Positions 1 to 64,000 of a stretch of DNA of 64,000 bases are shown here, in pieces. The notes beneath the pieces are model-generated. The model searched no databases. It saw only the letters and a list, made by a program, of their open reading frames with translations, and had not been told where the DNA came from. Origin of the DNA: a virus; IMG/VR virus record IMGVR_UViG_3300045136_000892. One strand, 5' to 3'. Within the stretch, counting starts at the first letter, position 1, and every line of letters starts with the position of its first letter. The translations under genes and the position numbers were made by a program.

Positions 1-3
1 GCG

Positions 4-810
4 GTGGTGACAACGAGCGGGGCGGCCCTGACGGCGAACGCGATGGTGGCCAACGGCATCTACACGCTGGTCTACGACGCCAACGGCAACCGATGGCAGC
101 TCCAGGGGTTCACCGCGGCCTCGGCCACCGGGCTGCTCCCGGCGAACAATCTCTCCGACGTGTCGAACCCGGAGCAAGCGCTCATTAATATCGGTGGCAG
201 GGTGCCGACGGGCATCTGCTGGCCGTTGCTGGTCAACACCATCCCCTCCGGCTGGCTGCTCTGCTCCGGCCAGACCATCGGCTCCGCCTCTTCCGGGGCC
301 ACGGCACGGGCCAACGCCGACACGCAGGCCCTGTTCAACGCACTGTGGGCCGACTACACGGACGCCGAAATCCCGATCTTTACGAGCGGCGGCGCGGCCT
401 CGATTCGCGGCGTGGATGCGGCGACTGACTGGGCGGCGAACAAGCGGATCAGCCTGCCGGACCTCCGGGGCCGAGGGCTGTTCGGCCGGGACAACATGGG
501 CGGATCGGCCGCGAATCGCATTACCAATGCCGGCTCTGGCGTCACGGGCACGACGCTCGGCGCGACTGGCGGCGCCGAGAACGTGACGCTGACGGTAAAC
601 CAGATCCCCGGCCACACGCACGAGATCACCGGCAAGACGGGCGGCGTCGGCGGTACCGGCGCCTACAGCGCGACCCCTTACTTCAGCAACGACGGCAGCG
701 CTCCCTCACCGAGCTATCAGACGAATCCGCCCACCGGCTCCACGGGCGGCGGCCAGGCGCACAACAACATGCCGCCGGGCTTCATCTGCAACTGGATCAT
801 CAAGCTGTAA
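4..810 (+). CDS. Phage tail fibre/collar-domain protein (probably 5'-truncated by window edge)
   Basis: Collar-like motifs PSGWLLCSGQ, LPDLRGR, GGAENVTLTVNQIPGHTH, HNNMPP..NWIIKL. Confidence 0.85.
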   Translation: MVTTSGAALTANAMVANGIYTLVYDANGNRWQLQGFTAASATGLLPANNLSDVSNPEQALINIGGRVPTGICWPLLVNTIPSGWLLCSGQTIGSASSGATARANADTQALFNALWADYTDAEIPIFTSGGAASIRGVDAATDWAANKRISLPDLRGRGLFGRDNMGGSAANRITNAGSGVTGTTLGATGGAENVTLTVNQIPGHTHEITGKTGGVGGTGAYSATPYFSNDGSAPSPSYQTNPPTGSTGGGQAHNNMPPGFICNWIIKL

Positions 811-906
811 ATATCGTGCTTTCCATCAAACCGGTGTATGCCGAGTATTGCGCGGGCGACATGATTCATGCGATAATTTTTATGGTTGCTTTATACAGGG
901 GGCTGC

Positions 907-1125
907 ATGGCTGATGCCGAAGTACAGATCGCAATTCTACAGACCAAGGTAGAGGCGCTCACAACTCAGGTCTCAGAACTCAGTGCTGCGGTCAAGGAGC
1001 TGACGGCCATCATGAACCGCGGCAAGGGGGCCTTCGCCGCCTCGCTCGCACTGGCCGGCGCCATCGGGGCGGGGGTCATGAAACTGGTGATGTATCTGTT
1101 CTCGCTCGGCCAATCGGGTAGATAG
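907..1125 (+). CDS. Small coiled-coil plus C-terminal TM protein (holin-like candidate)
   Basis: ATG at 907; heptad-like N-terminus, hydrophobic AFAASLALAGAIGAGVMKLVMYLF; phage late context. Confidence 0.5.
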   Translation: MADAEVQIAILQTKVEALTTQVSELSAAVKELTAIMNRGKGAFAASLALAGAIGAGVMKLVMYLFSLGQSGR

Positions 1126-1127
1126 CA

Positions 1128-2942
1128 GTGGGAGCGAAGCGCCAGGACATCACCATCGAACAGGGAGCTGACTTCGCCGAGGTGTTCGACCTGCCCGCCT
1201 CGCTCGACCTGAACGGCTTGCAGGCTGCGATGCAGATCAGGGCCGACTACGGATACCCCGTCCCCCTGCTCACACTGACTCTGCAGGGGGGTGGCTTGCT
1301 CCTGGACACGGCCACGAGGCGCATCATGCCAGTGATCAGCGCGGCGACGGCCTCGGCCTTCCTGCCCGGAAGCTACGTGTACGACATCAAGACCCGCGAG
1401 ACGAGCGGGCGCCTGACCCGCACCCACCAAGGGGTGGTGACGGTCAGCCCCGAGGTGACGACCTTCGACTTCTCGGCCGCGCCGTCCCCCTCGCCCGCTC
1501 CGGCTCCCGCTCCCGCCCCGAGCCCGTCTCCGGCGCCGGCCCCCGCGCCTGCGCCCGCTCCGGCGCCGGCACCTCCTCCCGATCCCGTCGAATACCTGAG
1601 CGACGGAAACGGCAACACGATCACCGACCATCTGAACAACCCGATCGACATCAGGCCGGTGCCAGTCCCCATCATCCTGAGCGGGAACAGCCACTCGGTG
1701 ACGGAAGGGCAGAACCTGATCTTCGGCCTCACGGCGGACGTCCCCGTGACCTGGAGCCTGGAAGGCCCGGACGCGGGCTTGTTCTCCCTTGCCGGGAACA
1801 TCGTCACGCTGCCCTACAAGGACTACGAAGCCCCGGCTGACGCCAACGCCGACAACGTGTACGAGCTGACGGTGCGGGCGACGAACGCCGAAGGGAATGC
1901 GGCGACGAAGGCGGTGCGGGTGACGGTGATGAACATCGTGGATGATACGTCTCCGCTACCGTTCACCTTCATGGACGTGCTGACCACACAGCGCTCGACG
2001 CCGTTCACGAGCAACACGGTCACGGTCAGCGGCGTGAACGTGCCGACCCCGCTCAGCATCTCCGGCGGGGAGTATTCGATCAACGGCGGAGCCTACTCCT
2101 CGGCCAGCGTGAACGTCTTCGACGGCGACACGATAACCCTGCGGGTGACATCCTCGGCCGACGGCACGCCGGCAGTCGCCACGCTCACCGTGGGCACCTA
2201 TTCGGCCAACTTCGGGGTGTACGATGACCCGCCGCCGCCGGTCACCTCCGGGCTCCAGCTCTGGCTGACCAGCACGGACCTTGCCGATTTCACCGTCACG
2301 AACGGCGCCATCAGCCAGTGGAATGACCGCAGCGGGAATGGCAACCACGTGACGCAGTCGACGGAGGCGAACCAGCCTACCATCGGGACGCGCACACTCA
2401 ATAACCGGAACGCGCCCGACTTCCTGGGAACGACGGCTCAGTACCTGCTACTACCCTCCGCGCTCAACTCCATTCCAGGCGTAAGCAACACAATCTTAAT
2501 AGTCGCGCTGTCCGATACCGGAACAGGCTCTAGCGGAGCGCAGGCGCTGCTGAGGGCAAACACGACCAGCTTCCAGATGCAGCTCAACCCGGGCAGCACC
2601 CGGATCGAGAACCGGAACCACACCAGCACCAACGTCTTCACGACGATCACCAAGAACAACACGGCCAACATCTTCGCCCAGTGTCGCAACGGCTCGGCGC
2701 TGACGGCCTGCTTCAACACCACGCAGACGGTGAATGCCTCCGGGGCGAACAACGTCACCGTGACGGACATCGGCCTCGGCGCGAACCCCAGCGGCTCCGC
2801 CCCGTTCAACGGGATGATCGTGGAGGTGCTGGTCTACAACCGGGCGCTCACGCTGGTCGAGGCCAACCAGGTGGCCGACTACCTGAAAGAAAAGTGGAAC
2901 GTGACCAACTTCTCGGGCTCCTACACGTCCGGCTTCGCCTAA
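1128..2942 (+). CDS. Phage tail/receptor-binding protein: BppU-like N-domain, Pro-Ala linker, cadherin/Ig-like domains, LamG-like C-domain
   Basis: DITIEQGADF..YVYDI N-terminus; (PA)n linker; DYEAPADANADNVYEL; LQLWL..SQWNDRSGNGNH..FNGMIVEVLVYNRAL. Confidence 0.7.
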   Translation: MGAKRQDITIEQGADFAEVFDLPASLDLNGLQAAMQIRADYGYPVPLLTLTLQGGGLLLDTATRRIMPVISAATASAFLPGSYVYDIKTRETSGRLTRTHQGVVTVSPEVTTFDFSAAPSPSPAPAPAPAPSPSPAPAPAPAPAPAPAPPPDPVEYLSDGNGNTITDHLNNPIDIRPVPVPIILSGNSHSVTEGQNLIFGLTADVPVTWSLEGPDAGLFSLAGNIVTLPYKDYEAPADANADNVYELTVRATNAEGNAATKAVRVTVMNIVDDTSPLPFTFMDVLTTQRSTPFTSNTVTVSGVNVPTPLSISGGEYSINGGAYSSASVNVFDGDTITLRVTSSADGTPAVATLTVGTYSANFGVYDDPPPPVTSGLQLWLTSTDLADFTVTNGAISQWNDRSGNGNHVTQSTEANQPTIGTRTLNNRNAPDFLGTTAQYLLLPSALNSIPGVSNTILIVALSDTGTGSSGAQALLRANTTSFQMQLNPGSTRIENRNHTSTNVFTTITKNNTANIFAQCRNGSALTACFNTTQTVNASGANNVTVTDIGLGANPSGSAPFNGMIVEVLVYNRALTLVEANQVADYLKEKWNVTNFSGSYTSGFA

Positions 2943-2966
2943 CGAATCATACTTTGAGGATGCAAC

Positions 2967-4526
2967 ATGCGGATTAGCCAACTCAATAGCGGAAATGCTC
3001 TCAGCTTCGCCAACCTCATCCCAGGCAGCGCCATGCTGCCGATCGAGCAGGGCGGCATTACATATCCCATAACGGCCCAGGACCTTCTCCAGGCTGGCCA
3101 GCTCTTCATCGACGTGCACGCTTACGGAGCCAAGGGCGATGCGGTTGGCAACCACGACGGCGTGGTGACCGGCGGCACGACGTTTTCCGCGGCCAGCTAC
3201 CAGTTCCCCGCCTCTCGCGTGGGACAGACGATCTATGTGAACGGCAGCGCGAGGGTCATCACCTCGGTCTCGAACGGGGTGGCGACCCTGTCGAGCAGCG
3301 TGACCAATGGCACGGGCATCCCCTGGCTGGTGGGGACGGACGACACCAACGCCATCGAGGCGGCCATGCAGGCTGCCAGGACCGTGGGCGCGGCGGTAGG
3401 GGACGGCTCGACCTCCGAAACGAACTCCTGGGGTCCGATTCCCTTCGGCGGTACGGTCATGCTCCGCTCGGGACGGGGTTACCTCGTCAAGAACACGCAG
3501 GCCCGGTTCGACGCCGGGAAGACCGCCGCCATCGTGGTGCCCCGCCGCTGCGCCCTGCGCGGGGGCGGCATGGGCCAGACGCACATCATTCTTGCGCCCG
3601 GCAATGTCGGCCACGGCGTCACCAACGAGAACTCGCAAATATCGGGCGGTAGCTGGTCGGACTTCCTCCAGGCCCAGGATTTCTCCGTGTTCTGCAACGG
3701 CGGATGGCAGTCCAGCAGTTGCCTCAGCGGCGTCTACGTAAAGGTGGCCTTCAACAATTATGTGAAGACCGACGCCTTCCCCTACATGGCCAACATCCGA
3801 GTCTTCGAGGCCAAGCAGGATGCCTTCTACATCAGCGGGCGAGGCGAAGGCGTGTACTTCAACCTTTTCGCCGGCAATGCCTTCCGCTACGGATTCTTCA
3901 TCGACGGCTCGATGGACAGCCGCTTCTTCGTCTGCAACTCCGGCGGCGCCTTCAAGACCGGCTTCCGGGTCAACAAGTCGGCGAACATCCACCTGACGAA
4001 TTGCAAGTCCTACTACTCGGGCGCGACTGGGGGCAGCAGCAACGCAGACTGCGCCAACTTCGCCCTCCTCGCGGACAGCTTCGTCAACGGTTTGGTCTAC
4101 CTCACGAACTGCGAGGCCCAGGAGAGCCGGGGTTCGGGCTTCTACATCGAGAGCGGCATGAACCTGCTGAATGGCTGCATCTCCTCGGACCCCGGCCGCG
4201 CGGCGTTGGTAGCCACTGGCACGCCGCCCACCGTCCGCGCCGGCTACCACCTGAAGGACGCCAACTCGGCCCACCAGAACCCGAAGTACAACCGCTTCAA
4301 CAGCTGCATCGCCCAGCCGACGCTAACTTTCGATTACAACGACCTGTCCAATACCGCGTCGTGCGGCACCAACGCCCTCTACATTGAGGGGACCGCGAAC
4401 AAGGGGAACATTGGCGACATCTACACCTTCCCCCAGGCCACCTACTCCGACTCGAAGGTGGCAGGGACCGGCACGACGAGCGGCCAGAACACCGGCCTGC
4501 GCGTTGATGGTGTGGCCTTAACCTAA
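2967..4526 (+). CDS. Tailspike-like beta-helix protein (pectate lyase 3-like)
   Basis: DVHAYGAKGD..TDDTNAIEAAMQAA motif followed by Gly/Asn-rich beta-helix-like sequence. Confidence 0.75.
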   Translation: MRISQLNSGNALSFANLIPGSAMLPIEQGGITYPITAQDLLQAGQLFIDVHAYGAKGDAVGNHDGVVTGGTTFSAASYQFPASRVGQTIYVNGSARVITSVSNGVATLSSSVTNGTGIPWLVGTDDTNAIEAAMQAARTVGAAVGDGSTSETNSWGPIPFGGTVMLRSGRGYLVKNTQARFDAGKTAAIVVPRRCALRGGGMGQTHIILAPGNVGHGVTNENSQISGGSWSDFLQAQDFSVFCNGGWQSSSCLSGVYVKVAFNNYVKTDAFPYMANIRVFEAKQDAFYISGRGEGVYFNLFAGNAFRYGFFIDGSMDSRFFVCNSGGAFKTGFRVNKSANIHLTNCKSYYSGATGGSSNADCANFALLADSFVNGLVYLTNCEAQESRGSGFYIESGMNLLNGCISSDPGRAALVATGTPPTVRAGYHLKDANSAHQNPKYNRFNSCIAQPTLTFDYNDLSNTASCGTNALYIEGTANKGNIGDIYTFPQATYSDSKVAGTGTTSGQNTGLRVDGVALT

Positions 4527-4542
4527 ACCGAAAGGGCAGCAC

Positions 4543-4896
4543 ATGATCGCACTCATCGAAAGGCGGTATCACCAAGTCAGCATCGCGTCCGGCCAGAACA
4601 TGACGGACCCGATCAATCTACAAAACGACTCGTTGGCCGGGATCATTTTCCCCGACGTTGACATGACAAACAGCACGCTGAAGCTGCAGGTGTCGGACAA
4701 GCCTGACACCGGGTTCGTCACACTCAAGGAAGGGCGCGGGGCTGGGGCCAGTGACTTCACGATCAACGTCTACCGTAACCAGGCGATCAGCTTCGAAAAC
4801 CTCGCACTCCTCGCCGGCTGGAAGTACGTTCGCCTCGCCGGGGCCCAGGCAGAGGCCGCAGCCCGCCAACTGATCCTGGCCCTGCGGCCTGTCTAA
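4543..4896 (+). CDS. Hypothetical phage virion protein
   Basis: 117-aa ORF in operon, TAATG-coupled to next gene. Confidence 0.6.
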   Translation: MIALIERRYHQVSIASGQNMTDPINLQNDSLAGIIFPDVDMTNSTLKLQVSDKPDTGFVTLKEGRGAGASDFTINVYRNQAISFENLALLAGWKYVRLAGAQAEAAARQLILALRPV

Positions 4897-5939
4897 TGCG
4901 CCTGCTCACACTCCTTAAGCCGCCCGCTGCAGGGGCGGCAGACACCACCGCCCCCAGCGGCTATTCGGTCGTGTTCACGACCGACCCGATCAGCGACGCC
5001 AACGCCCCGGCAGCGGCCTTCCAGTTTTCCGGGGCGGAGGTGGGCTGCACGTTCAACTACACCATCACCAGCTCGGGGGGAGGCACGCCGGTCACCGGAT
5101 CTGGCACGATCAGCAGCTCGAACCAGAGCGTCACCGGCATCAACGTGTCCGGCCTGAGCGACGGCACGCTCACCCTTTCGGCAACTCTGACCGACGCGGC
5201 GAACAACACCGGCAGCGCCGCCACCGCTACCGTGACGAAGGCGTTCGTGCCCACCGACATCTCCAGCATGGCCCTGTGGCTGGATGCGGCGGATACCAGC
5301 AGCATCACCGCCTCGGGCGGTGCGGTGAGCCAGTGGAGCGACAAGTCGGGCAATGGCCGCCACGCCACCCAGGGCACAGCCGGGAACCGCCCGACGACCG
5401 GCACGCGCACGCTCAACAGCAGAAACGTGCTTGACTTCGTGCGGACCTCGCAACACCTGCTGGAGCTCCCGTCGGGCATGTACGGGGTTTCGGCGGGGGC
5501 AAACACGGTCATCATCGTGGCCGCAGCAGACGACACCACGAACAACCAGAGGTTCTACAACGGCAGCAACGCAGGCACTACCAACGTCACCGCCCGCTAC
5601 GGGTCCACCACGACCTTCTCGGTGCAGAACCGCACCGCCGTCGCCTTCACGAACATCACCATCACCCGGAACACCAGCGCCCACGCGCTGGGCTACCGTC
5701 GGTCAGGGACGGCCATTACCCCGTTCTATGACGGCGCTGACGGCACGCCGGGCAGCAACGCGCAGGACTGCACCTTGACCTCTCTGGGCATCGGGCGCGA
5801 CTCCGCGAACACCACCGACAGCCTCGACGGGATCGTCGCCGAGGTGCTTGTGTACGCCAAGTCCCTGTCGAACGCAGAACTTAACAAGATCGGCAGCTAC
5901 CTGGCGAGCAAGTGGGGAATTGCCTGGACCGGGGTGTAA
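4896..5939 (+). CDS. Phage virion protein with Ig-like and LamG-like domains
   Basis: DGTLTLSATLTDAANN Ig-like stretch; LWLDAAD..SQWSDKSGNGRHATQ; paralogous to C-terminus of 1128-2942. Confidence 0.7.
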   Translation: MRLLTLLKPPAAGAADTTAPSGYSVVFTTDPISDANAPAAAFQFSGAEVGCTFNYTITSSGGGTPVTGSGTISSSNQSVTGINVSGLSDGTLTLSATLTDAANNTGSAATATVTKAFVPTDISSMALWLDAADTSSITASGGAVSQWSDKSGNGRHATQGTAGNRPTTGTRTLNSRNVLDFVRTSQHLLELPSGMYGVSAGANTVIIVAAADDTTNNQRFYNGSNAGTTNVTARYGSTTTFSVQNRTAVAFTNITITRNTSAHALGYRRSGTAITPFYDGADGTPGSNAQDCTLTSLGIGRDSANTTDSLDGIVAEVLVYAKSLSNAELNKIGSYLASKWGIAWTGV

Positions 5940-5984
5940 GCCCATGTAGGGCGATGAGAACCTGAAAACAAGCAGAAAGGGACA

Positions 5985-6701
5985 ATGACCATGACCACCC
6001 CGACCGTGCATGACCTGGACATCCTCTCCCGAACTCTTTACGGCGAAGCCGAGGCGGGAAACGCCGCGGACGCCAAGGCCATCGCCTCGGTGGTTATGAA
6101 TCGCGCCAGGTACCGGAACTGGCCCGACACGGCCGCCGAGGTCTGTCTCCAGCCCTGGCAGTTCTCCTGCTGGAACGCCAATGACCCGAACCGTGCCCGC
6201 ATCCTGGCCGCAAAAGGCCCGTGGTTCGATCGGTGCCGCGAGATAGCCTCGGCCGCCCTGAGCGGGGCCTTACCGGACCCGACCAGCGGCAGCACGCACT
6301 ACTACGCCACGTTCATTAAAAAGCCGAAATGGGCCAAGGGCAAGCAACCCGTCTACCGTGTGACCCATAACCGGGGCCACGAACACCTGTTCTTCAACGA
6401 CGTCGACACGAAGCCCCCGGCCACGCCTAAGGAAGCACTCGACCAGCAACGCCCGCTGGCCCGCACCCGCACCATGTCTGCCTCCGGTGCGCTGGCGGGG
6501 ACCGGCGTCGTTGCTGTCGGCACCGGCTTGGCTGACCAGGTGAACCAGATGGCCCCGGCTGTTACCGTCGTTCGCGACGTAGCCGAGAGCGCCCACGAAC
6601 ACCCCGACGGCCTGCTTATCGTGTTCGGCCTGGTGGTGATCGCTGCCGCCGCATTCATCATGTGGAGCCGCTGGGACGACCGCCGCAGGGGGCTGCGGTG
6701 A
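5985..6701 (+). CDS. Endolysin, SleB/Hydrolase_2 cell-wall hydrolase with C-terminal TM segment
   Basis: LSRTLYGEA..ASVVMNR..VCLQPWQFSCWN..DPTSGSTHYYA..HLFFN; lies before spanins. Confidence 0.85.
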   Translation: MTMTTPTVHDLDILSRTLYGEAEAGNAADAKAIASVVMNRARYRNWPDTAAEVCLQPWQFSCWNANDPNRARILAAKGPWFDRCREIASAALSGALPDPTSGSTHYYATFIKKPKWAKGKQPVYRVTHNRGHEHLFFNDVDTKPPATPKEALDQQRPLARTRTMSASGALAGTGVVAVGTGLADQVNQMAPAVTVVRDVAESAHEHPDGLLIVFGLVVIAAAAFIMWSRWDDRRRGLR

Positions 6702-7030
6702 ACCCCGCGCTGATCCGGATGGGCCTCCTCACGCTGGCCGTTCTATCCGTCTTCCTCGGAGGATACTTCGTCAAGGGCAAGATCGAGGAGGCTGAGCAGG
6801 CCGACGTGCTGCGCCAGCAGATCAGGGCCCAGGTCGAGCGACAGGACAAGCTGGCCGCCAAGGCTGAGGCGGTGGAGGCTGAGCTCGCTGTCCTGCGGCA
6901 AAAGCAGTCAACCATCAACCGAAAGTGGAGTGAACTCCGTGCTCAAGAACCTTCTCCTTGCCTGCTTGGCGATAGCCGTATCGGGCTGCTCCGCGATGCC
7001 ACCGGCCCCGTGGGCGAGACCCCACGCTAA
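6698..7030 (+). CDS. Rz-like inner-membrane spanin
   Basis: GTGA overlap with endolysin stop; N-terminal TM then coiled coil; overlapped by lipoprotein ORF. Confidence 0.75.
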   Translation: MNPALIRMGLLTLAVLSVFLGGYFVKGKIEEAEQADVLRQQIRAQVERQDKLAAKAEAVEAELAVLRQKQSTINRKWSELRAQEPSPCLLGDSRIGLLRDATGPVGETPR

Positions 7031-7166
7031 CCTCACGGCCAAATGCCCACCCCTGCGGCAGTTCGAGGGCCGCACCGCCGACGACCTGATCACCGACTAC
7101 CTGGAACTCGTCGTCATGTACCGCGATTGCTCTGCCCGCCACGCCGGATTGGTGGACTCGCTGTGA
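6930..7166 (+). CDS. Rz1-like outer-membrane lipoprotein spanin
   Basis: Signal peptide with lipobox AVSG-C, Pro-rich, Cys pair; overlaps Rz in another frame. Confidence 0.8.
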   Translation: MNSVLKNLLLACLAIAVSGCSAMPPAPWARPHANLTAKCPPLRQFEGRTADDLITDYLELVVMYRDCSARHAGLVDSL

Positions 7167-7263
7167 TCCTGTTGCGCGTCGTCCGCGGCTGCCAAGCCCG
7201 CGAGCGTCTGCATGCGCGCCTGACCGGCCTGGTGCTCTTCGCCGCCTACGGTCGGAGCCCAGG

Positions 7264-7425
7264 ATGATCGCCGTATGCGATTTCTGCGGGGATGGGCGGG
7301 GCAAGATACTCGTTGCCAATCCCTCGCGGAACGTGCATATCTGCGAGAACTGCGTGGAACTCTGCCTTTGGCGGATCGAAAAGGAGAAGGAATGTACTGG
7401 CGATACTGGATCATCTTCGCGGTGA
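7264..7425 (+). CDS. 53-aa ClpX C4-type zinc-finger-like protein (not in ORF track)
   Basis: MIAVCDFCGDGRGKILVANPSRNVHICENCVELC resembles ClpX zinc-binding domain CSFCG..ICDECVELC. Confidence 0.65.
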   Translation: MIAVCDFCGDGRGKILVANPSRNVHICENCVELCLWRIEKEKECTGDTGSSSR

Positions 7426-7499
7426 CGATGGCCCTCATGTCGGGCTGCACACCGTACCCACTGTTTCCCCTGGTATTCGAGCCCCATGAACGCCGTTAA
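7392..7499 (+). CDS. Small putative lipoprotein (35 aa)
   Basis: RBS AGGAGAAGGA; MYWRYWIIFAVTMALMSG-C lipobox. Confidence 0.4.
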   Translation: MYWRYWIIFAVTMALMSGCTPYPLFPLVFEPHERR

Positions 7500-7743
7500 C
7501 CCTTCCTTCGTCGCCCGCGAGGCCGAGCGCATGGCTCAGAATGCCAGCGGCAAGCAGGCCATGTTCTTGAACCAAATTGCCATCGGCTGCATGGTCCTGA
7601 TGGCTTTGCCGTGCGCCATTCAAGCTGCGCAGTCCATCTTCCGTCCCATCTCCCACCTGACCCACGCGCAGCGGATAAATATGGAGCGGGTCGGCCGCCG
7701 GCTCGACGAGCGAAGCATGTGGGCGGGGGACCGGAGGCGGTAG
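7486..7743 (+). CDS. Hypothetical small membrane protein
   Basis: 85-aa ORF with one hydrophobic segment. Confidence 0.45.
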   Translation: MNAVNPSFVAREAERMAQNASGKQAMFLNQIAIGCMVLMALPCAIQAAQSIFRPISHLTHAQRINMERVGRRLDERSMWAGDRRR

Positions 7744-7773
7744 AACCCCGGCCGAGCTGCCCGCGTACCCTCC

Positions 7774-8328
7774 TCAAAGGGTCTGAATCGTGGCGCCCTC
7801 GAGCATCTTCTCGATCGTGGCGTTATCGAGCATCCTCTCCGCGTCTGCCGAGTCCACCGGCACGCGGATCAGGGCCCAGATGATCTGGAACCGCGGCCTG
7901 ACGATGGCCACCTTCGCCCGGACCCTCTCCGCCAGCCGCCGAGAGAAGAACAGGTGCCGCTCCGGCTCCTTCCCCGGCTCGTACGGCCCCACCCCCATCG
8001 AGTTCCAGTACCGCTTGTAGGCCCCGCAGTCCGTGTGGTCGAGGATGACCAGGCCGTTGATCGCGTGGGCCTCGATCGCGAGGAAGAGCGTCTCGTAGAA
8101 CGTCTGCTCCCAGTGCGGCTTCTGGTCGGGGCCGAAGTCCAGTTGCGGGGCGAGCGACGCGCCGGCCAGGATCGTCTGGTCGTACTCCTTCCTCGTGACG
8201 TCGTACCCCAGGTAACGCATGATCCCCGGTATCTGGGCCTGGATACGGTGGTCGATGCAGGTGAGCAGCAGCACCTTGGCCTCGTTCGAGCTCAGGAACT
8301 CGCGCGCCTTCTCGCGGTCGTCGGCCAT
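7774..8328 (-). CDS. Beta-class carbonic anhydrase-like protein
   Basis: Zn ligands C-I-D-H-R and H-T-D-C-G; likely start MADDREK at 8328. Confidence 0.8.
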   Translation of the reverse strand: MADDREKAREFLSSNEAKVLLLTCIDHRIQAQIPGIMRYLGYDVTRKEYDQTILAGASLAPQLDFGPDQKPHWEQTFYETLFLAIEAHAINGLVILDHTDCGAYKRYWNSMGVGPYEPGKEPERHLFFSRRLAERVRAKVAIVRPRFQIIWALIRVPVDSADAERMLDNATIEKMLEGATIQTL

Positions 8329-8423
8329 GGCAGCATCCTGTGGGTTGGGGGATCTGGCGGGTTCGAGCATACTCGCCGGAAAGGGCGCCAGCCACAACGA
8401 AAACCGCGAGATGGGATCGGTGA

Positions 8424-8499
8424 TGGAGCGGGGTGCCGGATTCGAACCGAGCTCCTCCAGCTTGGAAGGCTGGCGTGCAACCGTCAGCACTTACCCCGC
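8424..8499 (-). tRNA. tRNA-Gly(TCC), atypical (A8/U14, bulged T-stem)
   Basis: GCGGGGT/ACCCCGC acceptor, U73, encoded CCA, CCAGC-CTTCCAA-GCTGG anticodon arm, TTCGAAT loop. Confidence 0.8.
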
Positions 8500-8710
8500 G
8501 ATCAGTGCTGCGGCTCCCGGTTGATTCCGGCTGGCTCGCTTCGTTCGGCTCCCAGGGGCCTACCCGCTCACCTACAGCTTCGCACCTCAATTGGCGCCGC
8601 CGCAGCAAGCTCACCCTATCCGCCCCAGTGCAATAGCGCAACTCCTTTCTGGTTGCCATTTTCATCATTCCCGGCATACTGGCTGCGTCAACCACCGCCG
8701 CCCGTCCTGA

Positions 8711-11700
8711 ATGTCCTTCGCCAGCCGCTTTCCCCCCAAAGATCGCCCGGCCTCCTTCGTGGAGCGCGTCCGGCCCGCTCGCGGCCAGGCCTCGCTCTCT
8801 TTCGCCGAACCCCCTCCCCATACCGTCCATACCTCCCCGCCGGGTCCTTCCTCCGCGAAGGTACAGCCGCAGTCGGCCGGCTCAAGCCCGAACGGGTCCC
8901 CCAACCCCATTACGGGCGTTGACCCGTCCGCCCTGGCGTCTGTGGATCGCTCCGACGTCAGGCCCCCGCTCGCGGGGCCTCCAACGTCCCAAGGAGGTTC
9001 CATGGACAATCCACTCTCTACCGGCGAGAAGGCCAAGGCCCGCGACATCCTCGCCGCCATTCGTGCCCTCAAGACCATCGAGCGGGAGCACCGCCCCCCG
9101 ACCGACGACGAGATGCAGGCCCTCTGCCGCTTCGGCGGCTTCGGCCCCGTCGCCCTCTCCATCTTCCCCGACCCGGTCACCGGCCGGTTCAAGGACGGCT
9201 GGCAGGAGATCGGCCAGGAGCTTCAGAGGCTCCTGACCCCCGAGGAATACGACTCCGCCAAGCGGACGACCTTCTCCCAGTTCTTCACCTCCCCCGTCGT
9301 CATGCGGGCCATGCACGAGGCCCTTTCGCGTCTGGGAGTCCCCGATAACGCCCTGGTCCTCGAACCGGGATGTGGCACCGGCAATTTCATGGCCCTCGCC
9401 CCCGCGAGCCAGCGGTTCATCGGCGTGGAGCTTGACTCCCTCACCGGCCGCATCGCCCGCGCGCTCAACCCGCAGGCCGACATCCGCATCGAGAACTTCC
9501 GCGATACCCGGCTCCCCCCGCTCGACGCGGTGATCGGCAACGTGCCCTTCGCCAACGTCCATCTCGACTTCCACGGCCAGAAGCTCTCCCTCCACGATTT
9601 CTGCATCGCCAAGTCGGTCGAGGGCCTGAAGCCGGGCGGCGTCCTCGCCGTGGTCACCAGCCATTTCACGCTCGACAAGCAGAACGCGGCCGTCCGCGAG
9701 CTGCTCGCCAGCCAGGCCGACTTCCTCGGGGCCATCCGCCTGCCCAACGACGCGTTCAAGCGGGAGGGCACGGCGGTCACCACCGACATCCTCTTCTTGC
9801 GGAAACGGGCCCCCGGGCAGGCGCCGAACCACGCCGACCCCGAATGGCTGGAGACCTCCGAGATCGGCATCGCGGGGGCCGACCTGCCGGTCAACCGTTA
9901 CTTCCTGAACCACCACGAGATGGTGCTGGGCGACTGGAGCCGGGAGCACCTGCTCCACGGCGCCGTGGGCTTCAGCGTGATCAGCAACGGCGACCTGGCC
10001 ACCCAGCTCAGGGAGGCCGTCGCCCGGCTGCCGCAGGTGAAGCAGTCCGAGGCGGAGCGGCCTAATCCGCCGCCCGCTGTGGCCGACATTAATCTCGGTC
10101 GCAAACCTGAAACGCCTCCTTTCGTCCCGCCCCCGCCGCTCCGGCACATCACCGAAGGCAGCCTGTTCATCGACGACGAGCGGGTTATCCGCCAGGTCGA
10201 GAACGGAAACGCAGAGCCCGTCACCTATTGCGGCGTCCTGCTTAAGGCCAATGGCACGCCCCAGGGCCGCAAGATCGGCTCGCTGATCGAGCTCCGCGAC
10301 CTCGCCCGCCGCGTTCTCCAATCCCAGAACGAGGGCTGGCCCGAGGCGAACCGCCAGGAGGCCCGCCGCGACCTGAACCGGGCCTATGACCGCTTCGTCG
10401 CCGCCTACGGCCCGGTCAACAAGACCACGTTCACGGAGACCAGGACCGGCACCATCCGCCGGATGCCCAACCTGGTCAAGTTCCGGGAAGACCCGGACGC
10501 CATGCTGGTCATGTCGCTGGAAGAGTACGACGAGGCCACCGGCCGGGCGGAGAAGGCCGCCATCATGAAGAAGGACGTGGTCGGGCCCAAGCCGCCCGTC
10601 ACCCGCGTAACTTCCGCCGAGGAGGGCCTGCTGGTCTCGCTGAATGACCACGGGTGTGTCGACCTGCCGTACATCGCTCAGTTGTACGGAAAGCCCGTAC
10701 AACTCATCATCGCCGAGCTGGGCGATCTGATCTTCGAAAACCCGGAGACCAGGAAGTTCGAAGTTGCCGACGACTACCTCTCCGGCAACGTCCGCGCGAA
10801 GCTGGCCGCCGCCGAGAAGGCCGGGCCGGAGTATGCCCGCAACGCCGTGGCCCTGCGATCAGTCCAGCCGGAGGACGTCCTCCCCGGCGACATCGACGCG
10901 AACCTTGGCGCTCCGTGGATTCCCGAGAAGGACATCAAGGCGTTCGCGGAGGAGCTCTTCGGCGGCTCGTTCAACGTCGGCCATCTGAAGAAGGATGCCG
11001 TCTGGAGCCTGGAGCCCGACTACCGGGCCATCCAGTCGGTCGCGGCGACCGCCGACTTCGGGACGGGCCGGATCAACGGCACGGAGCTGCTCGCCCAGGC
11101 CCTGAACCTGAAATCCCCGGTCATCTACGACACGATCCGGGGCGTCAACGGCGACGAGAGGGTCCTGAACCCGACAGAAACCCAGGCCGCCAAGGAGAAG
11201 CAGAAGCTCATCAAGGAGCGGTTCAAGGCGTGGGTCTTCTCCGACCCCGACCGCACCGAGCGGCTCGTCCGGATGTACAACGACACCTACAACAATCTTC
11301 GTCCCCGACTCTTTGACGGGTCGCACCTAGACTTCCCGGGGATGAGCCGGGCCATTTCGCTGAACCCGCACCAGAAGGACGCGGTCTGGCGGTGCATGAC
11401 GGCCGGGAACACGCTGCTGGCGCATTGCGTCGGGGCCGGGAAGACCTTCGAGATGGCCGCGGCCGCGATGAAGATGCGGCAGGCCGGGCTGGTCAAGAAG
11501 CCCATGATCGTGGTGCCGAACCACATGCTGGAGCAGTTCGGCCGCGAGTTCATGCAGCTCTACCCGAACGCCAAGCTGCTGATCGCCACGAAAGACGACT
11601 TCACGAAGGAACGCCGCAAGTTCCTGACCGCCAAGATCGCCACCGGCGACTGGGACGCCGTCATCACGACGCATTCGAGCTTCGAGCGTATAGGCATGAG

Positions 11701-14065
11701 CCGCGAATACCAGGAGCGGTTCCTGCGCGAACAGATCGCAGAATACGAGGCCCTGTTGGTCGACAAGGCCTCTCACGGCCGCAACATCATCAAGACGCTG
11801 GAGAAGCAGAAGGCGAACCGGGAGGAGCGGCTGAAGCACCTGCTGGCCGAGGACAAGAAGGACGACGGGCTGGTCTTCGACGAACTGGGCGTCGACCACC
11901 TCTTCGTCGACGAGGCGCACTACTTCAAGAACCTCGAGACTCCCACGAAGATGGAGCGTGTGGCAGGCATCCAGACCGGCGGCAGCGAGCGGGCGTTCGA
12001 CCTTTTCATGAAAGCCCGCTTTCTGGACGAGAAGCATCCCGGCCACGGGGTCACCTTCGCCACGGGCACCCCTATCAGCAACACGATGGTCGAGATGTAC
12101 ACGATGCAGCGGTTCCTCGACCCCGAGGGGCTGCGCTCACGTGGCATCGAGCACTTCGACGCCTGGGCGGCCACCTTCGGCGAGGTGGTCGACTCCATGG
12201 AGATCTCGCCAGACGGCGCCAGCCTGCGGCCTCGCAGCCGCTTCGCCAAGTTCGTGAACCTGCCCGAGCTGGTCCAGATGTTCCGGGCCTTCGCCGACGT
12301 GCAGACGGCGGAGATGCTCGACCTGCCCAGACCGAAGCTGGAGGGCGGCAAGCCCCAGACGGTGGCCTGCCCGATGTCGGATGACCAGAGGGAACTACAA
12401 GCCGGGCTCATCAAGCGGTATGACCGCATCCGCAACGAGAAGGTGGACCCCCGCGAGGACAACGCGCTGGCGATCACCACGGACGGCCGCAAGCTGGCCC
12501 TCGACGGGCGGATGCTCGGCGCCGGGGGCGACTTCCCCGGCTCAAAGATCAACGCCCTGGTCGGCAACGTCGTCCGGATATGGAGGCAGACCGAGGCGAA
12601 GCGCGGCACGCAGATGATCTTCTGCGACATGGGCGTCCACCCGAATCCGTTCTCGGTTTATGACGAAATCGTGGAGAAACTGGCCGACCACGGCCTCCCC
12701 CGCAGCCAGATCGCCGTCATGGGCGATGCCGACACCGACGCCAAGAAGCAGGCGCTGTTCGAGAAGGTGCGCCAAGGGACGGTGCGCGTCCTGCTGGGCA
12801 GTACGTCCAAGATGGGCACGGGCACCAACGTCCAGAAGCGGCTGGTGGCCATGCACCACCTCGACGCCCCATGGAAGCCCGCCGAGGTCGAGCAGCGCGA
12901 CGGCCGAATCCTCCGTCAGGGTAACGAGAACGCCGAGGTGGCGATCTTCCGCTACGTCACCGAGGGCTCGTTCGACGCCTACATGTGGCAAGCGCTGGAG
13001 ACCAAGGCCCGATTCATCGCCCAGGTGATGAGCGGCGACTGCGCTGTCCGTAAGGCCGAGGATATCGGCGGACAGGAACTCAGCTACGCCGAGGTGAAGG
13101 CCATCGCGTCCGGTAACCCCGCCGTGCTGACGCTGGCCGAGGCCGATGCAGAGCTGCAGCGGCTGGCCATCCTGCGGAAGAACCACCTGGACGAGCAGTA
13201 TCTGGCGAAGCGGAACCTCCGCGACCTCCCCGACGACATCCGGCGGCTGGAGAAGCGGCTGGACGGGCTGACGGCCGATATGGCGACGCTCGCGGCGAAC
13301 GATTTCATCCCCTCACAGGAGGCAATCGCCGAGCGCATGAAGCGCATGCCGGAGAAGGTGAGCGAAACCTACCGCACGCCGCTGGGGAGATACCGCGGAC
13401 TGGAAGCCAGCCTGATCCTGCACCCGCTGGGCGGGACGGAGGTCGTGCTGGACGGGGCGACCCGCCGGCGCGAGACGCTCATGCGCGATAACCCCGGCCC
13501 ACGTGCCGTGCTCAACGCCTTGGAGCGACTGGCGAACAGCTACGACTACGAGTGCCGGAGCCACCGGGCGGAGATCGGCGTGAAACAGGGGCAGCTCAAG
13601 GACTACGAGGCCCGCCTGGGCAAGCCGTTCGCCCACAGCGAGTTCATGGCCCGGCTGGCCGACCTGCGTGACCAGCTCAAGGAGGGGCTCTCGGAGAAGG
13701 CTCAGCAGGAGCCGAAGCCCGAGGGGCCGACCGTCGCGGAACTGGCCGAGAAGATTAAGACGTTGAGGGAGGCCAACACCGTAGAATCCGCGCCGGAGCG
13801 GGCGATCAGGAAGGCCGCGCGGGCTGAAAGGCCGGTCACGGCGAGGATTCGCTCGAAGCTGGGCGAGCAGTTGGCGGCGAAGGCAGAGGAAACCACAGGG
13901 CTCACGGCAACCAGCACGACGATCGAGGAGAAGCCTGAGGAGTCGCCGGCAGCCCCGACCGCGACGGTGATACTGATGCCGGACCTGTCAAAACCCGTGA
14001 ATGGCCATGCGAAGGCGGTTGAGAACCGCCGTCAGGCAAAGGCGGAGCAGCTACGGCTGTTCTGA
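8711..14065 (+). CDS. DarB-like adenine methyltransferase-SF2 helicase fusion
   Basis: LEPGCGTG, IGNVPF (MTase); AHCVGAGKT, DEAH, TGTPISN, GTNVQ, QRDGRILRQGN (helicase); alternative start 9002 with GGAGG RBS. Confidence 0.9.
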   Translation: MSFASRFPPKDRPASFVERVRPARGQASLSFAEPPPHTVHTSPPGPSSAKVQPQSAGSSPNGSPNPITGVDPSALASVDRSDVRPPLAGPPTSQGGSMDNPLSTGEKAKARDILAAIRALKTIEREHRPPTDDEMQALCRFGGFGPVALSIFPDPVTGRFKDGWQEIGQELQRLLTPEEYDSAKRTTFSQFFTSPVVMRAMHEALSRLGVPDNALVLEPGCGTGNFMALAPASQRFIGVELDSLTGRIARALNPQADIRIENFRDTRLPPLDAVIGNVPFANVHLDFHGQKLSLHDFCIAKSVEGLKPGGVLAVVTSHFTLDKQNAAVRELLASQADFLGAIRLPNDAFKREGTAVTTDILFLRKRAPGQAPNHADPEWLETSEIGIAGADLPVNRYFLNHHEMVLGDWSREHLLHGAVGFSVISNGDLATQLREAVARLPQVKQSEAERPNPPPAVADINLGRKPETPPFVPPPPLRHITEGSLFIDDERVIRQVENGNAEPVTYCGVLLKANGTPQGRKIGSLIELRDLARRVLQSQNEGWPEANRQEARRDLNRAYDRFVAAYGPVNKTTFTETRTGTIRRMPNLVKFREDPDAMLVMSLEEYDEATGRAEKAAIMKKDVVGPKPPVTRVTSAEEGLLVSLNDHGCVDLPYIAQLYGKPVQLIIAELGDLIFENPETRKFEVADDYLSGNVRAKLAAAEKAGPEYARNAVALRSVQPEDVLPGDIDANLGAPWIPEKDIKAFAEELFGGSFNVGHLKKDAVWSLEPDYRAIQSVAATADFGTGRINGTELLAQALNLKSPVIYDTIRGVNGDERVLNPTETQAAKEKQKLIKERFKAWVFSDPDRTERLVRMYNDTYNNLRPRLFDGSHLDFPGMSRAISLNPHQKDAVWRCMTAGNTLLAHCVGAGKTFEMAAAAMKMRQAGLVKKPMIVVPNHMLEQFGREFMQLYPNAKLLIATKDDFTKERRKFLTAKIATGDWDAVITTHSSFERIGMSREYQERFLREQIAEYEALLVDKASHGRNIIKTLEKQKANREERLKHLLAEDKKDDGLVFDELGVDHLFVDEAHYFKNLETPTKMERVAGIQTGGSERAFDLFMKARFLDEKHPGHGVTFATGTPISNTMVEMYTMQRFLDPEGLRSRGIEHFDAWAATFGEVVDSMEISPDGASLRPRSRFAKFVNLPELVQMFRAFADVQTAEMLDLPRPKLEGGKPQTVACPMSDDQRELQAGLIKRYDRIRNEKVDPREDNALAITTDGRKLALDGRMLGAGGDFPGSKINALVGNVVRIWRQTEAKRGTQMIFCDMGVHPNPFSVYDEIVEKLADHGLPRSQIAVMGDADTDAKKQALFEKVRQGTVRVLLGSTSKMGTGTNVQKRLVAMHHLDAPWKPAEVEQRDGRILRQGNENAEVAIFRYVTEGSFDAYMWQALETKARFIAQVMSGDCAVRKAEDIGGQELSYAEVKAIASGNPAVLTLAEADAELQRLAILRKNHLDEQYLAKRNLRDLPDDIRRLEKRLDGLTADMATLAANDFIPSQEAIAERMKRMPEKVSETYRTPLGRYRGLEASLILHPLGGTEVVLDGATRRRETLMRDNPGPRAVLNALERLANSYDYECRSHRAEIGVKQGQLKDYEARLGKPFAHSEFMARLADLRDQLKEGLSEKAQQEPKPEGPTVAELAEKIKTLREANTVESAPERAIRKAARAERPVTARIRSKLGEQLAAKAEETTGLTATSTTIEEKPEESPAAPTATVILMPDLSKPVNGHAKAVENRRQAKAEQLRLF

Positions 14066-14620
14066 CTGGCTTGCGGGGAGGATGTCCTGGAGTCGGCAGC
14101 CATCCGATGTCGACTCCGGGATGCCCACGGCGATCAGTCGCTCGCGAACCGTCCGGAGTTCCGGTTCGGTGTTGGCCAGGAAGAGGAATGGAGCGTGGGA
14201 GCGATAGTAAAACGAGGGAATTCCCTGCGTGCTCAAGTACGCCCGCTTCGATTCCCGTTGGGCTTCGGCATCAAGCTCGTGACGCCAGTCGTTCCCTTGG
14301 TCAAAGCAGACCATGTAGGCTGGTCGAAGCCGCCTGAGCTCTCTCACGATGAAGGCGAGTGGGGCGTGCTCGATTGTCGCTTCGATCATCTTGTGCTCGG
14401 GGACAGGTATCCCGGTGTGGGGATCGAGCAGCAGGCCGAAGCGTGCGGCTGGTGGTGACGCGGGATCGTAGATCGGCATCGAAATCAGCAGGGAGTACCT
14501 TGCACGGAGATCCTTTGGAATAAAGCGGTCGTGAGCCATTAACGGGGCGATCACCGAAAGCGAGTCGGCCCAGAACCGCTTCACCAAATCGAAGGAGTCG
14601 CCGAGGTACTTCTCGCGCAC
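14051..14620 (-). CDS. Hypothetical protein, last gene of RNA-repair operon
   Basis: 189-aa ORF 9 bp after the HTH gene. Confidence 0.65.
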   Translation of the reverse strand: MREKYLGDSFDLVKRFWADSLSVIAPLMAHDRFIPKDLRARYSLLISMPIYDPASPPAARFGLLLDPHTGIPVPEHKMIEATIEHAPLAFIVRELRRLRPAYMVCFDQGNDWRHELDAEAQRESKRAYLSTQGIPSFYYRSHAPFLFLANTEPELRTVRERLIAVGIPESTSDGCRLQDILPASQSEQP

Positions 14621-14629
14621 CGGCCCACC

Positions 14630-14851
14630 TCAGATACGAGATCGGCGTCGTCTCGCTCGTCCAACAGCCAAGCTCTCGACCACCTTGGTGATGGCCAGCT
14701 CATCCGCCCGGCTGATCTTCGACTTCCCAGACAGTTTACGCCGAATCGTCGACGGGTCACAGCCGAGCAGACGGGCGAGCCTGGTCTGTCCTCCCGTGTT
14801 TCGATCGTCGTTCAGGACGTTGCAGATCGCCCGCAGCTCAACAGGGGTCAT
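14630..14851 (-). CDS. Small HTH DNA-binding protein
   Basis: GQTRLARLLGCDPSTIRRKLSG helix-turn-helix; ATGA coupling to HD gene. Confidence 0.75.
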   Translation of the reverse strand: MTPVELRAICNVLNDDRNTGGQTRLARLLGCDPSTIRRKLSGKSKISRADELAITKVVESLAVGRARRRRSRI

Positions 14852-15393
14852 GCCTTCCCCCGCTCCAAACTCGCGTGGATGAGCTTCAATTGCGCTGCTT
14901 GCAGCGTTGAGTAGGCACGTTCCCAAAGCTCGGTATTACCGTGTTTAAGCACTCCGAGTAGCGCTTCTTTCTCGCGCAAATAGGCCTTGGCAAAAGCCTT
15001 ATCGTGCTCCACGATGGACCCCGTGTTGTCGATCAGGTCGGCCAGCTTGATCGTAGCGCCGTCCGGCGACGATCGGGCCAGATGTTCCCTATCCAGCCGC
15101 TTCCTCACCTCGCGGCTCCCATCCTCAAGCCGGGACACATCGGTCACCTCGATCACGAGCAGAGTCACCCTTTCGCCGAAGACGTCCTGAAGCTCGGCCG
15201 GCGTCACTTCTGTGTCCTCCAGCACGTCGTGCAGAGCGGCGGCAGCGATCACGGCAGGGTAACTGATGTACTCGGCAACGATGGAGGCGACGTTCCGGCA
15301 GTGGTTGGCATACGGCTCGCCGGTGTATTTCCGCTTCTGCTGCCGATGGGCACACTTGGCGAAGCCGAGGGCCAGAGTCGGCAGGTCTGTCAT
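14848..15393 (-). CDS. HD-domain RelA/SpoT-type small alarmone hydrolase (Mesh1/SAH-like)
   Basis: AHRQQKRKYTGEPYANH, AAALHDVLEDT, IKLADLIDN; ATGA coupling to rtcB. Confidence 0.85.
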   Translation of the reverse strand: MTDLPTLALGFAKCAHRQQKRKYTGEPYANHCRNVASIVAEYISYPAVIAAAALHDVLEDTEVTPAELQDVFGERVTLLVIEVTDVSRLEDGSREVRKRLDREHLARSSPDGATIKLADLIDNTGSIVEHDKAFAKAYLREKEALLGVLKHGNTELWERAYSTLQAAQLKLIHASLERGKA

Positions 15394-16631
15394 CCCTTCA
15401 CGCATAGCACCTGCTTCAGCTCATAAGCGATTTCCACCAGATCCTGCTGCGCCGCCATGACCGCATCGATCGGCTTGTAGGCCGCCGGGCTCTCGTCCAG
15501 GACCCCTTCGTCCTTTCGGCACTCGACACCAGCAGTCGCCTTTGCGTGGTCTTCGAGGCTGACGCGTTTGCTGGCCTCGCCCCGGCTCATCACCCGTCCG
15601 GCGCCGTGCGAGCAGCTGCAGAATGATTCCTGGTTGCCCTTGCCCCGCACGATGAACGACCGGGCACCCATCGAGCCGGGGATGATCCCCAGATCGCCTT
15701 GGCGGGCACGGACGGCCCCCTTGCGGGTGAGCCAGACGTTCTTGCCATAGTGCTGCTCGCGGGCCACGTAGTTGTGGTGGCAGTTCACCGCAACCTCGTC
15801 CGGGCGGCCGACCCGGCCGGGGAAGTGCCGCTCCAGCACCCTGAGCACCGCCCGCATCATCACCTCGCGGTTCGCCCGGGCGAAGTCCTGCGCCCAGGTC
15901 AGGGCCTCGACGTAGTCGTCGAAAAGGTCTGACCCTTCCGGAATGTAGGCCAGGTCGGCGTCCGGCAGGTTGACGAACCAGCGGCGCATCTCCGCCTTGG
16001 CCCGCTCGATGAAGTAAATGCCGAACTTGTTCCCGATGCCCCGACTGCCGGAGTGGAGCATCACCCAGATAGCCCCGTCGGTGTCGAGGCACAGCTCGAT
16101 GAAGTGGTTTCCGGTGCCGAGCGTGCCGAGGTGGTGCGGAGCGCGTGTTGCGGACCGGGCCAGGTCGGGGTGCTTGGCGACGATGGCTTCGAGGCGTTCC
16201 TGAAGCGACGGCCCGAAGGCATCACTCTTGAACGCCCACGCGGATTCGTCCGGCAGATCGCCCCAAGCCCCACGATCGCTCGCCCCGCCGTTGTCGGTGC
16301 GACCGTGCGGCACCGCCGCCTCGATGTCGGAGCGGATCTCGAACAGGTTGTCGGGCAGGTCCTCAGCCCGAAGTCCGGTCCGAACGGCCATCATGCCGCA
16401 ACCGATATCCACGCCCACAGCCGCCGGAATGATCGCCCCGACTGTGGGGATGACCGAGCCGACGGTGGCCCCCATGCCCCAGTGGACGTCAGGCATGACC
16501 GCGACATGGTGATGGATGAAGGGCATCCGGGCGACGTTGCGGAGCTGGTCGACGGCTTTCTGGTCGAGAGGTACGCCTTCGGTCCAGCCGTAGATCGGAA
16601 CGGCTTCCTTGCCGAGGAACTGCCTACTCAT
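15390..16631 (-). CDS. rtcB: RNA 3'-phosphate/5'-OH ligase RtcB
   Basis: MPDVHWG, VGVDIGCG, LGTGNHF, HSGSRG, HHNY, RKGA, PGSMG, SHGAGR, DESPAAYK. Confidence 0.95.
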   Translation of the reverse strand: MSRQFLGKEAVPIYGWTEGVPLDQKAVDQLRNVARMPFIHHHVAVMPDVHWGMGATVGSVIPTVGAIIPAAVGVDIGCGMMAVRTGLRAEDLPDNLFEIRSDIEAAVPHGRTDNGGASDRGAWGDLPDESAWAFKSDAFGPSLQERLEAIVAKHPDLARSATRAPHHLGTLGTGNHFIELCLDTDGAIWVMLHSGSRGIGNKFGIYFIERAKAEMRRWFVNLPDADLAYIPEGSDLFDDYVEALTWAQDFARANREVMMRAVLRVLERHFPGRVGRPDEVAVNCHHNYVAREQHYGKNVWLTRKGAVRARQGDLGIIPGSMGARSFIVRGKGNQESFCSCSHGAGRVMSRGEASKRVSLEDHAKATAGVECRKDEGVLDESPAAYKPIDAVMAAQQDLVEIAYELKQVLCVKG

Positions 16632-17922
16632 TGGCAGATTCAAACTTCACGATGTAGTCGAGGACCTTGTTCGACCAGCCGTCGATGTGGACCCACTGGC
16701 CGTAGCCGACGCCATTCTTGTTGCTCGCGACGTTGATCAGGTAGCCCTTCATCTGCGGTACCGGGTCGTGGCTCTGCTCGTCGGTGATGACGATCAGCCG
16801 ATCCCGAGCCGGCAGCGAGCGGACCGCCTTACCCAGTTCCGTCCCGCCGTGCGGCTGAGCACCAGTGATCGCATCCCGAAGGGCAAACCCACGCCGTCCC
16901 GGCACCTCGACCAGGCTGTTGGAGAAGGTGAAGACCCGCAGGTCGGAAAACATCTCCCGGCCGATCATCGCCAGCGAGCAGGCCACATCCATCCGGTTCA
17001 GCTCGGACTTGGAGGACAGCGCGGAGTCCATCGATCCCGACACGTCCACCAGGATGATCGTCTTGCCGCCCAGCTTCTCGCGGCCCGCGAAGCACTCGAA
17101 GAACTTGGCCTCCAGCTCAGGCTCGAACTGGGGGTTGTGCCGCGCCGAGGCGATGAAGTTGATCGGTAGGAGTCGACCGGCCTTCACGTCGCGCAGGCCT
17201 TCGCGGATCGCCTGGTCCTCCACGCCCGCCTTCGTCATATTGCGGACGTTGCGGAGCATGGCGAGTCCGCCAAGCTTGCCCTCGGAGAGTAGACGAGACC
17301 ACGAGGCCTTCTTGTCACCACCCTTCGACAGCTCGACCTCCCAGGTATCCGGAGTAGCCAGCTCGCCTTTGACGAGCTTGCGCCAAAGCTCGGCCTGTTC
17401 GAGATTGGCCGGCTTGGGGCGGGTGATCCGCAGGGCGTCGCGCAGTTTGACCGCCTTCTGACCTCCGTTGTACTTGGCTAGCTGGTACTCGTCGAACTTG
17501 CGGAAGGAGTCGCCCAGGCCGCGCTTGACCTGCTTGGCCAGCGGTTCGTCCTTGTTAGCCTTCCAATAGATTGACAGGAACTCGGTGATATCGTCCGGGC
17601 GGAGGATGACGCGGGGAAAGAGCCCCTTGGCCTGCGCACGGCCTTCCTTGGTCCGCATCAGCTCACGGGCGAGCAGGAGCGGGACGTGGCGGAGGCGCAT
17701 GTCCTCCTTCGCCTGGACGGCGACGCGGGCGACATCCTCGGCAGGCACGAGCTTCACCAGCTCGGCGATCCGCTGGCCGATGGTCTGGCCGTCCTCGTAG
17801 AACTCCGACTCCCAGAGCAGGCAGGACATGACGGAGCGTTCGAGTTGAGCGAGCGCGTTGATACGGGCAGCCGGAGCGCCTTCGTGGGTGAACTCCTTGC
17901 GGATTCGGTTCAGGGTAGCCAT
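16624..17922 (-). CDS. rsr: TROVE/vWA protein, Ro60 (Rsr) orthologue
   Basis: FYEDG, LAKY, TWEVELS, AMLRNVRN, MIDAS DVSGSM, GGT, IVITDEQ; next to rtcB and Y-like RNAs. Confidence 0.9.
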   Translation of the reverse strand: MATLNRIRKEFTHEGAPAARINALAQLERSVMSCLLWESEFYEDGQTIGQRIAELVKLVPAEDVARVAVQAKEDMRLRHVPLLLARELMRTKEGRAQAKGLFPRVILRPDDITEFLSIYWKANKDEPLAKQVKRGLGDSFRKFDEYQLAKYNGGQKAVKLRDALRITRPKPANLEQAELWRKLVKGELATPDTWEVELSKGGDKKASWSRLLSEGKLGGLAMLRNVRNMTKAGVEDQAIREGLRDVKAGRLLPINFIASARHNPQFEPELEAKFFECFAGREKLGGKTIILVDVSGSMDSALSSKSELNRMDVACSLAMIGREMFSDLRVFTFSNSLVEVPGRRGFALRDAITGAQPHGGTELGKAVRSLPARDRLIVITDEQSHDPVPQMKGYLINVASNKNGVGYGQWVHIDGWSNKVLDYIVKFESANE

Positions 17923-17943
17923 GACACACCTACTTTCAATTGC

Positions 17944-18070
17944 GGGCGGGGAAGATTCGGAGAGGGACGAAACTGAGCTACTGAACCTTGCGGCCCAGGC
18001 GGGGATCGAACCCGCGACCTCCGGCGAACCGGCGCTCTATCCAAAGTATCCCTGTCCTGCACCACCGCCC
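17944..18070 (-). ncRNA. Y-RNA-like (YrlA-type) unit 1; tRNA module opened in the D-loop, anticodon loop replaced by UUCG
   Basis: GGGCGGTGGTGCAG..GGGATACTT | TGGATAGAGC, CCGG-TTCG-CCGG, T arm, CTGGGCC-GCAA-GGTTCAG, TAGCTCAGT | ..TCTTCCCCGCCC. Confidence 0.8.
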
Positions 18071-18082
18071 TGTTGCGGAAAC

Positions 18083-18212
18083 CGTGCGGGGAAGAAACGA
18101 CAAAGGTACAAAGCGTCCTAACCATTAGACGACGGCCCCGAAGGACCGGCGGGATTCGAACCCGCATCTCTCTCGTGGAAAGAGAAGTAACCCTTGCCTG
18201 CACCACCGCACG
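18083..18212 (-). ncRNA. Y-RNA-like unit 2; permuted tRNA with TCC anticodon loop
   Basis: Same terminal stem; CTC-TTTCCAC-GAGAG, T arm, CGGTCC-TTCG-GGGCCG, D arm GTCTAATGGTTAGGAC. Confidence 0.8.
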
Positions 18213-18223
18213 ATGGTTCAAGA

Positions 18224-18357
18224 GGAGGGGGAAGAGACGATAAAGGCACGTACGTGCTCTACCAGCTGAGCTACCGGCAGGTCGATCTGCCGGACGGGAC
18301 TCGAACCCGCGACCACGCGATTACAAGTCGAAGTAACCCTTATCTGCACCACCCTCC
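18224..18357 (-). ncRNA. Y-RNA-like unit 3; permuted tRNA with TGT (Thr) anticodon loop
   Basis: Same terminal stem; CGA-CTTGTAA-TCGCG, T arm, CCGGCAG-ATCGAC-CTGCCGG, TAGCTCAGCTGGTAGAGC. Confidence 0.8.
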
Positions 18358-18366
18358 AAAACTTAA

Positions 18367-18428
18367 GAGCCGGGAAGATCGTCGAAGGTTCGCTTTCCAA
18401 TAAGTAGCCCTCGACTGCACCACGGCCC
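18367..18428 (-). ncRNA. Minimal Y-RNA-like unit 4 (stem only, no tRNA module)
   Basis: GGGCCGTGGTGCAGTCGAGGGCTACTT-short loop-ACCTTCGACGATCTTCCCGGCTC. Confidence 0.7.
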
Positions 18429-18438
18429 GATGCAAATC

Positions 18439-18467
18439 ACCCTAGTGCAGGTTGCACGCAAGCGCAA
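18439..18467 (-). promoter_or_regulatory. Putative sigma70 promoter with palindromic operator for the Y-RNA/rsr/rtcB operon
   Basis: TTGCGC-N17-TAGGGT; GTGCA-N3-TGCAC (18445-18457) within the spacer. Confidence 0.45.
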
Positions 18468-18579
18468 GCATTATTTTAATCGTCATTCAACCTCTTTGAT
18501 TCCCGGCTATTGCGGCCTCGCGGGGGCTTGTTAAAATGGGCAATCTCGCGGCTGATTCCCGCTACCTGACGAGGTCGCC

Positions 18580-19020
18580 ATGGCCCGCAAGAAGACGGCA
18601 GCCCCGAAGCACGTCGAGCCCGAGGAAGAGGGCCCGGAAGGCGAGGAGGGAGGCGGCCAGGAAGGGCACGGCATCATCTCGAAGGCGGAGGCAATCCGCC
18701 GAATGCTGGCCGAGGGTATCGAGAATCCCTCTGTGGCTTCGGCTGAGATCAGGACCCGATTCGGCATCGACGTAACGCCGCAGCATTTCAGCGCGACCAA
18801 GAGCCAGATGAAGAGCCGAGAGGCCGCCAAGAAGGGCAAGCCAGGCCGGAAACCGAAGGCAGCCCCTAGCCAAGCCGTCGAGGGCTACCTGGCTCCGCCG
18901 CCGAAGCCATCAACGGACGGCGAGCAACCTGACCTGCTGGCGGCCATCGAAGCGATGAAGCCGCTGGTGGAGGCGCTGGGTAAGGAGAAGGCCCATCGCA
19001 TCGTCGATCTGCTGGGGTGA
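18580..19020 (+). CDS. Hypothetical Lys-rich, possibly DNA-binding protein
   Basis: GAGG RBS, 146-aa ORF. Confidence 0.7.
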   Translation: MARKKTAAPKHVEPEEEGPEGEEGGGQEGHGIISKAEAIRRMLAEGIENPSVASAEIRTRFGIDVTPQHFSATKSQMKSREAAKKGKPGRKPKAAPSQAVEGYLAPPPKPSTDGEQPDLLAAIEAMKPLVEALGKEKAHRIVDLLG

Positions 19021-19113
19021 GCGACGATACAATCTGTGGAAGAGAACATCTGACGGCTGATCCGACCGTCATCCTCAGGCTACTCGCAGCTAGGCCGCGG
19101 CCGGAGTCTATCG

Positions 19114-19671
19114 ATGCCAGAAGCACCACACGTACCAACCCTGACCGACCTCGCGCTCCTCCCTCGGTGGGCGAAGGTTCTGTTCCTTTCGAGGTGTGCC
19201 GCCAGGGTCATCCCTCTCATCCGTACTCAATGGCCCAGTTTGTCGGCCGGGGACTTGATGGTCATCGGGATGGCTGGGGCGAACGCGGATGCGTCGGCGC
19301 GGCTCGGACGAGAGGTTCACGTTGGGGCGGACCCGCTACCACGGTTGATGGAACTTATCGAGAGTGCCGAGCAGCAGGACAATATGGCTGGCTATGGCTT
19401 GGCGGTATGCGCTACAGCAGCTGGGCTGGCACAGGCCGAATCCGCCGAAAAGGCCACCAACCTTGCTGGTGCAGCACTTGAGCACATGATTCAGTCTTAT
19501 GCTGTCAGCGGGCTAAACGAGGGCGCCGTTGTCGGGTCTGTATGGCTCGATTACAAGGCCCTCCGGGACGCCGCACAAGCGGGCAGTTGGAACAACGAAA
19601 CCCGGATGACCGACGGCATCCTCGGCGAGCTTTGGCCGCATGGCACCCCTCCGGGCTGGCCCACCGAATAA
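19114..19671 (+). CDS. Hypothetical protein
   Basis: GGAG RBS, 185-aa helical ORF ending GELWPHGTPPGWP. Confidence 0.65.
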   Translation: MPEAPHVPTLTDLALLPRWAKVLFLSRCAARVIPLIRTQWPSLSAGDLMVIGMAGANADASARLGREVHVGADPLPRLMELIESAEQQDNMAGYGLAVCATAAGLAQAESAEKATNLAGAALEHMIQSYAVSGLNEGAVVGSVWLDYKALRDAAQAGSWNNETRMTDGILGELWPHGTPPGWPTE

Positions 19672-19744
19672 AGCTAAAATCGACCTGGTGTACATCGCGT
19701 ACGTTTCGCTGGTCATGAGCCTGCGAACGGCGTATCCTCGCCGC

Positions 19745-20380
19745 ATGAAACGCCTTACCCTCATCCTCCTCATCCTCGCGGTCTGGCCGTTCCCGACCGT
19801 CGCCGCCGATTTCGCGGCCTGGGTCATTGGCGTCTCCGACGGCGACACGCTGACTGTCCTGACCGCCGAGAAGCGGCAGGTCAAGGTTCGGCTGCACGGC
19901 ATCGACGCACCGGAGACGGGGCAGGACTTTGGCACGCGCGCGAAGCAGGCGGCTTCGGAGCTGGCCTTCGGCAAGCAGGTAACCGTCCGGGAGGTGGACA
20001 GGGACCGCTATGGGCGCACCGTGGCCGAGGTAATCCTGCCGGATGGCCGTTCGCTCAATCGCGAGATGGTGCGCGGCGGGATGGCTTGGTGGCACAGGAC
20101 CTATGCGCCGGCCGACCGCGAGCTGGCCTCGCTGGAAGCCGAGGCTAAGGCCACGAAGCGCGGCCTGTGGGCCCAGCCCGGGGCCATCCCGCCGTGGGAA
20201 TGGAGGAGTAGCAAGGGCGACCCCGTCACGGCGGAGGTCGTGGGGAACCGCCGGAGCATGATCTACCACGCACTGAACTGCCGGGGCGCAACCGCAATCA
20301 GCGAGAAGAACCGGGTGGCGTTCAAGACTGCGGCCGAGGCCGAGGCTGCGGGCTACCGGAAGGCGAGGGATTGCAAATAG
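19745..20380 (+). CDS. Secreted thermonuclease (SNase) with C-terminal Ada-like metal-binding domain
   Basis: Signal peptide; SDGDT, VRLHGIDAPE, DRYGR, KRGLW; IYHALNC..AEAAGYR. Confidence 0.9.
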   Translation: MKRLTLILLILAVWPFPTVAADFAAWVIGVSDGDTLTVLTAEKRQVKVRLHGIDAPETGQDFGTRAKQAASELAFGKQVTVREVDRDRYGRTVAEVILPDGRSLNREMVRGGMAWWHRTYAPADRELASLEAEAKATKRGLWAQPGAIPPWEWRSSKGDPVTAEVVGNRRSMIYHALNCRGATAISEKNRVAFKTAAEAEAAGYRKARDCK

Positions 20381-20511
20381 CCGCCTGCTCGCTGGCGTTG
20401 CTGGTCGCCCCGCTCCGGCTCAGAATAGGTTGCCAATTTCCATGCGCAACTATTGCCTTGCGCGTTCCCGGGCCTACAATTCCTGTGGACATCAGTTCAC
20501 AGGAGGCCGCC

Positions 20512-20778
20512 ATGAAGCCACGCCATGCGAACGTCCTCAAGGATATGGGCTGCACCGTTGAGCTCGAAGCTTTCCGTCGCGTGCTGGCGGAGGTGAAGGC
20601 CGAATTGTTCCCGGACATGACCGACGAGGAGCTCTGCTACACCCGCGATCAGGCGTCCGACTACTGCGCGGAGGTCAAGAAGCGGGTCGGTGCCCCCAAG
20701 CTCACCCGAGTCTTCATCCTCCGGTCGCTGGTCGGGCTCAGGAAGCAGCGGAAGCGAGCGGCCGGGGCTCGGGCTTGA
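20512..20778 (+). CDS. Hypothetical protein
   Basis: AGGAGG RBS before ATG 20512. Confidence 0.6.
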   Translation: MKPRHANVLKDMGCTVELEAFRRVLAEVKAELFPDMTDEELCYTRDQASDYCAEVKKRVGAPKLTRVFILRSLVGLRKQRKRAAGARA

Positions 20779-20846
20779 CCGCCATTATGCACCAACCTCA
20801 CCACCCGCCCGGCTGAATTCCCCGCCCCGCCTGCTACCCTGCCCGC

Positions 20847-21260
20847 ATGGCCGATCCGCACGTCATCACCGCCCTCGTGGAGAAGTACAGCCGTACTCTC
20901 GGCAGGCTCAGGGACTGCGAGCGGGAGGCGGAGACGCTGCGGGCGGACCTTTCCCACCTGGAGGCCGCAATCCGGCTGTTTCGGGCCGACTATGATTTCA
21001 CGGTAATCCTCCCGCGCCGCCGGTACACCCCGCAGGCTAGCCGGACCCTGATCCGCCGGGCGCTTGACGTGCTGCGGGATGCCGATGAGCCGCTGACTAG
21101 CCGAGGGGTGGCGCTGGCCCTGACCGAGGGAGAGCCGGAGGAACTGGCCCTGCGGAAGCTGGCGAACAACCTGACCGGACGGCTCCGCAGGCAGCAGAAG
21201 GCAGGCGTGGTGCGGGCGCTGGAGGGCAGCGGGGCGGTCAGGTGGGAGTTGGTGCGTTGA
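20847..21260 (+). CDS. Hypothetical coiled-coil/wHTH-like protein
   Basis: 137-aa ORF; LRADLSHLEAAIRLF..ALDVLRDADEPLTSR. Confidence 0.6.
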   Translation: MADPHVITALVEKYSRTLGRLRDCEREAETLRADLSHLEAAIRLFRADYDFTVILPRRRYTPQASRTLIRRALDVLRDADEPLTSRGVALALTEGEPEELALRKLANNLTGRLRRQQKAGVVRALEGSGAVRWELVR

Positions 21261-21468
21261 CGGGGCGGGGTTGCGGCCAAGTGGGCGGGGGCGAGCGGCG
21301 GGGGAAGCTGTGCGCGTGGAAGTGGGTGGAGGGGGCGGGGAGAGGTATGGGGTGGGGAAGTGAAGGGCGGATATTTTTAAAATATTTCAACACCATAGCG
21401 AGTTTCTAGCGCTATGCTTAAAAATCAGTTGCTTAACATTCCGAAGACGACTACTTTATCCTTAGGCG

Positions 21469-21558
21469 TGCCCGTGATCGGACTCGAACCAACATACCCG
21501 CGTGAGCTAAGGTGCCAGGATGACAGCCTGGTGCGTCTACCAATTCCGCCACACGGGC
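21469..21558 (-). tRNA. Class II tRNA with Leu-type body and Asp (GTC) anticodon; no encoded CCA
   Basis: GCCCGTG TG GCG GAATTGGTAGA CGC A CCAGG CTGTCAT CCTGG, long variable arm, GTTGG TTCGAGT CCGAT CACGGGC A. Confidence 0.75.
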
Positions 21559-21661
21559 ACACCTAAGGATAAGTGCGTCCACACCGTAAAGCCGGGCATG
21601 GACGCGGTAGTCATCTAACTACGGAGGGGGCATATTCATGTTCCTTTTGTTGGTTGGACTC

Positions 21662-21709
21662 AGCAGCGGCCCGTTTGTTCATTGGTGATGAGGACGGGCC
21701 GTTTGCTAT
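21662..21709. terminator. Hairpin downstream of ORF 21718-22122
   Basis: CGGCCCGT..ACGGGCCG inverted repeat with extended pairing; weak U-tail. Confidence 0.4.
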
Positions 21710-21717
21710 TCTGGGTG

Positions 21718-22122
21718 CTACACCAAAGACCAGATTTCGTCCTTGTAGCTAAATACGTCCTTTCGCTTCTGTAAGGCTCCTGAAACCACGTTTCCCGGCT
21801 TGGGTCCCGCGATAGCGATGCCCTGCTTCTCGGCAGCAAGCAGTATCTGCTTTGTGGCGCAGAAGTCGGCTTTCATAAGGTACAAGTACGCGATATTCTG
21901 GATTTGTTCTTCGACGGTTCGCGGTGTCGGGTTAGGCAGTCTGCCCTGCTCACCCCCTGCCGTTGCGCGCTGCGTGTAGAGCTTCACCAGTTCTTGCTCT
22001 TTGGATCGGCGCTCGTTGACGAGATGGCGGATTTCGCCCTGCTTTTTCTCGATCTGGGTGTCAATTCCGTGTATCTCGGCAATCAGTGCTTTTTCGGTGT
22101 CGGTGGAGGGGTCGGTAACCAT
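21718..22122 (-). CDS. Hypothetical coiled-coil plus putative wHTH protein
   Basis: 134-aa ORF; GIAIAGPKPGNVVSGAL..WSL C-terminus. Confidence 0.65.
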   Translation of the reverse strand: MVTDPSTDTEKALIAEIHGIDTQIEKKQGEIRHLVNERRSKEQELVKLYTQRATAGGEQGRLPNPTPRTVEEQIQNIAYLYLMKADFCATKQILLAAEKQGIAIAGPKPGNVVSGALQKRKDVFSYKDEIWSLV

Positions 22123-22258
22123 AACTCAAGGTGCTTATGTTGATAAGGTGCCTTACCCTACCAATCGGTTGGCAACGTGTCAATCGTCAAGATTATTGAA
22201 CTGCGTCGGGGACCCCTACCGCACCCACCGCTGGCTATCCCGACGCCTACGACCGGCG

Positions 22259-22287
22259 TTGACATTTCCCTCTTGTCTCTCTAGCCT
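22259..22287 (+). promoter_or_regulatory. Sigma70 promoter
   Basis: TTGACA-N17-TAGCCT. Confidence 0.65.
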
Positions 22288-22291
22288 CCCT

Positions 22292-22470
22292 CCCCGAGGC
22301 GGCATGTGTCGCCTTGGGGCTTGATAACCCCTTGGTTAGCGGTTTTGTACAGCCGTGATTTGTACTCCTCGCTTACGGCGGGGAGGCGTGCGCGCATGTT
22401 CAGGCGCGAGCTAAAGGCGCACGCGACCTTCTAACCAAGGTTTATCAACTCCCCGTCACCAGTGGGGATT
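22292..22470 (+). ncRNA. Structured leader resembling phage c4/CI-type antisense-controlled leaders
   Basis: Hairpin 22292-22319; TTGATAACCCCTTGGTTAG (22321) complementary to CTAACCAAGGTTTATCAA (22431); second partial target GGGGATTGTTAT over the start codon. Confidence 0.5.
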
Positions 22471-22473
22471 GTT

Positions 22474-22578
22474 ATGGAAGATAGACACGGTAACCCGGCC
22501 ATCGTGCTGGGCTTTGCGCTTATGGGCATTTCAGGCGGCCTGGCCGGGCTGCTGCTCGGATGGATCATCTGGGGGTAG
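22474..22578 (+). CDS. 34-aa single-TM peptide (type I toxin-like; not in ORF track)
   Basis: MEDRHGNPAIVLGFALMGISGGLAGLLLGWIIWG* directly after the leader. Confidence 0.55.
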   Translation: MEDRHGNPAIVLGFALMGISGGLAGLLLGWIIWG

Positions 22579-22585
22579 GTGCCGA

Positions 22586-23542
22586 TCAAGCCACCATCCA
22601 CCTCTGGCTATACCCCTTCCACTGCCGCGACACAGGCGCAGCCAGGGCGGCGCCCACCAGCATCAGATACTGCTCGCCATTGCTCACCCGGCGGTTATCC
22701 TCGCGCCATGCCATCTCCGCGGCGTACAGGCCGAGATACGGCCCTGCAATGTGGTGATGCGTGCCGACCTCGGCCCGGCGCAGGCGGCTGAAATAGCTCT
22801 CTGCTTGATTGGTGCAGGCTCCGTTCTCGCTATAGGCCCATTTGTGGTTCACCCGCTTCGTCAGATATTTCGCGTGCAGCGCATCCCAAGCGGGCGCTTC
22901 ATCGGCGTGGATCACCGAGCCAGCGGCCACATGCTTCTGCACCAGGGGCACGGCCTCATCCTCCGAGCGGAACACGAAGGGTAGCGTCCGGCCCTTGCGC
23001 TCGCGCATGACGACGACGACCTGGCGCTTGCCCGTTTGGTTTGCCGCCAGGCGGCGGTCCTTGCGGTCTTCCTTGCGGTTCTCCGGCTTCACATGCCCGC
23101 CGAAATAGCCGCCGTCCACCTCGACCTCCCCCGATAGCTGACACTCGGCACGCATCGCCTCGCGGAGTTTGTGGGAGAGCACGAAGGCAGTCCGGTACTG
23201 GACGCCCAGGTCGCGGGATAGCTGCAGGGCGCTAATGCCCTTGGCCGCGTTCGTGAACAGGGCGATGGCCACCAGGATCTCGCGGATCGCCAGCTTGCGG
23301 GAGGCGAAGATCGTCCCCGAGGTCACGCTGAACTGGTGGCTGCATGCCTTGCACTTCCAGAGCGCCCGCGTCGTGTAGGTGTAGAGGGCGGCGCAGCGGC
23401 AGCGGGGGCAGTAGGGCTTGCCGCCCGTATCGGCCCAGCGGATGGCCTGGAACGCCTCGGCGGCCTGCTCGTCCGTCATGGCCATGATCGCCCTCAGAGA
23501 GAGGGACCGGGCGGCGGAGGAGAGGAGGAAGTGCTGGGTCAT
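22586..23542 (-). mobile_element. IS1595-family transposase
   Basis: Zn ribbon CPRC..CKAC..FSVTSGTIF; VEVDGGYFGG, HADE, VNH, TNQAESYFSRLRR. Confidence 0.92.
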
Positions 23543-23655
23543 GGTTCGCGCTATCGGTTACTTGTTGTCATTTATAACAACACAGGCGGCGCGACTTGTC
23601 AAAGGAAAAGTTGTCGTTTATGCTAACTGAATCGCATTAGCGGCAAGGAATCGGC

Positions 23656-23898
23656 ATGGAGAAGGACGAGAAACGGCAGGATTTGGAGGAGCGGCTGGGA
23701 CGTTACCTCAAGGCGATGCTGAAAGCGGGCGGGCTCACCTACGAGGAACTGGCCGAAGGGCTGAAGGCCCACGGCTTCCCGGAGGAGACCAAGGCATCCA
23801 TCGCCAGCAAGCTGGCCCGAGGATCTTTCTCGGCAGCGTTCCTGGTGGCGGCGCTGCGGGTGGCGAAGCGGGAGGGGATCAGGTTGGAGGATGTGTAG
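23656..23898 (+). CDS. Small HTH protein (DUF6471-like), divergent from transposase
   Basis: LKAMLKAGGLTYEELAEGL..ETKASIASKLARGSFSAAF. Confidence 0.8.
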   Translation: MEKDEKRQDLEERLGRYLKAMLKAGGLTYEELAEGLKAHGFPEETKASIASKLARGSFSAAFLVAALRVAKREGIRLEDV

Positions 23899-24088
23899 TT
23901 TTCGCTGTTTAAAGAAGGGTAATGATGGTAGAATAATCCTCGAACATCATAATGACTATCGAGAAGCTTCGCTATGAATGAGCGCGACATGTTGATTAGC
24001 ATATTCTATGCTATCTGCGGACTAGCAGAGAAGCTGACCGGCGAGCAAATGGTCGTAACTATGACCAGCGAATCCGGCCAGCGTTTCT

Positions 24089-24460
24089 CTATGCATGGGC
24101 AGGGCGTGACTTGGGAACGTACTTCTCGGGAGGCGACTGAAGACCCGCCCTGTCAGTCGTAGCCAAAGTGGACCAGGCTGATTGCAACTCGTCCTTCGCG
24201 GTGTGGACGTTCTTAAGTGCCTGATGAATCTGATCCGCAGTCGGCCAACGGTTTGCGTCTGGGCTTGGCCGCGAATCCGAGCGAATCATAACAGCTTCGG
24301 CTGGCATTATGACGCTGCAATTGCTGAATGAGAATCGTAGCGGCGATTCAAACAACATCATCGCCACACCCCGAATCATGCCGATCATTTCGTCGCAGCG
24401 GGCGGTAGCTTCTTCGTACTTTACTCTGGCATCCAGATAGCGTCTTACAGGGTCGGTCAT
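24089..24460 (-). CDS. Hypothetical protein
   Basis: AGGAG RBS, 123-aa ORF. Confidence 0.6.
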   Translation of the reverse strand: MTDPVRRYLDARVKYEEATARCDEMIGMIRGVAMMLFESPLRFSFSNCSVIMPAEAVMIRSDSRPSPDANRWPTADQIHQALKNVHTAKDELQSAWSTLATTDRAGLQSPPEKYVPKSRPAHA

Positions 24461-24510
24461 CAGTATGTACTCCTATGGCGTTTTGCGCAGCCACAGCAGC
24501 AGACGACCGC

Positions 24511-24625
24511 TTGACGGAAAGACAGGCAGAATGGTATCATTCGCCTTGTTATTGCTGATTCCACAAGCGGTCGTCCAAAACTACTGTGGATCTGAATGAA
24601 GGCCGGGTTCCTCCCGGCCTTTTTT
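24511..24625 (+). ncRNA. Promoter, ~80-nt sRNA and intrinsic terminator, antisense to leader of 24089-24460
   Basis: TTGACG-N18-TATCAT with extended TG; TCCACA..TGTGGA stem; AAGGCCGGG-TTCCT-CCCGGCCTT-T tract. Confidence 0.55.
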
Positions 24626-24681
24626 CATTTCAGACAAGCGATATGATATAAGTTTTTCATGCCATTGAATAGATTTAAAAA

Positions 24682-27525
24682 TTAGCTTTCCGTCCGCACG
24701 CAATCCCCTGTCACGAACTCCCCCGCGTCCTTTACGCACGGAGGAAGCCCCGGCCCGACGATGGGCTTCATTGAAGCCTCGCGGTCGGCCAGCTCGCCGT
24801 TCAGCTTCAGCAGGAATGCCAGCGGATCGTCCTTCGCCCTCATGCCGTAGGCGGCACGCACGGCAGCGTCCAGCGCGTCCTGGGCATCCCGCAGCGGGTT
24901 CTTGCCCGGCGTCTCCAGCGTGCGGTACAGCTCACGCAGGCTCCAGTTATTCTCGGCCATGACCTTGCGGCGCAACTGCCGCAGGGCAACGGCGGCCTCG
25001 GCCACATTCTTCGCCTGCGGCAGCGTCGGCTTCTGCGGCCAAGGGAAGGTGTCGAACACCGTGTCGCTCGTGTAACGGAAGTCGCCCTTGAGCGTGGAGC
25101 AGCGGGCGACGAACCACGCCCAGTGGATGCCCGATTGCAGGATGCCGAACGAGTAGTCGTCGGGGAGGGTGAAGAGCTGCAAAGCGTCGTTCGGATGGAT
25201 GTCTGAAGCGATGAACTCGAAGATGGGGCGCTTCGTCACGCGGGCGCAGGCGATGTAGCGGGGTAGCCCGGCCAGGCGTTCCAGCATCTCCGGGCGTCCA
25301 CGCCAATATTTCCACCAGCGTTGGTAGTGGCTCTGGCGCGGCCCGTTGGGCTTGCCCGTCTCCTCCCGTTCCTTGTCGGCGTTCGCCTTCATCGTCGGCA
25401 GGACATGCGTTTCCACATGCCGGAAGGCCAGCCCATGCCGCTTCGCCGCCAGAATGTCGGGGCAGTGGTTCAGGTCAATGGCGTAGCGTGAGGGCTCCCC
25501 CGTGGATAGAAGGTCATCCCCGGTGAGATAGGGATGAACGACCGGCTTTGCTGCCGCGTCCTTCATCATTTCCTGGGCCTCTGCCGGACTCAACAGGAAT
25601 CCCTCGTGACCGTGCGTCTGCCCCTGGTAGCAGGCCCCGGAGTCCATGTTCGCCCGCAGGCGCTGCGCCCCCGTCACGTCAAATCCAGCCGAGAGGGCTG
25701 GGCCAATCTCATCTACCTCCACAGCCTCCCATGGGCTATGCCGATCATCCCCGAGCTGGGTGAACAGCTTTTTCTTGCCCGGGGCATCGCCCTTAACCCA
25801 GTTGGCGATTGAGACGTGCACCACCGCGTCTCCTGACCAGACCTGGGATGAGACCGCCTCAGTGATCGTGCCGCCGTTGCCGACGATGTAATCCAGGCCG
25901 CCCTCCCGGCTGTAGTTCTGGCGGATGGTATTCGTGCCGACCAGCCCGGCATGGCCCCCGGCTGGCAGCTCGTCGTGGGCCTTGCGGAACCAGTACACGC
26001 AGTAATCCGCACGCCCCGGCACATCCGGGTAGGCCTCCCGCAGCCGGTTCAGGTAGGCCGGGCCGTATTCCTGCTGCATCTTGTTCTTGGACTGGAAGGG
26101 CGGGTTGCCCACGATGGCGTCCGCCTCGGGCCACTCGCAGAACAGGGCGTCGTCGGCTTTGATGTTGTCGTCCAGGTTGTCCAGAGGCAGGGCCGCGTCG
26201 AACTCGATGGGCAGGTCCAACTGCTCCGCGTCGATCCACGCATGGCTCTCGTCGATCGCCAGTTCCTTGGCGATCATCAGCGTGACCTTCGCCAGCTCCA
26301 CGGCGAACTCTTCCTTGTCGATGCCGAAGAACTGCTTGGTACTGACCAGGGAGCGTGTGCCAACGGCGGCTTGCGCCCGCCTGCCGAACTCGGCATGGAT
26401 CTTTGCCATGAGGCTGAGTTCCAGCCGTTTCAGCTCCCGGAAGGCGACATAGAGGAAATTCCCACTGCCGCAGGCTGGGTCGAGGACCCGGAAGCCCCGC
26501 AGTTCTTCCAGCAGGGCGCGGAGGTCCTTTAGCGTCTTGGCCCCCTCGATACGCTCACGCCAGGGGCGGACGATGGTCGGCAGCACGACCTTCTGGATGT
26601 CCGCCTCGGAGGTGAAATGCGCCCCGTAGGCATGTCGCCGCTCCTTGCCCATGCTGCTCTGGAAGAGCGTGCCGAAGATGGGCGGCTGAACCTTGCTCCA
26701 GTTCTCCTCGGCGGCCTTCAGCAGCAGGTCGATCTCCTCCGGCACCAGCTCCAGCGGGTTGACCGTCTGGAAGATGCCGCCGTTGAAATAGCGCACGCCC
26801 TTGAAGCGCCCGCCCTTGGCCGGGGCCTGCGCGTTCATCTGCCGAAACAGCCCGCCGATTAGGTCGTAGGTGCTTTCGCCCCGCTTGCAATCATCCAGCA
26901 ACTCGCTGAACAGCCCGCGCGGCAGCAGTTCCGCATCCTCGGAGAACATCGCCACCACGCATTGCAGGGCGAACCGCTGGGCCTGCTCCCGGTCCTCGCC
27001 CCGCGCCACCAGCGAGTTGAACACACCCGCCACGTTCGCAGCCGCTGCCCGCGTGACGTCCACGCGGTTGTTGCCGAACTGCGGCTTCTTCTCGACGGGG
27101 AAGAGGAAGTTGAAGGCCGTGTACCGATGGGGCAACTCTTCGAGGGCCACCGTGTCCACAGGATCGTTGAGCTGGGAGTCGAAGTCGTAGATCCAGAATT
27201 CGTCGAAGTTGCAGAGCACCACATACTTGGGGCGCTGGGGGACGAGCTGGAGCCAGTATTCAAACGCCTGGGTATAGTGCTTCTGGAGCTTCTCGCCCCG
27301 TTTCTTCATCTCCATGAGCAGGCGGGGCCGCCAGAGGAGGTCGGCGAACTTCGTGCTCTTGGCTCCCTTCACCCGGAATTCCAGCGTGGCTCCGGCTTCC
27401 TTGTAGCCGCCATGCCCGAACGCCTTGAACAGGCGGTCGCAGAAGACCTGAGCCTCGCCCTTCTCGTCGCCTTTCAGCGTGCGGGCGTAGTCGATAAACT
27501 CGCGGATCGGCTCGGCGGGATTCAT
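24682..27525 (-). CDS. MmeI-like type IIL/IIG restriction-modification fusion
   Basis: ADLLW..MEMK nuclease; YFNGGIF, GAHFTS, VLDPACGSGNF, VGNPPF; C-terminal TRD ..VFDTFPWP. Confidence 0.9.
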   Translation of the reverse strand: MNPAEPIREFIDYARTLKGDEKGEAQVFCDRLFKAFGHGGYKEAGATLEFRVKGAKSTKFADLLWRPRLLMEMKKRGEKLQKHYTQAFEYWLQLVPQRPKYVVLCNFDEFWIYDFDSQLNDPVDTVALEELPHRYTAFNFLFPVEKKPQFGNNRVDVTRAAAANVAGVFNSLVARGEDREQAQRFALQCVVAMFSEDAELLPRGLFSELLDDCKRGESTYDLIGGLFRQMNAQAPAKGGRFKGVRYFNGGIFQTVNPLELVPEEIDLLLKAAEENWSKVQPPIFGTLFQSSMGKERRHAYGAHFTSEADIQKVVLPTIVRPWRERIEGAKTLKDLRALLEELRGFRVLDPACGSGNFLYVAFRELKRLELSLMAKIHAEFGRRAQAAVGTRSLVSTKQFFGIDKEEFAVELAKVTLMIAKELAIDESHAWIDAEQLDLPIEFDAALPLDNLDDNIKADDALFCEWPEADAIVGNPPFQSKNKMQQEYGPAYLNRLREAYPDVPGRADYCVYWFRKAHDELPAGGHAGLVGTNTIRQNYSREGGLDYIVGNGGTITEAVSSQVWSGDAVVHVSIANWVKGDAPGKKKLFTQLGDDRHSPWEAVEVDEIGPALSAGFDVTGAQRLRANMDSGACYQGQTHGHEGFLLSPAEAQEMMKDAAAKPVVHPYLTGDDLLSTGEPSRYAIDLNHCPDILAAKRHGLAFRHVETHVLPTMKANADKEREETGKPNGPRQSHYQRWWKYWRGRPEMLERLAGLPRYIACARVTKRPIFEFIASDIHPNDALQLFTLPDDYSFGILQSGIHWAWFVARCSTLKGDFRYTSDTVFDTFPWPQKPTLPQAKNVAEAAVALRQLRRKVMAENNWSLRELYRTLETPGKNPLRDAQDALDAAVRAAYGMRAKDDPLAFLLKLNGELADREASMKPIVGPGLPPCVKDAGEFVTGDCVRTES

Positions 27526-27736
27526 TTGCTACCAAGGAGTTATGGCCAGAACAGCTTAGAGGAACGCGGCGGTTTGGCAAGCGATTCTACCGCCCCGCCA
27601 TGCCCTCAACCACCCGCTGGTGAGGCTGGTGCATAATGGCGTGAGAATCACGATGCCGCGTCTCTCCCCTGGTGATTATGCAAGCCTTGTTTTGGAGTCC
27701 GGGCCAGGCGCAGAACGCACTGGAGCTGTAGCCCGG

Positions 27737-28948
27737 TCAGCCCGGCGCGACGGGTGGGGTCCTCGGCGGGGGATTCTGGGTCCGTTGGCTGGCCGGGCTC
27801 GGGCAGAAGTGCTTGAAGTCGCAGGCAACGCAATCCCGCTCCTCGCCGCACGGCTGCCAGTTGTTAGGGATGTTCCCCGAATTGTGCTCCTGCATGGCCG
27901 ATAGCTCGATCTGCTCGACCACCTGGTCGATCTGGGCCACTGCGTTCAGCACCTGGGCATCGGAGACGTCGATGACCCTGATCGCGCGCCGGAGGCGGAA
28001 GCCGATCGATAGTTGAGGAGCTGGCACCCCGGGGCCCGGCTGCCATTGGTGCAGGGCGTAGTAGTCCGCCGAGCCGTTCTGAGGCACCACATCCGTACGG
28101 CCGTGCCTGACCTCCTGCTGCAGCTCTTCCAGGTCGGTGCGTGACGGCCGAAGCTCATTGATGTAGATGAGCAATCCGGCGCCTATAGGCCTCGCCTGCG
28201 GCACCTGGCGGCAGAGCCACGCATACGTCTGGACTTGCCACTCCTCGTGCTCCCAGTGAGACGATGTGGTCGCTCCAGGGACGGGCAGGCGGGGGCGGCG
28301 GGCCGCCTTGTAATCCACGATGAGGTCGTAATCCGGCTCGGACACGGTCGCGATGCTGTTGACCAGTTGCACGAGGGGATTCGTTGGCTGCGTGCTCATG
28401 CCGATGCTCGATATGACGTCGACCACGCCCGACAACTCGTATCGGTCGGCGCCACCCCGGGCCGGGTTCCCTCCGCCAGGCAGCGGTGGCATTGCCCGCG
28501 TGCCAGAGATCCTGTGTTCGGCGGCAGTGATCAGCGGGAAGAGGTGCGGGGCGAGGATATTGATGGCCGCCTCGACTCGCGCGTAGGCCGAATCCCTGGC
28601 AGCCTGGCTCCGCGGCCGTTTCCCGCTGGCGGCCAACCGTGCCTCCACCATATCCCCGAGGACGCCGATGTCGTGAGGGGGCCGCGCCGGCGGCGTGGGC
28701 GGAGGCGGCCAAGGCGTCTGGTTGCAGGGCCAGGGGAAGGGCGTCTGGTACGCCAGCCAGTGCCGGTAAGCCTCCTCCAGAACGCTATGGACGAATTCGC
28801 CCGTCCACATCTGCACGGGACGCGACGGCGGCAGCGAGCTGCCATTGTAGTAACGGTATTGCAGCGCACAGCGCTGAAAGGAAAGGATATCCCCTGTAAG
28901 GCTATAATTCGGGACCTGGAACGGCATCCCGCGCGTGCCCAAAGCCAT
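27737..28948 (-). CDS. PD-(D/E)XK nuclease, AddB/Cas4-like with four Cys
   Basis: SFQRC, GVVD..IVDYKA..QVQTYAW, CVACDFKHFC. Confidence 0.85.
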   Translation of the reverse strand: MALGTRGMPFQVPNYSLTGDILSFQRCALQYRYYNGSSLPPSRPVQMWTGEFVHSVLEEAYRHWLAYQTPFPWPCNQTPWPPPPTPPARPPHDIGVLGDMVEARLAASGKRPRSQAARDSAYARVEAAINILAPHLFPLITAAEHRISGTRAMPPLPGGGNPARGGADRYELSGVVDVISSIGMSTQPTNPLVQLVNSIATVSEPDYDLIVDYKAARRPRLPVPGATTSSHWEHEEWQVQTYAWLCRQVPQARPIGAGLLIYINELRPSRTDLEELQQEVRHGRTDVVPQNGSADYYALHQWQPGPGVPAPQLSIGFRLRRAIRVIDVSDAQVLNAVAQIDQVVEQIELSAMQEHNSGNIPNNWQPCGEERDCVACDFKHFCPSPASQRTQNPPPRTPPVAPG

Positions 28949-28963
28949 GTTCCGCTCCTCCGG

Positions 28964-31348
28964 TCAGATGAGAGCTACAGTGCCAGCAGGGCAGTTCTGG
29001 CTCCATTGGTTCGCCGGCACGAACGTCAGCCCACGCGAGCCGTCGCTCAGGTTGCCTGCCGAGATGCAGGGTACCGGGCTGACGCGGATCTGCGTGGTGA
29101 GGCCGGCGAGGAGCAGTACGTTCTCGGGTCGGCTGTAGGCGACGAAGTAGAGCCGCCGGATGTCGTCCCAGGCGCGGTCAAGGTCGGACCTCGTGGTCCG
29201 GAGCGCCCCGATCGGACAGTATTGCGCCACGTCCGATTCGACAACGTGAACGCTGTCGCCCTGGTCGGGGCAGCGAGCACGGCGCTGCGTATGGTGGTTC
29301 GTCCTGAAATCACTCCCGACATCGACGATGACCAGCGGAAATTCGAGCCCCTTGGCCTGATGCACCGTCATCAAGGGGAAGTAATTCCTAGGCACATACG
29401 GCATGATCTCTTCGTCGACGTCCACGCTCTCCGTTGCGAAGGACTCGAAAACGGCACGGATAGCCTGCTGCACGGAATTGGCATCGTGCGGCGGATTCCC
29501 GTGCAGGATCTGCGCGCTGTAGGAGGACATCTGGCCGACCTCCGAAATCGTCCTGGCTACGGCCTCCAGATAGACCTGCCCCTCGGGGTTGTCCTGGAAT
29601 TCGGGGAACCATGTGGTGAGCGTGAACATGAGCTCCAGAAGCGGCCATTCCCGGGGCCAGTTCGCCGTGCCGGTGCGTGGCGTGCGGGTCCGCCAGTCCT
29701 GGACGAACTGGCCAAGGCCGCCCGGCGCGGGATTGGTGGCGATGAAGGCTTGAGCCGCCGCACGCCAGGCCATCATCCTCGCGCGGACAGCCTGGCTCAT
29801 CGACGTCGCCGGAATGGCACCGAGGACCGTGGCGTTCGGATCGATGCACTCCAGCCCCAAGCCGAGCAGCCGTTGCACCGCCGGAATGTCGCTGAGCGCC
29901 TGCCCGCGGGGGTTGAACGTGCTGATCCCCCGGGCCTGCAGCGATTGCCGCATCATGAGCGGTAGTCGGTCTCGTGGATTGTTGCCGCCTGTCCTCTCCC
30001 GGACGGAGTGCGCCAGCAGCACGCTATCCCCGAAGTCGCCGCCCGGCGGTGAGGTGATGGTGAACGTCGCGTTGGCGCAGGCGACCTGACGACCCGGACC
30101 CCGGAAAATATCCCAGAGGAATTGGGTCAGGTCGCCGGCCAGCGTCTGGACGTCGGTCCTGAACATGCCGAGGATTGGCACGTTCCTGGTTGGATGCGTG
30201 GCGTGTGGTGCCGAGGCGACGAGCGGGACCTTCCCCGGCGCGCGAGCGGGCAGGAAGCCTGTGTCCATCGTGATGAAGTGCTGGCAGAAATTCACCACGC
30301 GCTGCGTCGAGCGGTAGTTCCTGAACAGGTCGACGCGGTTGGGCGCCCAGGCCGGGCCCAGGGCTTGCACGATCCGACTCTGGAAATTGGCAAAAATCTC
30401 TACCGTGGCCCCACGGAATCGGTAGATGGACTGGTCATCATCGCCGACGACGGTCAGGCTCGCGTTGCTGTGACGACACAGCTCCAGATAGATCTGCTCC
30501 TGGAGGTAATTGGTGTCCTGAAATTCGTCGATCAGCAAGGCGTCCAACCCGTCGACGACGGGGCCAAGTTGGCCAGTCTGCAGTCGCTCAAGCACCAGGT
30601 GCTCCAGCCGCCCAAAATCCGCCAGATAATTCGCGCTCAGGTAGTTGAAGTAGTCGTTGATGGCGTCCACCAGCACCTGACGACCCGAGCCGGCCGCCGC
30701 ATAGGCGGCCATGTCGATGAGGTCGTGTCGCATGCGATCGGCAAAGCCGGCGACCGCCCGCAGCTTGTCAGCCAAGGAATTATTGAAGTTGGACGTCAAC
30801 GACAGGGCGTTCAGCAGGGCGTCTAGCTGGGGATCGCGGAAGCGGCCTTGGGGGAATAGGGCGTGACGCCGCATGATGCTCTTCGCCAGAAACCCCTCGA
30901 TCGTCGCCGGGATGATCTCGCCGGGGGCGCGGCACTCGACAAGGAATTCCTCGGCCAGCGAGTCCAGCGTGCCCGTCCGCAGCGCGTTGACGTCGATATT
31001 CCGGAGCCATGCCTCCCGGGCCACGTCGTGACTCGCCGCCGAATCGGCTACGGCGCGATTCATCACCGCGTAGCCCCACGACAGGGCCCGCGAGCGCAGT
31101 TCGCCCGCCGCTTTCCTCGTAAAGGTCGTGGCGATTATCCGACCCGGGGCAATCTGGTCCACCAGCATCAGCTTGAGCATTCGCAGAACCAGCACGGTCG
31201 TCTTGCCCGCGCCCGGTCCCGCCACAATGAAAGTGGGCGGGGTTGGGGGTGCCTGGACGGCCTGGTCTTGCTCCGCGTTGAGCCAATTCTGCTGGAATCG
31301 CGGGATGACAGCCCGCACGGTCGCTACAAATTCGGGGTAACTGAGCAT
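28964..31348 (-). CDS. UvrD/Rep SF1 helicase
   Basis: AGPGAGKT, TFTRKAA, IDEFQD, VGDDDQSIYRFRGA, NYRS, TVHQAKGLEF, RLYFVAYSR. Confidence 0.92.
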   Translation of the reverse strand: MLSYPEFVATVRAVIPRFQQNWLNAEQDQAVQAPPTPPTFIVAGPGAGKTTVLVLRMLKLMLVDQIAPGRIIATTFTRKAAGELRSRALSWGYAVMNRAVADSAASHDVAREAWLRNIDVNALRTGTLDSLAEEFLVECRAPGEIIPATIEGFLAKSIMRRHALFPQGRFRDPQLDALLNALSLTSNFNNSLADKLRAVAGFADRMRHDLIDMAAYAAAGSGRQVLVDAINDYFNYLSANYLADFGRLEHLVLERLQTGQLGPVVDGLDALLIDEFQDTNYLQEQIYLELCRHSNASLTVVGDDDQSIYRFRGATVEIFANFQSRIVQALGPAWAPNRVDLFRNYRSTQRVVNFCQHFITMDTGFLPARAPGKVPLVASAPHATHPTRNVPILGMFRTDVQTLAGDLTQFLWDIFRGPGRQVACANATFTITSPPGGDFGDSVLLAHSVRERTGGNNPRDRLPLMMRQSLQARGISTFNPRGQALSDIPAVQRLLGLGLECIDPNATVLGAIPATSMSQAVRARMMAWRAAAQAFIATNPAPGGLGQFVQDWRTRTPRTGTANWPREWPLLELMFTLTTWFPEFQDNPEGQVYLEAVARTISEVGQMSSYSAQILHGNPPHDANSVQQAIRAVFESFATESVDVDEEIMPYVPRNYFPLMTVHQAKGLEFPLVIVDVGSDFRTNHHTQRRARCPDQGDSVHVVESDVAQYCPIGALRTTRSDLDRAWDDIRRLYFVAYSRPENVLLLAGLTTQIRVSPVPCISAGNLSDGSRGLTFVPANQWSQNCPAGTVALI

Positions 31349-31356
31349 CGTGGGCC

Positions 31357-33105
31357 CTAGGGATTCCGGCTGGTAACGCGCTCAAAGAGCCGGAGCGTGT
31401 TGTGCGCTCCGCGCCGCTTGTTGCGATTGATGCCTCGAAAGATCAGGACCTCTATCCCAAGGTCCTTGCAGACTTTGCAGCGGCAGGCCTTCCACGGCCG
31501 CTCCTCCAGCGTCTTCCGGTAGGCGTCGATCAGGCTGTCCCCCAGCAATTCGGCGCGGGAAAGCAGCCTGTCATAGGCGAGCACGGCCGAGAGGGCGGAA
31601 TCGATCGACGTTTCCCCTCGGTCGTATGCACGGAGTTGGCGGAGAGCGCTCTTTTCGAGCCCGCGCAGCTTCGCTTCCGGCACCCCGGACGACTGCAGCC
31701 GCTTCAAGGTGCGGGGGTCGCTGAGCGGTGGTACCCTAATCGCTGCGTACCACCGTCCGTCGACGCCGAGGTAATTCTGGTCGGACCTGAGCCATGCCTT
31801 TCGGAAGTAGGTGGCGCTGTCAAAGCTCCCCACCTCGCACTCCCTGAAGTGGCCCTGAAGTGACGGGCGGAAAACGCCGAGCAAGTGAATCCAGGGCCTG
31901 ATCCTGGTCTTTGATAGCTTGCCATGAACCGCCTTGACGATCTCAAGCACCTCGGCGTCGGACCTCGGCACGAGGCCGCCCAGGGCGATGTGGCGATAGC
32001 CCATCTCCGAATATAAGCCGACCTGGTTGGCGTAGCTCTCGGCGTCCAGCCCCTGAATGACGCCGACTGGCGTGAAACTCGCCGCCCGCTCACGATGGGT
32101 CTGGATGAACCGTTCGGCGTTGTCCTGGGTGAGCCTCACCCTCGCCGTGCGCTCGGCCTCGGAAAGCGACCGCTTACCGTTCGGCGTGACGATCTCGGGA
32201 ATGGGGATGTGGTCGACGCTCGCCCCTAGGTCGAAGTCGTACAGGTCGTAGAGTGTCACGGCCTGTTCGACAGAGATGGTCGGCGCTTCCTCATTCGCAT
32301 AGGAGAAGGCCCCGCAGTCACCGAACGCCCACTGGTCGTCATGGAGGTTGTAGAAGTCCCTGACCGACCGCGGAGCCAGGGAGTCCTCGCTGTCCTTGCC
32401 GACCCGCTTCAGCAGGCCCTTGGTGCCCAGATTCTGGGCGAGGCTCACCAGGACTCCATCGCACAGGCGCTTCGGCCGCATCAGGCCGATGCTGTGCTGC
32501 TGCCGGCGCGACGCGCGCTGGCTGTGGGAAAAGCGGTCGTTCTCGAAGTCGTAGTCCAGGTCGAGGAAATCATCCCAGTCGGGAAGGAAGTAGAGCGGCC
32601 GCCCCAGCCTTGGCAGGTCGGCGACCCGCCGGGGCTTGGTCGGCACGATCTCCCGGAGCATGCTGCGGAGCCGGCTCAGCTTCATCCCGATCGGCCCATC
32701 GACTACCTGGACCGTCGGGCGAGGCGCCCGTAACAGATCGGGGGATATGCCGAGCAGGTAATCCTGCCCCAGCAGCAGGTCGATCCGGGCATGGGAGCCG
32801 GCCCAACCACGAAGCGTGCTGGTGACCGAACCGCCCAGTTCCGCAGCCCGCTCCGGCGTCATCCGCTGGTCGTAGGTCGAGATGGGGGAGACGCCCCCGA
32901 TCATCCCGTACTTGGCGGAAAGGACCGCGATCGAGAGGGTAGAGGGCCAGCGGAACTCACGCAGGAACGAGCGGAGCACCCGGAATGTCGGGCCGTCATA
33001 GAGGCTGACCGCCGGGAGGAGACACTCGGATTTCCGCTTAACTGCTGAGCAGCCCAGGACGATGAGCCGTTTTGCTCCGGTGGTGGAGGGCGCTGCTGGC
33101 GGCAT
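31357..33105 (-). CDS. dpdA: DpdA-like guanine transglycosylase with N-terminal DUF6884-like domain
   Basis: YFLPDWDD, GDCGAFSY, VDH, GVIQG, ALGGLV, HLLGV, SFDS, CRCKVC..HN; N-domain LGCSAVK..LYDG..LSAKYG; start uncertain. Confidence 0.8.
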   Translation of the reverse strand: MPPAAPSTTGAKRLIVLGCSAVKRKSECLLPAVSLYDGPTFRVLRSFLREFRWPSTLSIAVLSAKYGMIGGVSPISTYDQRMTPERAAELGGSVTSTLRGWAGSHARIDLLLGQDYLLGISPDLLRAPRPTVQVVDGPIGMKLSRLRSMLREIVPTKPRRVADLPRLGRPLYFLPDWDDFLDLDYDFENDRFSHSQRASRRQQHSIGLMRPKRLCDGVLVSLAQNLGTKGLLKRVGKDSEDSLAPRSVRDFYNLHDDQWAFGDCGAFSYANEEAPTISVEQAVTLYDLYDFDLGASVDHIPIPEIVTPNGKRSLSEAERTARVRLTQDNAERFIQTHRERAASFTPVGVIQGLDAESYANQVGLYSEMGYRHIALGGLVPRSDAEVLEIVKAVHGKLSKTRIRPWIHLLGVFRPSLQGHFRECEVGSFDSATYFRKAWLRSDQNYLGVDGRWYAAIRVPPLSDPRTLKRLQSSGVPEAKLRGLEKSALRQLRAYDRGETSIDSALSAVLAYDRLLSRAELLGDSLIDAYRKTLEERPWKACRCKVCKDLGIEVLIFRGINRNKRRGAHNTLRLFERVTSRNP

Positions 33106-33651
33106 CTGCACAATCCCCGGGCCTCGCCTCAGTCGCGTGGGGCCAGCCTTCGTATAGTCTCTAAACTGCGTGGCGGCATGACAATTTTGCGTCACGGACG
33201 AAGCCGCCGCAAGCGAGTAGCTGGAGTACTCCCTGCATGCACGCCGCCCCGTTGTCGGCCCGAACTTCCCCGTTCCGGTGAGGGCGCGCCACGCCTGCAG
33301 CGAGTCCATGCCAGACGCCTCGCCCACACATCCCGCCGAGCACGCCGAGGACTTTGCGAGACGCTAAACGCAGGAACTGAACGGCCAGACGGGGTTCCAG
33401 TTCGCCGAACAATAAGCCCGGGAAGCCGTCGAATCGGTTACGCGAGGCCCAATCCCACGATAGCCAGCATGGATGGATATCCCGCTTTCCCCGCCTCAAC
33501 TTCCCGATGGCCGCCTGATCTCTGCACGTGCAGAGAAACGGTCAGGGATGGCTTGAAATCCTCGAAAAATCTGGGAAAATCTAGAAGCGGTTTGGAGCGG
33601 CGATGTGGCATCTAAGTCATTGCGAGTTAAGAATTTACGCTGCGTTCGATC

Positions 33652-33699
33652 GCAGCATTCGCAATGCTGAGGTTGAGGGTTCGATCCCCTTCCGCTCCA
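33652..33699 (+). other. 3' fragment of tRNA-Ala(CGC), probable att core
   Basis: CAGCA-TTCGCAA-TGCTG, GAGGG-TTCGATC-CCCTT, CCGCTCCA; no D arm upstream; integrase 86 bp downstream. Confidence 0.8.
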
Positions 33700-33747
33700 C
33701 TTTTCCCCGCAAGAACTTAGGGCGAGACGCGAAGTACTCTGGGACGT

Positions 33748-33769
33748 CTGACAGAGAAATCTGACAGAG
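33748..33769 (+). repeat. Direct repeat, possible integrase arm site
   Basis: CTGACAGAG-AAAT-CTGACAGAG. Confidence 0.45.
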
Positions 33770-33785
33770 TTCTCGGGGTGCGACC

Positions 33786-34982
33786 ATGCCCGGACGACGC
33801 CGCAGGGAGCCGGCCCCCTTCTGGTGGGCGGCCCGCAATTCCTACTATCTCCAGGTCGGCGGGAAGCAGATCAAGCTCTCGCCCGACCTCGACGAGGCGA
33901 GGCGCCTCGCGCACGGGATCCTGGCCGAACGGTCCACGGAGGAGCTCCCGGCCGTGATCAGCCCGGCCGGGCCGCTCGTCGTCGAGGTCTGCGACCAGTT
34001 CCTCGAGTGGTGCCGGGCCCACAAGGCGCCCCTCACGTACGAGGCCTACCGCAGGAGGCTCCAGCACCTGGTAGATGACCTCAAGGGGCATGGCGAGTCG
34101 CTCCTTTCGGTCGTTGAATTTCGCCCGCGCCACGTCTCGCGCGTCATGACCGCGCACCCCGGATGGTCGGCCAACACCAAGGCCGACTTCGCTGGGGCGT
34201 GCGGCCGCGCGATGAACTGGGCCCTCAAGCAGGGGATCGTCGAGCGGAACCCGATCGCCCACGTCGAGAAGCCGGGCCGTAAGACGCGGGACCTGATCGT
34301 CTCGCCGAAGGACCTGGAGCTCATCCTCTCGGCCGTGCTCGAGCCGACGCTCCGCGACCTGGTCGAGCTCGCCTGGGAGACCGGCGCCCGCGTCCAGGAG
34401 CTCCGGAAGATCGAGGCCCGCTTCGTCGACCTCGAACGCTCGCGGATCGTCCTCCCGCCCAAGGAATCCAAGGGCGGGCGGCACCATCGGGTGATCTACC
34501 TCGGCACGCCGCGCGCCCGGGGGATCGTCGCCCGCCTCGCGCGTGAGCGGCCCGAGGGCGCACTCCTCAGGAACGCCGACGGGGAGGCGTGGACCAAGGA
34601 CGCCATCAACTGCGCCTTCCGCCGGCTCAGGTTCCGGATCGCGGAGCTCCTGATGGAGCGGGAGGGGACGGCCCGGCCGCCCCACCCGGCCGGCGGGCTC
34701 CTCCCCGGGGCCCGGGCGGCCAGGCGTCTCGCGCTCGAGCGCTGGAAGGAGGAGCGGGGGCGCGTCGCGCGCGAGCGCGTGCCGAGGTTCCACCTGGGCG
34801 CGCTCCGCAAGGGCTTCGCCACCGAGGCCTTGAAGGCCGGGCTCGACACGGTCACCGTCGCCCACCTGCTCGGCCACAGGGACGGAACGATGGTCTCCCG
34901 GCACTACGGCCACGTGCAGCAGGACCCCGAGCACATGGCGCGGGCGGCCGCCCGGGCTAGAGGCGGAGGTGGCGCAGGCTGA
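33786..34982 (+). CDS. int: Tyrosine recombinase/integrase
   Basis: ETGARVQEL, K, ALRKGFAT, LLGH, HYGH; next to att fragment. Confidence 0.92.
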   Translation: MPGRRRREPAPFWWAARNSYYLQVGGKQIKLSPDLDEARRLAHGILAERSTEELPAVISPAGPLVVEVCDQFLEWCRAHKAPLTYEAYRRRLQHLVDDLKGHGESLLSVVEFRPRHVSRVMTAHPGWSANTKADFAGACGRAMNWALKQGIVERNPIAHVEKPGRKTRDLIVSPKDLELILSAVLEPTLRDLVELAWETGARVQELRKIEARFVDLERSRIVLPPKESKGGRHHRVIYLGTPRARGIVARLARERPEGALLRNADGEAWTKDAINCAFRRLRFRIAELLMEREGTARPPHPAGGLLPGARAARRLALERWKEERGRVARERVPRFHLGALRKGFATEALKAGLDTVTVAHLLGHRDGTMVSRHYGHVQQDPEHMARAAARARGGGGAG

Positions 34983-35196
34983 CCCGGCGACGGGGCGCCG
35001 GGGTCGCCTTGCCATCGGACGAGCTCGCGTCGACCGTGACCGCTCGGATGTACTCCTCGAGCGCGTCCTCGGGGATGCGGATGACGCCGCGCCCCAGGCC
35101 GATGCGGCAATGGCGGAGGAGGCCCGCGGCCAGGAGCCGGCGCACGAGCCCCGGCCTGGCATTGAGCCTCTCAGCCGCCTGCGCCACGGTCAGCAT
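34957..35196 (-). CDS. xis: Excisionase-like HTH protein
   Basis: MLTVAQAAERL..IRIPEDALEEYI, convergent on int. Confidence 0.8.
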   Translation of the reverse strand: MLTVAQAAERLNARPGLVRRLLAAGLLRHCRIGLGRGVIRIPEDALEEYIRAVTVDASSSDGKATPAPRRRVSLRHLRL

Positions 35197-35279
35197 GCGC
35201 GCCCCTCGAGATCGCTCGCCCTCCTTGACGCGTGCTCAACGTCTCATCATCCGCCCCGGCGACCACCCCGACGGGTCGT

Positions 35280-36536
35280 CTAGCGCCCGCTCCGTGCGAG
35301 GATCGCCCCCGGCCACGCCTCGGCGTCGAGCCGGACCGAACCCGAGAGCGACGCCGACGCCCAGGGCCCCTCGAGCCGCCGGCCGTCGAAGGCGAGCTCG
35401 TAGGTCATCTGCTCCGGCGAGATGGCGCCCTCCCACCACTCGACCCGGAGGGTGAGCCGACGCCCGTCCCCGGAGATCCGTCCCTCGAGGCCCCTTCGGC
35501 CGAAGGGGCCGTAGTGCATGACGCCGCTGACCCGGTCGCCCAGGCGCTCGACGACCTCGAGCCGCACGGGCGTCGAGAAGCCGTGCGACGGGGTGGAGAG
35601 CGTCCCCCGGAAGACCCACCCGGCCTGGAGCGCCGCGGCGCCGGGGCGCGGCGTGGGCGGGCCCTTAAACGCCGCGTTCACGGCCTCGGCCCGCACTCGC
35701 ACCACGCGGGTCGGGGCGGGCGAGGGGACGAGGGTGGACGTCTCCCCGGCCGGCGGAGGGTCCTCGGCCGGGGGCGGCGGGGTTGTGGGGCCCTCGGGCT
35801 TCCCGAGCAGCTCCTCCTCGTAGCGCCGGACGACCGCGATGAACTGCCCGAGCGTGCGGCTGAACGCACGGCCGTCCGCCGCGACCTCGGGCGCTCGGCC
35901 CCCGCCCGAGAAGATCGCGAGCGCCGCCTCGGTGTCCCTCAGGCACCGCTCGCTCTCGGCCAGGTACCTCCTCACCTCCTCGAGCTCCCTGATGAATCGG
36001 TCGGTGAGCTCGATCCGCCGCGGCGTGTCGCCGGCGAGCCGGTCGAACTCCCTGGCGATGGCGAGGTTGATGGCCCTGTGGTCGGGGTCGGCGTAGCCCC
36101 GCGCGCGCTCGCGGTAGGAGGCCGCCGACGAGGCGTAGCCCACCTGGACGATCGGGAGCTGCACGCGGAGGTCGGTCGCCGCCCGGTGGATGGCGTCGCA
36201 GTCGCCGCGCGCCGACTCGATGAGCGGGCGCATGCGCTCGGAGACCCGCTTCAGGTCGCCCTCGATCCGCTCCCGGCCCCGGTAGCCCTCGTCGAGCCTC
36301 GTGAGCCGCTCGTGGATCCGGGCGATCGCGGCCGAGATGGCGTCCCCCGTCGAGGCCGACTCGGCCACCGCCGGGTCGTCCTTCGCGTCCCGCGGCGCGG
36401 GCGTCTTGAAGGTCTCGCCCGCGAGCGCCGCCCGGGCCTCCTTCTCCGGTTGGCAGCCCGTGAGCGTCAGGGCACCGGCGAGCGCGGCCAGCCCCGCGGC
36501 GACGCTGGGACCGGCGTTCAAAGCGCGAAGTCGCAT
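35280..36536 (-). CDS. Putative lipoprotein with coiled coil
   Basis: GGAGG RBS; signal with LTG-C lipobox; the upstream part of the 978-aa track ORF is a shadow frame. Confidence 0.65.
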   Translation of the reverse strand: MRLRALNAGPSVAAGLAALAGALTLTGCQPEKEARAALAGETFKTPAPRDAKDDPAVAESASTGDAISAAIARIHERLTRLDEGYRGRERIEGDLKRVSERMRPLIESARGDCDAIHRAATDLRVQLPIVQVGYASSAASYRERARGYADPDHRAINLAIAREFDRLAGDTPRRIELTDRFIRELEEVRRYLAESERCLRDTEAALAIFSGGGRAPEVAADGRAFSRTLGQFIAVVRRYEEELLGKPEGPTTPPPPAEDPPPAGETSTLVPSPAPTRVVRVRAEAVNAAFKGPPTPRPGAAALQAGWVFRGTLSTPSHGFSTPVRLEVVERLGDRVSGVMHYGPFGRRGLEGRISGDGRRLTLRVEWWEGAISPEQMTYELAFDGRRLEGPWASASLSGSVRLDAEAWPGAILARSGR

Positions 36537-36553
36537 CGAACCTACCTCCCGGA

Positions 36554-38293
36554 TCACTTGACACCTCCCATCTCGTCCCAGGTCATCTCGATCGCGGCGA
36601 TGAGTTCCGGGGTCGCCTCGAGCTTCAAGCGGCCCACGTCCTCGAGCCTCCACGGCATGAGCCGCTGGGCGGAGTCGGGCCGGAGCGGCATCGCGTCGAC
36701 GGGCGGATCGGGCAGGTCGCGGAAGTGGGAGACGAACGGCGACTCGAAGTAGAAGGCGCCCGTCTCGGGATTGAACGCGTAGCCGTGGATTCGATCCGAC
36801 ACCGGGTCGGCGTAGGGCAGGTTCGTGAGCTCGCTCGGCAGCACCGCGTCGCGCACGGTGAGCTGGAAGCTCTCGGCGTACGTCGAGCTGTGCGAGGTGG
36901 TCACCGAGTGCGACGAGCCGTGGCCCCGCGTGGAGCTGAAGCCGGGGCCCCACGAGGAGGTGTCGCTCGTGCCGCGCGTCTCGCTCGTGGCCGAGGTGAA
37001 CGAGAGCGAGTAGCTTTTGAGCAGCCCCTCCACCTTGCCCACCGCCTTGCTGAAGGCCTCGGCCGTGTCGGGCCCCGCGGTGAGCGCCACCCAGGTCGAG
37101 ACCAGGTCCACGAGCTCGTCGACCCGCGCCTTGCCCCACTTGTTGACGAGCCCCGGCGTGCCCTGGGCCGCGAAGATCGCCCCGAAGCCCGCCCCGCGCC
37201 CGCGGGCCGCGAGGTCCTCGAGCCCGGCCAGGTCGGCGAGGTAGCGGCCCTCGTCGAGCCAGAGCACGGTGTGGTCGAAGGGGTCGTCGCGCGCCGTGCC
37301 GACCAGCACGAGGATGTGCGTCAGGGCGTTGGCGATGCCGGCCAGGGACGGGATCAGGACGGGCGTGTAGGCGAAGTGGAGCACCTGGCGGGCGTCCAGG
37401 AAGTCCCGGAGCGAGAAGGTGGCCTCGGCCCTCTGCCAGAGCGCGGCGGCGATGGCCATCGAGTTGGTGATGGAGCTCGCCGTCGAGATGATGTCGCGGC
37501 CGAGCCGGCCCACGAGCTCGTGCCTCGCGAGCCCGCGGGTGGTGATGCCCTGCTCGAGGAGCGGCTTCAGGAACTGGGGGTACTTGATCGGGATGATCAG
37601 GTCGTGGAACTCCCACGCCGAGCCCTTCTCGAGGAAGACGTCCACGACGCCCTCGGTCACCTCGCGGGCCTTGGTGTTCCAGAACGGGTCGCCGGCCTTC
37701 CTGGCCAGGGAGTCCGGGAAGAGCCCGGCCTGGAGCGCCCGGTTGAGCCCGGCGCTCGTGATGTCGTCGCGGATGGCCCAGCGCCTGCCGCCCGCGTCCA
37801 TCGGCGTCGCCCGGACGATCGGGACGTCCGAGGGGACGACCTGGTAGAGAAGCCGGAAGTAGGCGTCGGTGGGGTCGACGACCAGCCAGCGCATCTTCCC
37901 TTCGCCCGGGTAGAGCCCCGCCCTCGACTGCTCGGGGAGGACGTGGAAGAGCCCGGCCACCGACTGCATCATCATCCGCATCATCGCGGTCTTGCCGGAG
38001 TCCGGCTTGCCGGTGATGAGCGTCAACTTGTTCAAGAATCGGCGCGCGGGCCACAGCACGCCGGCGAGGAGGTAGAGCGGGCCGGGGTCGGCCGCGAGGT
38101 ACCTCGCCGCGAGCTCCTGGGTCGTGCACACGGCGCCCCGGTGGCGGGTGAAGAGGTGGTGGTCGACGTGCGGGGGGCGCGTCGGCACCAAAGGTTTCGC
38201 GGCGGGGGCCGGGCACTTCGACTCGCGGGTCGCGCGCCGGAGCGCCCGGCGTGCGACCAGGAGGGCCGCGGCCAGGGTCAGGATCTCGAGCAT
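36554..38293 (-). CDS. Type IV coupling protein (TraD/TrwB-like)
   Basis: N-terminal hydrophobic stretch, GKPDSGKT, WLDEG, ARGRGAG..AAQ. Confidence 0.8.
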   Translation of the reverse strand: MLEILTLAAALLVARRALRRATRESKCPAPAAKPLVPTRPPHVDHHLFTRHRGAVCTTQELAARYLAADPGPLYLLAGVLWPARRFLNKLTLITGKPDSGKTAMMRMMMQSVAGLFHVLPEQSRAGLYPGEGKMRWLVVDPTDAYFRLLYQVVPSDVPIVRATPMDAGGRRWAIRDDITSAGLNRALQAGLFPDSLARKAGDPFWNTKAREVTEGVVDVFLEKGSAWEFHDLIIPIKYPQFLKPLLEQGITTRGLARHELVGRLGRDIISTASSITNSMAIAAALWQRAEATFSLRDFLDARQVLHFAYTPVLIPSLAGIANALTHILVLVGTARDDPFDHTVLWLDEGRYLADLAGLEDLAARGRGAGFGAIFAAQGTPGLVNKWGKARVDELVDLVSTWVALTAGPDTAEAFSKAVGKVEGLLKSYSLSFTSATSETRGTSDTSSWGPGFSSTRGHGSSHSVTTSHSSTYAESFQLTVRDAVLPSELTNLPYADPVSDRIHGYAFNPETGAFYFESPFVSHFRDLPDPPVDAMPLRPDSAQRLMPWRLEDVGRLKLEATPELIAAIEMTWDEMGGVK

Positions 38294-38321
38294 CGTCAAC
38301 TCCTCTCTGGTTGGTGGGTCT

Positions 38322-39968
38322 TTAGAGCTCGCGCGTGTGCCACCGCTGGTGGGACTGCTGCTGGAGGTGCTGGAGCCGGTCGCATTCGGAGAGGACGACG
38401 GAGGCCCCGTCGCGCTTTGCGACCTTCGCGAGCAGGCGCAAGTCCCGGGGCGAGGCGAGCCCGCCCCGGGAGACGACCACGACCGAGTTCTTCGGGAGGC
38501 GCTCGTGCGAGCGGAGCGACTCGAAGACCCCCTCGGCGTGGGCGGCGCGATCGTGGGGATTGCCGCGTGCCCTGGCGATCCCCGCCCAGAGGGCCTTCCC
38601 GTGCGCCAGGAGGTACGGCGTCGGTCGCAGCCGGTCGACCAGCTCGGGGAGCCGCCCGGCATCCACCCGGATCGCCCGCGGCGGCGGGTTCACCGCCTCG
38701 GCCAGGCGCTCGACGACAGCCGTCGCCTTCCTGGCCGTCTGGACCAGCACCGCGGCCCCGAGCCCCCGGGCCGCCGCCTTCACCTCCTCCCAGGCCTCCT
38801 TCGTGTCGGCCCGGTAGGTGCGGGCGTTCTCCCTCGAGACCTTCGCCGACCCGCCCGCGACGTACCGGACGCTCCCGTCGGGCATCGTGCGCCCCTTGAC
38901 GCCCGCGATCGAGCGGTCCCGCAGGACGGAGCGGCCCATGGCGTCGAGCGAGTCGAGCGTCGTGGGCCTGCCGATCCCGAGCGTGTAGAGCCGCTCGTAG
39001 AACTGCTCCGTCGTGAAGGCCCCGTGCCTCCTCGCGCAGGACTTCACGGCCTCCTTCGCCACGTGGAAGGCCGCGGCCATCTCGGTCGCGGGGTCACGCG
39101 GGGCGGCCTTGCCCCTGGTGAGCGAGTCGAGCGTCACGCCGTACCGTGCGGCAACCTCCTTGCAGTCACGGTGGCACTCCTCGGGGGTCTTGTGGACGCG
39201 CGCCCCGAGCTCGCGTCGCGCCTCGCGGGCGTAGAAGTCGAGTGCCCGGGCCCCGCTGAACCCCTTCGCCTCGCGGGCCGCCTCGATGGCGCGTCTCGAG
39301 GGCGAGAGCTCCTCGATGAGCTCGCGCGGGACGCCGGCGAGCTCGACCTTCTTGCCGACCCGCACCGTCTCGATGCCGCGCGCCCGGAGCTCGTCGTCGA
39401 GGCCCTTCTGGACCCGGGCCCTCAAGACACCCTGGGCCTGAAACAGCTCGCGCGCGTTGGCGATCGAGCCGACCTTCCGGTCGGGGGTGGCCGACAGGTT
39501 GAAGACCGCGTAGTGGACGTGCGCCTGCGGCTGGCCGCGGAAGCCCTCCCTGTGGGGGAACGCCGCGGCGAGCCCGAAGCTTGCGAGCTTCTGCTTGCCC
39601 TGCGGACCAGAATTGATCCTCTGGCTCGAGAGGAGCTTCTCGACCTCCGGGGTCGCGATCCGCGTGAAGGTCTCGGTCCAGGCCTTCTGCGCCTTCGGCG
39701 GCGTGAGCCCGTAGGCCAGGAGCGACACCGACTTGCTGAACGAGAAGGTCAGGTCGAAGCAGCCGACCCGGTTGGCCTGCACATGCTTCAGGTACGCCCG
39801 CCCGTTCGAGAGCGCCTGGACCGCCTGCGGGTTGGGCTCCGCGCCGAGGCCCAGGATGGCCGGCGCCGGGCCCACCCAGAACGGCAGCACGCCCGCGTCT
39901 CTGGCCTCGGTCCACACGCGCTCGAAGTCGAAGAAGTAGCGACCGCTGCCCTTACTCACCGCGGCCAT
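38322..39968 (-). CDS. MOBF (TrwC-like) relaxase with only a vestigial helicase tail
   Basis: N-terminal Tyr (RYFF), FDLTFSFSKSVS, H..PQAHVHYAVFN, ELAGVP..LSPSRRAI. Confidence 0.85.
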   Translation of the reverse strand: MAAVSKGSGRYFFDFERVWTEARDAGVLPFWVGPAPAILGLGAEPNPQAVQALSNGRAYLKHVQANRVGCFDLTFSFSKSVSLLAYGLTPPKAQKAWTETFTRIATPEVEKLLSSQRINSGPQGKQKLASFGLAAAFPHREGFRGQPQAHVHYAVFNLSATPDRKVGSIANARELFQAQGVLRARVQKGLDDELRARGIETVRVGKKVELAGVPRELIEELSPSRRAIEAAREAKGFSGARALDFYAREARRELGARVHKTPEECHRDCKEVAARYGVTLDSLTRGKAAPRDPATEMAAAFHVAKEAVKSCARRHGAFTTEQFYERLYTLGIGRPTTLDSLDAMGRSVLRDRSIAGVKGRTMPDGSVRYVAGGSAKVSRENARTYRADTKEAWEEVKAAARGLGAAVLVQTARKATAVVERLAEAVNPPPRAIRVDAGRLPELVDRLRPTPYLLAHGKALWAGIARARGNPHDRAAHAEGVFESLRSHERLPKNSVVVVSRGGLASPRDLRLLAKVAKRDGASVVLSECDRLQHLQQQSHQRWHTREL

Positions 39969-40227
39969 CGGCCACCTCCTTTCGGCCGTGCGTGACGTGG
40001 TCGTCGAAGAGATCGAGCGCCTCCTCGAAGGTGATCTCCTGGGAGAGGCAGGCGACGACAAACGAACTCGCGCGCCGCAGCATGTCGCCGGGGGAGCGCG
40101 CCTCGACGGACTCGACGAGGGCTCGCCGCGCGAAGCTCGCGAGCTCCTCGCCGGCGGGCTTGGCCCGGGTGAGCGACTCGAACTCCTCGTCGCTCAGGCG
40201 GAGCATGACCGAATGACGTCGTTTCAT
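39952..40227 (-). CDS. RHH-like relaxosome accessory protein
   Basis: VMLRLSDEEF..LASFARRAL, directly upstream of relaxase. Confidence 0.6.
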   Translation of the reverse strand: MKRRHSVMLRLSDEEFESLTRAKPAGEELASFARRALVESVEARSPGDMLRRASSFVVACLSQEITFEEALDLFDDHVTHGRKEVADGRGE

Positions 40228-41308
40228 CGAAGAGCTCCCGGAAGAGTGGGGGACCGACGGGCCGGCTCGGGGCCGGCGGGGGCGGCTTGGGGGCCGCGTA
40301 GGCCTCCCAGGCGAACTTCAACGCGTACGCGAGGACGACGACCAGGACGAAGAAGACAGAGACCGGGTCGAGGCGCCTGAGCCACCGCGGCGTCCTGCGA
40401 CGTCGCCGGGGACGCTCCTTTCGCCCGAGGGCCTCGAGCCACATCTCGATCGCCCGGCACCAATCGTGCGCCGAGGGACGCAGGGTCGAGACGAATGCCG
40501 CGTGGAACAGCTGGTCGACCTCGGACGGCGGGTCGACCGGGTCGTAGGTCGGGGGATCGAACTCGGGGTGCTGGACGAAGCGGGGACAGATGCCCCGGCG
40601 GACGGCGTCGTCGGGCTCGAGGCTGACCGCGGCGGGGCACGGCCTGACGTCGTGGGGGGCGCGGCCGAAGAGGAGCTCGAAGAGGAGCACCGCCAGGGCG
40701 TACCGGTCGCTGGCCTCGCTCGGGATGACCCCGGGGTTCTCGAGCACCTCCTTGGGCACGTAGCCCGGGGTCGTGAGGGTCGAGACCGCGTCGCGGACGT
40801 CCCCGCCGGCGTCGCGGTACCCGAACAGGCTCACCGCGGCGGCGTCGACGAAGGTGGCGTTCTCGCCGTCGATGACGACGTTGCCGGACTTCAGCACGTC
40901 GCCGAGGACGAGCCTCGGCCCCCGGTGCGCGTGGGCCGACGCCACGGCGCCGGCGATCCGAAACGCGAGGAGCACCTTCGTCTCGAGCGGGATCGAGCGG
41001 GTGGCCCGGGCGTCGAGCAGGGACTCGAGCGTCTCGCCGGGGGCGAAGGGCATCAGGAAGCCCACGTCCTCGCCGGTCGAAGGGTCGCTCACGACCTCGG
41101 TCGGCCAGGTGAAGCCCGGGAGCTTCCTCGAGAGCGCGATGAGCGAGGCCAGGCGCGCCGCGTCTCCGGCGCCGGGCGCGTGGTCCAGCACCTTCACGCA
41201 CTCGCTTTCGCCGAGGCGGAACACCTTCCCCTCGCTCCCCCGGCCCAGGAGGGCCGCGGGGTCGAGGGGGATGCGACGCCCGGTCTTCTTGCCGACGACC
41301 CGGTTCAT
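39956..41308 (-). CDS. Ser/Thr kinase-like protein (YegI/TerY-associated type) with TM; true stop may be 40224
   Basis: LGRGSEGKVF, CVK, WP, GFLMP, GDVLKSGNV, TPGYVPKE, SDRYALAVLLFELL. Confidence 0.75.
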   Translation of the reverse strand: MNRVVGKKTGRRIPLDPAALLGRGSEGKVFRLGESECVKVLDHAPGAGDAARLASLIALSRKLPGFTWPTEVVSDPSTGEDVGFLMPFAPGETLESLLDARATRSIPLETKVLLAFRIAGAVASAHAHRGPRLVLGDVLKSGNVVIDGENATFVDAAAVSLFGYRDAGGDVRDAVSTLTTPGYVPKEVLENPGVIPSEASDRYALAVLLFELLFGRAPHDVRPCPAAVSLEPDDAVRRGICPRFVQHPEFDPPTYDPVDPPSEVDQLFHAAFVSTLRPSAHDWCRAIEMWLEALGRKERPRRRRRTPRWLRRLDPVSVFFVLVVVLAYALKFAWEAYAAPKPPPPAPSRPVGPPLFRELFDETTSFGHAPPERRGVRVAHPGQARRRGARELRAASPRRVRRGALPRRHAAAREFVCRRLPLPGDHLRGGARSLRRPRHARPKGGGRWPR

Positions 41309-41327
41309 CGCCCGCGGCTCCTCCGGG

Positions 41328-42038
41328 TCAGCGGATGCGGATCGCGGGGTTCGAGCCGCCGAGCGCGGGCCGGCTCGCCGAGAGCAGGCTGTCGAAGGTG
41401 ATGTCGAGCACCGCCTTCGGGTCGGAGTCCAGGTACTTGACGCCGCGGCCCGAGACGTCCAGGCGGCGCGCGAGGTCCTGGTTCATCGCCTCGTGGGCCG
41501 GGCCCACGAGCGTCACCTTCGCCTTGTACTTCGCCACGAGCGAGAGGAACTCCTCGACGCCCGCTTCGGTCTCCTCCTTCGACTCCCCGGTCGGCTGGAG
41601 GTCCGAGACGATCAGGAGCTCGAAGTTGCGTGTGGTCACCTCCTGCGGAAATACCTTGGTTTGGAGGAACTCCTCGCACTTCGCAGCCACGACCTTGAAC
41701 CCCCGGCCCAGGGGCGTCTGGCCGTCCGCCGTGAACTCCGGGTCGGCCGCGGCCTTCAGCGGCACGAACTCGGTGGCCATCACGCCGCCCGACACGACGA
41801 CGTAGAGGATGTAGACGAGGTCACCGACCTTCGCCCCGCCGACCTCCATCAGGTGCGCGGCGACGGCCGGGATGAACTCTCCCTGGCGCTGCCGCCACCG
41901 CGCCATCGAGCCCGACTCGTCGCGGACGACGACGAAGACGACGATACGGCCCGGGAGGCGATCGGCGGAGCGAGCGAGGCCGCGCACACCGACGGCCGCC
42001 TCCTCGGCCTTGCGGGTGATCCTTCGCGAAACTGGCAT
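41328..42038 (-). CDS. vWA-domain protein (TerY-like)
   Basis: AGGAG RBS; MIDAS DESGSM, GQTPLG, IVSD. Confidence 0.75.
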   Translation of the reverse strand: MPVSRRITRKAEEAAVGVRGLARSADRLPGRIVVFVVVRDESGSMARWRQRQGEFIPAVAAHLMEVGGAKVGDLVYILYVVVSGGVMATEFVPLKAAADPEFTADGQTPLGRGFKVVAAKCEEFLQTKVFPQEVTTRNFELLIVSDLQPTGESKEETEAGVEEFLSLVAKYKAKVTLVGPAHEAMNQDLARRLDVSGRGVKYLDSDPKAVLDITFDSLLSASRPALGGSNPAIRIR

Positions 42039-42429
42039 GTCCTGCTCCTTGGTGGTCACGAGTGTGATCTCTGGGAGTGCAGGGAGTTGCGAGCGCGCCT
42101 CCCAGGTGCCTGGAATCCGCCGTCGGCCACTTCCGGTAAGTGGCAATCCTTGGCTTCGTTGCACGAGACGCTGGATTCGTAGCCGCTGTGGCCGGTGATC
42201 ATCGGGCCGTCCTGATCGGTCATGCGGGCGTCTCAGGTGATCGCATTGGGGCCGTACGGTCCGGGGAGGGTGCCGGCGCGAATGGCACGGGCGCGCACCT
42301 TCCCCGCTCGGCCGATCGCGAGGCGACGCGTCCGGCACGGTCGATTTCCTCGGGGGCCGACCCGTGGGGACGGGACGGCGGGGTTGGATTAGGTGGGGAC
42401 CCTTCCCGGGGATTACCCGGCTGGGCTGC

Positions 42430-42846
42430 TCACTCCTCCTGGACGCGGTGATCAGCCACGCGCACCGGCATGCGCAGGGCGTAGATCCAGCTCTGACCCA
42501 GGAGCCGAGCGAGCCGACGCGTGAATGAGACGAACCGGTCGAACGTCTCCTCCGTGTCGGGTGCGACGATCTGGAGGGGATGGACCGGGCACAGCGACCA
42601 AGCCTCGGCGCTGTACCAGCCCCCGGTCGAAGGCGGGATCAGCCTGTAGCCGGTCGAGCCGGTCACCTCCACCAGTTCCTCGATCGCCCTTCGGATCCCG
42701 GCGACCTCCCAGGCGGCGTTGGGCAGGAAGATCGTGAACATCGCGTGCGCGCCGTCGTGCATCGAACAGCGACATACCGACGGCTCCTCCGTCCGCTTCC
42801 GCGGTTCCTCTCGCATGAAGCAATCTCCTCGATAACTCCGGCACAT
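42430..42846 (-). CDS. Hypothetical protein
   Basis: ORF co-oriented with mob operon; start uncertain. Confidence 0.45.
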   Translation of the reverse strand: MCRSYRGDCFMREEPRKRTEEPSVCRCSMHDGAHAMFTIFLPNAAWEVAGIRRAIEELVEVTGSTGYRLIPPSTGGWYSAEAWSLCPVHPLQIVAPDTEETFDRFVSFTRRLARLLGQSWIYALRMPVRVADHRVQEE

Positions 42847-42930
42847 GCCGGATGCGGCCAGATTGCCAGCTCCGCGCGGAGCTGCAGGACGGCGAGGCCC
42901 CGGGGTACCGGCAGGAGACGGGGCCTGTAG

Positions 42931-42971
42931 CCCTCATGAGGACTACAAACTTATTGTGGTCTCCATGAGGG
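42931..42971. repeat. Inverted repeat (operator or oriT candidate)
   Basis: CCCTCATG..CATGAGGG with internal GACTACAA/TTGTGGTC, upstream of mob genes. Confidence 0.4.
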
Positions 42972-43095
42972 TCACAATCAGGTGAAATCCCGTCGGAGAT
43001 TGCGGTGGAGGACCCGCCACTCGGCCGCAGCCGGATTAGACAAGTCCGAGCGACTTTAGGCGTTTTATGACATCGCCCACGCTTGCTGCGAGCGA

Positions 43096-44289
43096 TCAGA
43101 CCGGGATGGCCCGGAGCAAAGGGAACTGCTTCGATCCTGCTTTCGGGACCGGTCGGCCTCCACGCTTAGCTCGCCGGGGCTGGAAGTAGCCGTCCCCGCG
43201 CTTGGCACAGCGGAGCCGAACCGCGATCTCGCCATTGAGCATCAGCTTGACGTCGTTCTTGGCGGCGAGCTGGTTGATCCACCGGACCGCGGCGTCGTTC
43301 AGCTCGAACGAGCCGAGCGTCCCCTGCCGATGGAATTGGTCCAAGATCACCTGGAAACGATGAGCGAATCGGGCGGGGGGCAGCGACTTCCTCTGGTCCC
43401 ACAGGCCCGCGAGGCTCTCGATGACGGGATGCCCCTCGCAGGGGAGCGGGGTCGCGCGCCCGCGCCCCTGATTTGCCGCCGGCTCGACCTCGGCATGGCT
43501 GGGGCCCGACGCCGGATCGCCCGCCATCCGGACTTCGACGAGTTTCATCGACGTGCCTTCGTCTTGGGCGGCCGCGCCGTACAACGGGCGGACGACCTCG
43601 GACAGCGCGCCCCCGATCCGGTCCAGCAGCCGACGCAGCCGGCTGACGTCGGGCACGGTGAGTTCGCTGATCTCTTCCAGCGCCCCGGCGATCTCTCCCA
43701 GCGGGGCGACGATCCGCGCCGGCAGATCGGGGACCCTGAGCTGTCCCGACCAAGCCTCCTCGGCTCCTGGCCCTTGCCCTTCCGCCCGGGCCGCTTGTTG
43801 CTCCTCTCCACGTCCGAGTCCCACCGCCTTCCGCCGCAAGGCGATCACCCGCGCTTGCTCCTCCTTCCCCGTCGATACGAGCCCAGGGTCGCATACACTC
43901 TCAGGCTTTAGCAAACTGGCCGCGACGGAGTGCCAGCCCGCGTCCGTTAGACGCGACGGATCGGCGGCGAACTCGCCCAGGAGCCGAATCATGCCGTCGA
44001 CGGGGAAGCCGAGACGATTATCCTCCTCCGCGACCAGCACAATCTCCTTGACCGGTCCGACCGCGCCACGCAGGGCGCCCTGGTCGATCCGCCCGGACCC
44101 GAGGACCTGCTGCCGCACGATCAGGGCGAGCTGCTTGCTCGCGGCGCTGTCGGGATCTAGCTCCGCAACGCTCAGACGGCCCCGCCCCGTCAGCACGAGC
44201 CGAACCGCCCCCATCGACCGCCCCCGCGCCGCCGGGACACCGGCCGAACTCGCCATGCCCGGCGAACTCTTTCGCGACCCCATCGACAC
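43096..44289 (-). CDS. Hypothetical protein
   Basis: 397-aa ORF, 9 bp after preceding gene. Confidence 0.5.
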   Translation of the reverse strand: MSMGSRKSSPGMASSAGVPAARGRSMGAVRLVLTGRGRLSVAELDPDSAASKQLALIVRQQVLGSGRIDQGALRGAVGPVKEIVLVAEEDNRLGFPVDGMIRLLGEFAADPSRLTDAGWHSVAASLLKPESVCDPGLVSTGKEEQARVIALRRKAVGLGRGEEQQAARAEGQGPGAEEAWSGQLRVPDLPARIVAPLGEIAGALEEISELTVPDVSRLRRLLDRIGGALSEVVRPLYGAAAQDEGTSMKLVEVRMAGDPASGPSHAEVEPAANQGRGRATPLPCEGHPVIESLAGLWDQRKSLPPARFAHRFQVILDQFHRQGTLGSFELNDAAVRWINQLAAKNDVKLMLNGEIAVRLRCAKRGDGYFQPRRAKRGGRPVPKAGSKQFPLLRAIPV

Positions 44290-44298
44290 CCCTTCTCG

Positions 44299-45372
44299 TC
44301 ACGTCCCGAGGATCCGGGAGAGCACCCGCGCGTGGGCCGAGCGTCCGAACGACCCGTCACCGAGGTACCCGACACGATCATGCAACACGCCGATGAAGAT
44401 GACCCGCGAGGTCGTCCGATCGAAGTTGATCGTGAGCTCATCGTAGAGGACGTCGTCCCGGTTGGTCGCTCCGGGCCGCATGAAGAACCGCTGGGCCTTG
44501 AGGATCTGAACGTCCCAGACCCCGACCCCGTCGATGAGTCGCCCCGGCCGGACGCCGGCAGGGCGGGCGGAAGCCATCCCGACGGGGAGGGCACGCAAGA
44601 GGCCGGTGTCCGGGTCCCTCCAGAGGCCGAACATCCTGCCGTCGAGGGCCGGCACCAGCCCACGTTTGAGGAACACCTCGTACTCCATCGAGAGCGCCGC
44701 CGCTCCCAGCCGCTCTCGATGGACGCCGGTGCCGACGTCCAGGCCCAGGACAACCTCCGAGTCCTCCCAATATCGGACGAAACGCGGGTTCCAGGTTGCC
44801 ATGCCGGCGGGTACGGCCCACCTGAGCCACTGCGGCCGGACTTCCACGTAATTCCTCGGCCTGACGGTGCCGGCCCAATTCCGCCCCGGGCGTCGCCAGT
44901 AGTCGAAACGGAGCCGGACCGGCTCCGTCGGCCCGTACTCCCGGTGGTCGAAGTTGCTCACCTCGACCTCGCCGCCCAGGTTGATGCGGGTCGTGCAGCG
45001 GTCGGTCCAGCACACGCTGTGCGTCCAGAACATGACGGGCAGGGCCGCGGCCGGCCTGAGGAAATGCTCCAGGATCCGCCCGATCTCGCCCCGGTGCAGC
45101 TCCCATTTCAAGGGCTCGCCCAGGCTGGGATTGGCCTGGGCGGTCAGCCCGCCCACGACTTCCGGGAGCTTCTCGAGGATCTTCTCGCCCATCGCCAGGC
45201 TGTAGGCGGAGGCCGCGTCCTGCTTGATGCCGAGCTGCTCGGCCACCCGGCTTCCGTCGCTCGTCGGGTCGGCCCAGACTTGGGGCACGCGGCGGTCCGA
45301 CGCCCAACCGGCCACGTCGAAGATGGCGTGCGGCGACGGGTAGATCGGACTACGCCTCGAGCGTCCGGCCAC
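44299..45372 (-). CDS. Hypothetical protein
   Basis: GGAGGAGG RBS, GTG start, 357 aa with normal composition. Confidence 0.65.
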   Translation of the reverse strand: MAGRSRRSPIYPSPHAIFDVAGWASDRRVPQVWADPTSDGSRVAEQLGIKQDAASAYSLAMGEKILEKLPEVVGGLTAQANPSLGEPLKWELHRGEIGRILEHFLRPAAALPVMFWTHSVCWTDRCTTRINLGGEVEVSNFDHREYGPTEPVRLRFDYWRRPGRNWAGTVRPRNYVEVRPQWLRWAVPAGMATWNPRFVRYWEDSEVVLGLDVGTGVHRERLGAAALSMEYEVFLKRGLVPALDGRMFGLWRDPDTGLLRALPVGMASARPAGVRPGRLIDGVGVWDVQILKAQRFFMRPGATNRDDVLYDELTINFDRTTSRVIFIGVLHDRVGYLGDGSFGRSAHARVLSRILGT

Positions 45373-46197
45373 GGCCCTCCTCCTCCCCGATCCTCCATTG
45401 TAACTGGTTACTCCTCGGGAGGATCTGCGGATCCGGACCTCGAGGTGGGTGTGCGGTTAATGCCAGCGAGGACGACCCGGACACCTTACCGGCGAGGGTT
45501 CGATGCGGGGTATCTGGTGCGCTACGGCCGGGACGGGGACGGGTCCATCGACCGATCGGAGGCCTTCGAACACCTCGACGTTGCGGTCATGACCCTTTTC
45601 CAAGGGCACCGCGGCATGGCGCGCCGGGGTGAGCCCTCAAGATGGCGGGATCGGGGGATCTCCGACTCCTTGGCACCCAAGTCAGCCAGGATCCCCAGGG
45701 ATTCGCGACGCTCGCCGTTCGCTCCGACCGCCAGGCGGCCCCCGAAGACGTTGGGCAGCGAGCGGAGGCCCCGCTACGGTCGCGCCTCGGCGTGACGTGC
45801 GTCGAGCGGTACGCGCGGGGCGGTGCTCACCTCGAGGTCACCGATGTCAACCCTCGCACCCTGCAGCGGAGGTCTCAATACAGAGACGCAGTAAGCGTGC
45901 GAAGGAGCCGCCAGCCTGCGCATCGGCGACAGGATCGACTGGGCCAACAACTTGAGGATTCGCCGCGTCGCCGATCCTCGTTGCCTCTTGGACGCCGTCC
46001 CCCAAGGAGGGGATCTGAGTATCTCAGGGCACAAGGCGAGCACCGGGCTCGAAAACAAGTACGAGGCGACCGCGATGCTCGATCGCTACGAGTAGGTCGT
46101 CACGCTGCCGTTGTCCTCCGGCAGTCGCACGAGCGATTCGAGGACCGCCACGCTTGCGGGCGAGGAGTCGAAGGCCAGTGCAGGAGTGTGGCACCGG

Positions 46198-46737
46198 TCA
46201 CCTAGTGCCGGTTCTGCGAGGGAAGAGGTCGGCCGCACCCCGCGGCCGACCCGCCCGAGAGTTACCCGCCCCCTGCAAGCCTCCCCGCCCCGGCGAAGCT
46301 GTACGCCCGGTCGCGGCCCACGATGATGTGGTCGAGGAAGTGAAGCCCCAGAAGCCTCGCCCCCCGGCGAGCCTCCGCGTCAACTCGACGTTACCCGAGG
46401 GGTGGTTGTGGGCCACGACGACGGCGGCACTCGCCGTCTTAAGGGCCACGGCGAAGACGAGCCGCGTGTCGACGGTGGAGGAGTCGAGCCCTCCCGTGTG
46501 GAGCCTCACCCACCCGAGCACGGTGAGCGAGGCGTCGAGGCAGAGCACGACGAACTCCTCCCTGAGGTCGATGGTGCCTTGGTCCCAGAGCGTGCGGAGG
46601 TACTCCTCGGCCTTCACGGCCGTCGTGAGCACCCACGGCATCTCCGCCTGTCGCGAGTCCTTCCTCCTCGTTCGCTTGTAGGTCACTTTGAATTCGGCGA
46701 GGTGTGGTGTACGTTCGAGCGTCTTGAGCGTAATCAT
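46198..46737 (-). pseudogene. radC: RadC JAB-domain gene, internally deleted and frameshifted
   Basis: REEFVVLCLD, AHNHPSGN lacking PSxxD; LHFLDHIIVG continues in another frame. Confidence 0.8.
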
Positions 46738-46800
46738 GGGTTACCTTCCTGGTTGCGATATCAAGCGGCCGAGGGGCTCCAACCCCCTCGGCGATGTTTC

Positions 46801-47163
46801 CTAATCCTCGTGCGGCAGCATGATCGTGACGACGGGCTCACCGTCGTCGCCCGGCCCGCACACCGCGTAGAGCCGCACCGACGGTAACTCGGGTGAATCG
46901 TCGCTACGGACTCGCACCGAGAAATCGACCCGGTGCCCGTCCCCGGCCTGGCGTATCGCGAGCCTGAGCGTCACGAGCAGGTCCCGGAGCCTCCCGGCCT
47001 CGTCCTGCCCGCAGACGCATTCGGCCCAGACGCCGCACGTCACGGCGACCGGGAAGACGAAACCGGCCTCCCGGGCGGTCTTCGAGATGTCGACGAGCAC
47101 GCCGTCTGCGATGGCCTGCTCCCGGCTGTAGGCGTGAATCAAGAGTTCTCTGCCGTGCGTCAT
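46801..47163 (-). CDS. DUF6573-like protein
   Basis: YSREQAIADGVLVD..AREAGFVFPVAVT..GPGDDGEPVVTIMLPHED. Confidence 0.75.
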   Translation of the reverse strand: MTHGRELLIHAYSREQAIADGVLVDISKTAREAGFVFPVAVTCGVWAECVCGQDEAGRLRDLLVTLRLAIRQAGDGHRVDFSVRVRSDDSPELPSVRLYAVCGPGDDGEPVVTIMLPHED

Positions 47164-47792
47164 ACGTCCTCCTCCCAGGACATCATGATCGTGAGGCCCG
47201 CGATGCGGCCCGCCTCGCGGCGGTGGAGGGCCTTGAGATTGAAGACCTGCGGCTCGCCCTGGCCCCCGACGGCGTAGAGCCACGTGTAGACGTCGCGACC
47301 CTCCTTCGCGTAGGCGTCGGCCACGACGCGGAGGACATGGGCGAGGCTTTTCTCTTCGCTCCCGAAGTCGAACGCCCAGTCGTGTGCGATGAGGTGCTCA
47401 TAGACGCAGGCCGTGACCGCGACCGGGCAGGTGAATCCTGCTTCCTTGGCGGCCTCGGACACGTCGAGCGTCCCCCCGGCCAAGAACGCGGTACGCCTCT
47501 CTCTATGCTCGTCCTCCCCCGGCTTGGGCCGGCCATCCGGTCTCTCGTAGGTGGCCGATGTCCGCCAGCCCCCCGAGAGGCCGGCCTTTCGTGCGTCGAC
47601 GTAGTCGTGCGGCGAGCAACTGACCCCACTGTTGAGCCAATTCGCGAGTTTCACGAGGTGCTCGAAGATGTGCCCGTCGCGGGGACGGTTCTCGTAGTCC
47701 GTGAGCTCCGCGTCCCAGAGGTACTCGAGGACCTCGGTGATGGCGTCGAACGGGGCATCGCCGTCGATGACCCAGTGATAGATGGCGACCAT
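47160..47792 (-). CDS. Hypothetical protein with DUF6573-like C-terminus
   Basis: AGGAG RBS; DVSEAAKEAGFTCPVAVT paralogous to next gene. Confidence 0.65.
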   Translation of the reverse strand: MVAIYHWVIDGDAPFDAITEVLEYLWDAELTDYENRPRDGHIFEHLVKLANWLNSGVSCSPHDYVDARKAGLSGGWRTSATYERPDGRPKPGEDEHRERRTAFLAGGTLDVSEAAKEAGFTCPVAVTACVYEHLIAHDWAFDFGSEEKSLAHVLRVVADAYAKEGRDVYTWLYAVGGQGEPQVFNLKALHRREAGRIAGLTIMMSWEEDV

Positions 47793-47878
47793 GTTGTTTC
47801 TCCTTTGTTGCGTGCCGCGGTGGTCCCTCGCGTGCGGCAGTTTCCGTTTCACCCCGCCACCACCACGCTTTTTCGGCG

Positions 47879-47930
47879 GGTGGGGGGACCGGGCTTCTTC
47901 GCCCTCCTTGAGAAGCCCGGTCCCCCCACC
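47879..47930. repeat. 20-bp perfect inverted repeat (ssi/Frpo-like candidate)
   Basis: GGTGGGGGGACCGGGCTTCT / AGAAGCCCGGTCCCCCCACC. Confidence 0.6.
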
Positions 47931-48185
47931 TGACGAAAAACGAGGACTGAGCACGGCCGGCAGGCCGTGACGAGAAAGGGCCTCCGTTTCGAGCCGCCTG
48001 CGGGGTAGCGGAGCGGTCGCAAGGGCAGTGGCGGAGAGGATCGGAGCGGACCGATCGTCAGATCGGCACGCCCTTGCCTCCGCGGAGCGGGCGGGATCGC
48101 GTCACCGCTGCAAGAACCTCCAAGAGACCAGGAGGTTTCTGCATTCTCTACCGGCCTGCTCGAGGCGGACCCGAGGCGATTTGCC

Positions 48186-48253
48186 TTGAGCCGGCCGGCA
48201 CATCGTGCGATAATTCCTAGGTACATAGGGATCACTACCTAGGAATCGTTGCA
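48186..48253 (+). promoter_or_regulatory. abiE promoter with inverted-repeat operator
   Basis: TTGAGC-N17-GATAAT; ATTCCTAGGTA..TACCTAGGAAT. Confidence 0.55.
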
Positions 48254-48859
48254 ATGGAGGACGTCACCAAGTTCGACGCTGCCCTGGAGCTCCTGAGGCG
48301 TAGAGGGACGCTCCGTCCACGCGATCTCACCGAGCGAGGCATACCCGCCGACTACCTGGACCGCCTCTACCGGCGGGGGCTCGCCGACCGGGTGGCCCGC
48401 GGGCTCTACGCCTCGCCCGAGGCCGACGTCGGCGAGCACCACAGCCTGGTCGAGGCCCAGAAGCTCGTCCCGGTCGGCGTCGTGTGCCTGCTCTCGGCTC
48501 TCCGCTTCCACGGGATGACGACCCAGTCCCCGAGGGAGGTGTGGCTTGCGCTCCCGAACAAGGCCTGGACGCCGAGGGTCAATACGCCGAGGCTCAAGGT
48601 GGTGCGTTTCTCGGGGCCCGCCCTCACCGAGCTGGTCCACGTGCACGAGCTCGAGAACGTGGCGGTGAAGGTGTACTCACCGGCCAAGACCGTCGCCGAT
48701 GCGTTCAAGTACCGGAACAAGATAGGGCTCGACGTGGCCCTCGAGGCGCTCCGAGACTGCTGGAAGCAGCGGAAGGCCACGATGGACGAGCTCTGGCACG
48801 CCGCGAAGATCTGCCGCATGGAGAACGTCATGCGGCCGTACCTCGAGTCGCTCGCATGA
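48254..48859 (+). CDS. abiEi: Type IV TA antitoxin AbiEi
   Basis: RVARGLY, CLLSALRFHG, AKTVADAFKYRNKIG. Confidence 0.9.
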   Translation: MEDVTKFDAALELLRRRGTLRPRDLTERGIPADYLDRLYRRGLADRVARGLYASPEADVGEHHSLVEAQKLVPVGVVCLLSALRFHGMTTQSPREVWLALPNKAWTPRVNTPRLKVVRFSGPALTELVHVHELENVAVKVYSPAKTVADAFKYRNKIGLDVALEALRDCWKQRKATMDELWHAAKICRMENVMRPYLESLA

Positions 48860-49785
48860 CGAGGAAGAATGTCGCCGCCTCGGTCAAGGAGCGGCTCCTG
48901 AACATGAGCCGGAAGACCGGCGAGGACTTTCAGCGGCTCCTGACCCGCTACGCCGTCGAGCGGCTGCTGTTCCGGCTGTCGGCGTCCGGGCACCGCGACG
49001 CCTTCGTGCTGAAGGGCGCGATGCTATTCGCCCTCTGGACCGGGGAGCTCCACCGGCCGACGCGTGACCTCGACCTACTCGGCTACGGCGACCCGGGCGG
49101 CGAGCGCCTGAGGCGAGTCCTCGCAGAGGTGTGCCGCGTGGAGGTCTCCGATGACGGGCTCCGATTCGACGCGGAGTCGGTCACGGTCGATCCCATCCGC
49201 GAGGACCAGGAGTACGGCGGGCAGCGGGCGCGGATCGAGGCTAAGCTCGGGCAGGCGCGCATCGACCTCCAGGTTGACGTTGGCTTCGGGGACGCCGTCA
49301 CGCCGCCCGCCGAGGAGGTCGACTTCCCGACGATCCTCGACATGGATGCACCGAGGCTCCGCGCGTATCCCAGGGAGACGGTCGTCGCCGAGAAGCTCGA
49401 GGCCTTGGTGAAGCTCGGACTCGCAAACTCCCGTATGAAGGACTTCTACGACCTCTTCGTCATGGCCAACACGTTCCCGTTCGAGGGGGAGCTCCTCTCA
49501 CGGGCGATCACGAACACCTTCGAACGACGCTCGACCGCGTTCCCGAAGGGGATGCCCATAGGCTTGACCGACGCCTTCGCCCGAGAGGAGTCGAAGATGA
49601 AGCAGTGGCATGCGTTCATCAACAGGAGCGGGCTCTATGCCGCGGGGGAACTTGAGGAGGTGCTGAGGAGGCTCTCCGTGTTCCTCCTCCCGCCGCTCGA
49701 TCACGCATCAAGCGGCGAGCCGTTCACACGCTCTTGGGTGCCTGAGTCGGGGTGGGGCAAGCAGCTCCCGGGGGAGGGGCGATGA
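48856..49785 (+). CDS. abiEii: AbiEii nucleotidyltransferase toxin
   Basis: LKGA, RPTRDLD, AEK, SRMKDFYD. Confidence 0.9.
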   Translation: MTRKNVAASVKERLLNMSRKTGEDFQRLLTRYAVERLLFRLSASGHRDAFVLKGAMLFALWTGELHRPTRDLDLLGYGDPGGERLRRVLAEVCRVEVSDDGLRFDAESVTVDPIREDQEYGGQRARIEAKLGQARIDLQVDVGFGDAVTPPAEEVDFPTILDMDAPRLRAYPRETVVAEKLEALVKLGLANSRMKDFYDLFVMANTFPFEGELLSRAITNTFERRSTAFPKGMPIGLTDAFAREESKMKQWHAFINRSGLYAAGELEEVLRRLSVFLLPPLDHASSGEPFTRSWVPESGWGKQLPGEGR

Positions 49786-50368
49786 TCGACAGCTTCGAGC
49801 GTCACGACCTGGACGGCGAGCACGCGTTCTACTCGGGAGGCTCCCCGCACACCTCGCCGTGGACGCGGAGGGCTTCGTGCGGCTCTGGTCGCTCCTCCCC
49901 GAGGAATACCAGGAGATCACGATGCACGGCCGCCTCGTGAAGCTGCCCCGCTGGCAGCGGGCCTACGGCCGGGACTACCGCTTCTCGGGGCGCCTGAGCG
50001 AGTCACTGCCCGTCCCGCCGCCCCTAGAGCCGCTCCTCGCCTGGGCTAAGGCGTCGTTCCACGGGCGGCTCAACGGGCTCCTGCTCAACTGGTACGACGG
50101 CACGCTCGGCCACTACATCGGCCCGCACAACGACAGCATCAAACGCATGGTCGTGGGCGCCCCGATCGTCACGGTCTCGCTCGGGCAAACTCGCGTGTTC
50201 CGGCTGACGCTCCCTGGTTCGAAGACGCGGCGCGACTTCCCGGCGACGGACGGCACCGTCTTCGTCATGCCCTACGACACGAATCTCGCCTGGAAGCACG
50301 AGGTGCCGAAGTCGGCGAAGGCTAAGGGACGCCGCATCTCGGTGACCGTGCGGGCCTTCCAGGATTGA
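49782..50368 (+). pseudogene. AlkB-family 2OG-Fe(II) dioxygenase, frameshift near 49835
   Basis: PRWQRAYG, LLNWY, HND, WKHEVPK, RISVTVR; coupled ATG 49782 is one base out of frame. Confidence 0.75.
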
Positions 50369-50565
50369 ACGCTGTTTGCGTCGCAGGGACGCGTGAGGCC
50401 TGCCGATCGGCCGTGTCACACGCGATGCTTCGACTCGGCGGTCGAACGGATTGTACCGTTGGGTCGTGTGCAAACTGCCCGCCGGGCGGGAAGGGTTAGG
50501 GCTCGTGCTCGATGCGTTCGAAGTTCCCGGCCGCACGGAGGTGGCCCGACAGGTCACCTCAAATT

Positions 50566-50617
50566 GTCAAGTTTACGAGCAAAAAAACTTGACTTCTGGC
50601 GAGCCGGAAGCGATCTT
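50566..50617 (+). promoter_or_regulatory. Promoter/operator of second TA pair
   Basis: GTCAAGTTT..AAACTTGAC overlapping TTGACT. Confidence 0.45.
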
Positions 50618-50624
50618 AGAGGGT

Positions 50625-51389
50625 ATGGAGAAGCACGCGGAACACCACCAGACGCTGAGCGCGGCCGACCGGGTCCGCAGGGCGATCGACGGGGGCGGGG
50701 AGCGGGTCTGGTCCGTCCAGGACTTCCCGAAGCTGCCGTTTCCGGCCGTAGCCCAGACGCTCTCGCGCCTCGCCCGGGCGGGCGAGCTCCAGCGAGTCTC
50801 GAAGGGGCTCTACTACCGCCCGCGAAAGACTGCATTCGGCATGAGCCGCCCCAATCCGGAGCTGCTTAGGGAGAAGGGAGCCAGGACGCGCGCGGTGTTC
50901 CCCTCGGGGCTGACCGCGGCGAATCAGCTGGGATTCAGCACGCAGGTGCCCGCCGTCGAGGAGGTTGCGACGACTCGGGGGAGCTTGCCACGAACGATGG
51001 TGGGGCAGAGAGCCCGCGTCCACACCCGTCGGCCCGCTGCGTGGGCGAAGCTCTCCGAGCGGGAGGGCGCCCTTCTGGACCTGATCAGGAGGCGAGCCCA
51101 GACGAGCGAACTTTCGCCGGAGGAGACGATCGCAAGGCTCCTCTCGCTCTTGAGAGAAGGAGGGATGTTCGAGCGGCTCGTCCGCGTCGCGAAGCACGAG
51201 CCCCCGCGGGTGCGTGCCATGCTCGGGGCCCTGGGCGAAGAGCTCGGGAAGGACGGGAAGACGCTCGAGAAGCTGAGAACGAGCCTGAACCCGCTCACGA
51301 GGTTCGATTTCGGCCTCCTCTCAGCGCTCAAATCGGCTAAGGAATGGCAAGCGAAGGAGTGCAGGACGGATGAGACTCTTCGAGCATGA
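50625..51389 (+). CDS. DUF6088/AbiEi-like antitoxin
   Basis: LSRLARAGELQRVSKGLYYRP, AANQLGFSTQVP. Confidence 0.85.
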   Translation: MEKHAEHHQTLSAADRVRRAIDGGGERVWSVQDFPKLPFPAVAQTLSRLARAGELQRVSKGLYYRPRKTAFGMSRPNPELLREKGARTRAVFPSGLTAANQLGFSTQVPAVEEVATTRGSLPRTMVGQRARVHTRRPAAWAKLSEREGALLDLIRRRAQTSELSPEETIARLLSLLREGGMFERLVRVAKHEPPRVRAMLGALGEELGKDGKTLEKLRTSLNPLTRFDFGLLSALKSAKEWQAKECRTDETLRA

Positions 51390-52326
51390 GGATTTCGAGC
51401 AACTGCTCCTAGCGGCCGCGGAACACTTCGGATCGTCGGGGCTCTCGGCGTCCGCGATCGAGAAGGACTACTACGTCACCGAAGCATTGAGGCTCATCGC
51501 CCAGGCGTACGGCCCGAAGGTCATCTTCAAGGGCGGTACGAGCTTGTCCAAAGGGTGGGGGCTCATCCAACGCTTCTCCGAGGACATCGACATCTTCCTC
51601 GACCCCGAGGCGTACACCCCGAAGCTCGGGAAGCGACCGATCGACCGAGAGCTCGAGAAGCTGCGGGACACGGTCGCCGCCCACCCGGGTCTCCACCTCG
51701 TCGTCGAAGACAGCAGGAAGATCGGCGGCATCGGACGCGACGACCACTTCGAATACAGGCAGCTCTTCCCGGGGAGCTTGAGGCCCCGCGTGCTGGTCGA
51801 GGCGGGGACCGCGAGCGGCCGGCAGCCGACCGAGGACTTGCAGCTCGATTCGTACGCGGCCGCGTTCCTGCGAGAGACCGGAAACTCGGTCGGGGCCGAG
51901 GACGAGGCGCCGTTCACGATGCGGCTCCTCCACTTCCGACGGACCTTCGTCGAGAAGCTCTTCACGATCCACGGAAAGATCGAGCAGTACCTCAAAGGCG
52001 GGAAGCCCCTCGGCACCTACGCGAGGCACTACTACGACCTCTACAGGCTCGCCCAGAGGGACGAGGTGAGGGCGATGCTCAACTCGCGCGAGTACGACGA
52101 GCTTCGCATCGACTACGACCGCCTGAGCCGTGCCCACTTCCCGAAGTACTACCTGCCGCCCGAGGGGATGCGCTTCAACGAGAGCGCCGCCATCTTCCCG
52201 AGCGGGGCGCTCAAGGACATGGTCGCTCGCGAGTACAGGGCCCAGTGCGAGCTGCTCTGCTTCGGGGGGTATCCGGAGTGGGAGGAGGTCGAGCGGTGTC
52301 TTGTTGGGCTTCAGAACCTGCTCTAA
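51370..52326 (+). CDS. AbiEii/AbiGii nucleotidyltransferase toxin
   Basis: IEKDYY, FKGGTSLSK, RFSEDID, EKL, ARHYYD. Confidence 0.9.
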   Translation: MRLFEHEDFEQLLLAAAEHFGSSGLSASAIEKDYYVTEALRLIAQAYGPKVIFKGGTSLSKGWGLIQRFSEDIDIFLDPEAYTPKLGKRPIDRELEKLRDTVAAHPGLHLVVEDSRKIGGIGRDDHFEYRQLFPGSLRPRVLVEAGTASGRQPTEDLQLDSYAAAFLRETGNSVGAEDEAPFTMRLLHFRRTFVEKLFTIHGKIEQYLKGGKPLGTYARHYYDLYRLAQRDEVRAMLNSREYDELRIDYDRLSRAHFPKYYLPPEGMRFNESAAIFPSGALKDMVAREYRAQCELLCFGGYPEWEEVERCLVGLQNLL

Positions 52327-52454
52327 CCAATCGTGTGAACGGGGACGTGAAAAGAGGAGCTGACCACCTTGTGGCTCCCATGGGGCGCGAGAACACCATG
52401 GAGATACAGGTCGGCAATTCTGACCTGTCCCCGCCGATGATGCCAACGACTTTG

Positions 52455-52700
52455 TCAGTGCCCCGGCCCGGCCATAGACGCCGCGCCGAGCGGCGCAGCT
52501 CCGAGCGCCGTCGTCCACGGCACGATCGCCTCGGGCGCCGGCGGGCGGTACTTCAGGTTGCTGTGGGGGGAGATGGTGTTGTGCCCGACCTGCCCCCGCT
52601 CGGTCAGCACCTTCGCCTCCAGCAGGGTGTCGAGGACCTCGCCGTCCAGGAACTCGCCGGAGAGCTGGCCGTTGAACGACTCGATGTACCCGTCCGCAAC
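52455..52700 (-). pseudogene. IS3-family transposase C-terminal remnant
   Basis: GYIESFNG..LLEAKVL..PHSNLKYRPPAPE. Confidence 0.8.
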
Positions 52701-52925
52701 CTCTCCGCGTTCTTTCACGCCTTCCTCAGGCGGCCGATCAGGGGTAAGACACGTCAAATAGAGAGCTTACGTCGTCCCGCCGGGGATGACTCGTCCTGAA
52801 ATACAACCACTGGACAAAAAATCAGAAAAATCTGTCCGGCGATAGCTCGATGCGTCGAGACGACCGAGGATAAGAGATGCCGGCACCGGATTGAAGCTTC
52901 AAAAGGTTGAGAGGGCTGGGGTTTC

Positions 52926-53579
52926 ATGGCAGCGACCGACCCCGTCAGTGAGGCGGATTTGGAATCCGCCTTTCGCGACGATCCCGACTTTGCCATTGAA
53001 CTCCTCGACGCCGATTATCAGGAGCATATCCTTCGCTATATAAAGCGAGAAACCTATGGGCTGCTCGATCCTCACGAGCTGTTGGTCGCCTATCAAGAGA
53101 CCATGCTTGCAATGATCGTGCTGGCCCGGAGGCCGGGGTTTGATCCTCAGCGTCCCCTGAGGATGGTGCAGTCGATCGCGCGCAATAAGGGGATGGACCT
53201 CCTGCGCGAGCACGGTCACAGCGTGAACACCAACGAGGACGCGATTCTCGACGCGGTAGCCGCAGACCTCAAGAACACCGACCTCGGCTTCGAGTGGCGA
53301 CTGAACATCGCACCGGCGGAGGCCAAGGAGTTCCGGGTGGTCCTCCTGGAGATCATCCAGACCCTTCCCCACCGCCAGCGGATCGTCGCTCGGTGTTTCG
53401 TCGACCACTTCGAGGACTTTCGCGAACGCGACACCTATCGCCCCCTGGCGGAGGCGGTCGGCGCCGTCACCGGCAAGACGGAGAGCGTCGCCGCCGTGAA
53501 GAGCGACTGGCGTTTCGCGCGAGAGAAGATCGCCGCGGCCCTCACCAAACGCGGCTACTCGTTCATCCCCGTGGAGTGA
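52926..53579 (+). CDS. Sigma70/ECF-like factor
   Basis: Region 2-like (YQETML..IARNKGMDLLR) and region 4-like (LPHRQR..AAVKSDWRFAREKI) segments. Confidence 0.7.
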   Translation: MAATDPVSEADLESAFRDDPDFAIELLDADYQEHILRYIKRETYGLLDPHELLVAYQETMLAMIVLARRPGFDPQRPLRMVQSIARNKGMDLLREHGHSVNTNEDAILDAVAADLKNTDLGFEWRLNIAPAEAKEFRVVLLEIIQTLPHRQRIVARCFVDHFEDFRERDTYRPLAEAVGAVTGKTESVAAVKSDWRFAREKIAAALTKRGYSFIPVE

Positions 53580-53582
53580 CTC

Positions 53583-53981
53583 ATGAGCGCAGGGGGCAAG
53601 CGAGAGCGGGAAGAGCGGGCATTGGACGCTCTGCTCGTCTCGGCACTCCGGCGAGCTGATAAGGACGACGAGGTGATCGACCCAGATCGACTGCCTCAGC
53701 TCACGGACGAGGAGAAGGCGGCGATGAGATCCCTCGGCAGCGATTTCGTCAAACGCCTCCTGGCCGGCGAACGCCCGCTGGAGGCGAAACCGGAACAGCG
53801 ACAACGGGAATCGTGCGATGAGGAGGATGCTCTCGCCCTCGCGGGCAGCGGAGCGGATTGGGGCCTGAACCGCGCCGAGGAGATCGATGGAGAGACAGCG
53901 GAGGAACTCGAGCGGCGCAAACGGGAGATACTCGAGCGCCGGGCCCGTGAACGGAAGGAAGGAGGCGGTGAGGACGCCTGA
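53583..53981 (+). CDS. Charged hypothetical protein (anti-sigma/peptidase substrate candidate)
   Basis: Tightly coupled between sigma-like gene and peptidase. Confidence 0.6.
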   Translation: MSAGGKREREERALDALLVSALRRADKDDEVIDPDRLPQLTDEEKAAMRSLGSDFVKRLLAGERPLEAKPEQRQRESCDEEDALALAGSGADWGLNRAEEIDGETAEELERRKREILERRARERKEGGGEDA

Positions 53982-54792
53982 CATCGAGAACTTCGCCAAG
54001 TCGACGCTCATCGCGCTCGACATGTGGCGACTACCGGTCAATCCCTTCGCCATCGTCAAGGAGGAAGGGATTGAGCTTGCCCCCGGCAGGTACGGTCCGA
54101 AGTTCGACGCGAGGATCGAGTTCGTCGGCGCGGAGAGGGCCTTCATCCTCTACTACCGGACCGCACAGCACGGACGCACCGAGAGCCGGGTCAGATTCTC
54201 ACTCGCCCATGAGCTCGCGCACTTCTACCTCCCATCCCACCGGGAGTATCTGCTCAGCGGGCGCAGCCACAACTCGGTTATCGACTTCCGCTCGAGAAAC
54301 CCTCGCGAGAACGAGGCGGACGAGTTCGCGTCGGCCCTGCTCATGCCGCGAGAGCTCTTCCTCGCCGAGATGGACAAGAGACGACGAAGCTTCTGGACCC
54401 TCTCCGACCTATGCAGACTGGCCGACGAGGAGTTCCAGACATCGGTGACCAGCACCGTCAGGCGTTACTGCCAGTTCGACTTCGAGCCGTGCGCCATGGT
54501 CGTCAGCGAGGCCAACCGGGTCAACTGGGCCTGGCATTCCGACAGCATGAGGGCGCTCGGCATGTCCCACGTCCCGGCGGGTAGCCGGGTGCCGGGTACG
54601 AGTCGAACCGCCGGGCTTTGGAAGCGGCTCGAGGGCAGCGACTCCCTCGACGCGGTCGGCGGCTTGGTCCCCGCGCAGGCCTGGTACGAGCGACCGTACC
54701 GCGAAGAGTTGTGGGAAGAGGCGATGCCCCTGGGCTACACCGGCCTCGTCCTGACCTACCTGACCCTGCAGGATCCAGGGAGCGACGACTGA
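53968..54792 (+). CDS. ImmA/IrrE (CapP-like) metallopeptidase
   Basis: GGAGG RBS; RFSLAHELAH, ENEADEFASALLMP, C-terminal GAF-like region. Confidence 0.9.
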   Translation: MRTPDIENFAKSTLIALDMWRLPVNPFAIVKEEGIELAPGRYGPKFDARIEFVGAERAFILYYRTAQHGRTESRVRFSLAHELAHFYLPSHREYLLSGRSHNSVIDFRSRNPRENEADEFASALLMPRELFLAEMDKRRRSFWTLSDLCRLADEEFQTSVTSTVRRYCQFDFEPCAMVVSEANRVNWAWHSDSMRALGMSHVPAGSRVPGTSRTAGLWKRLEGSDSLDAVGGLVPAQAWYERPYREELWEEAMPLGYTGLVLTYLTLQDPGSDD

Positions 54793-54971
54793 GCCGGGCC
54801 AAGGACAGGGCCCCGAGAGAAAAACCGAAATCCATAGCACGATGCGCGGTCTGCCCCGAGGTCATGTGTAGAGGACTCGGCTGAGCCAGCCGGCCCGACA
54901 ACAGGCGTCGCCACTCCCAGCGCGGGAGTGGCACGCACGTCGACCCAATGATGCTGCCGAGAGGGGTTACC

Positions 54972-55238
54972 ATGACCGCCGTCGCTGCTCAGCTCGCCCG
55001 TGAGGACAAGCCCCACGGGCCCATGTTCAACGTCAACATCGAGGGCAAGGAGTACGCCTGGGACCGCGAGACCATCACGGTCCCGGAGATCCGCGCCCTC
55101 GGCTCGCTGCCCTCGGACACCCCGGTGCTGGAGATCAACCTCCAGGACAACACCGAGCGGACGCTGGCCGAGAACGAGGTGGTCGAGCTCAAGCCCGGTC
55201 ACGGCTTCGCCAAGAAGGTCCGCTTCCAGCGGGGGTGA
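54972..55238 (+). CDS. Multi-ubiquitin-family Ubl
   Basis: VNIEGKEY..ITVPEIRAL..VVELKPG; ends in FQRG. Confidence 0.8.
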   Translation: MTAVAAQLAREDKPHGPMFNVNIEGKEYAWDRETITVPEIRALGSLPSDTPVLEINLQDNTERTLAENEVVELKPGHGFAKKVRFQRG

Positions 55239-55243
55239 GGCCG

Positions 55244-55645
55244 ATGACCGAGCGCATCGCCAGAGAGATGGAGCTCCTCCGCTCGGTGTTCCCGGACGCC
55301 GAGTACCACGAGGTCGAAGGCGGCTGGATCCGCATCCCGCGGTATACGGTCCAGCACGGGGGCTGGGCACCGGGCGTGGTGGAGGTCTGCTTCCAGGTGC
55401 CCGCCGGGTACCCGGGAAACGCCCCCTACGCGTTCTGGGTCTCGCCCCCGCTCCGGCTCGCGGCCGACAACCGCGCCCCCGTCAACAACTACCAGGAGCC
55501 TTCGCCCACCCCGCTGCCCGGGACCTGGGCGAAGTTCTCCTGGTCGCACCTCGACTCGTGGCAACCCGGGCCGGAGCCGGAGTCCGGAAGCAACTTCCTG
55601 AACTTCGTGCTGTCGTTCCGCGACCGCTTCGGGGAGGGGCCCTAA
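55244..55645 (+). CDS. Prokaryotic E2-like protein
   Basis: GW..VPAGYP..PY.FWV..WAKFSWSH. Confidence 0.75.
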   Translation: MTERIAREMELLRSVFPDAEYHEVEGGWIRIPRYTVQHGGWAPGVVEVCFQVPAGYPGNAPYAFWVSPPLRLAADNRAPVNNYQEPSPTPLPGTWAKFSWSHLDSWQPGPEPESGSNFLNFVLSFRDRFGEGP

Positions 55646-55646
55646 C

Positions 55647-56186
55647 GTGAAAGTGACACTCGACCTCGGCGGTGGGCTCAAGAGACGCCTCTGGGCCCAC
55701 CTGCTTCAGAATGAGTTGGAACAGGCGGCCTTCGTGTTCTCGAAGGTCGACTCCGGCAACGGGTCGGTCGTGTTCAAGCCCCAGGTCGTCTACCTCGTGC
55801 CGCCGCAGGACTTCGACGTCCATACCGGCTACCACATCGAGCTCGCCGACCACGTTCGGCCGAGAGTCATCAAGCAGGCCTGGGACTCGGGAACCGCGAT
55901 CGTCGAATTCCACTCGCACCCGACCGAGAGCCGGCAGGCGACGTTCTCCGGCAGCGACCTGTCCGGCTTCGAGGAGTTCGTGCCTCACTGCCGGTGGCGT
56001 CTGCGGGGGAAGCCCTACCTGGCCGTCCTAGTCAACCCGATCAGCGTCGACTCCATGGCGTGGGTCGACGACTCGCCGTCGCCGGTGCCCCTGGATGTCA
56101 TCCGCCTGGGCTGGTTCAGGAAGATGGTCCCGACCGGCCGGACTTTGGACGCGATGCGCGCGGAGGGGGTGAAGCGTGGACCTTGA
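55647..56186 (+). CDS. JAB/JAMM peptidase
   Basis: E..EFHSHP..FSGSD. Confidence 0.8.
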   Translation: MKVTLDLGGGLKRRLWAHLLQNELEQAAFVFSKVDSGNGSVVFKPQVVYLVPPQDFDVHTGYHIELADHVRPRVIKQAWDSGTAIVEFHSHPTESRQATFSGSDLSGFEEFVPHCRWRLRGKPYLAVLVNPISVDSMAWVDDSPSPVPLDVIRLGWFRKMVPTGRTLDAMRAEGVKRGP

Positions 56187-57054
56187 GCGGTTCGACCGGC
56201 ACCTCATGCTCTTCGGCCGCGAGGGCCAGGAGAGGCTCGCGGCGACCCGGGTCGCGATCGTCGGTCTGGGCGGGACCGGGTCCCACGTCGCCCAGCAGCT
56301 CGCCTACCTCGGCGTGCGGAGCTACGCGCTCATCGACGCCGATCGCGTCTCGAAGTCGAACCTCAATCGCCTGATCGGGGCCACGGAGCTCGACCTCGGG
56401 AAGCCCGAGGCGAAGGTGGACGTGGCGGCCCGAGGGATCCTCTCGGTCGAGCCCGACGCCGACGTTTCGCCGGTGCCGGACTCATTCGTCTCCGAGGCCG
56501 GGGAGGCCGCGTTGGGCGGGAGCCAGGTCATCTTCGGCTGCGTCGACCGCGACGGCGCGCGGCTGCTGCTCACGGAATTCGCCTGCGCCTACGACCGGCC
56601 GTATTTCGACCTGGCGACCGACACCTACAAGGACGAGTCGCACGTCGGCTTCGGGGGCCGGCTGATGATCCGCAAGTACGCGGGTGGGTGCCCCTATTGC
56701 CTCGACCTGCTGGACCCTGAAGCCGTCCAGCGCGACCTAACCTCGCCTGAACGCCGGGAGGAGGAGGCGGCAATGTATGGGGTCCGCCGGGAGGCTCTCG
56801 GCGACGGCGGCCCCTCCGTGGTCTCGCTCAACGGGATCCTGGCCTCGATCGCCGTCATGGAGTTCATGCTGCTGGTGACCGGGGCGATCAGGGCGCCCAA
56901 GCGTCTGCTCCGATACGACGGCATCCGCGGGATCGTGAACGAGTCGAAGGACCAACCGCGCGCGGGCTGCCCCTACTGCAGCCAGGCGGGCATGGGAGAT
57001 GCCCTGGATTGGGCCAGGCACATCCGCGCGGGCCTAGGGCGGTGGGTACGATGA
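56176..57054 (+). CDS. ThiF/E1-like adenylyltransferase
   Basis: GLGGTGS, DADRVSKSNLNR, GCVD, two CPYC motifs. Confidence 0.9.
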   Translation: MDLERFDRHLMLFGREGQERLAATRVAIVGLGGTGSHVAQQLAYLGVRSYALIDADRVSKSNLNRLIGATELDLGKPEAKVDVAARGILSVEPDADVSPVPDSFVSEAGEAALGGSQVIFGCVDRDGARLLLTEFACAYDRPYFDLATDTYKDESHVGFGGRLMIRKYAGGCPYCLDLLDPEAVQRDLTSPERREEEAAMYGVRREALGDGGPSVVSLNGILASIAVMEFMLLVTGAIRAPKRLLRYDGIRGIVNESKDQPRAGCPYCSQAGMGDALDWARHIRAGLGRWVR

Positions 57055-57477
57055 TCTAACCGGCTGGGCGGATCGCGAGGATCAACGGAGTGAGGATTCC
57101 TCCTCCTCGCTCACCGACGCCTGAAGGGACAGGCACCTTGAGTGAGTAGCAGCCCGAGCCCCGACAGGACAGTCGGCGGGACGCCAAGGACATGGGCCTG
57201 GTGTGCGCGCCCGTCGCCTTCAGGCACACAGGGCCCATCCTCCGCCAGGTCGAGAGGAAGGCGGAGCTCGTTCTGAAGAGCTTTGGCTCGGGCGCCCTGG
57301 CCCCGCCTGCGGGGTCGCCCCTTTCTGCTCATAGCAGGACATGTTCTGGACGACATCTTCGGGGAGCTATCCGGGAATGATTGGCTGGTTCTCATGGTGT
57401 TTGAAGGGGATCGGCTTCCTGGCTTTATCCGGCGCCAAGAGTTTGGGTATGGGATGAATCGAGCCGATCCGCACCAT

Positions 57478-58239
57478 CTGGTCACCGCTGAGGAGGTGGC
57501 CGTTCCCCCCGACGCCATCGGCTTCATATCGATCCGGGCCGGGATTAAATTCCGCGGCCTCGTGAACGTCTCGGGCTTCCACGTGGACCTCGGATTCAAG
57601 GGCCAGTTGAAGTTCGCCGTGTACAACGCCGGGAGCCAGACCATCAGGCTGGATCAGGGCCAGCCGATCTTCATGATCTGGTTCTGCGACCTGGACGACC
57701 CGACCAAGGACCTCTACAGGCCCAGGCCAGCGGCAAGGAATGTCATCACCGCGGACGATGTCTCGAAAATCCAGGGCGAGGTCGCTTCTCCCGCTGAGCT
57801 GAAGAAGCGGATCGATGAACTGAGGGCGGCATACGATCACAGAATCCTTGCGATCGAGAAGGAACAGCTCATCGTCAGAGCACTCCTGGTCGCCGTCATC
57901 GTGGCCGGCATCGGAATCCTCGTGAAGTCCCTGGTGGCAGGGGGCGGCAATCCGTCCCGGCCGGCGGCGAGTGCAGCCGAAGAAAGAGCAGTACCGGAGG
58001 GCGGTGGCGCCGGCGCGAGAAGCACCGGCGACGCCCCACGACGCCAGCCGAGGCAGTTCCTTCCCGACCTCAATGAGATCCGCGACTCTAGGGCCAACGC
58101 ATCTCTATTCCGGCCTCTTTCCAGGGTTCGGACGAAGTGTCTCGGTTCTCAAACGCTCGGAAGTTGGGCCGCCGACCCTGAAGATTCACGGATTTCCCCG
58201 AAATTGAGATGCGTTGGCCCTGTCCGTGACCCTGTCTAG
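57478..58239 (+). pseudogene. dCTP deaminase/dUTPase-fold gene with C-terminal TM, N-terminus missing
   Basis: TAEEVAVPPDAIGFISIR..GLVNVSGFHVDLGFKGQL..YNAG; in-frame upstream sequence does not resemble the family. Confidence 0.65.
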
Positions 58240-58533
58240 GGCGGCTGGTTCGTTCGCACGGTCAGCCCAGCAGCCGCTTGATTCTGCCGTTGACCCATGC
58301 GCTCGGCACCGCCGTCGAGGCCGGCAAGTGGATGACGACAAGCCGATGCGTGTCCGTGACGGCGGGGGCGATATCTGCCCGAGCGTATTCTCCGTGACGA
58401 CCCCGGCCAGAAGGAGCTACCCGTGGCCCGGGTGGCCCCCGGGCGGATAGGTCACCCCGCGCCGCCAGCTCGCCATATCTCCTGTGGTTCGACGGCGTGT
58501 AGCCGCGAACGACTCTTACCGGAGGTTGCGACG

Positions 58534-58773
58534 ATGGACGAGCAGAACCGTGCGAACGACCCGTCCCACGAGCTCCCGCAGCGGAGGCAGAGCGAACTGG
58601 TCCTCGAGCGGCTTCGGCTGACGGAGGATCGGCGCGCCGCGATCGACTCACGCCTCGCCGATCCGAACTACGTCCCCCGCCAGGTCGACTGGCTCGACGC
58701 CGGCCCGGACCCCTTCGGCATGGACTGGGACTGGCTCACCGAGCCCCCGGCCGCCGAAGGGAGCGAGTCGTAG
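58534..58773 (+). CDS. Hypothetical protein
   Basis: GGAGG RBS, 79 aa. Confidence 0.5.
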   Translation: MDEQNRANDPSHELPQRRQSELVLERLRLTEDRRAAIDSRLADPNYVPRQVDWLDAGPDPFGMDWDWLTEPPAAEGSES

Positions 58774-59099
58774 GTCGACCGAGGACGCGCCCCCGCCCGG
58801 ACCGCCCCGCGCTCCACCGTCGTGGTGTCGCGGGGCGGTCCGACGGCAGGGACGAGGCAGCTCGGAGGGCTTGCCGAGGTTTCTCCCCTGCAAGGTTTTC
58901 AGAGGCTAGTCGTCGAACCACCTCGTGCCTCCTCCGTCCCGTGCGCCGCCAAATGGCTCAACGGGCCAAGCCAGAGTGTCAATTCTGCTAGCACGAAAAC
59001 AAGACCCTCGGCGTGCCGGAAGCGATCGCCGAGGGTATGTAGCGGCACGCGAAACCCGCTCAGAAGCTGAGCGCGGCCGGGGGGCGACCAGACGCCCGC

Positions 59100-59280
59100 G
59101 GCGGGCGTCTCGGCGGGCCAGGCCGGCGAGGCGGGGCACCTGGCCGCGGTGCTGGAATCGGTACGGCCGCACGGCGGCGTGCCGGGTCGGCCGAGACGGC
59201 TGGCCGACGACGAGGCGTACAGCTCCCGCTCGGTCCGCCGATACCTGCGTGCCGGCGTCCGGACGGTCATCCTGGTTCCC
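59100..59280 (+). pseudogene. IS5-family transposase remnant
   Basis: SAGQAGE..RPRRLADDEAYSSRSVRRYLR..VI, a degenerate ADKAY motif. Confidence 0.55.
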
Positions 59281-59718
59281 TCGGTCCTTGCCGATGGGCA
59301 TGACGATCTCCGGCACCCGTCCCGAGGGCAGGGCCACGACTTGCCGCCCTTGCGTTCCCGGAGCAGGCGTCGCATCCCAAGGACCGCTCCCGGTCGCCCG
59401 TCTGCATCCCGACGCGGCGTGTGACGCGGAGTTCACGGGGACCCTCGGGGTCGCTGGCGACGCGGGGGGCGAGTCGACTCAATCCGTCGTCTCACGGCCG
59501 CAACCCCTTCCAGGCGGTGGCGGCGAGTGCCTTCACCCGGACGGCGTCGGGCGGCCGAATTCCCTTCCGCCTTCGAGCGATATTCGATATCGAAATAGCC
59601 GGGAACGTGATCGCGACAACGCGCGAGACCCCGACTCGACCCCCGTCCTCCGGCCACGAGGCGCGGGCGGCGAGTCGCCTCGCCGCGACGCGTCGACGGG
59701 GTGAGCTGAAGGAGACTT

Positions 59719-62700
59719 GTGCGAGGAGGACCAGACCGAGGGCGGCCCGAAGAAGACCGAGGCGACGCTCGACCTGCGGCGGGTCGACCGCCGCCCGCGG
59801 TGCGCGATCGCCCGGGGGACCGCGATCCGCGGGACGGGGCGGGCCTGGCCCGGGGGGAGTCGGCGGGTGCGACTCCGGGACCCGAAGGGTCAGGGGGCGA
59901 CTCACCGGGCTCGGAGCTCGAGGCCCTCCGGCTCCCTGGTCGGCCGGCCGACGCCGAACCGACGAATGACTCCGCGGCCCGCGACGGTCCCGGCGCGACC
60001 CCCCGGCCGCCGGCCCAACGGGTGTTCTCCTTCGACGGCCCCTCCATCCCCGGCCCGGCCCCGATGGCGGGGGGACCGGCCGACGGCGGGTCGGGACACG
60101 CGACGCACGGCGGGGTCCACGACGGACCGGAGGGCGCGCCGGTCCCGCCGCCGGCCAACTCCGTCGCCGCGGCCCGCGCGACGGTGGAGGCGATCCGCGT
60201 GCTGAAGGGGCTCGAGCGTGACGGCCGCCCCCCCACCGAGGCGGAGCGGAGGATCCTCGGGCGGTTCGGCGGGTTCGGGGCCCTGGCCCTCCGCATCTTC
60301 CCGGACCCGACGACCGGCCGTTTCAAGAGCCCCTCGTGGCGGGCCCTCGGCGACGAACTCCGGCGGCTGCTGACGCCCGAGGAGTACGCGGGCGCCCGAC
60401 GCACCGTCTTCAACGCCTTCTACACCTCGCCGACGGTCGTTTCGGCCATCTACCGGGCCTTGAAGCGGCTCGGAGTGCCCGAGGACGCCACGGTCCTGGA
60501 GCCCGGCTGCGGCCCGGGCGGTTTTCTGCGTCTCGCCCCCGAGGCGATGCGCTTCATCGGCGTCGAGCTCGACTCGCTCTCGGGCCGCATCGCCCGGGCC
60601 CTCCACCCGCGGCACGACATCCGCATCGAGGACTTCCGCGACACGCGTCTGCTCGAGGCGGTTGACGCGGTCGTCGGCAACCCGCCCTTCGCCGACCTCA
60701 GGCGCGAGCACGCCGGCGAGCGGTTCTCGCTCCACGACTACTTCCTCGCGAAGTCGCTCGACGCCCTCAGGCCCGGCGGCATCCTGGCGCTCGTCACGAC
60801 GCACCACACGCTCGACAAGCGCAACGCCCGGGTTCGGGACTACCTCGCGGGGAAGGCCGACTTCCTGGGGGCGATCCGCCTGCCGTCGGACGCCTTCGCC
60901 CGACAGGGGACGCGGGTCGTCGCCGACATCGTCTTCCTGCGACGTCGCGGGGCGGGGGACGGGGCACGCCACGCCTGCGACGACTGGCTCACGGTCGCCC
61001 CGCTCCCCGTCGAGGGCGTGGACGTGCCCGTCAACCGCTACTTCCACGAACACCCCGAGATGGTGCTCGGGACGTGGAGCCGCTCCGACCGACTCTACGG
61101 GGGCGAAGGGGGCTACGGCGTCGCGTCGGCCGGGCCACTCGATGAGGCCCTCCGGGCCGCCGTGGACCGGCTGCCGCGATTCGAGACCAGTCCGGCCGCG
61201 AAGGGCGGCGGGCCGGAGGCCCCGGCCCTCGCGGCCCCGCCCCCGGAGCGGCACGTCACCGAGGGGAGCTTTTTCATCGGCGAGGACCGGGTCATCCACC
61301 AGGTCGTCGACGGCCGGCCCGAAGCGGTCCTCTACGGCGGCAGGCGGCTCCGGGCCGACGGCACCATGACCGGTAGGCGCCTCGCGGCCCTCATCCGCCT
61401 CCGCGACGAGGCCCGGCGGGTCCTTCGATCCCAGAACGAGGGGTGGCCCGCGGGCCACCGCGACGCCGCCCGGGCCGCCCTCAACCGCGCCTACGACCTG
61501 TTCGTCCTCCGCCACGGGCTCATCAACAAGACGACCTTCAGCGAGTCGAGGGACGGGGTCGTCATCCAGCGCATGCCGAACGTCGTGAAGTTCGTCGAGG
61601 ACCCCGACGCCATGCTCGTCATGGCGCTCGAGGACTGCGACCCGACCACCGGCACGGCCGTCAAGGCGGCCGTCATGACGCGGGACGTGGTGGGCAGGAC
61701 GCCGCCCGTCACGACGGTCCGGAGTGCCGAGGAGGGGCTGCTCGTCTCGCTCGACCGAAAGGGCGTGGTCGACGTCCCGTACATCGCCGCCCTCTACGGC
61801 AGGGAGGAGGCCCGCGTCGTCGAGGAGCTGGGCGAGCTCGTCTACCGCGACCCCGAGACCACGACCTGGCGGACGGCGGACGAGTACCTCTCGGGCGACG
61901 TCCGAGCGAAGCTCAAAGCGGCCGAGGGGGCGGGGGAGGACTACGCCCGCAATGTCCTGGCCCTGCGGGCGGTGCAACCCGAGGACGTGCTCCCCGGCGA
62001 GATCGACGCCAACCTCGGGGCCCCGTGGATCCCCGCGGGCGACGTCCGAGCCTTCGCCGCCGGGCTCTTCGGCGTGCCGCCCTCGTCCATCGAGGTGGGG
62101 CACTTGAGGAAGGACGCGCTCTGGTCGGTCGAGGGCGACCACGACGCGATGACGAGCGTCCCGGCGACCACCGACTACGGCACGGCCCGGGCCAACGGCG
62201 TCTCCCTCCTCGAGCAGGCGTTGAACCTCAAGGCCCCGGTCGTCTACGACGCCGTGAATCACGGCGGCCGCGAGGAGCGGGTCGTGAACCGGGACGAGAC
62301 GCTCGCGGCCCGCGAGAAGCAGCGTCGCATCAAGGACGCCTTCCGCTCGTGGGTCTTCGCCGACCCCGGGCGGTGCGAGCGGCTGGTCCGGCTCTACAAC
62401 GACACCTACAACAACCTTCGGCCGCGGGCCTTCGACGGCTCGCACCTCGAGTTCCCGGGCATGAACACGACGATCTCGCTCCACCCGCACCAGCGGGACG
62501 CCGTCTGGCGGGGGATGTGCGGCGGGAACACGCTCCTGGCCCACGTGGTCGGTGCCGGCAAGACCTTCACGATGGCCGCCATCGGCATGAAGCGCAGGGC
62601 CGCGGGCCTGTCGAGGAAGCCGCTCTACGTCGTCCCGAACCACATGCTGGAGCAGTTCGCCCGCGAGTTCCAGCAGCTCTACCCGAACGCGAAGCTCCTG

Positions 62701-64000
62701 GTCGCCACCAAGGACGACCTCGTCCAGCGGCGGCGGAAGCGGCTCACCGCGAAGGTCGCGAGCTCCGAGTGGGACGGCGTGGTCATCACGCATTCGAGCT
62801 TCGAGCGCATCGGGATGTCACGCGAGTACCGGGCCCGGTTCTTGAGAGAGCAGATCGCCGAGTACGACCGGCTCCTCGTGGACGGCGAGGAGGGCTCGGG
62901 CCGGGCCCACCGGAACGTCATCAAGCAGGTCGAGAAGCAGAAGGCCCGCCACGAGGAGCGGCTCAAGGACCTCCTCGCCGAGGACAGGAAGGACGACGGC
63001 CTGGTCTTCGACGAGCTCGGGGTCGACTACCTCTTCATCGACGAGGCCCACTACTTCAAGAACCTCGAGACGCCCACCAAGATGGAGCGGGTGGCCGGCA
63101 TCCAGACGGGGGGGAGCGAGCGGGCCTTCGACCTCCTCATGAAGGTCAGGTACCTCGGCGAGCTCCACGAGGGACACGGCGTCACCTTCGCCACCGGGAC
63201 GCCCATCTCGAACACGATGGTCGAGATGTACACGATGCAGCGGTACCTGGACCCGAGGGGCCTGAGGGACCGCGGCATCGAGCACTTCGACGCCTGGGCC
63301 GCGACCTTCGGCGAGGTCGTCGACGCGATGGAGATCGCCCCGGACGGGGCGAGCCTGCGCCCCCGCAGCCGGTTCGCGAGGTTCGTGAACCTGCCCGAGC
63401 TCCAGCGGATGTTCCGGGCGTTCGCCGACGTGCAGACGGCGGCCATGCTCGACTTGCCGCGGCTCCGGCTCGCCGGCGGCAAGCCGGCCGTCGTCTCGTG
63501 CCCGATGTCCGAGGAGCAGCGGGCCGTCCAGGGGACGCTCGTCGAGCGGTACGAGCGGATCCGCTCGGAGCGGGTCGACCCGCGCGAGGACAACGCGCTC
63601 GCCATCACGACCGAGGGCCGGAAGCTCGCCCTCGACGCCCGGCTCCTCTCGGCCGCGGCGCCCGCGTCCTCCGAATCGAAGGTAGAGGCGCTCGTCGGCC
63701 GCGTGGCCGAAATCTGGCGACGGACCGAAGGGACGAATGGGACGCAGTTGGTCTTCTGCGACCTGGGCGTCAACCCCACCCCCTGGGGCTACTCGGTCTA
63801 CGACGAGCTCATCGCGAAGCTCGTCGCCGCCGGCGTCCCGAGGCGGCAGGTCGCCACCATCGGCGACGCCGACGGCGACGCCCGGAAGCAGGCCCTCTTC
63901 GAGCGGGTGCGGCAGGGGACCGTCCGGGTGCTCATCGGCTCGACGCAAAAGATGGGGACCGGGGCGAACGTCCAGCGCCGGCTCGCGGCCCTGCACCACC
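59719..64000 (+). CDS. Second DarB-like methyltransferase-helicase (runs off window; absent from ORF track)
   Basis: AAGGAG RBS + GTG 59719; LEPGCGPG, VGNPPF, AHVVGAGKT, DEAH, collinear with 8711-14065. Confidence 0.9.
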   Translation, partial: MRGGPDRGRPEEDRGDARPAAGRPPPAVRDRPGDRDPRDGAGLARGESAGATPGPEGSGGDSPGSELEALRLPGRPADAEPTNDSAARDGPGATPRPPAQRVFSFDGPSIPGPAPMAGGPADGGSGHATHGGVHDGPEGAPVPPPANSVAAARATVEAIRVLKGLERDGRPPTEAERRILGRFGGFGALALRIFPDPTTGRFKSPSWRALGDELRRLLTPEEYAGARRTVFNAFYTSPTVVSAIYRALKRLGVPEDATVLEPGCGPGGFLRLAPEAMRFIGVELDSLSGRIARALHPRHDIRIEDFRDTRLLEAVDAVVGNPPFADLRREHAGERFSLHDYFLAKSLDALRPGGILALVTTHHTLDKRNARVRDYLAGKADFLGAIRLPSDAFARQGTRVVADIVFLRRRGAGDGARHACDDWLTVAPLPVEGVDVPVNRYFHEHPEMVLGTWSRSDRLYGGEGGYGVASAGPLDEALRAAVDRLPRFETSPAAKGGGPEAPALAAPPPERHVTEGSFFIGEDRVIHQVVDGRPEAVLYGGRRLRADGTMTGRRLAALIRLRDEARRVLRSQNEGWPAGHRDAARAALNRAYDLFVLRHGLINKTTFSESRDGVVIQRMPNVVKFVEDPDAMLVMALEDCDPTTGTAVKAAVMTRDVVGRTPPVTTVRSAEEGLLVSLDRKGVVDVPYIAALYGREEARVVEELGELVYRDPETTTWRTADEYLSGDVRAKLKAAEGAGEDYARNVLALRAVQPEDVLPGEIDANLGAPWIPAGDVRAFAAGLFGVPPSSIEVGHLRKDALWSVEGDHDAMTSVPATTDYGTARANGVSLLEQALNLKAPVVYDAVNHGGREERVVNRDETLAAREKQRRIKDAFRSWVFADPGRCERLVRLYNDTYNNLRPRAFDGSHLEFPGMNTTISLHPHQRDAVWRGMCGGNTLLAHVVGAGKTFTMAAIGMKRRAAGLSRKPLYVVPNHMLEQFAREFQQLYPNAKLLVATKDDLVQRRRKRLTAKVASSEWDGVVITHSSFERIGMSREYRARFLREQIAEYDRLLVDGEEGSGRAHRNVIKQVEKQKARHEERLKDLLAEDRKDDGLVFDELGVDYLFIDEAHYFKNLETPTKMERVAGIQTGGSERAFDLLMKVRYLGELHEGHGVTFATGTPISNTMVEMYTMQRYLDPRGLRDRGIEHFDAWAATFGEVVDAMEIAPDGASLRPRSRFARFVNLPELQRMFRAFADVQTAAMLDLPRLRLAGGKPAVVSCPMSEEQRAVQGTLVERYERIRSERVDPREDNALAITTEGRKLALDARLLSAAAPASSESKVEALVGRVAEIWRRTEGTNGTQLVFCDLGVNPTPWGYSVYDELIAKLVAAGVPRRQVATIGDADGDARKQALFERVRQGTVRVLIGSTQKMGTGANVQRRLAALHH

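Follow-up and report, generated by a model that had tools for sequence, protein, structure and literature searches.

Chen et al. (2014, PMC4201824) recorded YrlA RNAs encoded next to rsr, the Ro60 gene, in over 250 bacteria and phages. Defining traits of the YrlA class include Ro60/Rsr binding in vivo and tRNA modifications (pseudouridine 55, dihydrouridine). The 2014 study described a conserved YUAY motif in YrlA and drew a poorly conserved stem-loop on the 5' side of the T arm as a variable arm. The paper reporting the crystal structure states that YrlA lacks an anticodon loop and cites a model in which YrlA originated from dimeric tRNA transcripts (Wang et al. 2018, 10.1101/312249). In Salmonella, tRNA halves induce the rsr-yrlBA-rtcBA operon (Hughes et al. 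2020, PMC7790460). A literature search found no paper describing an anticodon arm in YrlA, though a mention in some reviews is possible.

The array described here lies in a stretch of 64,000 nucleotides (the window) from the IMG/VR virus record IMGVR_UViG_3300045136_000892. It resembles YrlA (RF02553; S. Typhimurium, M. smegmatis and mycobacteriophages) in its same-strand location next to rsr, in its arm order (T arm, loop-closed acceptor, D arm), in its conserved D and T arms and in the YUAY motif. In both, a long stem carries the Ro60 site, a putative one in the array, and the Salmonella operon likewise contains rtcB. The two differ in the constant handle shared by the array units, which has GUGGUGNAG and UCUUCC where YrlA has GNCGAA, and in a hairpin that is missing from S. 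Typhimurium YrlA (10.1101/312249). The nearest solved relative of the window Ro60 is that of Thermus phage phiLo (PDB 9L5Y/9KOP; E 1.4e-23, residues 12-426), which was shown to bind both Y-like RNAs, Yrl1 and Yrl2, encoded upstream of its gene (PMC12135203). These RNAs were picked by a CGAA motif and, in contrast to the array, no tRNA-like part is mentioned for them in that paper.

Three further systems invite comparison. YrlB of S. Typhimurium is a short second Y RNA beside YrlA, with a Ro60 module and no tRNA-like domain, and in this it is like the fourth unit of the array; the two are likened without sequence similarity, and YrlB orthologues are known in S. enterica only. D. radiodurans Yrn1 has been drawn with a possible anticodon arm with a 5-bp stem, but it differs from the array in its 6-nt loop, its arm order and its want of a full D arm, and it is regarded as an independent lineage. 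Finally, the circularly permuted tRNA genes of Cyanidioschyzon merolae and some archaea give mature, chargeable tRNAs through a circular intermediate. As in the array, their 3' half precedes the 5' half, pairing flanks join the junction, and junctions in the D loop occur. The array units, in contrast, have a sealed acceptor, usually closed by a tetraloop, and their flanking helix is a conserved Ro60-linked motif.

The array and its operon

Four copies of the 5' pattern GTGGTGCAG-N4-GGGNTACTT lie on the minus strand (motif starts at 18423, 18352, 18206 and 18065), where 100 shuffles of the window give an expected count of 0, and the whole 142,954-bp record contains no further copies. TCTTCCC stands on the 3' side of every handle copy (4/4), and the bases preceding it pair with the four variable bases of the 5' pattern to form an inner stem. 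The unit flanks pair in turn to form an outer stem, whose sequence differs between all units. Unit limits were set by reading of the sequence and are collected, along with the neighboring genes, in Table 1.

Table 1. Predicted features of the Y RNA array and the adjoining operon (window positions)
Feature	Position	Strand	Description
Conserved upstream stretch	18429..18481	-	candidate promoter region for array and operon; start of Tundrisphaera-shared block
Unit 4 (u4)	18367..18428	-	handle-only Y RNA, YrlB-like, no tRNA cargo; 62 nt; 5' motif, TCTTCCC, outer stem GGGCCG/CGGCTC
Unit 3 (u3)	18224..18357	-	handle + complete permuted tRNA; 134 nt; ARAGORN tRNA-Thr(tgt) once re-joined
u3 anticodon-type hairpin	18330-18318	-	loop CTTGTAA, triplet 18325-18323
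Unit 2 (u2)	18083..18212	-	handle + complete permuted tRNA; 130 nt; ARAGORN tRNA-Gly(tcc) once re-joined
u2 anticodon-type hairpin	18184-18172	-	loop TTTCCAC, triplet 18179-18177
Unit 1 (u1)	17944..18070	-	handle in D loop of tRNA-like body; 127 nt; read from sequence
Ro60/Rsr homologue	16624..17922	-	TROVE + vWA, 432 aa; Pfam TROVE E 4.7e-18; vWA_Ro60 weak
RtcB RNA ligase	15390..16643	-	Pfam RtcB E 1.7e-132; start overlaps Ro60 stop
HD-domain (HD_4) protein	14848..15405	-	Pfam HD_4 E 1.9e-16; start overlaps RtcB stop
189-aa ORF at operon end	14051..14620	-	membership uncertain; no Pfam match

The units differ in what the handle carries. Only about 23 nt separate the handle halves of u4, which is intact in Tundrisphaera and has a decayed 5' half in Singulisphaera relatives. 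In u1, a UUCG-capped stem replaces the anticodon loop and the acceptor is capped by GCAA. This unit receives no tRNA call, and its T stem shows compensatory changes relative to Tundrisphaera. About 50 nt before u4 are identical in the window and Tundrisphaera lichenicola, with divergence further upstream, and this stretch may serve as the promoter; no match to a sigma-70 consensus promoter was found upstream of the array, nor any sigma-54 site convincing by eye. At its other end the array stops 21 nt short of the Ro60 start (ATG at 17922) on the same strand, and the four Y RNAs would probably be cut from one transcript with rsr and rtcB.

The closest Ro60 genes are chromosomal and belong to Planctomycetota, with protein identities to the window of 93% in Tundrisphaera lichenicola, 83-88% in Singulisphaera species and 78% in Zavarzinella. 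Two blocks are shared with Tundrisphaera. The first runs from the candidate promoter through the array and Ro60 to RtcB (window 15394-18481, 85% nucleotide identity), so that rtcB lies inside it and the HD_4 gene outside. The second is the neighboring SNF2-like (helicase) gene, and the surrounding 80 kb are not syntenic. The source lists the record as a provirus, and no phage hallmark genes were found among the few window ORFs checked. The setting is read here as a planctomycete island or mobile context. The window also carries an IS1595 transposase, an SNF2-type helicase and an SNase-family (SNase-Ada) nuclease gene.

Linkage to RtcB or to the HD protein was considered as a feature of the family and rejected: RtcB lies within 3 kb in 10/160 related Ro60 loci and HD in 2/160. 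Nor does RtcB adjacency follow the hairpin described below, at 3/46 loci with hairpin-bearing units vs 5/73 others. The coupling of the array to RtcB suggested earlier would be local, confined to cases such as the window operon, in which rtcB overlaps the Ro60 gene.

Handle, permuted cargo and fit to the YrlA class

In each handle, an outer stem leads to a conserved internal loop, with 5' U-GG-UGCA facing 3' UCUU-CC, and then to an inner stem with the YUAY motif (UUAC) plus UU at its end. The YUAY position, before the variable region and T arm, reads UUAC, UUAC, AUAC and CUAC in the four units, and T26, C28, T29 and T30 are invariant in 28 relatives. The GNCGAA(N)G motif, a proposed Ro60 contact near the 5' end, is absent from the handle, where the conserved 5' motif is GUGGUGCAG; GTCGAG occurs in u4 only, inside the variable inner stem. 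The position of the units and the analogy with known Y RNAs point to the handle as the putative Ro60-binding module.

The array has a same-strand TROVE gene within a few kb, and u1-u3 follow the YrlA order of T arm, closed acceptor stem-loop and D arm, a domain that u4 lacks. The Rfam YrlA model (RF02553) aligns to these three elements in u3 (43.1 bits, 18253-18317), u2 (27.1 bits, 18115-18168) and u1 (20.3 bits). The matches cover only model positions 23-88, and the gathering score of 69 bits is reached by no unit of the array, nor by any of 20 related loci tested. For Firmicute units of this layout the match extends over the whole model, at 36-51 bits, and the printed Rfam consensus has a continuous helix where array-type units have a hairpin of 3 bp with a 7-nt loop. 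Sub-cut-off scores, full-length Firmicute matches and a consensus without the hairpin together mark out a YrlA branch lying outside the catalogue. Judged by location, arm order, YUAY motif and partial Rfam matches, the units are the YrlA kind of bacterial Y RNA, in a variant beyond the reach of the Rfam model.

The cargoes of u2 and u3 were re-joined at the acceptor sealing loop and at 28|29 and passed to ARAGORN, which called tRNA-Gly(tcc) and tRNA-Thr(tgt), respectively. Each has normal D, anticodon and T arms, with a 5-bp anticodon stem and a 7-nt loop, and each is broken between tRNA positions 28 and 29. On the native array sequence, ARAGORN called no tRNA. A tRNA gene has contiguous order and free acceptor ends; these units are permuted, and their acceptor stems are sealed, in u2 by UUCG on 6 bp and in u3 by a 6-nt loop on 7 bp, where an A follows the 3' strand. 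By eye, the linkers at the junction, UU and one of 3 nt, are unlike a bulge-helix-bulge, and no splicing endonuclease was noticed.

Such an arrangement recalls precursors of working tRNAs of the permuted red-algal type. In these the handle helix would hold 28 and 29 close to each other and then be cut out by a nuclease, RtcB would join the ends, and RNase P and 3' processing would open the acceptor loop. The operon does encode a tRNA ligase, RtcB, RNase P cleaves M. smegmatis YrlA, which also gets CCA (PMC4201824), and the 7-bp acceptor stem, 6-nt loop and following A of u3 are in keeping with this route. The family as a whole is not: stable GNRA or UUCG tetraloops cap most of its acceptor stems, some of these stems are only 6 bp long, Ser, Leu and Tyr triplets stand on class I bodies, some triplets are unnatural, and the conserved handle is tied to Ro60 rather than to RtcB. 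A tRNA precursor is therefore highly improbable.

The cargo is exchangeable. At the position orthologous to u2, four different cargoes occur in a nearly identical handle among six close relatives. Both cargoes were also searched in two related genomes, and 49 Tundrisphaera and 11 Singulisphaera tRNAs were typed. No near-identical host tRNA gene was found for either cargo in the two genomes; the best sampled host tRNAs share ~77-84% of positions with them, which amounts to generic tRNA similarity, and the D arm of u2 is similar to that of host tRNA-Glu. The anticodon stems differ from those of the cognate Tundrisphaera tRNAs, as in host Thr(tgt) with CCGGT/ACCGA vs u3 with CGCGA/TCGCG. Recent capture of a host tRNA, or specific stem mimicry, was rejected on these two grounds. 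All cargo bodies are class I, even those with Ser, Leu or Tyr triplets.

These results bear out the preliminary description of the array in its structural claims. It had reported four minus-strand Y-RNA-like units with a common handle ahead of the Ro60 gene, swappable cargoes, two whole cloverleaves opened at 28|29 and sealed at the acceptor end, a fourth unit without cargo, and compensatory changes in the outer stems; compensatory change is taken up below. The predicted unit structures rest on comparative evidence and not on single-sequence folding, in which u2 has a z-score of -4.3, u1 one of only -1.1, and the minimum free energy fold of u3 misses the T arm.

The anticodon-type hairpin across Ro60 loci

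Relatives of the window Ro60 were sampled as 80 viral contigs and 80 genome loci, and handle units were found with a parser for the motif plus the outer stem. It recovered 321 non-redundant units in 119 of the 160 loci, usually in arrays of 1-8. Approximately 60 of the 321 have a 3-bp/7-nt hairpin bearing the anticodon-loop signature (Y32, U33, R37, A38). The branch is found in Planctomycetota, Acidobacteriota, Firmicutes and cultured phages, with seven units ahead of the Ro60 gene in Caulobacter phage CcrColossus and five in Xanthomonas phage Sopo; many of the related Ro60 genes sit in phage tRNA arrays. In four planctomycete genomes (7.8-10.8 Mb), all 15 matches to the handle pattern are grouped in tight tandem clusters, compared with 0 matches for the reversed control; in the 3 genomes with Ro60 coordinates, matches occur at the Ro60 locus only.

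The architectures are varied. Some units have no hairpin, like Salmonella YrlA, and in others a hairpin with a GNRA cap stands on the 3' side. At 9 loci including the window the handle sits in the D loop, as in u1, and one of these loci has a full 7-nt loop. There are also short units, and about a dozen of these have the hairpin but no tRNA elbow. The resemblance to tRNA creates an annotation problem, as units are called tRNA genes by the Rfam tRNA model and in the CcrColossus RefSeq record. Genuine tRNA genes seemed commoner near hairpin-bearing units (21/46 loci vs 16/73 others), but these counts are set aside because ARAGORN can call the units themselves as tRNAs.

The anticodon-type hairpin recurs in a fixed place. 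Forty-two units were picked by two features alone, a T arm and a prefix of 20 nt. In 33 of them the 3 pairs all form in the register expected (3 bp, 7-nt loop, 3 bp, 2 nt and a 5-nt variable loop), and other registers give 3 pairs in 1-5 of the 42. Of 61 units whose prefix is 19-20 nt long, 50 have C or T at position 32, 46 have T at 33, 55 have a purine at 37 and 50 have A at 38. The complete four-position signature is present in 29 of the 61, where base composition predicts 0.76. Furthermore, both pairs of the 27-28/42-43 helix form in 46 of 52 fully parsed units.

Covariation supports the same structure. In 28 related units, 93.5% of cells pair vs ~45% in slid controls, 32 of 40 pairs change on both sides, and the covariation score is 0.607 vs 0.18 in shuffles. 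The rows were chosen by a parser that requires the hairpin, T, acceptor and D stems, so that the inner stem and the 27-28/42-43 helix alone are independent tests. The latter was not a criterion of row selection and is 100% paired in the 28-row alignment, as AU, CG and GC types, with covariation between 27-28 and 42-43. RNAalifold, unaided, recovers the outer stem, the inner stem, the anticodon-type hairpin and the T, acceptor and D helices, and misses only the 2-bp 27-28/42-43 helix.

Zero nucleotides separate the hairpin from the 42-43 strand. In three-way junctions, helices without a linker between them usually stack. The two helices should therefore stack into a normal-looking anticodon arm from which the handle branches off. 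The handles of u2 and u3 would leave the tRNA at 28|29 and create a three-way junction. Pairs 27-28/42-43 would stack on the 3-bp stem with its 7-nt loop, rebuilding the whole anticodon arm with the handle leaving from its side. The stem-loop that PMC4201824 drew as a variable arm is accordingly read here as anticodon-arm positions 29-41. This comparative evidence points to a predicted anticodon-arm hairpin that is conserved and widely distributed among bacteria and phages, and that the published YrlA model lacks.

Within this conserved frame, the triplet varies. Sixty units contain 43 different loops, the commonest being CTGTTAA (9), with 31 within two changes of it. G34-U35 is found in 17/60 loops and A34 in 6/60, and five of the latter have triplets not normal in bacteria (ATT, ATG, AAG). 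Triplets of this unnatural kind speak against a faithful copying of real tRNAs. Orthologous units at one position carry TGT, ATT, GTT and GTC while handle and body are kept. The hairpin at the u3 position reads CGA-CTTGTAA-TCG in the window and Tundrisphaera, AGG-CT(A/G)TTAA-CCT in two Singulisphaera and ACC-TTGTCAC-GGT in S. acidiphila. In this one orthologous series of planctomycete relatives, 6/13 hairpin positions differ vs 3/121 elsewhere (p about 2e-5), and the stem changes are compensated. Handle and body are kept and the loop signature is kept while the triplets change; therefore, selection holds the loop shape. A hot spot whose stem changes are compensated speaks for something beyond drift. 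The earlier expectation that anticodon loops would be conserved in homologous arrays is accordingly borne out for loop signature and geometry, but not for the triplet.

The hairpin is dispensable in some lineages and missing from many family members: the u2 orthologue of the closest relative, Tundrisphaera (93% Ro60 identity), has none, and another relative has GTA in this place. Its repeated loss, and its absence from the Salmonella YrlA crystal construct (10.1101/312249), would be expected of a mere remnant of an ancestral tRNA or tRNA dimer, at most a buttress of the junction with no ligand of its own. The drifting and partly unnatural triplets agree with this, as does the published origin from dimeric tRNA transcripts, which predicts an anticodon arm on the 5' side of the T arm (10.1101/312249). 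What a remnant does not explain is why Y32, U33, R37 and A38 are kept in 75-90% of units whose Ro60 is only 30-55% identical to that of the window, why stem pairing is kept through double changes, or why about a dozen short units retain the hairpin and have lost the elbow. A bare remnant is quite improbable.

A probable Ro60-tethered tRNA look-alike

The array is probably a set of four YrlA/YrlB-kind Y RNAs that serve as Ro60-tethered tRNA look-alikes with a selected anticodon-arm geometry. Each RNA would combine a Ro60-binding handle with a tRNA-shaped module, u4 being the handle only. Selection would keep the geometry of the arm (Y32, U33, R37, A38, loop length and stem pairing), with the triplet free or pushed to change. 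The RNAs may engage proteins that recognize the tRNA elbow together with the anticodon arm, with nucleases, modification enzymes and repair factors as candidate partners during tRNA damage. They would take no part in decoding.

The preliminary description went further and proposed that the loops show specific anticodons, possibly as bait. The hairpins would then act as decoys or sensors for anticodon-loop nucleases, diversified in an arms race, with RtcB resealing the RNAs that are cut. The divergence hot spot with its compensated stem changes, the 43 loop types and the recurrence of G34-U35 are consistent with such bait, as are the fusion of rtcB to the window operon and the frequent placement of related Ro60 genes in phage tRNA arrays. 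In addition, the tRNA-like domain of Salmonella YrlA has been suggested as a competitive inhibitor of the anticodon nuclease that sets off the Salmonella operon, but the same study reports that YrlA is no substrate of the nuclease (Hughes et al., PMC7790460). The triplets themselves tell against the proposal. They change from one orthologue to another, ATT, ATG and AAG are among them, they stand on class I bodies irrespective of their identity, and their stems are unlike those of the host cognate tRNA. Many of the loops are 1-2 changes from CTGTTAA, as expected from drift of one ancestor. RtcB, moreover, is as scarce at hairpin-bearing loci as at the others. The claim of specific anticodon bait is not upheld at the level of the triplet, and this form of the proposal is doubtful; an anticodon-specific decoy coupled to RtcB is possible but unsupported.

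A broader version, in which a widespread Ro60-handle system in bacteria and phages displays anticodon arms and the exposed loop diversifies under selection because it titrates, senses or absorbs attack by enzymes that read anticodon loops, with RtcB resealing the bait in this operon, is unlikely. Candidate enzymes would be anticodon nucleases of toxins or defence systems, or readers of U33-G34-U35. A literature search on the PARIS nuclease AriB yielded nothing useful. Judged from comparative sequence data, these RNAs most likely act as full tRNA mimics tethered to Ro60, with an anticodon arm that selection maintains as a contact surface.

The role of the tRNA-like half of bacterial Y RNAs has been in question since 2014, and the published picture is of an elbow without an anticodon arm. 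Here, a large uncatalogued branch of the family comes into view in which the RNA would be a complete permuted tRNA. The anticodon-type loop of this RNA retains the signature of tRNA, but its three central bases differ from one unit to the next, and in the single orthologous series compared, from planctomycete relatives, the whole hairpin is a hot spot of divergence. This branch supports the idea of a descent of Y RNAs from tRNAs.

Genes around the operon and the edge of the Tundrisphaera block

The features beside the operon and upstream of its array of four Y-RNA-like units are collected in the table. The helicase gene has an 80% nucleotide match in Tundrisphaera, where it also lies near the RNA-repair block (the array-Ro60-RtcB stretch common to that genome and the window), and a 72% paralogue at another place in the 142,954-bp record. 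In Tundrisphaera lichenicola, the common block stops directly after rtcB, 11 nt short of a tRNA-Arg(ccg) gene, and the window's HD gene has no counterpart at this edge.

Features near the operon and at the Tundrisphaera block edge
Feature	Coordinates	Strand	Remarks
tRNA-Gly(tcc)	8424-8499	-	CCA end encoded
SNF2/ResIII-type helicase gene	8711-14065	+	1784 aa; convergent with operon
SNase-family nuclease	19640-20380	+	Fused Ada zinc-binding domain
Class II tRNA	21468-21558	-	91 nt; Rfam tRNA 53.7 bits; ARAGORN tRNA-Asp(gtc)
sRNA-Xcc1, weak match	22377-22465	+	30 bits (cut-off 53); adjoins transposase
IS1595-type transposase	22586-23542	-
tRNA-Arg(ccg) gene, Tundrisphaera lichenicola	G001:C1:6647539-6647612

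tRNA genes of the window

Because its anticodon arm differs from that of the tRNA-Gly(tcc) of Tundrisphaera and Singulisphaera, the window tRNA-Gly(tcc) may be part of the island rather than of the core genome. The class II tRNA combines a long variable arm and a Leu-like body, yet its anticodon loop is CTGTCAT (GTC, Asp). ARAGORN also reports a 71-nt "tRNA-Leu(cag)" at 11065-11135, within the 1784-aa ORF; this is apparently a false positive.

Y-like units and Ro60 loci in phages and relatives

In the Caulobacter phage CcrColossus (NC_019406.1), the RefSeq "tRNA-Gln" at 109217-109284 (L255 673-740) is the 5' half of a Y-like unit, one of a set of seven, and comprises the handle (the Ro60-type stem module shared by the units), the hairpin CGC-ATCTGGA-GCG and a T arm. 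This annotation is probably mistaken; a unit of the same kind (L142:2674-2741) exceeds the cut-off of the Rfam tRNA model. Arrays that each hold about 20 ordinary tRNA genes enclose the Ro60 gene in genome assemblies of an uncultured proteobacterium (L113) and a Hyphomicrobiaceae member (L129), as they likewise do in large phages. In Singulisphaera spp. (L088, L091, about 2520-2580), the orthologue of unit 4, the handle-only unit, retains a recognisable 3' half but has lost the 5' motif; this unit is decaying in the genus. Finally, handle units of Zavarzinella formosa (G004) occur in three separate clusters, on contigs C6, C9 and C16, which suggests several Ro60/Y-RNA loci in one genome.

Follow-up and report, generated by a model that had tools for sequence, protein, structure and literature searches.

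Natural tRNAs whose body and anticodon specify different amino acids have been described before. The allo-tRNAs (Mukai et al. 2017, PMC5389517) are class II molecules of serine or alanine identity that carry non-cognate anticodons and occur patchily in soil bacteria and mobile DNA. Their acceptor/T arms are 8/4 or 9/3, the D stem is long, Sec-like and closed by a tetraloop, and the discriminator is G73 or U73 (PMC5389517). The anticodons found most often in them include GUC and GCG (PMC5389517, PMC7609411). A similar mismatch is found in tRNAProX of Streptomyces and Kitasatospora (PMC10404621; review PMC11415595), which has a class I body and proline identity, coexists with normal tRNAs, and is encoded beside a dedicated synthetase paralogue, ProRSx. 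A tRNA-shaped module also occurs in the Y RNAs YrlA and Yrn1, which are encoded beside Rsr, where it sits on a stem made from the two ends of the RNA (PMC4201824).

The rules by which synthetases choose among such bodies are set out in a 2023 review (PMC9976931). In E. coli, leucine identity depends on A73, A15-U48, G18G19 and A20a, and neither the anticodon nor the variable arm plays a part (PMC9976931). Aspartate identity calls for G73, G34, U35, C36 and C38, with G1-C72 and G2-C71 conserved, and G34, U35 and C36 are the strongest determinants for AspRS in bacteria (PMC9976931). For tyrosine the elements are A73 and U35 on a class II body, joined in bacteria by G1-C72 (PMC9976931). Here we describe a viral tRNA gene, tRNA(GUC), whose sequence sets these rules against one another. 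The gene lies in the window, by which we mean the whole 64,000-nt stretch of DNA analysed, taken from IMG/VR virus record IMGVR_UViG_3300045136_000892.

A leucine-type tRNA body with the anticodon GUC

The gene and the two flanking arms that pair around it are as follows.

Positions 21469-21558, minus strand: class II tRNA gene with a Leu-type body, A73 and no encoded CCA (ARAGORN, Rfam and the match of the D arm)
Positions 21522-21524, minus strand: anticodon GUC, in the loop C32 U33 G34 U35 C36 A37 U38 (sequence, Rfam alignment and ARAGORN drawing)
Positions 21559-21572, minus strand: 5' leader arm of a 14-bp helix, in which U-1 pairs with A73 (inverted repeat I1)
Positions 21456-21468, minus strand: 3' trailer arm of the same helix, which together with A73 (21469) pairs with 21559-21572 (I1 and pair probabilities)

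The gene is 90 nt long, and ARAGORN calls a 91-nt tRNA with anticodon GTC at 21468-21558. It belongs to the Rfam tRNA family RF00005, given that its score with the full covariance model (53.7 bits; E 1e-8; full model, positions 1-71) exceeds the gathering score of 29. The acceptor stem has 7 bp (GCCCGUG/CACGGGC) and is followed by U8 and G9. The D arm, GCG-GAAUUGGUAGA-CGC, combines a 3-bp stem with the 11-nt loop GAAUUGGUAGA, and a 5-bp anticodon stem (CCAGG/CCUGG) carries a canonical 7-nt loop, CUGUCAU. The variable region of 21 nt forms an interrupted stem of 6 bp closed by a tetraloop; U48 follows, and the T arm (GUUGG-UUCGAGU-CCGAU) has a 5-bp stem with two G.U pairs and the loop UUCGAGU. 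The 3' end is A73, at 21469, with no CCA encoded. All 20 of the 20 cloverleaf stem pairs are standard, 18 of them Watson-Crick and two G.U. The presence of two G.U pairs in the T stem is rare among the relatives described below (2/81) and may weaken binding to EF-Tu. The preliminary description had read from the letters a fully paired class II cloverleaf with a Leu-type D arm, A15:U48, a long variable arm and A73, together with the anticodon loop CT-GTC-AT. Both readings are borne out by the sequence, by the Rfam score and alignment and, for the anticodon, by ARAGORN. We conclude that tRNA(GUC) is a genuine, structurally intact tRNA gene.

The likeness to bacterial class II tRNA-Leu extends through the 7/5 arm lengths, the 3-bp D stem with its GAAUUGGUAGA loop, the long variable arm, and A15:U48, G18G19, A20a and A73. 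Each of the 5426 complete E. coli genomes has annotated tRNA-Leu genes that agree with it at 24 of 25 bases over positions 7-31. Among named phages it is closest to a canonical tRNA-Leu(GAG), that of Erythrobacter phage XM05. DNA nearly identical to the tRNA(GUC) region was not found in plasmids or named phages, collections from which records of this genome or of a very close one may be absent. Where tRNA(GUC) departs from tRNA-Leu is in its GUC anticodon with A37, in place of NAG or NAA, and in its longer variable region, the lack of an encoded CCA and the 14-bp flanking helix.

The full bacterial leucine identity set is thus present: the A73 discriminator and, read from the D arm GCGGAAUUGGUAGACGC and from U48, the A15:U48 Levitt pair, G18G19 and A20a. 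Only the decoding element differs, since GUC reads the Asp codons GAC and GAU. For aspartate the picture is mixed. G34, U35 and C36 are present, as are G1-C72 and G10, but in place of G73, C38, G2-C71 and a class I body the molecule has A73, U38, C2-G71 and a 21-nt variable region. Comparison with tRNA-Tyr finds A73, G34, U35, G1-C72 and a long arm, with C36 replacing A36 and a D arm of Leu type. Because the leucine set is complete and the aspartate set is not (A73, U38, C2-G71), leucine is the most likely charge of tRNA(GUC). Charging by AspRS is possible, and so is charging by TyrRS, because A73, U35 and G1-C72 on a class II body make up most of the bacterial tyrosine set. Two general rules invoked in the preliminary description, that LeuRS largely ignores the anticodon and that tRNA-Asp has G73, agree with the published identity elements of E. 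coli (PMC9976931), and tRNA(GUC) has A73 and U38.

The molecule is not an allo-tRNA. Both are class II RNAs with non-cognate anticodons, but tRNA(GUC) has a 7-bp acceptor stem, a 5-bp T stem, a 3-bp D stem, an 11-nt D loop and A73, and its identity set is of Leu type.

A family of Leu-bodied tRNAs with non-leucine anticodons

We searched for relatives with a pattern comprising the Leu-type D loop, N9, YUGUCA, class II spacing and a standard T loop. Because the pattern fixes them, the Leu D loop, U33, A37 and the T loop are invariant by design, and the numbers given are minima. Matches were obtained at 37 loci in species-representative bacterial genomes, at 97 in metagenomes and in one other viral contig (L003), and ARAGORN calls approximately 110 of the loci as an 80-97-nt tRNA(GTC). 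The carriers, judged by record titles, are bacteria of at least 12 phyla, including Gemmatimonadota, Actinomycetota, Alpha- and Gammaproteobacteria, Myxococcota, Bacteroidota and Acidobacteriota, and further Desulfobacterota, Chloroflexota, Planctomycetota, Campylobacterota and others. The second viral carrier, L003, is a complete 67.5-kb phage with a Leu-bodied tRNA(GUC). Shared ancestry of the two viral carriers can be set aside, given that the phage and our contig have nothing else in common.

Among the 81 well-formed unique sequences (those with at least 6 of 7 acceptor pairs), A73 is present in 69, U48 in 80, U8-G9 in 69 and an encoded CCA in 16. The anticodon stem, which the pattern leaves free, is fully paired in 67 of the 81 and uses 4-6 pair types per position. 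Because this stem remains paired with such varied pair types, and because U48 and U8-G9 are retained, the variation among family members indicates selection for tRNA structure and for the Leu identity set. The preliminary structural reading, in which a class II body combines leucine identity with an Asp anticodon, is correct, and it is strengthened by the relatives, which mostly keep A73 and U48 and show abundant compensatory changes in their stems.

The host genomes of family members also hold canonical tRNA-Leu genes, and canonical class I tRNA-Asp was found by a strict pattern in three of five. Since the bodies of the canonical tRNA-Leu genes are clearly unlike that of the GUC copy, the GUC copies are not fresh anticodon mutants of a resident gene. 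The coexistence with normal tRNAs, like the conflict between body and anticodon, recalls tRNAProX. The difference is that the Leu-bodied genes have neither a synthetase nor any other conserved partner beside them: when neighbouring ORFs were compared all against all and the 105 nearest neighbours were scanned with Pfam, no shared partner emerged, and the neighbours are housekeeping genes with about seven transposases among them.

Relatives with other anticodons, whose search had been proposed as a check, were found as well. Across 401 genomes of a single class, the non-A35 anticodons on Leu-type class II tRNAs are GCG (three times), GUC, CGC, CGG, GGC and GCC. Those with GCG, CGC, CGG, GGC and GCC all have A37, as do the cognate tRNAs for these anticodons. 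Leu-bodied A73 forms in viral contigs carry UGG, UGA, ACC, AUA, UCC and UCG. Two anticodons of the family, GUC and GCG, are also common in allo-tRNAs. Sequence comparison thus places tRNA(GUC) in a widespread, patchily distributed family of Leu-bodied class II tRNAs with non-Leu anticodons. The closest relative found for the copy in the window is 79% identical. We found no published description of such a family in the full-text literature searched, although one may exist in other papers.

Several family loci have features of their own. In phage L003, a class I tRNA(ACU) at 14066-14143 (minus strand) adjoins the Leu-bodied gene, and its loop, CUACUAA, is one base from an Arg-ACG loop. In a metagenome locus, ARAGORN calls a tRNA(ACU) of similar size about 1.1 kb from tRNA(GUC) (L075:3748-3821), and a class II tRNA(GGU) lies 0.4 kb from the GUC copy in two others (L068 and L072). 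In a Solirubrobacterales group (L024, L026, L035, L045, L066 and L094), the partner of the 3' end is not the called 5' end but a stretch further upstream (e.g. GCCCCUGAGCCGAC in L026), which forms 14 perfect base pairs with it. These genes have about 12 extra nucleotides before the D arm and may represent a different architecture.

The flanking helix and the viral neighbourhood

The leader and trailer of tRNA(GUC) form part of inverted repeat I1 (21 nt, 95% complementary). The acceptor stem and the 14 flanking pairs, one of which is G.U, together make a 21-bp duplex. Pair probabilities for the first 12 flanking pairs are approximately 1.0, and an 11-mer of the leader arm is unique within the window. 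Elsewhere in the family the flanking helix is at most 7 bp. Of about 840 other tRNAs examined, only 4 have leader/trailer helices of 12-16 bp, and each of these lies in a phage contig. Specifically, the helix reached 12 bp in one of 715 distinct tRNAs of the fetched loci and was longer in none, and three helices of 13-16 bp occur among 138 tRNAs in 80 viral loci that encode a relative of Rsr. The four other helix-flanked tRNAs are the following.

L336, positions 742-824: canonical phage tRNA-Tyr(GUA), in an Rsr-encoding phage contig
L336, positions 4217-4290: canonical phage tRNA-His(GUG), in the same Rsr-encoding phage contig
L342, positions 4555-4637: canonical phage tRNA-Leu(UAG), in an Rsr-encoding phage contig
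L218, positions 2829-2901: canonical phage tRNA-Asn(GUU), in a record with no Rsr

All four helices are perfect, and the first pair is N-1:N73, as in tRNA(GUC). The Tyr, His and Leu examples are high-scoring and lie within tRNA arrays, and because these canonical tRNAs carry the same kind of helix, such a structure need not block maturation. Pairing between leader and trailer hinders RNase P, and therefore an additional step, either double-strand cleavage or 3' trimming through the helix, is likely to be needed. The Ro/Y RNA/PNPase machinery is reported to trim through structured RNA (PMC4201824). Helix-flanked tRNAs occur at 3/138 in Rsr-encoding viral loci versus 1/569 in other viral loci (Fisher p ~0.016). 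The association is fragile, since one contig (L336) supplies two of the three cases, and we take the possible link between the helix and Rsr as a lead only. The same 156-kb contig has a permuted tmRNA (L336:4810-5059, 83.5 bits) amid its tRNA array.

The neighbouring features of the window that bear on these questions are listed here.

Positions 22586-23542, minus strand: IS1595-family transposase, 1 kb upstream of tRNA(GUC) (Pfam E 1.7e-43)
Positions 21433-21462, plus strand: weak sigma-70-like site, TTAACA-18-TATCCT, 9/12 (a lead only)
Positions 33786-34982: integrase, beside a step in G+C
Positions 17943-18433, minus strand: four tandem Y-RNA-like units (~18366-18433, 18222-18357, 18083-18213 and 17943-18072), upstream of rsr (Rfam YrlA matches and conserved end blocks)
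Positions 16624-17922, minus strand: Rsr (TROVE/vWA; Pfam)
Positions 15390-16643, minus strand: RtcB RNA ligase (Pfam)
Positions 14848-15405, minus strand: HD_4 protein, after RtcB (Pfam)

The virus record measures 143 kb at 66% G+C and encodes a tail sheath, tape measure, large terminase and primase. The large terminase shares about 37% identity with its counterparts in temperate Burkholderia, Bordetella and Acinetobacter phages, and weak hints favour a high-GC proteobacterium as host. Also encoded are a type IIG restriction-modification enzyme, a GajB-like helicase with a Cas4-like nuclease, a 1784-aa SNF2 protein and AbiEii. A DpdA protein of the DNA 7-deazaguanine transglycosylase type (E 7e-101), with DUF6884 fused at its N terminus, is encoded at 31357-33327 of the window (minus strand), and an Acb1 (anti-CBASS) domain forms the N-terminal part of a 504-aa protein at 94950-96464 of the genome. 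With its myovirus-like module, integrase, IS1595 transposase, and defence and anti-defence genes, the record fits the mobile-island setting proposed in the preliminary description, and we take the region to belong to a temperate phage or a prophage.

The transposase may belong to an element that ends at the tRNA. A candidate inverted-repeat pair, I2 (21570-21591 and 24194-24215; 22 nt, 82% complementary), would put the end of the element directly against the leader arm, and no target-site duplication was seen around these candidate ends. In four unrelated loci (the window, L029, L036 and L046), the Leu-bodied tRNA(GUC) has an IS1595-family transposase 0.7-2.2 kb upstream. Adjoining the 3' end of the transposase gene in the window is a match to sRNA-Xcc1 (22377-22465, plus strand) that, at 30 bits, falls short of the gathering score of 53.

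On the strand of the tRNA, the upstream region showed no sigma-70-like promoter. Two sigma-70-like sites occur in 1.5 kb, compared with 0.6 expected, and from the one listed above antisense transcription would begin at the tRNA's 3' end, which we offer only as a lead. A 10/12 antisense promoter-like site stands in the same place in the relative from Noviluteimonas lactosilytica (L015), among repeated TGTCAAC/TTGACA motifs downstream of its tRNA(GUC). As a family trait, the antisense promoter is rejected by the lack of enrichment (6/78 versus ~4.8 expected). The L015 locus has, at 1420-1600, a tRNA(GUC) preceded by a 12-bp hairpin whose loop contains UUGUCAU. Hairpins that mimic the anticodon loop are not enriched in the flanks of the family, and the L015 loop has 8 nt. 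Likewise, a dedicated antisense partner can be discounted, as no complementary stretch beyond chance exists anywhere in the contig; a 14-nt stretch complementary to the T arm at 21648-21661 is at chance level (an estimated ~0.8 expected in 700 nt).

The contig's other real tRNA is a tRNA-Gly(UCC) at 8427-8499 of the window (minus strand), which has an encoded CCA, A8 in place of U8, an unusual D arm and no flanking helix, and which reads the rare codons GGA and GGG. ARAGORN calls of Leu(CAG) and Arg(TCG) in the contig were treated as false, having mismatched stems and no Rfam match, and one falls inside the 1784-aa ORF. Codon supply is not the purpose of tRNA(GUC), since GAC is common in the contig (4.3%; GAC and GAU together, 5.7%).

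The Y-RNA-like units, rsr, rtcB and the HD gene lie on the same strand as tRNA(GUC) and 3.5 kb downstream of it, and an opposite-strand gene block, which includes a staphylococcal-nuclease-type protein, lies between. Three of the four units have a YrlA-type tRNA-like domain, and the first is short and without one. Their Rfam YrlA scores (43.1, 27.1 and 20.3 bits) are all below the gathering score, and common to the units are a 5' block (GGUGGUGCAG..GGGNUACUU) and a 3' block (UCUUCCC). tRNA(GUC) itself resembles the Y RNAs in having a tRNA-shaped module on a stem of the RNA's two ends and in its proximity to rsr and rtcB. It differs from YrlA, whose stem is permuted, closed and acceptor-like and which has no full anticodon arm, and the gene has no match to YrlA (Rfam RF02553).

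What the tRNA might do, and what it would mean

The best explanation, in our judgement, is that tRNA(GUC) is a real member of the Leu-bodied family that is released from its helix, charged by LeuRS and competes at Asp codons, a reading in which our confidence is middling. If transcribed, the precursor would be freed from the helix by host nucleases, through double-strand cleavage or 3' trimming followed by RNase P, and the trimmed RNA would then receive CCA. This release route would be expected to work, because the helix-flanked Tyr, His and Leu tRNAs of other phages are canonical. The mature RNA would most likely be charged by LeuRS, which does not read the anticodon. Once charged with leucine it would compete with tRNA-Asp at GAC and GAU, causing low-level or conditional Asp-to-Leu substitution. 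Thus, if tRNA(GUC) is ever matured and charged, it could introduce a wrong amino acid into proteins. The carrier's gain might lie in a stress or abortive-type effector, in host sabotage or in a role off the ribosome, all of which are possible. The roles of toxin, abortive effector or decoy put forward in the preliminary description are possible but unsupported, as no partner gene, toxin-antitoxin pair or conserved neighbour that would back them was found around the family loci.

An unlikely alternative, but the first that should be weighed, is that the RNA acts off the ribosome as a bait or decoy, offering its U33-G34-U35 loop on a foreign body to enzymes that act on GUN anticodon loops, for example guanine transglycosylases or anticodon nucleases like colicin E5, while RtcB and the Rsr/Y RNA module handle the products. 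RtcB seals 2',3'-cyclic phosphate and 5'-OH ends, which are the ends such nucleases leave, and tRNA(GUC) stands in a block with many genes of RNA repair and anti-defence, namely RtcB, Rsr, four Y-RNA-like genes, the HD protein, DpdA and the Acb1 domain. GUN anticodons also recur among the other helix-flanked phage tRNAs (GUA, GUG and GUU). However, one of those tRNAs is Leu(UAG), which is not GUN, and a stoichiometric decoy would be a poor defence against a catalytic nuclease. Moreover, most family members occupy ordinary chromosomal sites with no RtcB or Rsr nearby, the complete phage L003 carries its tRNA(GUC) without Rsr, and even in our contig the opposite-strand block parts the tRNA from rsr.

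Slightly less probable is that this copy is a silent passenger, carried on mobile DNA after an IS insertion removed its promoter and neither expressed nor selected. The copy could be silent because no promoter-like site lies upstream and because an IS-like element may abut the leader arm, with its transposase 1 kb away. The lack of any relative closer than 79% would also suit this explanation. Against it stand the 20 intact stem pairs, the variable-arm stem and the 14-bp flanking helix, which has a single G.U in the extension, and this integrity argues for selection or for a very recent arrival.

It is also conceivable, but improbable, that the gene supplies a spare Asp tRNA, or a Tyr acceptor, in which the synthetase follows the anticodon and the Leu body escapes a host factor that recognises the body of tRNA-Asp. 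Phage tRNAs that evade host anticodon nucleases are known and provide a precedent. The strongest bacterial Asp determinants (G34, U35 and C36) are in place, with G10 and G1-C72, and A73, U35 and G1-C72, borne on a class II body, count as determinants for tyrosine. However, A73 rather than G73, U38 rather than C38 and C2-G71 rather than G2-C71 speak against aspartate, and retention of the Leu set in 69-80 of 81 relatives would be unexpected if LeuRS were irrelevant.

The notion of a fifth Y RNA, one that would bind Ro/Rsr and carry an entire tRNA module at the tip of a long terminal stem, oriented as in D. radiodurans Yrn1, can be given very little weight: the end-to-end stem with its tRNA-shaped cap fits, the gene is on the rsr strand 3.5 kb upstream of it, and a natural-order tRNA-like part has also been modelled for Yrn1 (PMC4201824), but nhmmer profiles of the local 5' and 3' stem blocks match only the four units and not the tRNA flanks, so that tRNA(GUC) is not a further Y RNA of that type, and its flanking helix is a perfect duplex without the internal loop common to the four.

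Returning to the reading of a helix-released, leucine-charged competitor at Asp codons, we can sketch a broader proposal that is speculative and rather unlikely as a whole. Bacteria and phages might keep encoded missense Leu tRNAs aimed at abundant GC-rich codons (GAC, CGC, GGC, GCC and others), and the phage Asp-to-Leu member might be a helix-locked precursor that is released on demand, possibly via the nearby Rsr, Y RNA and exonuclease machinery, and that corrupts translation as a device for abortive infection, exclusion or takeover. An Asp-to-Leu change is harsh and the codon is present in nearly every protein, and therefore such a gene should be either tightly controlled or a weapon.

Regardless of how the carrier might benefit, the current annotation of Leu-bodied tRNA(GUC) genes as tRNA-Asp is probably wrong. 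The helix-flanked precursor and its apparent recurrence in phages with Ro/Rsr point to a route of tRNA precursor processing that has so far gone unstudied. Furthermore, natural tRNAs with mismatched identity are already known for serine and alanine (allo-tRNAs) and for proline (tRNAProX), and a family of leucine identity acting at Asp, Arg, Gly, Ala and Pro codons would widen the evidence for deliberate missense decoding encoded in genomes.
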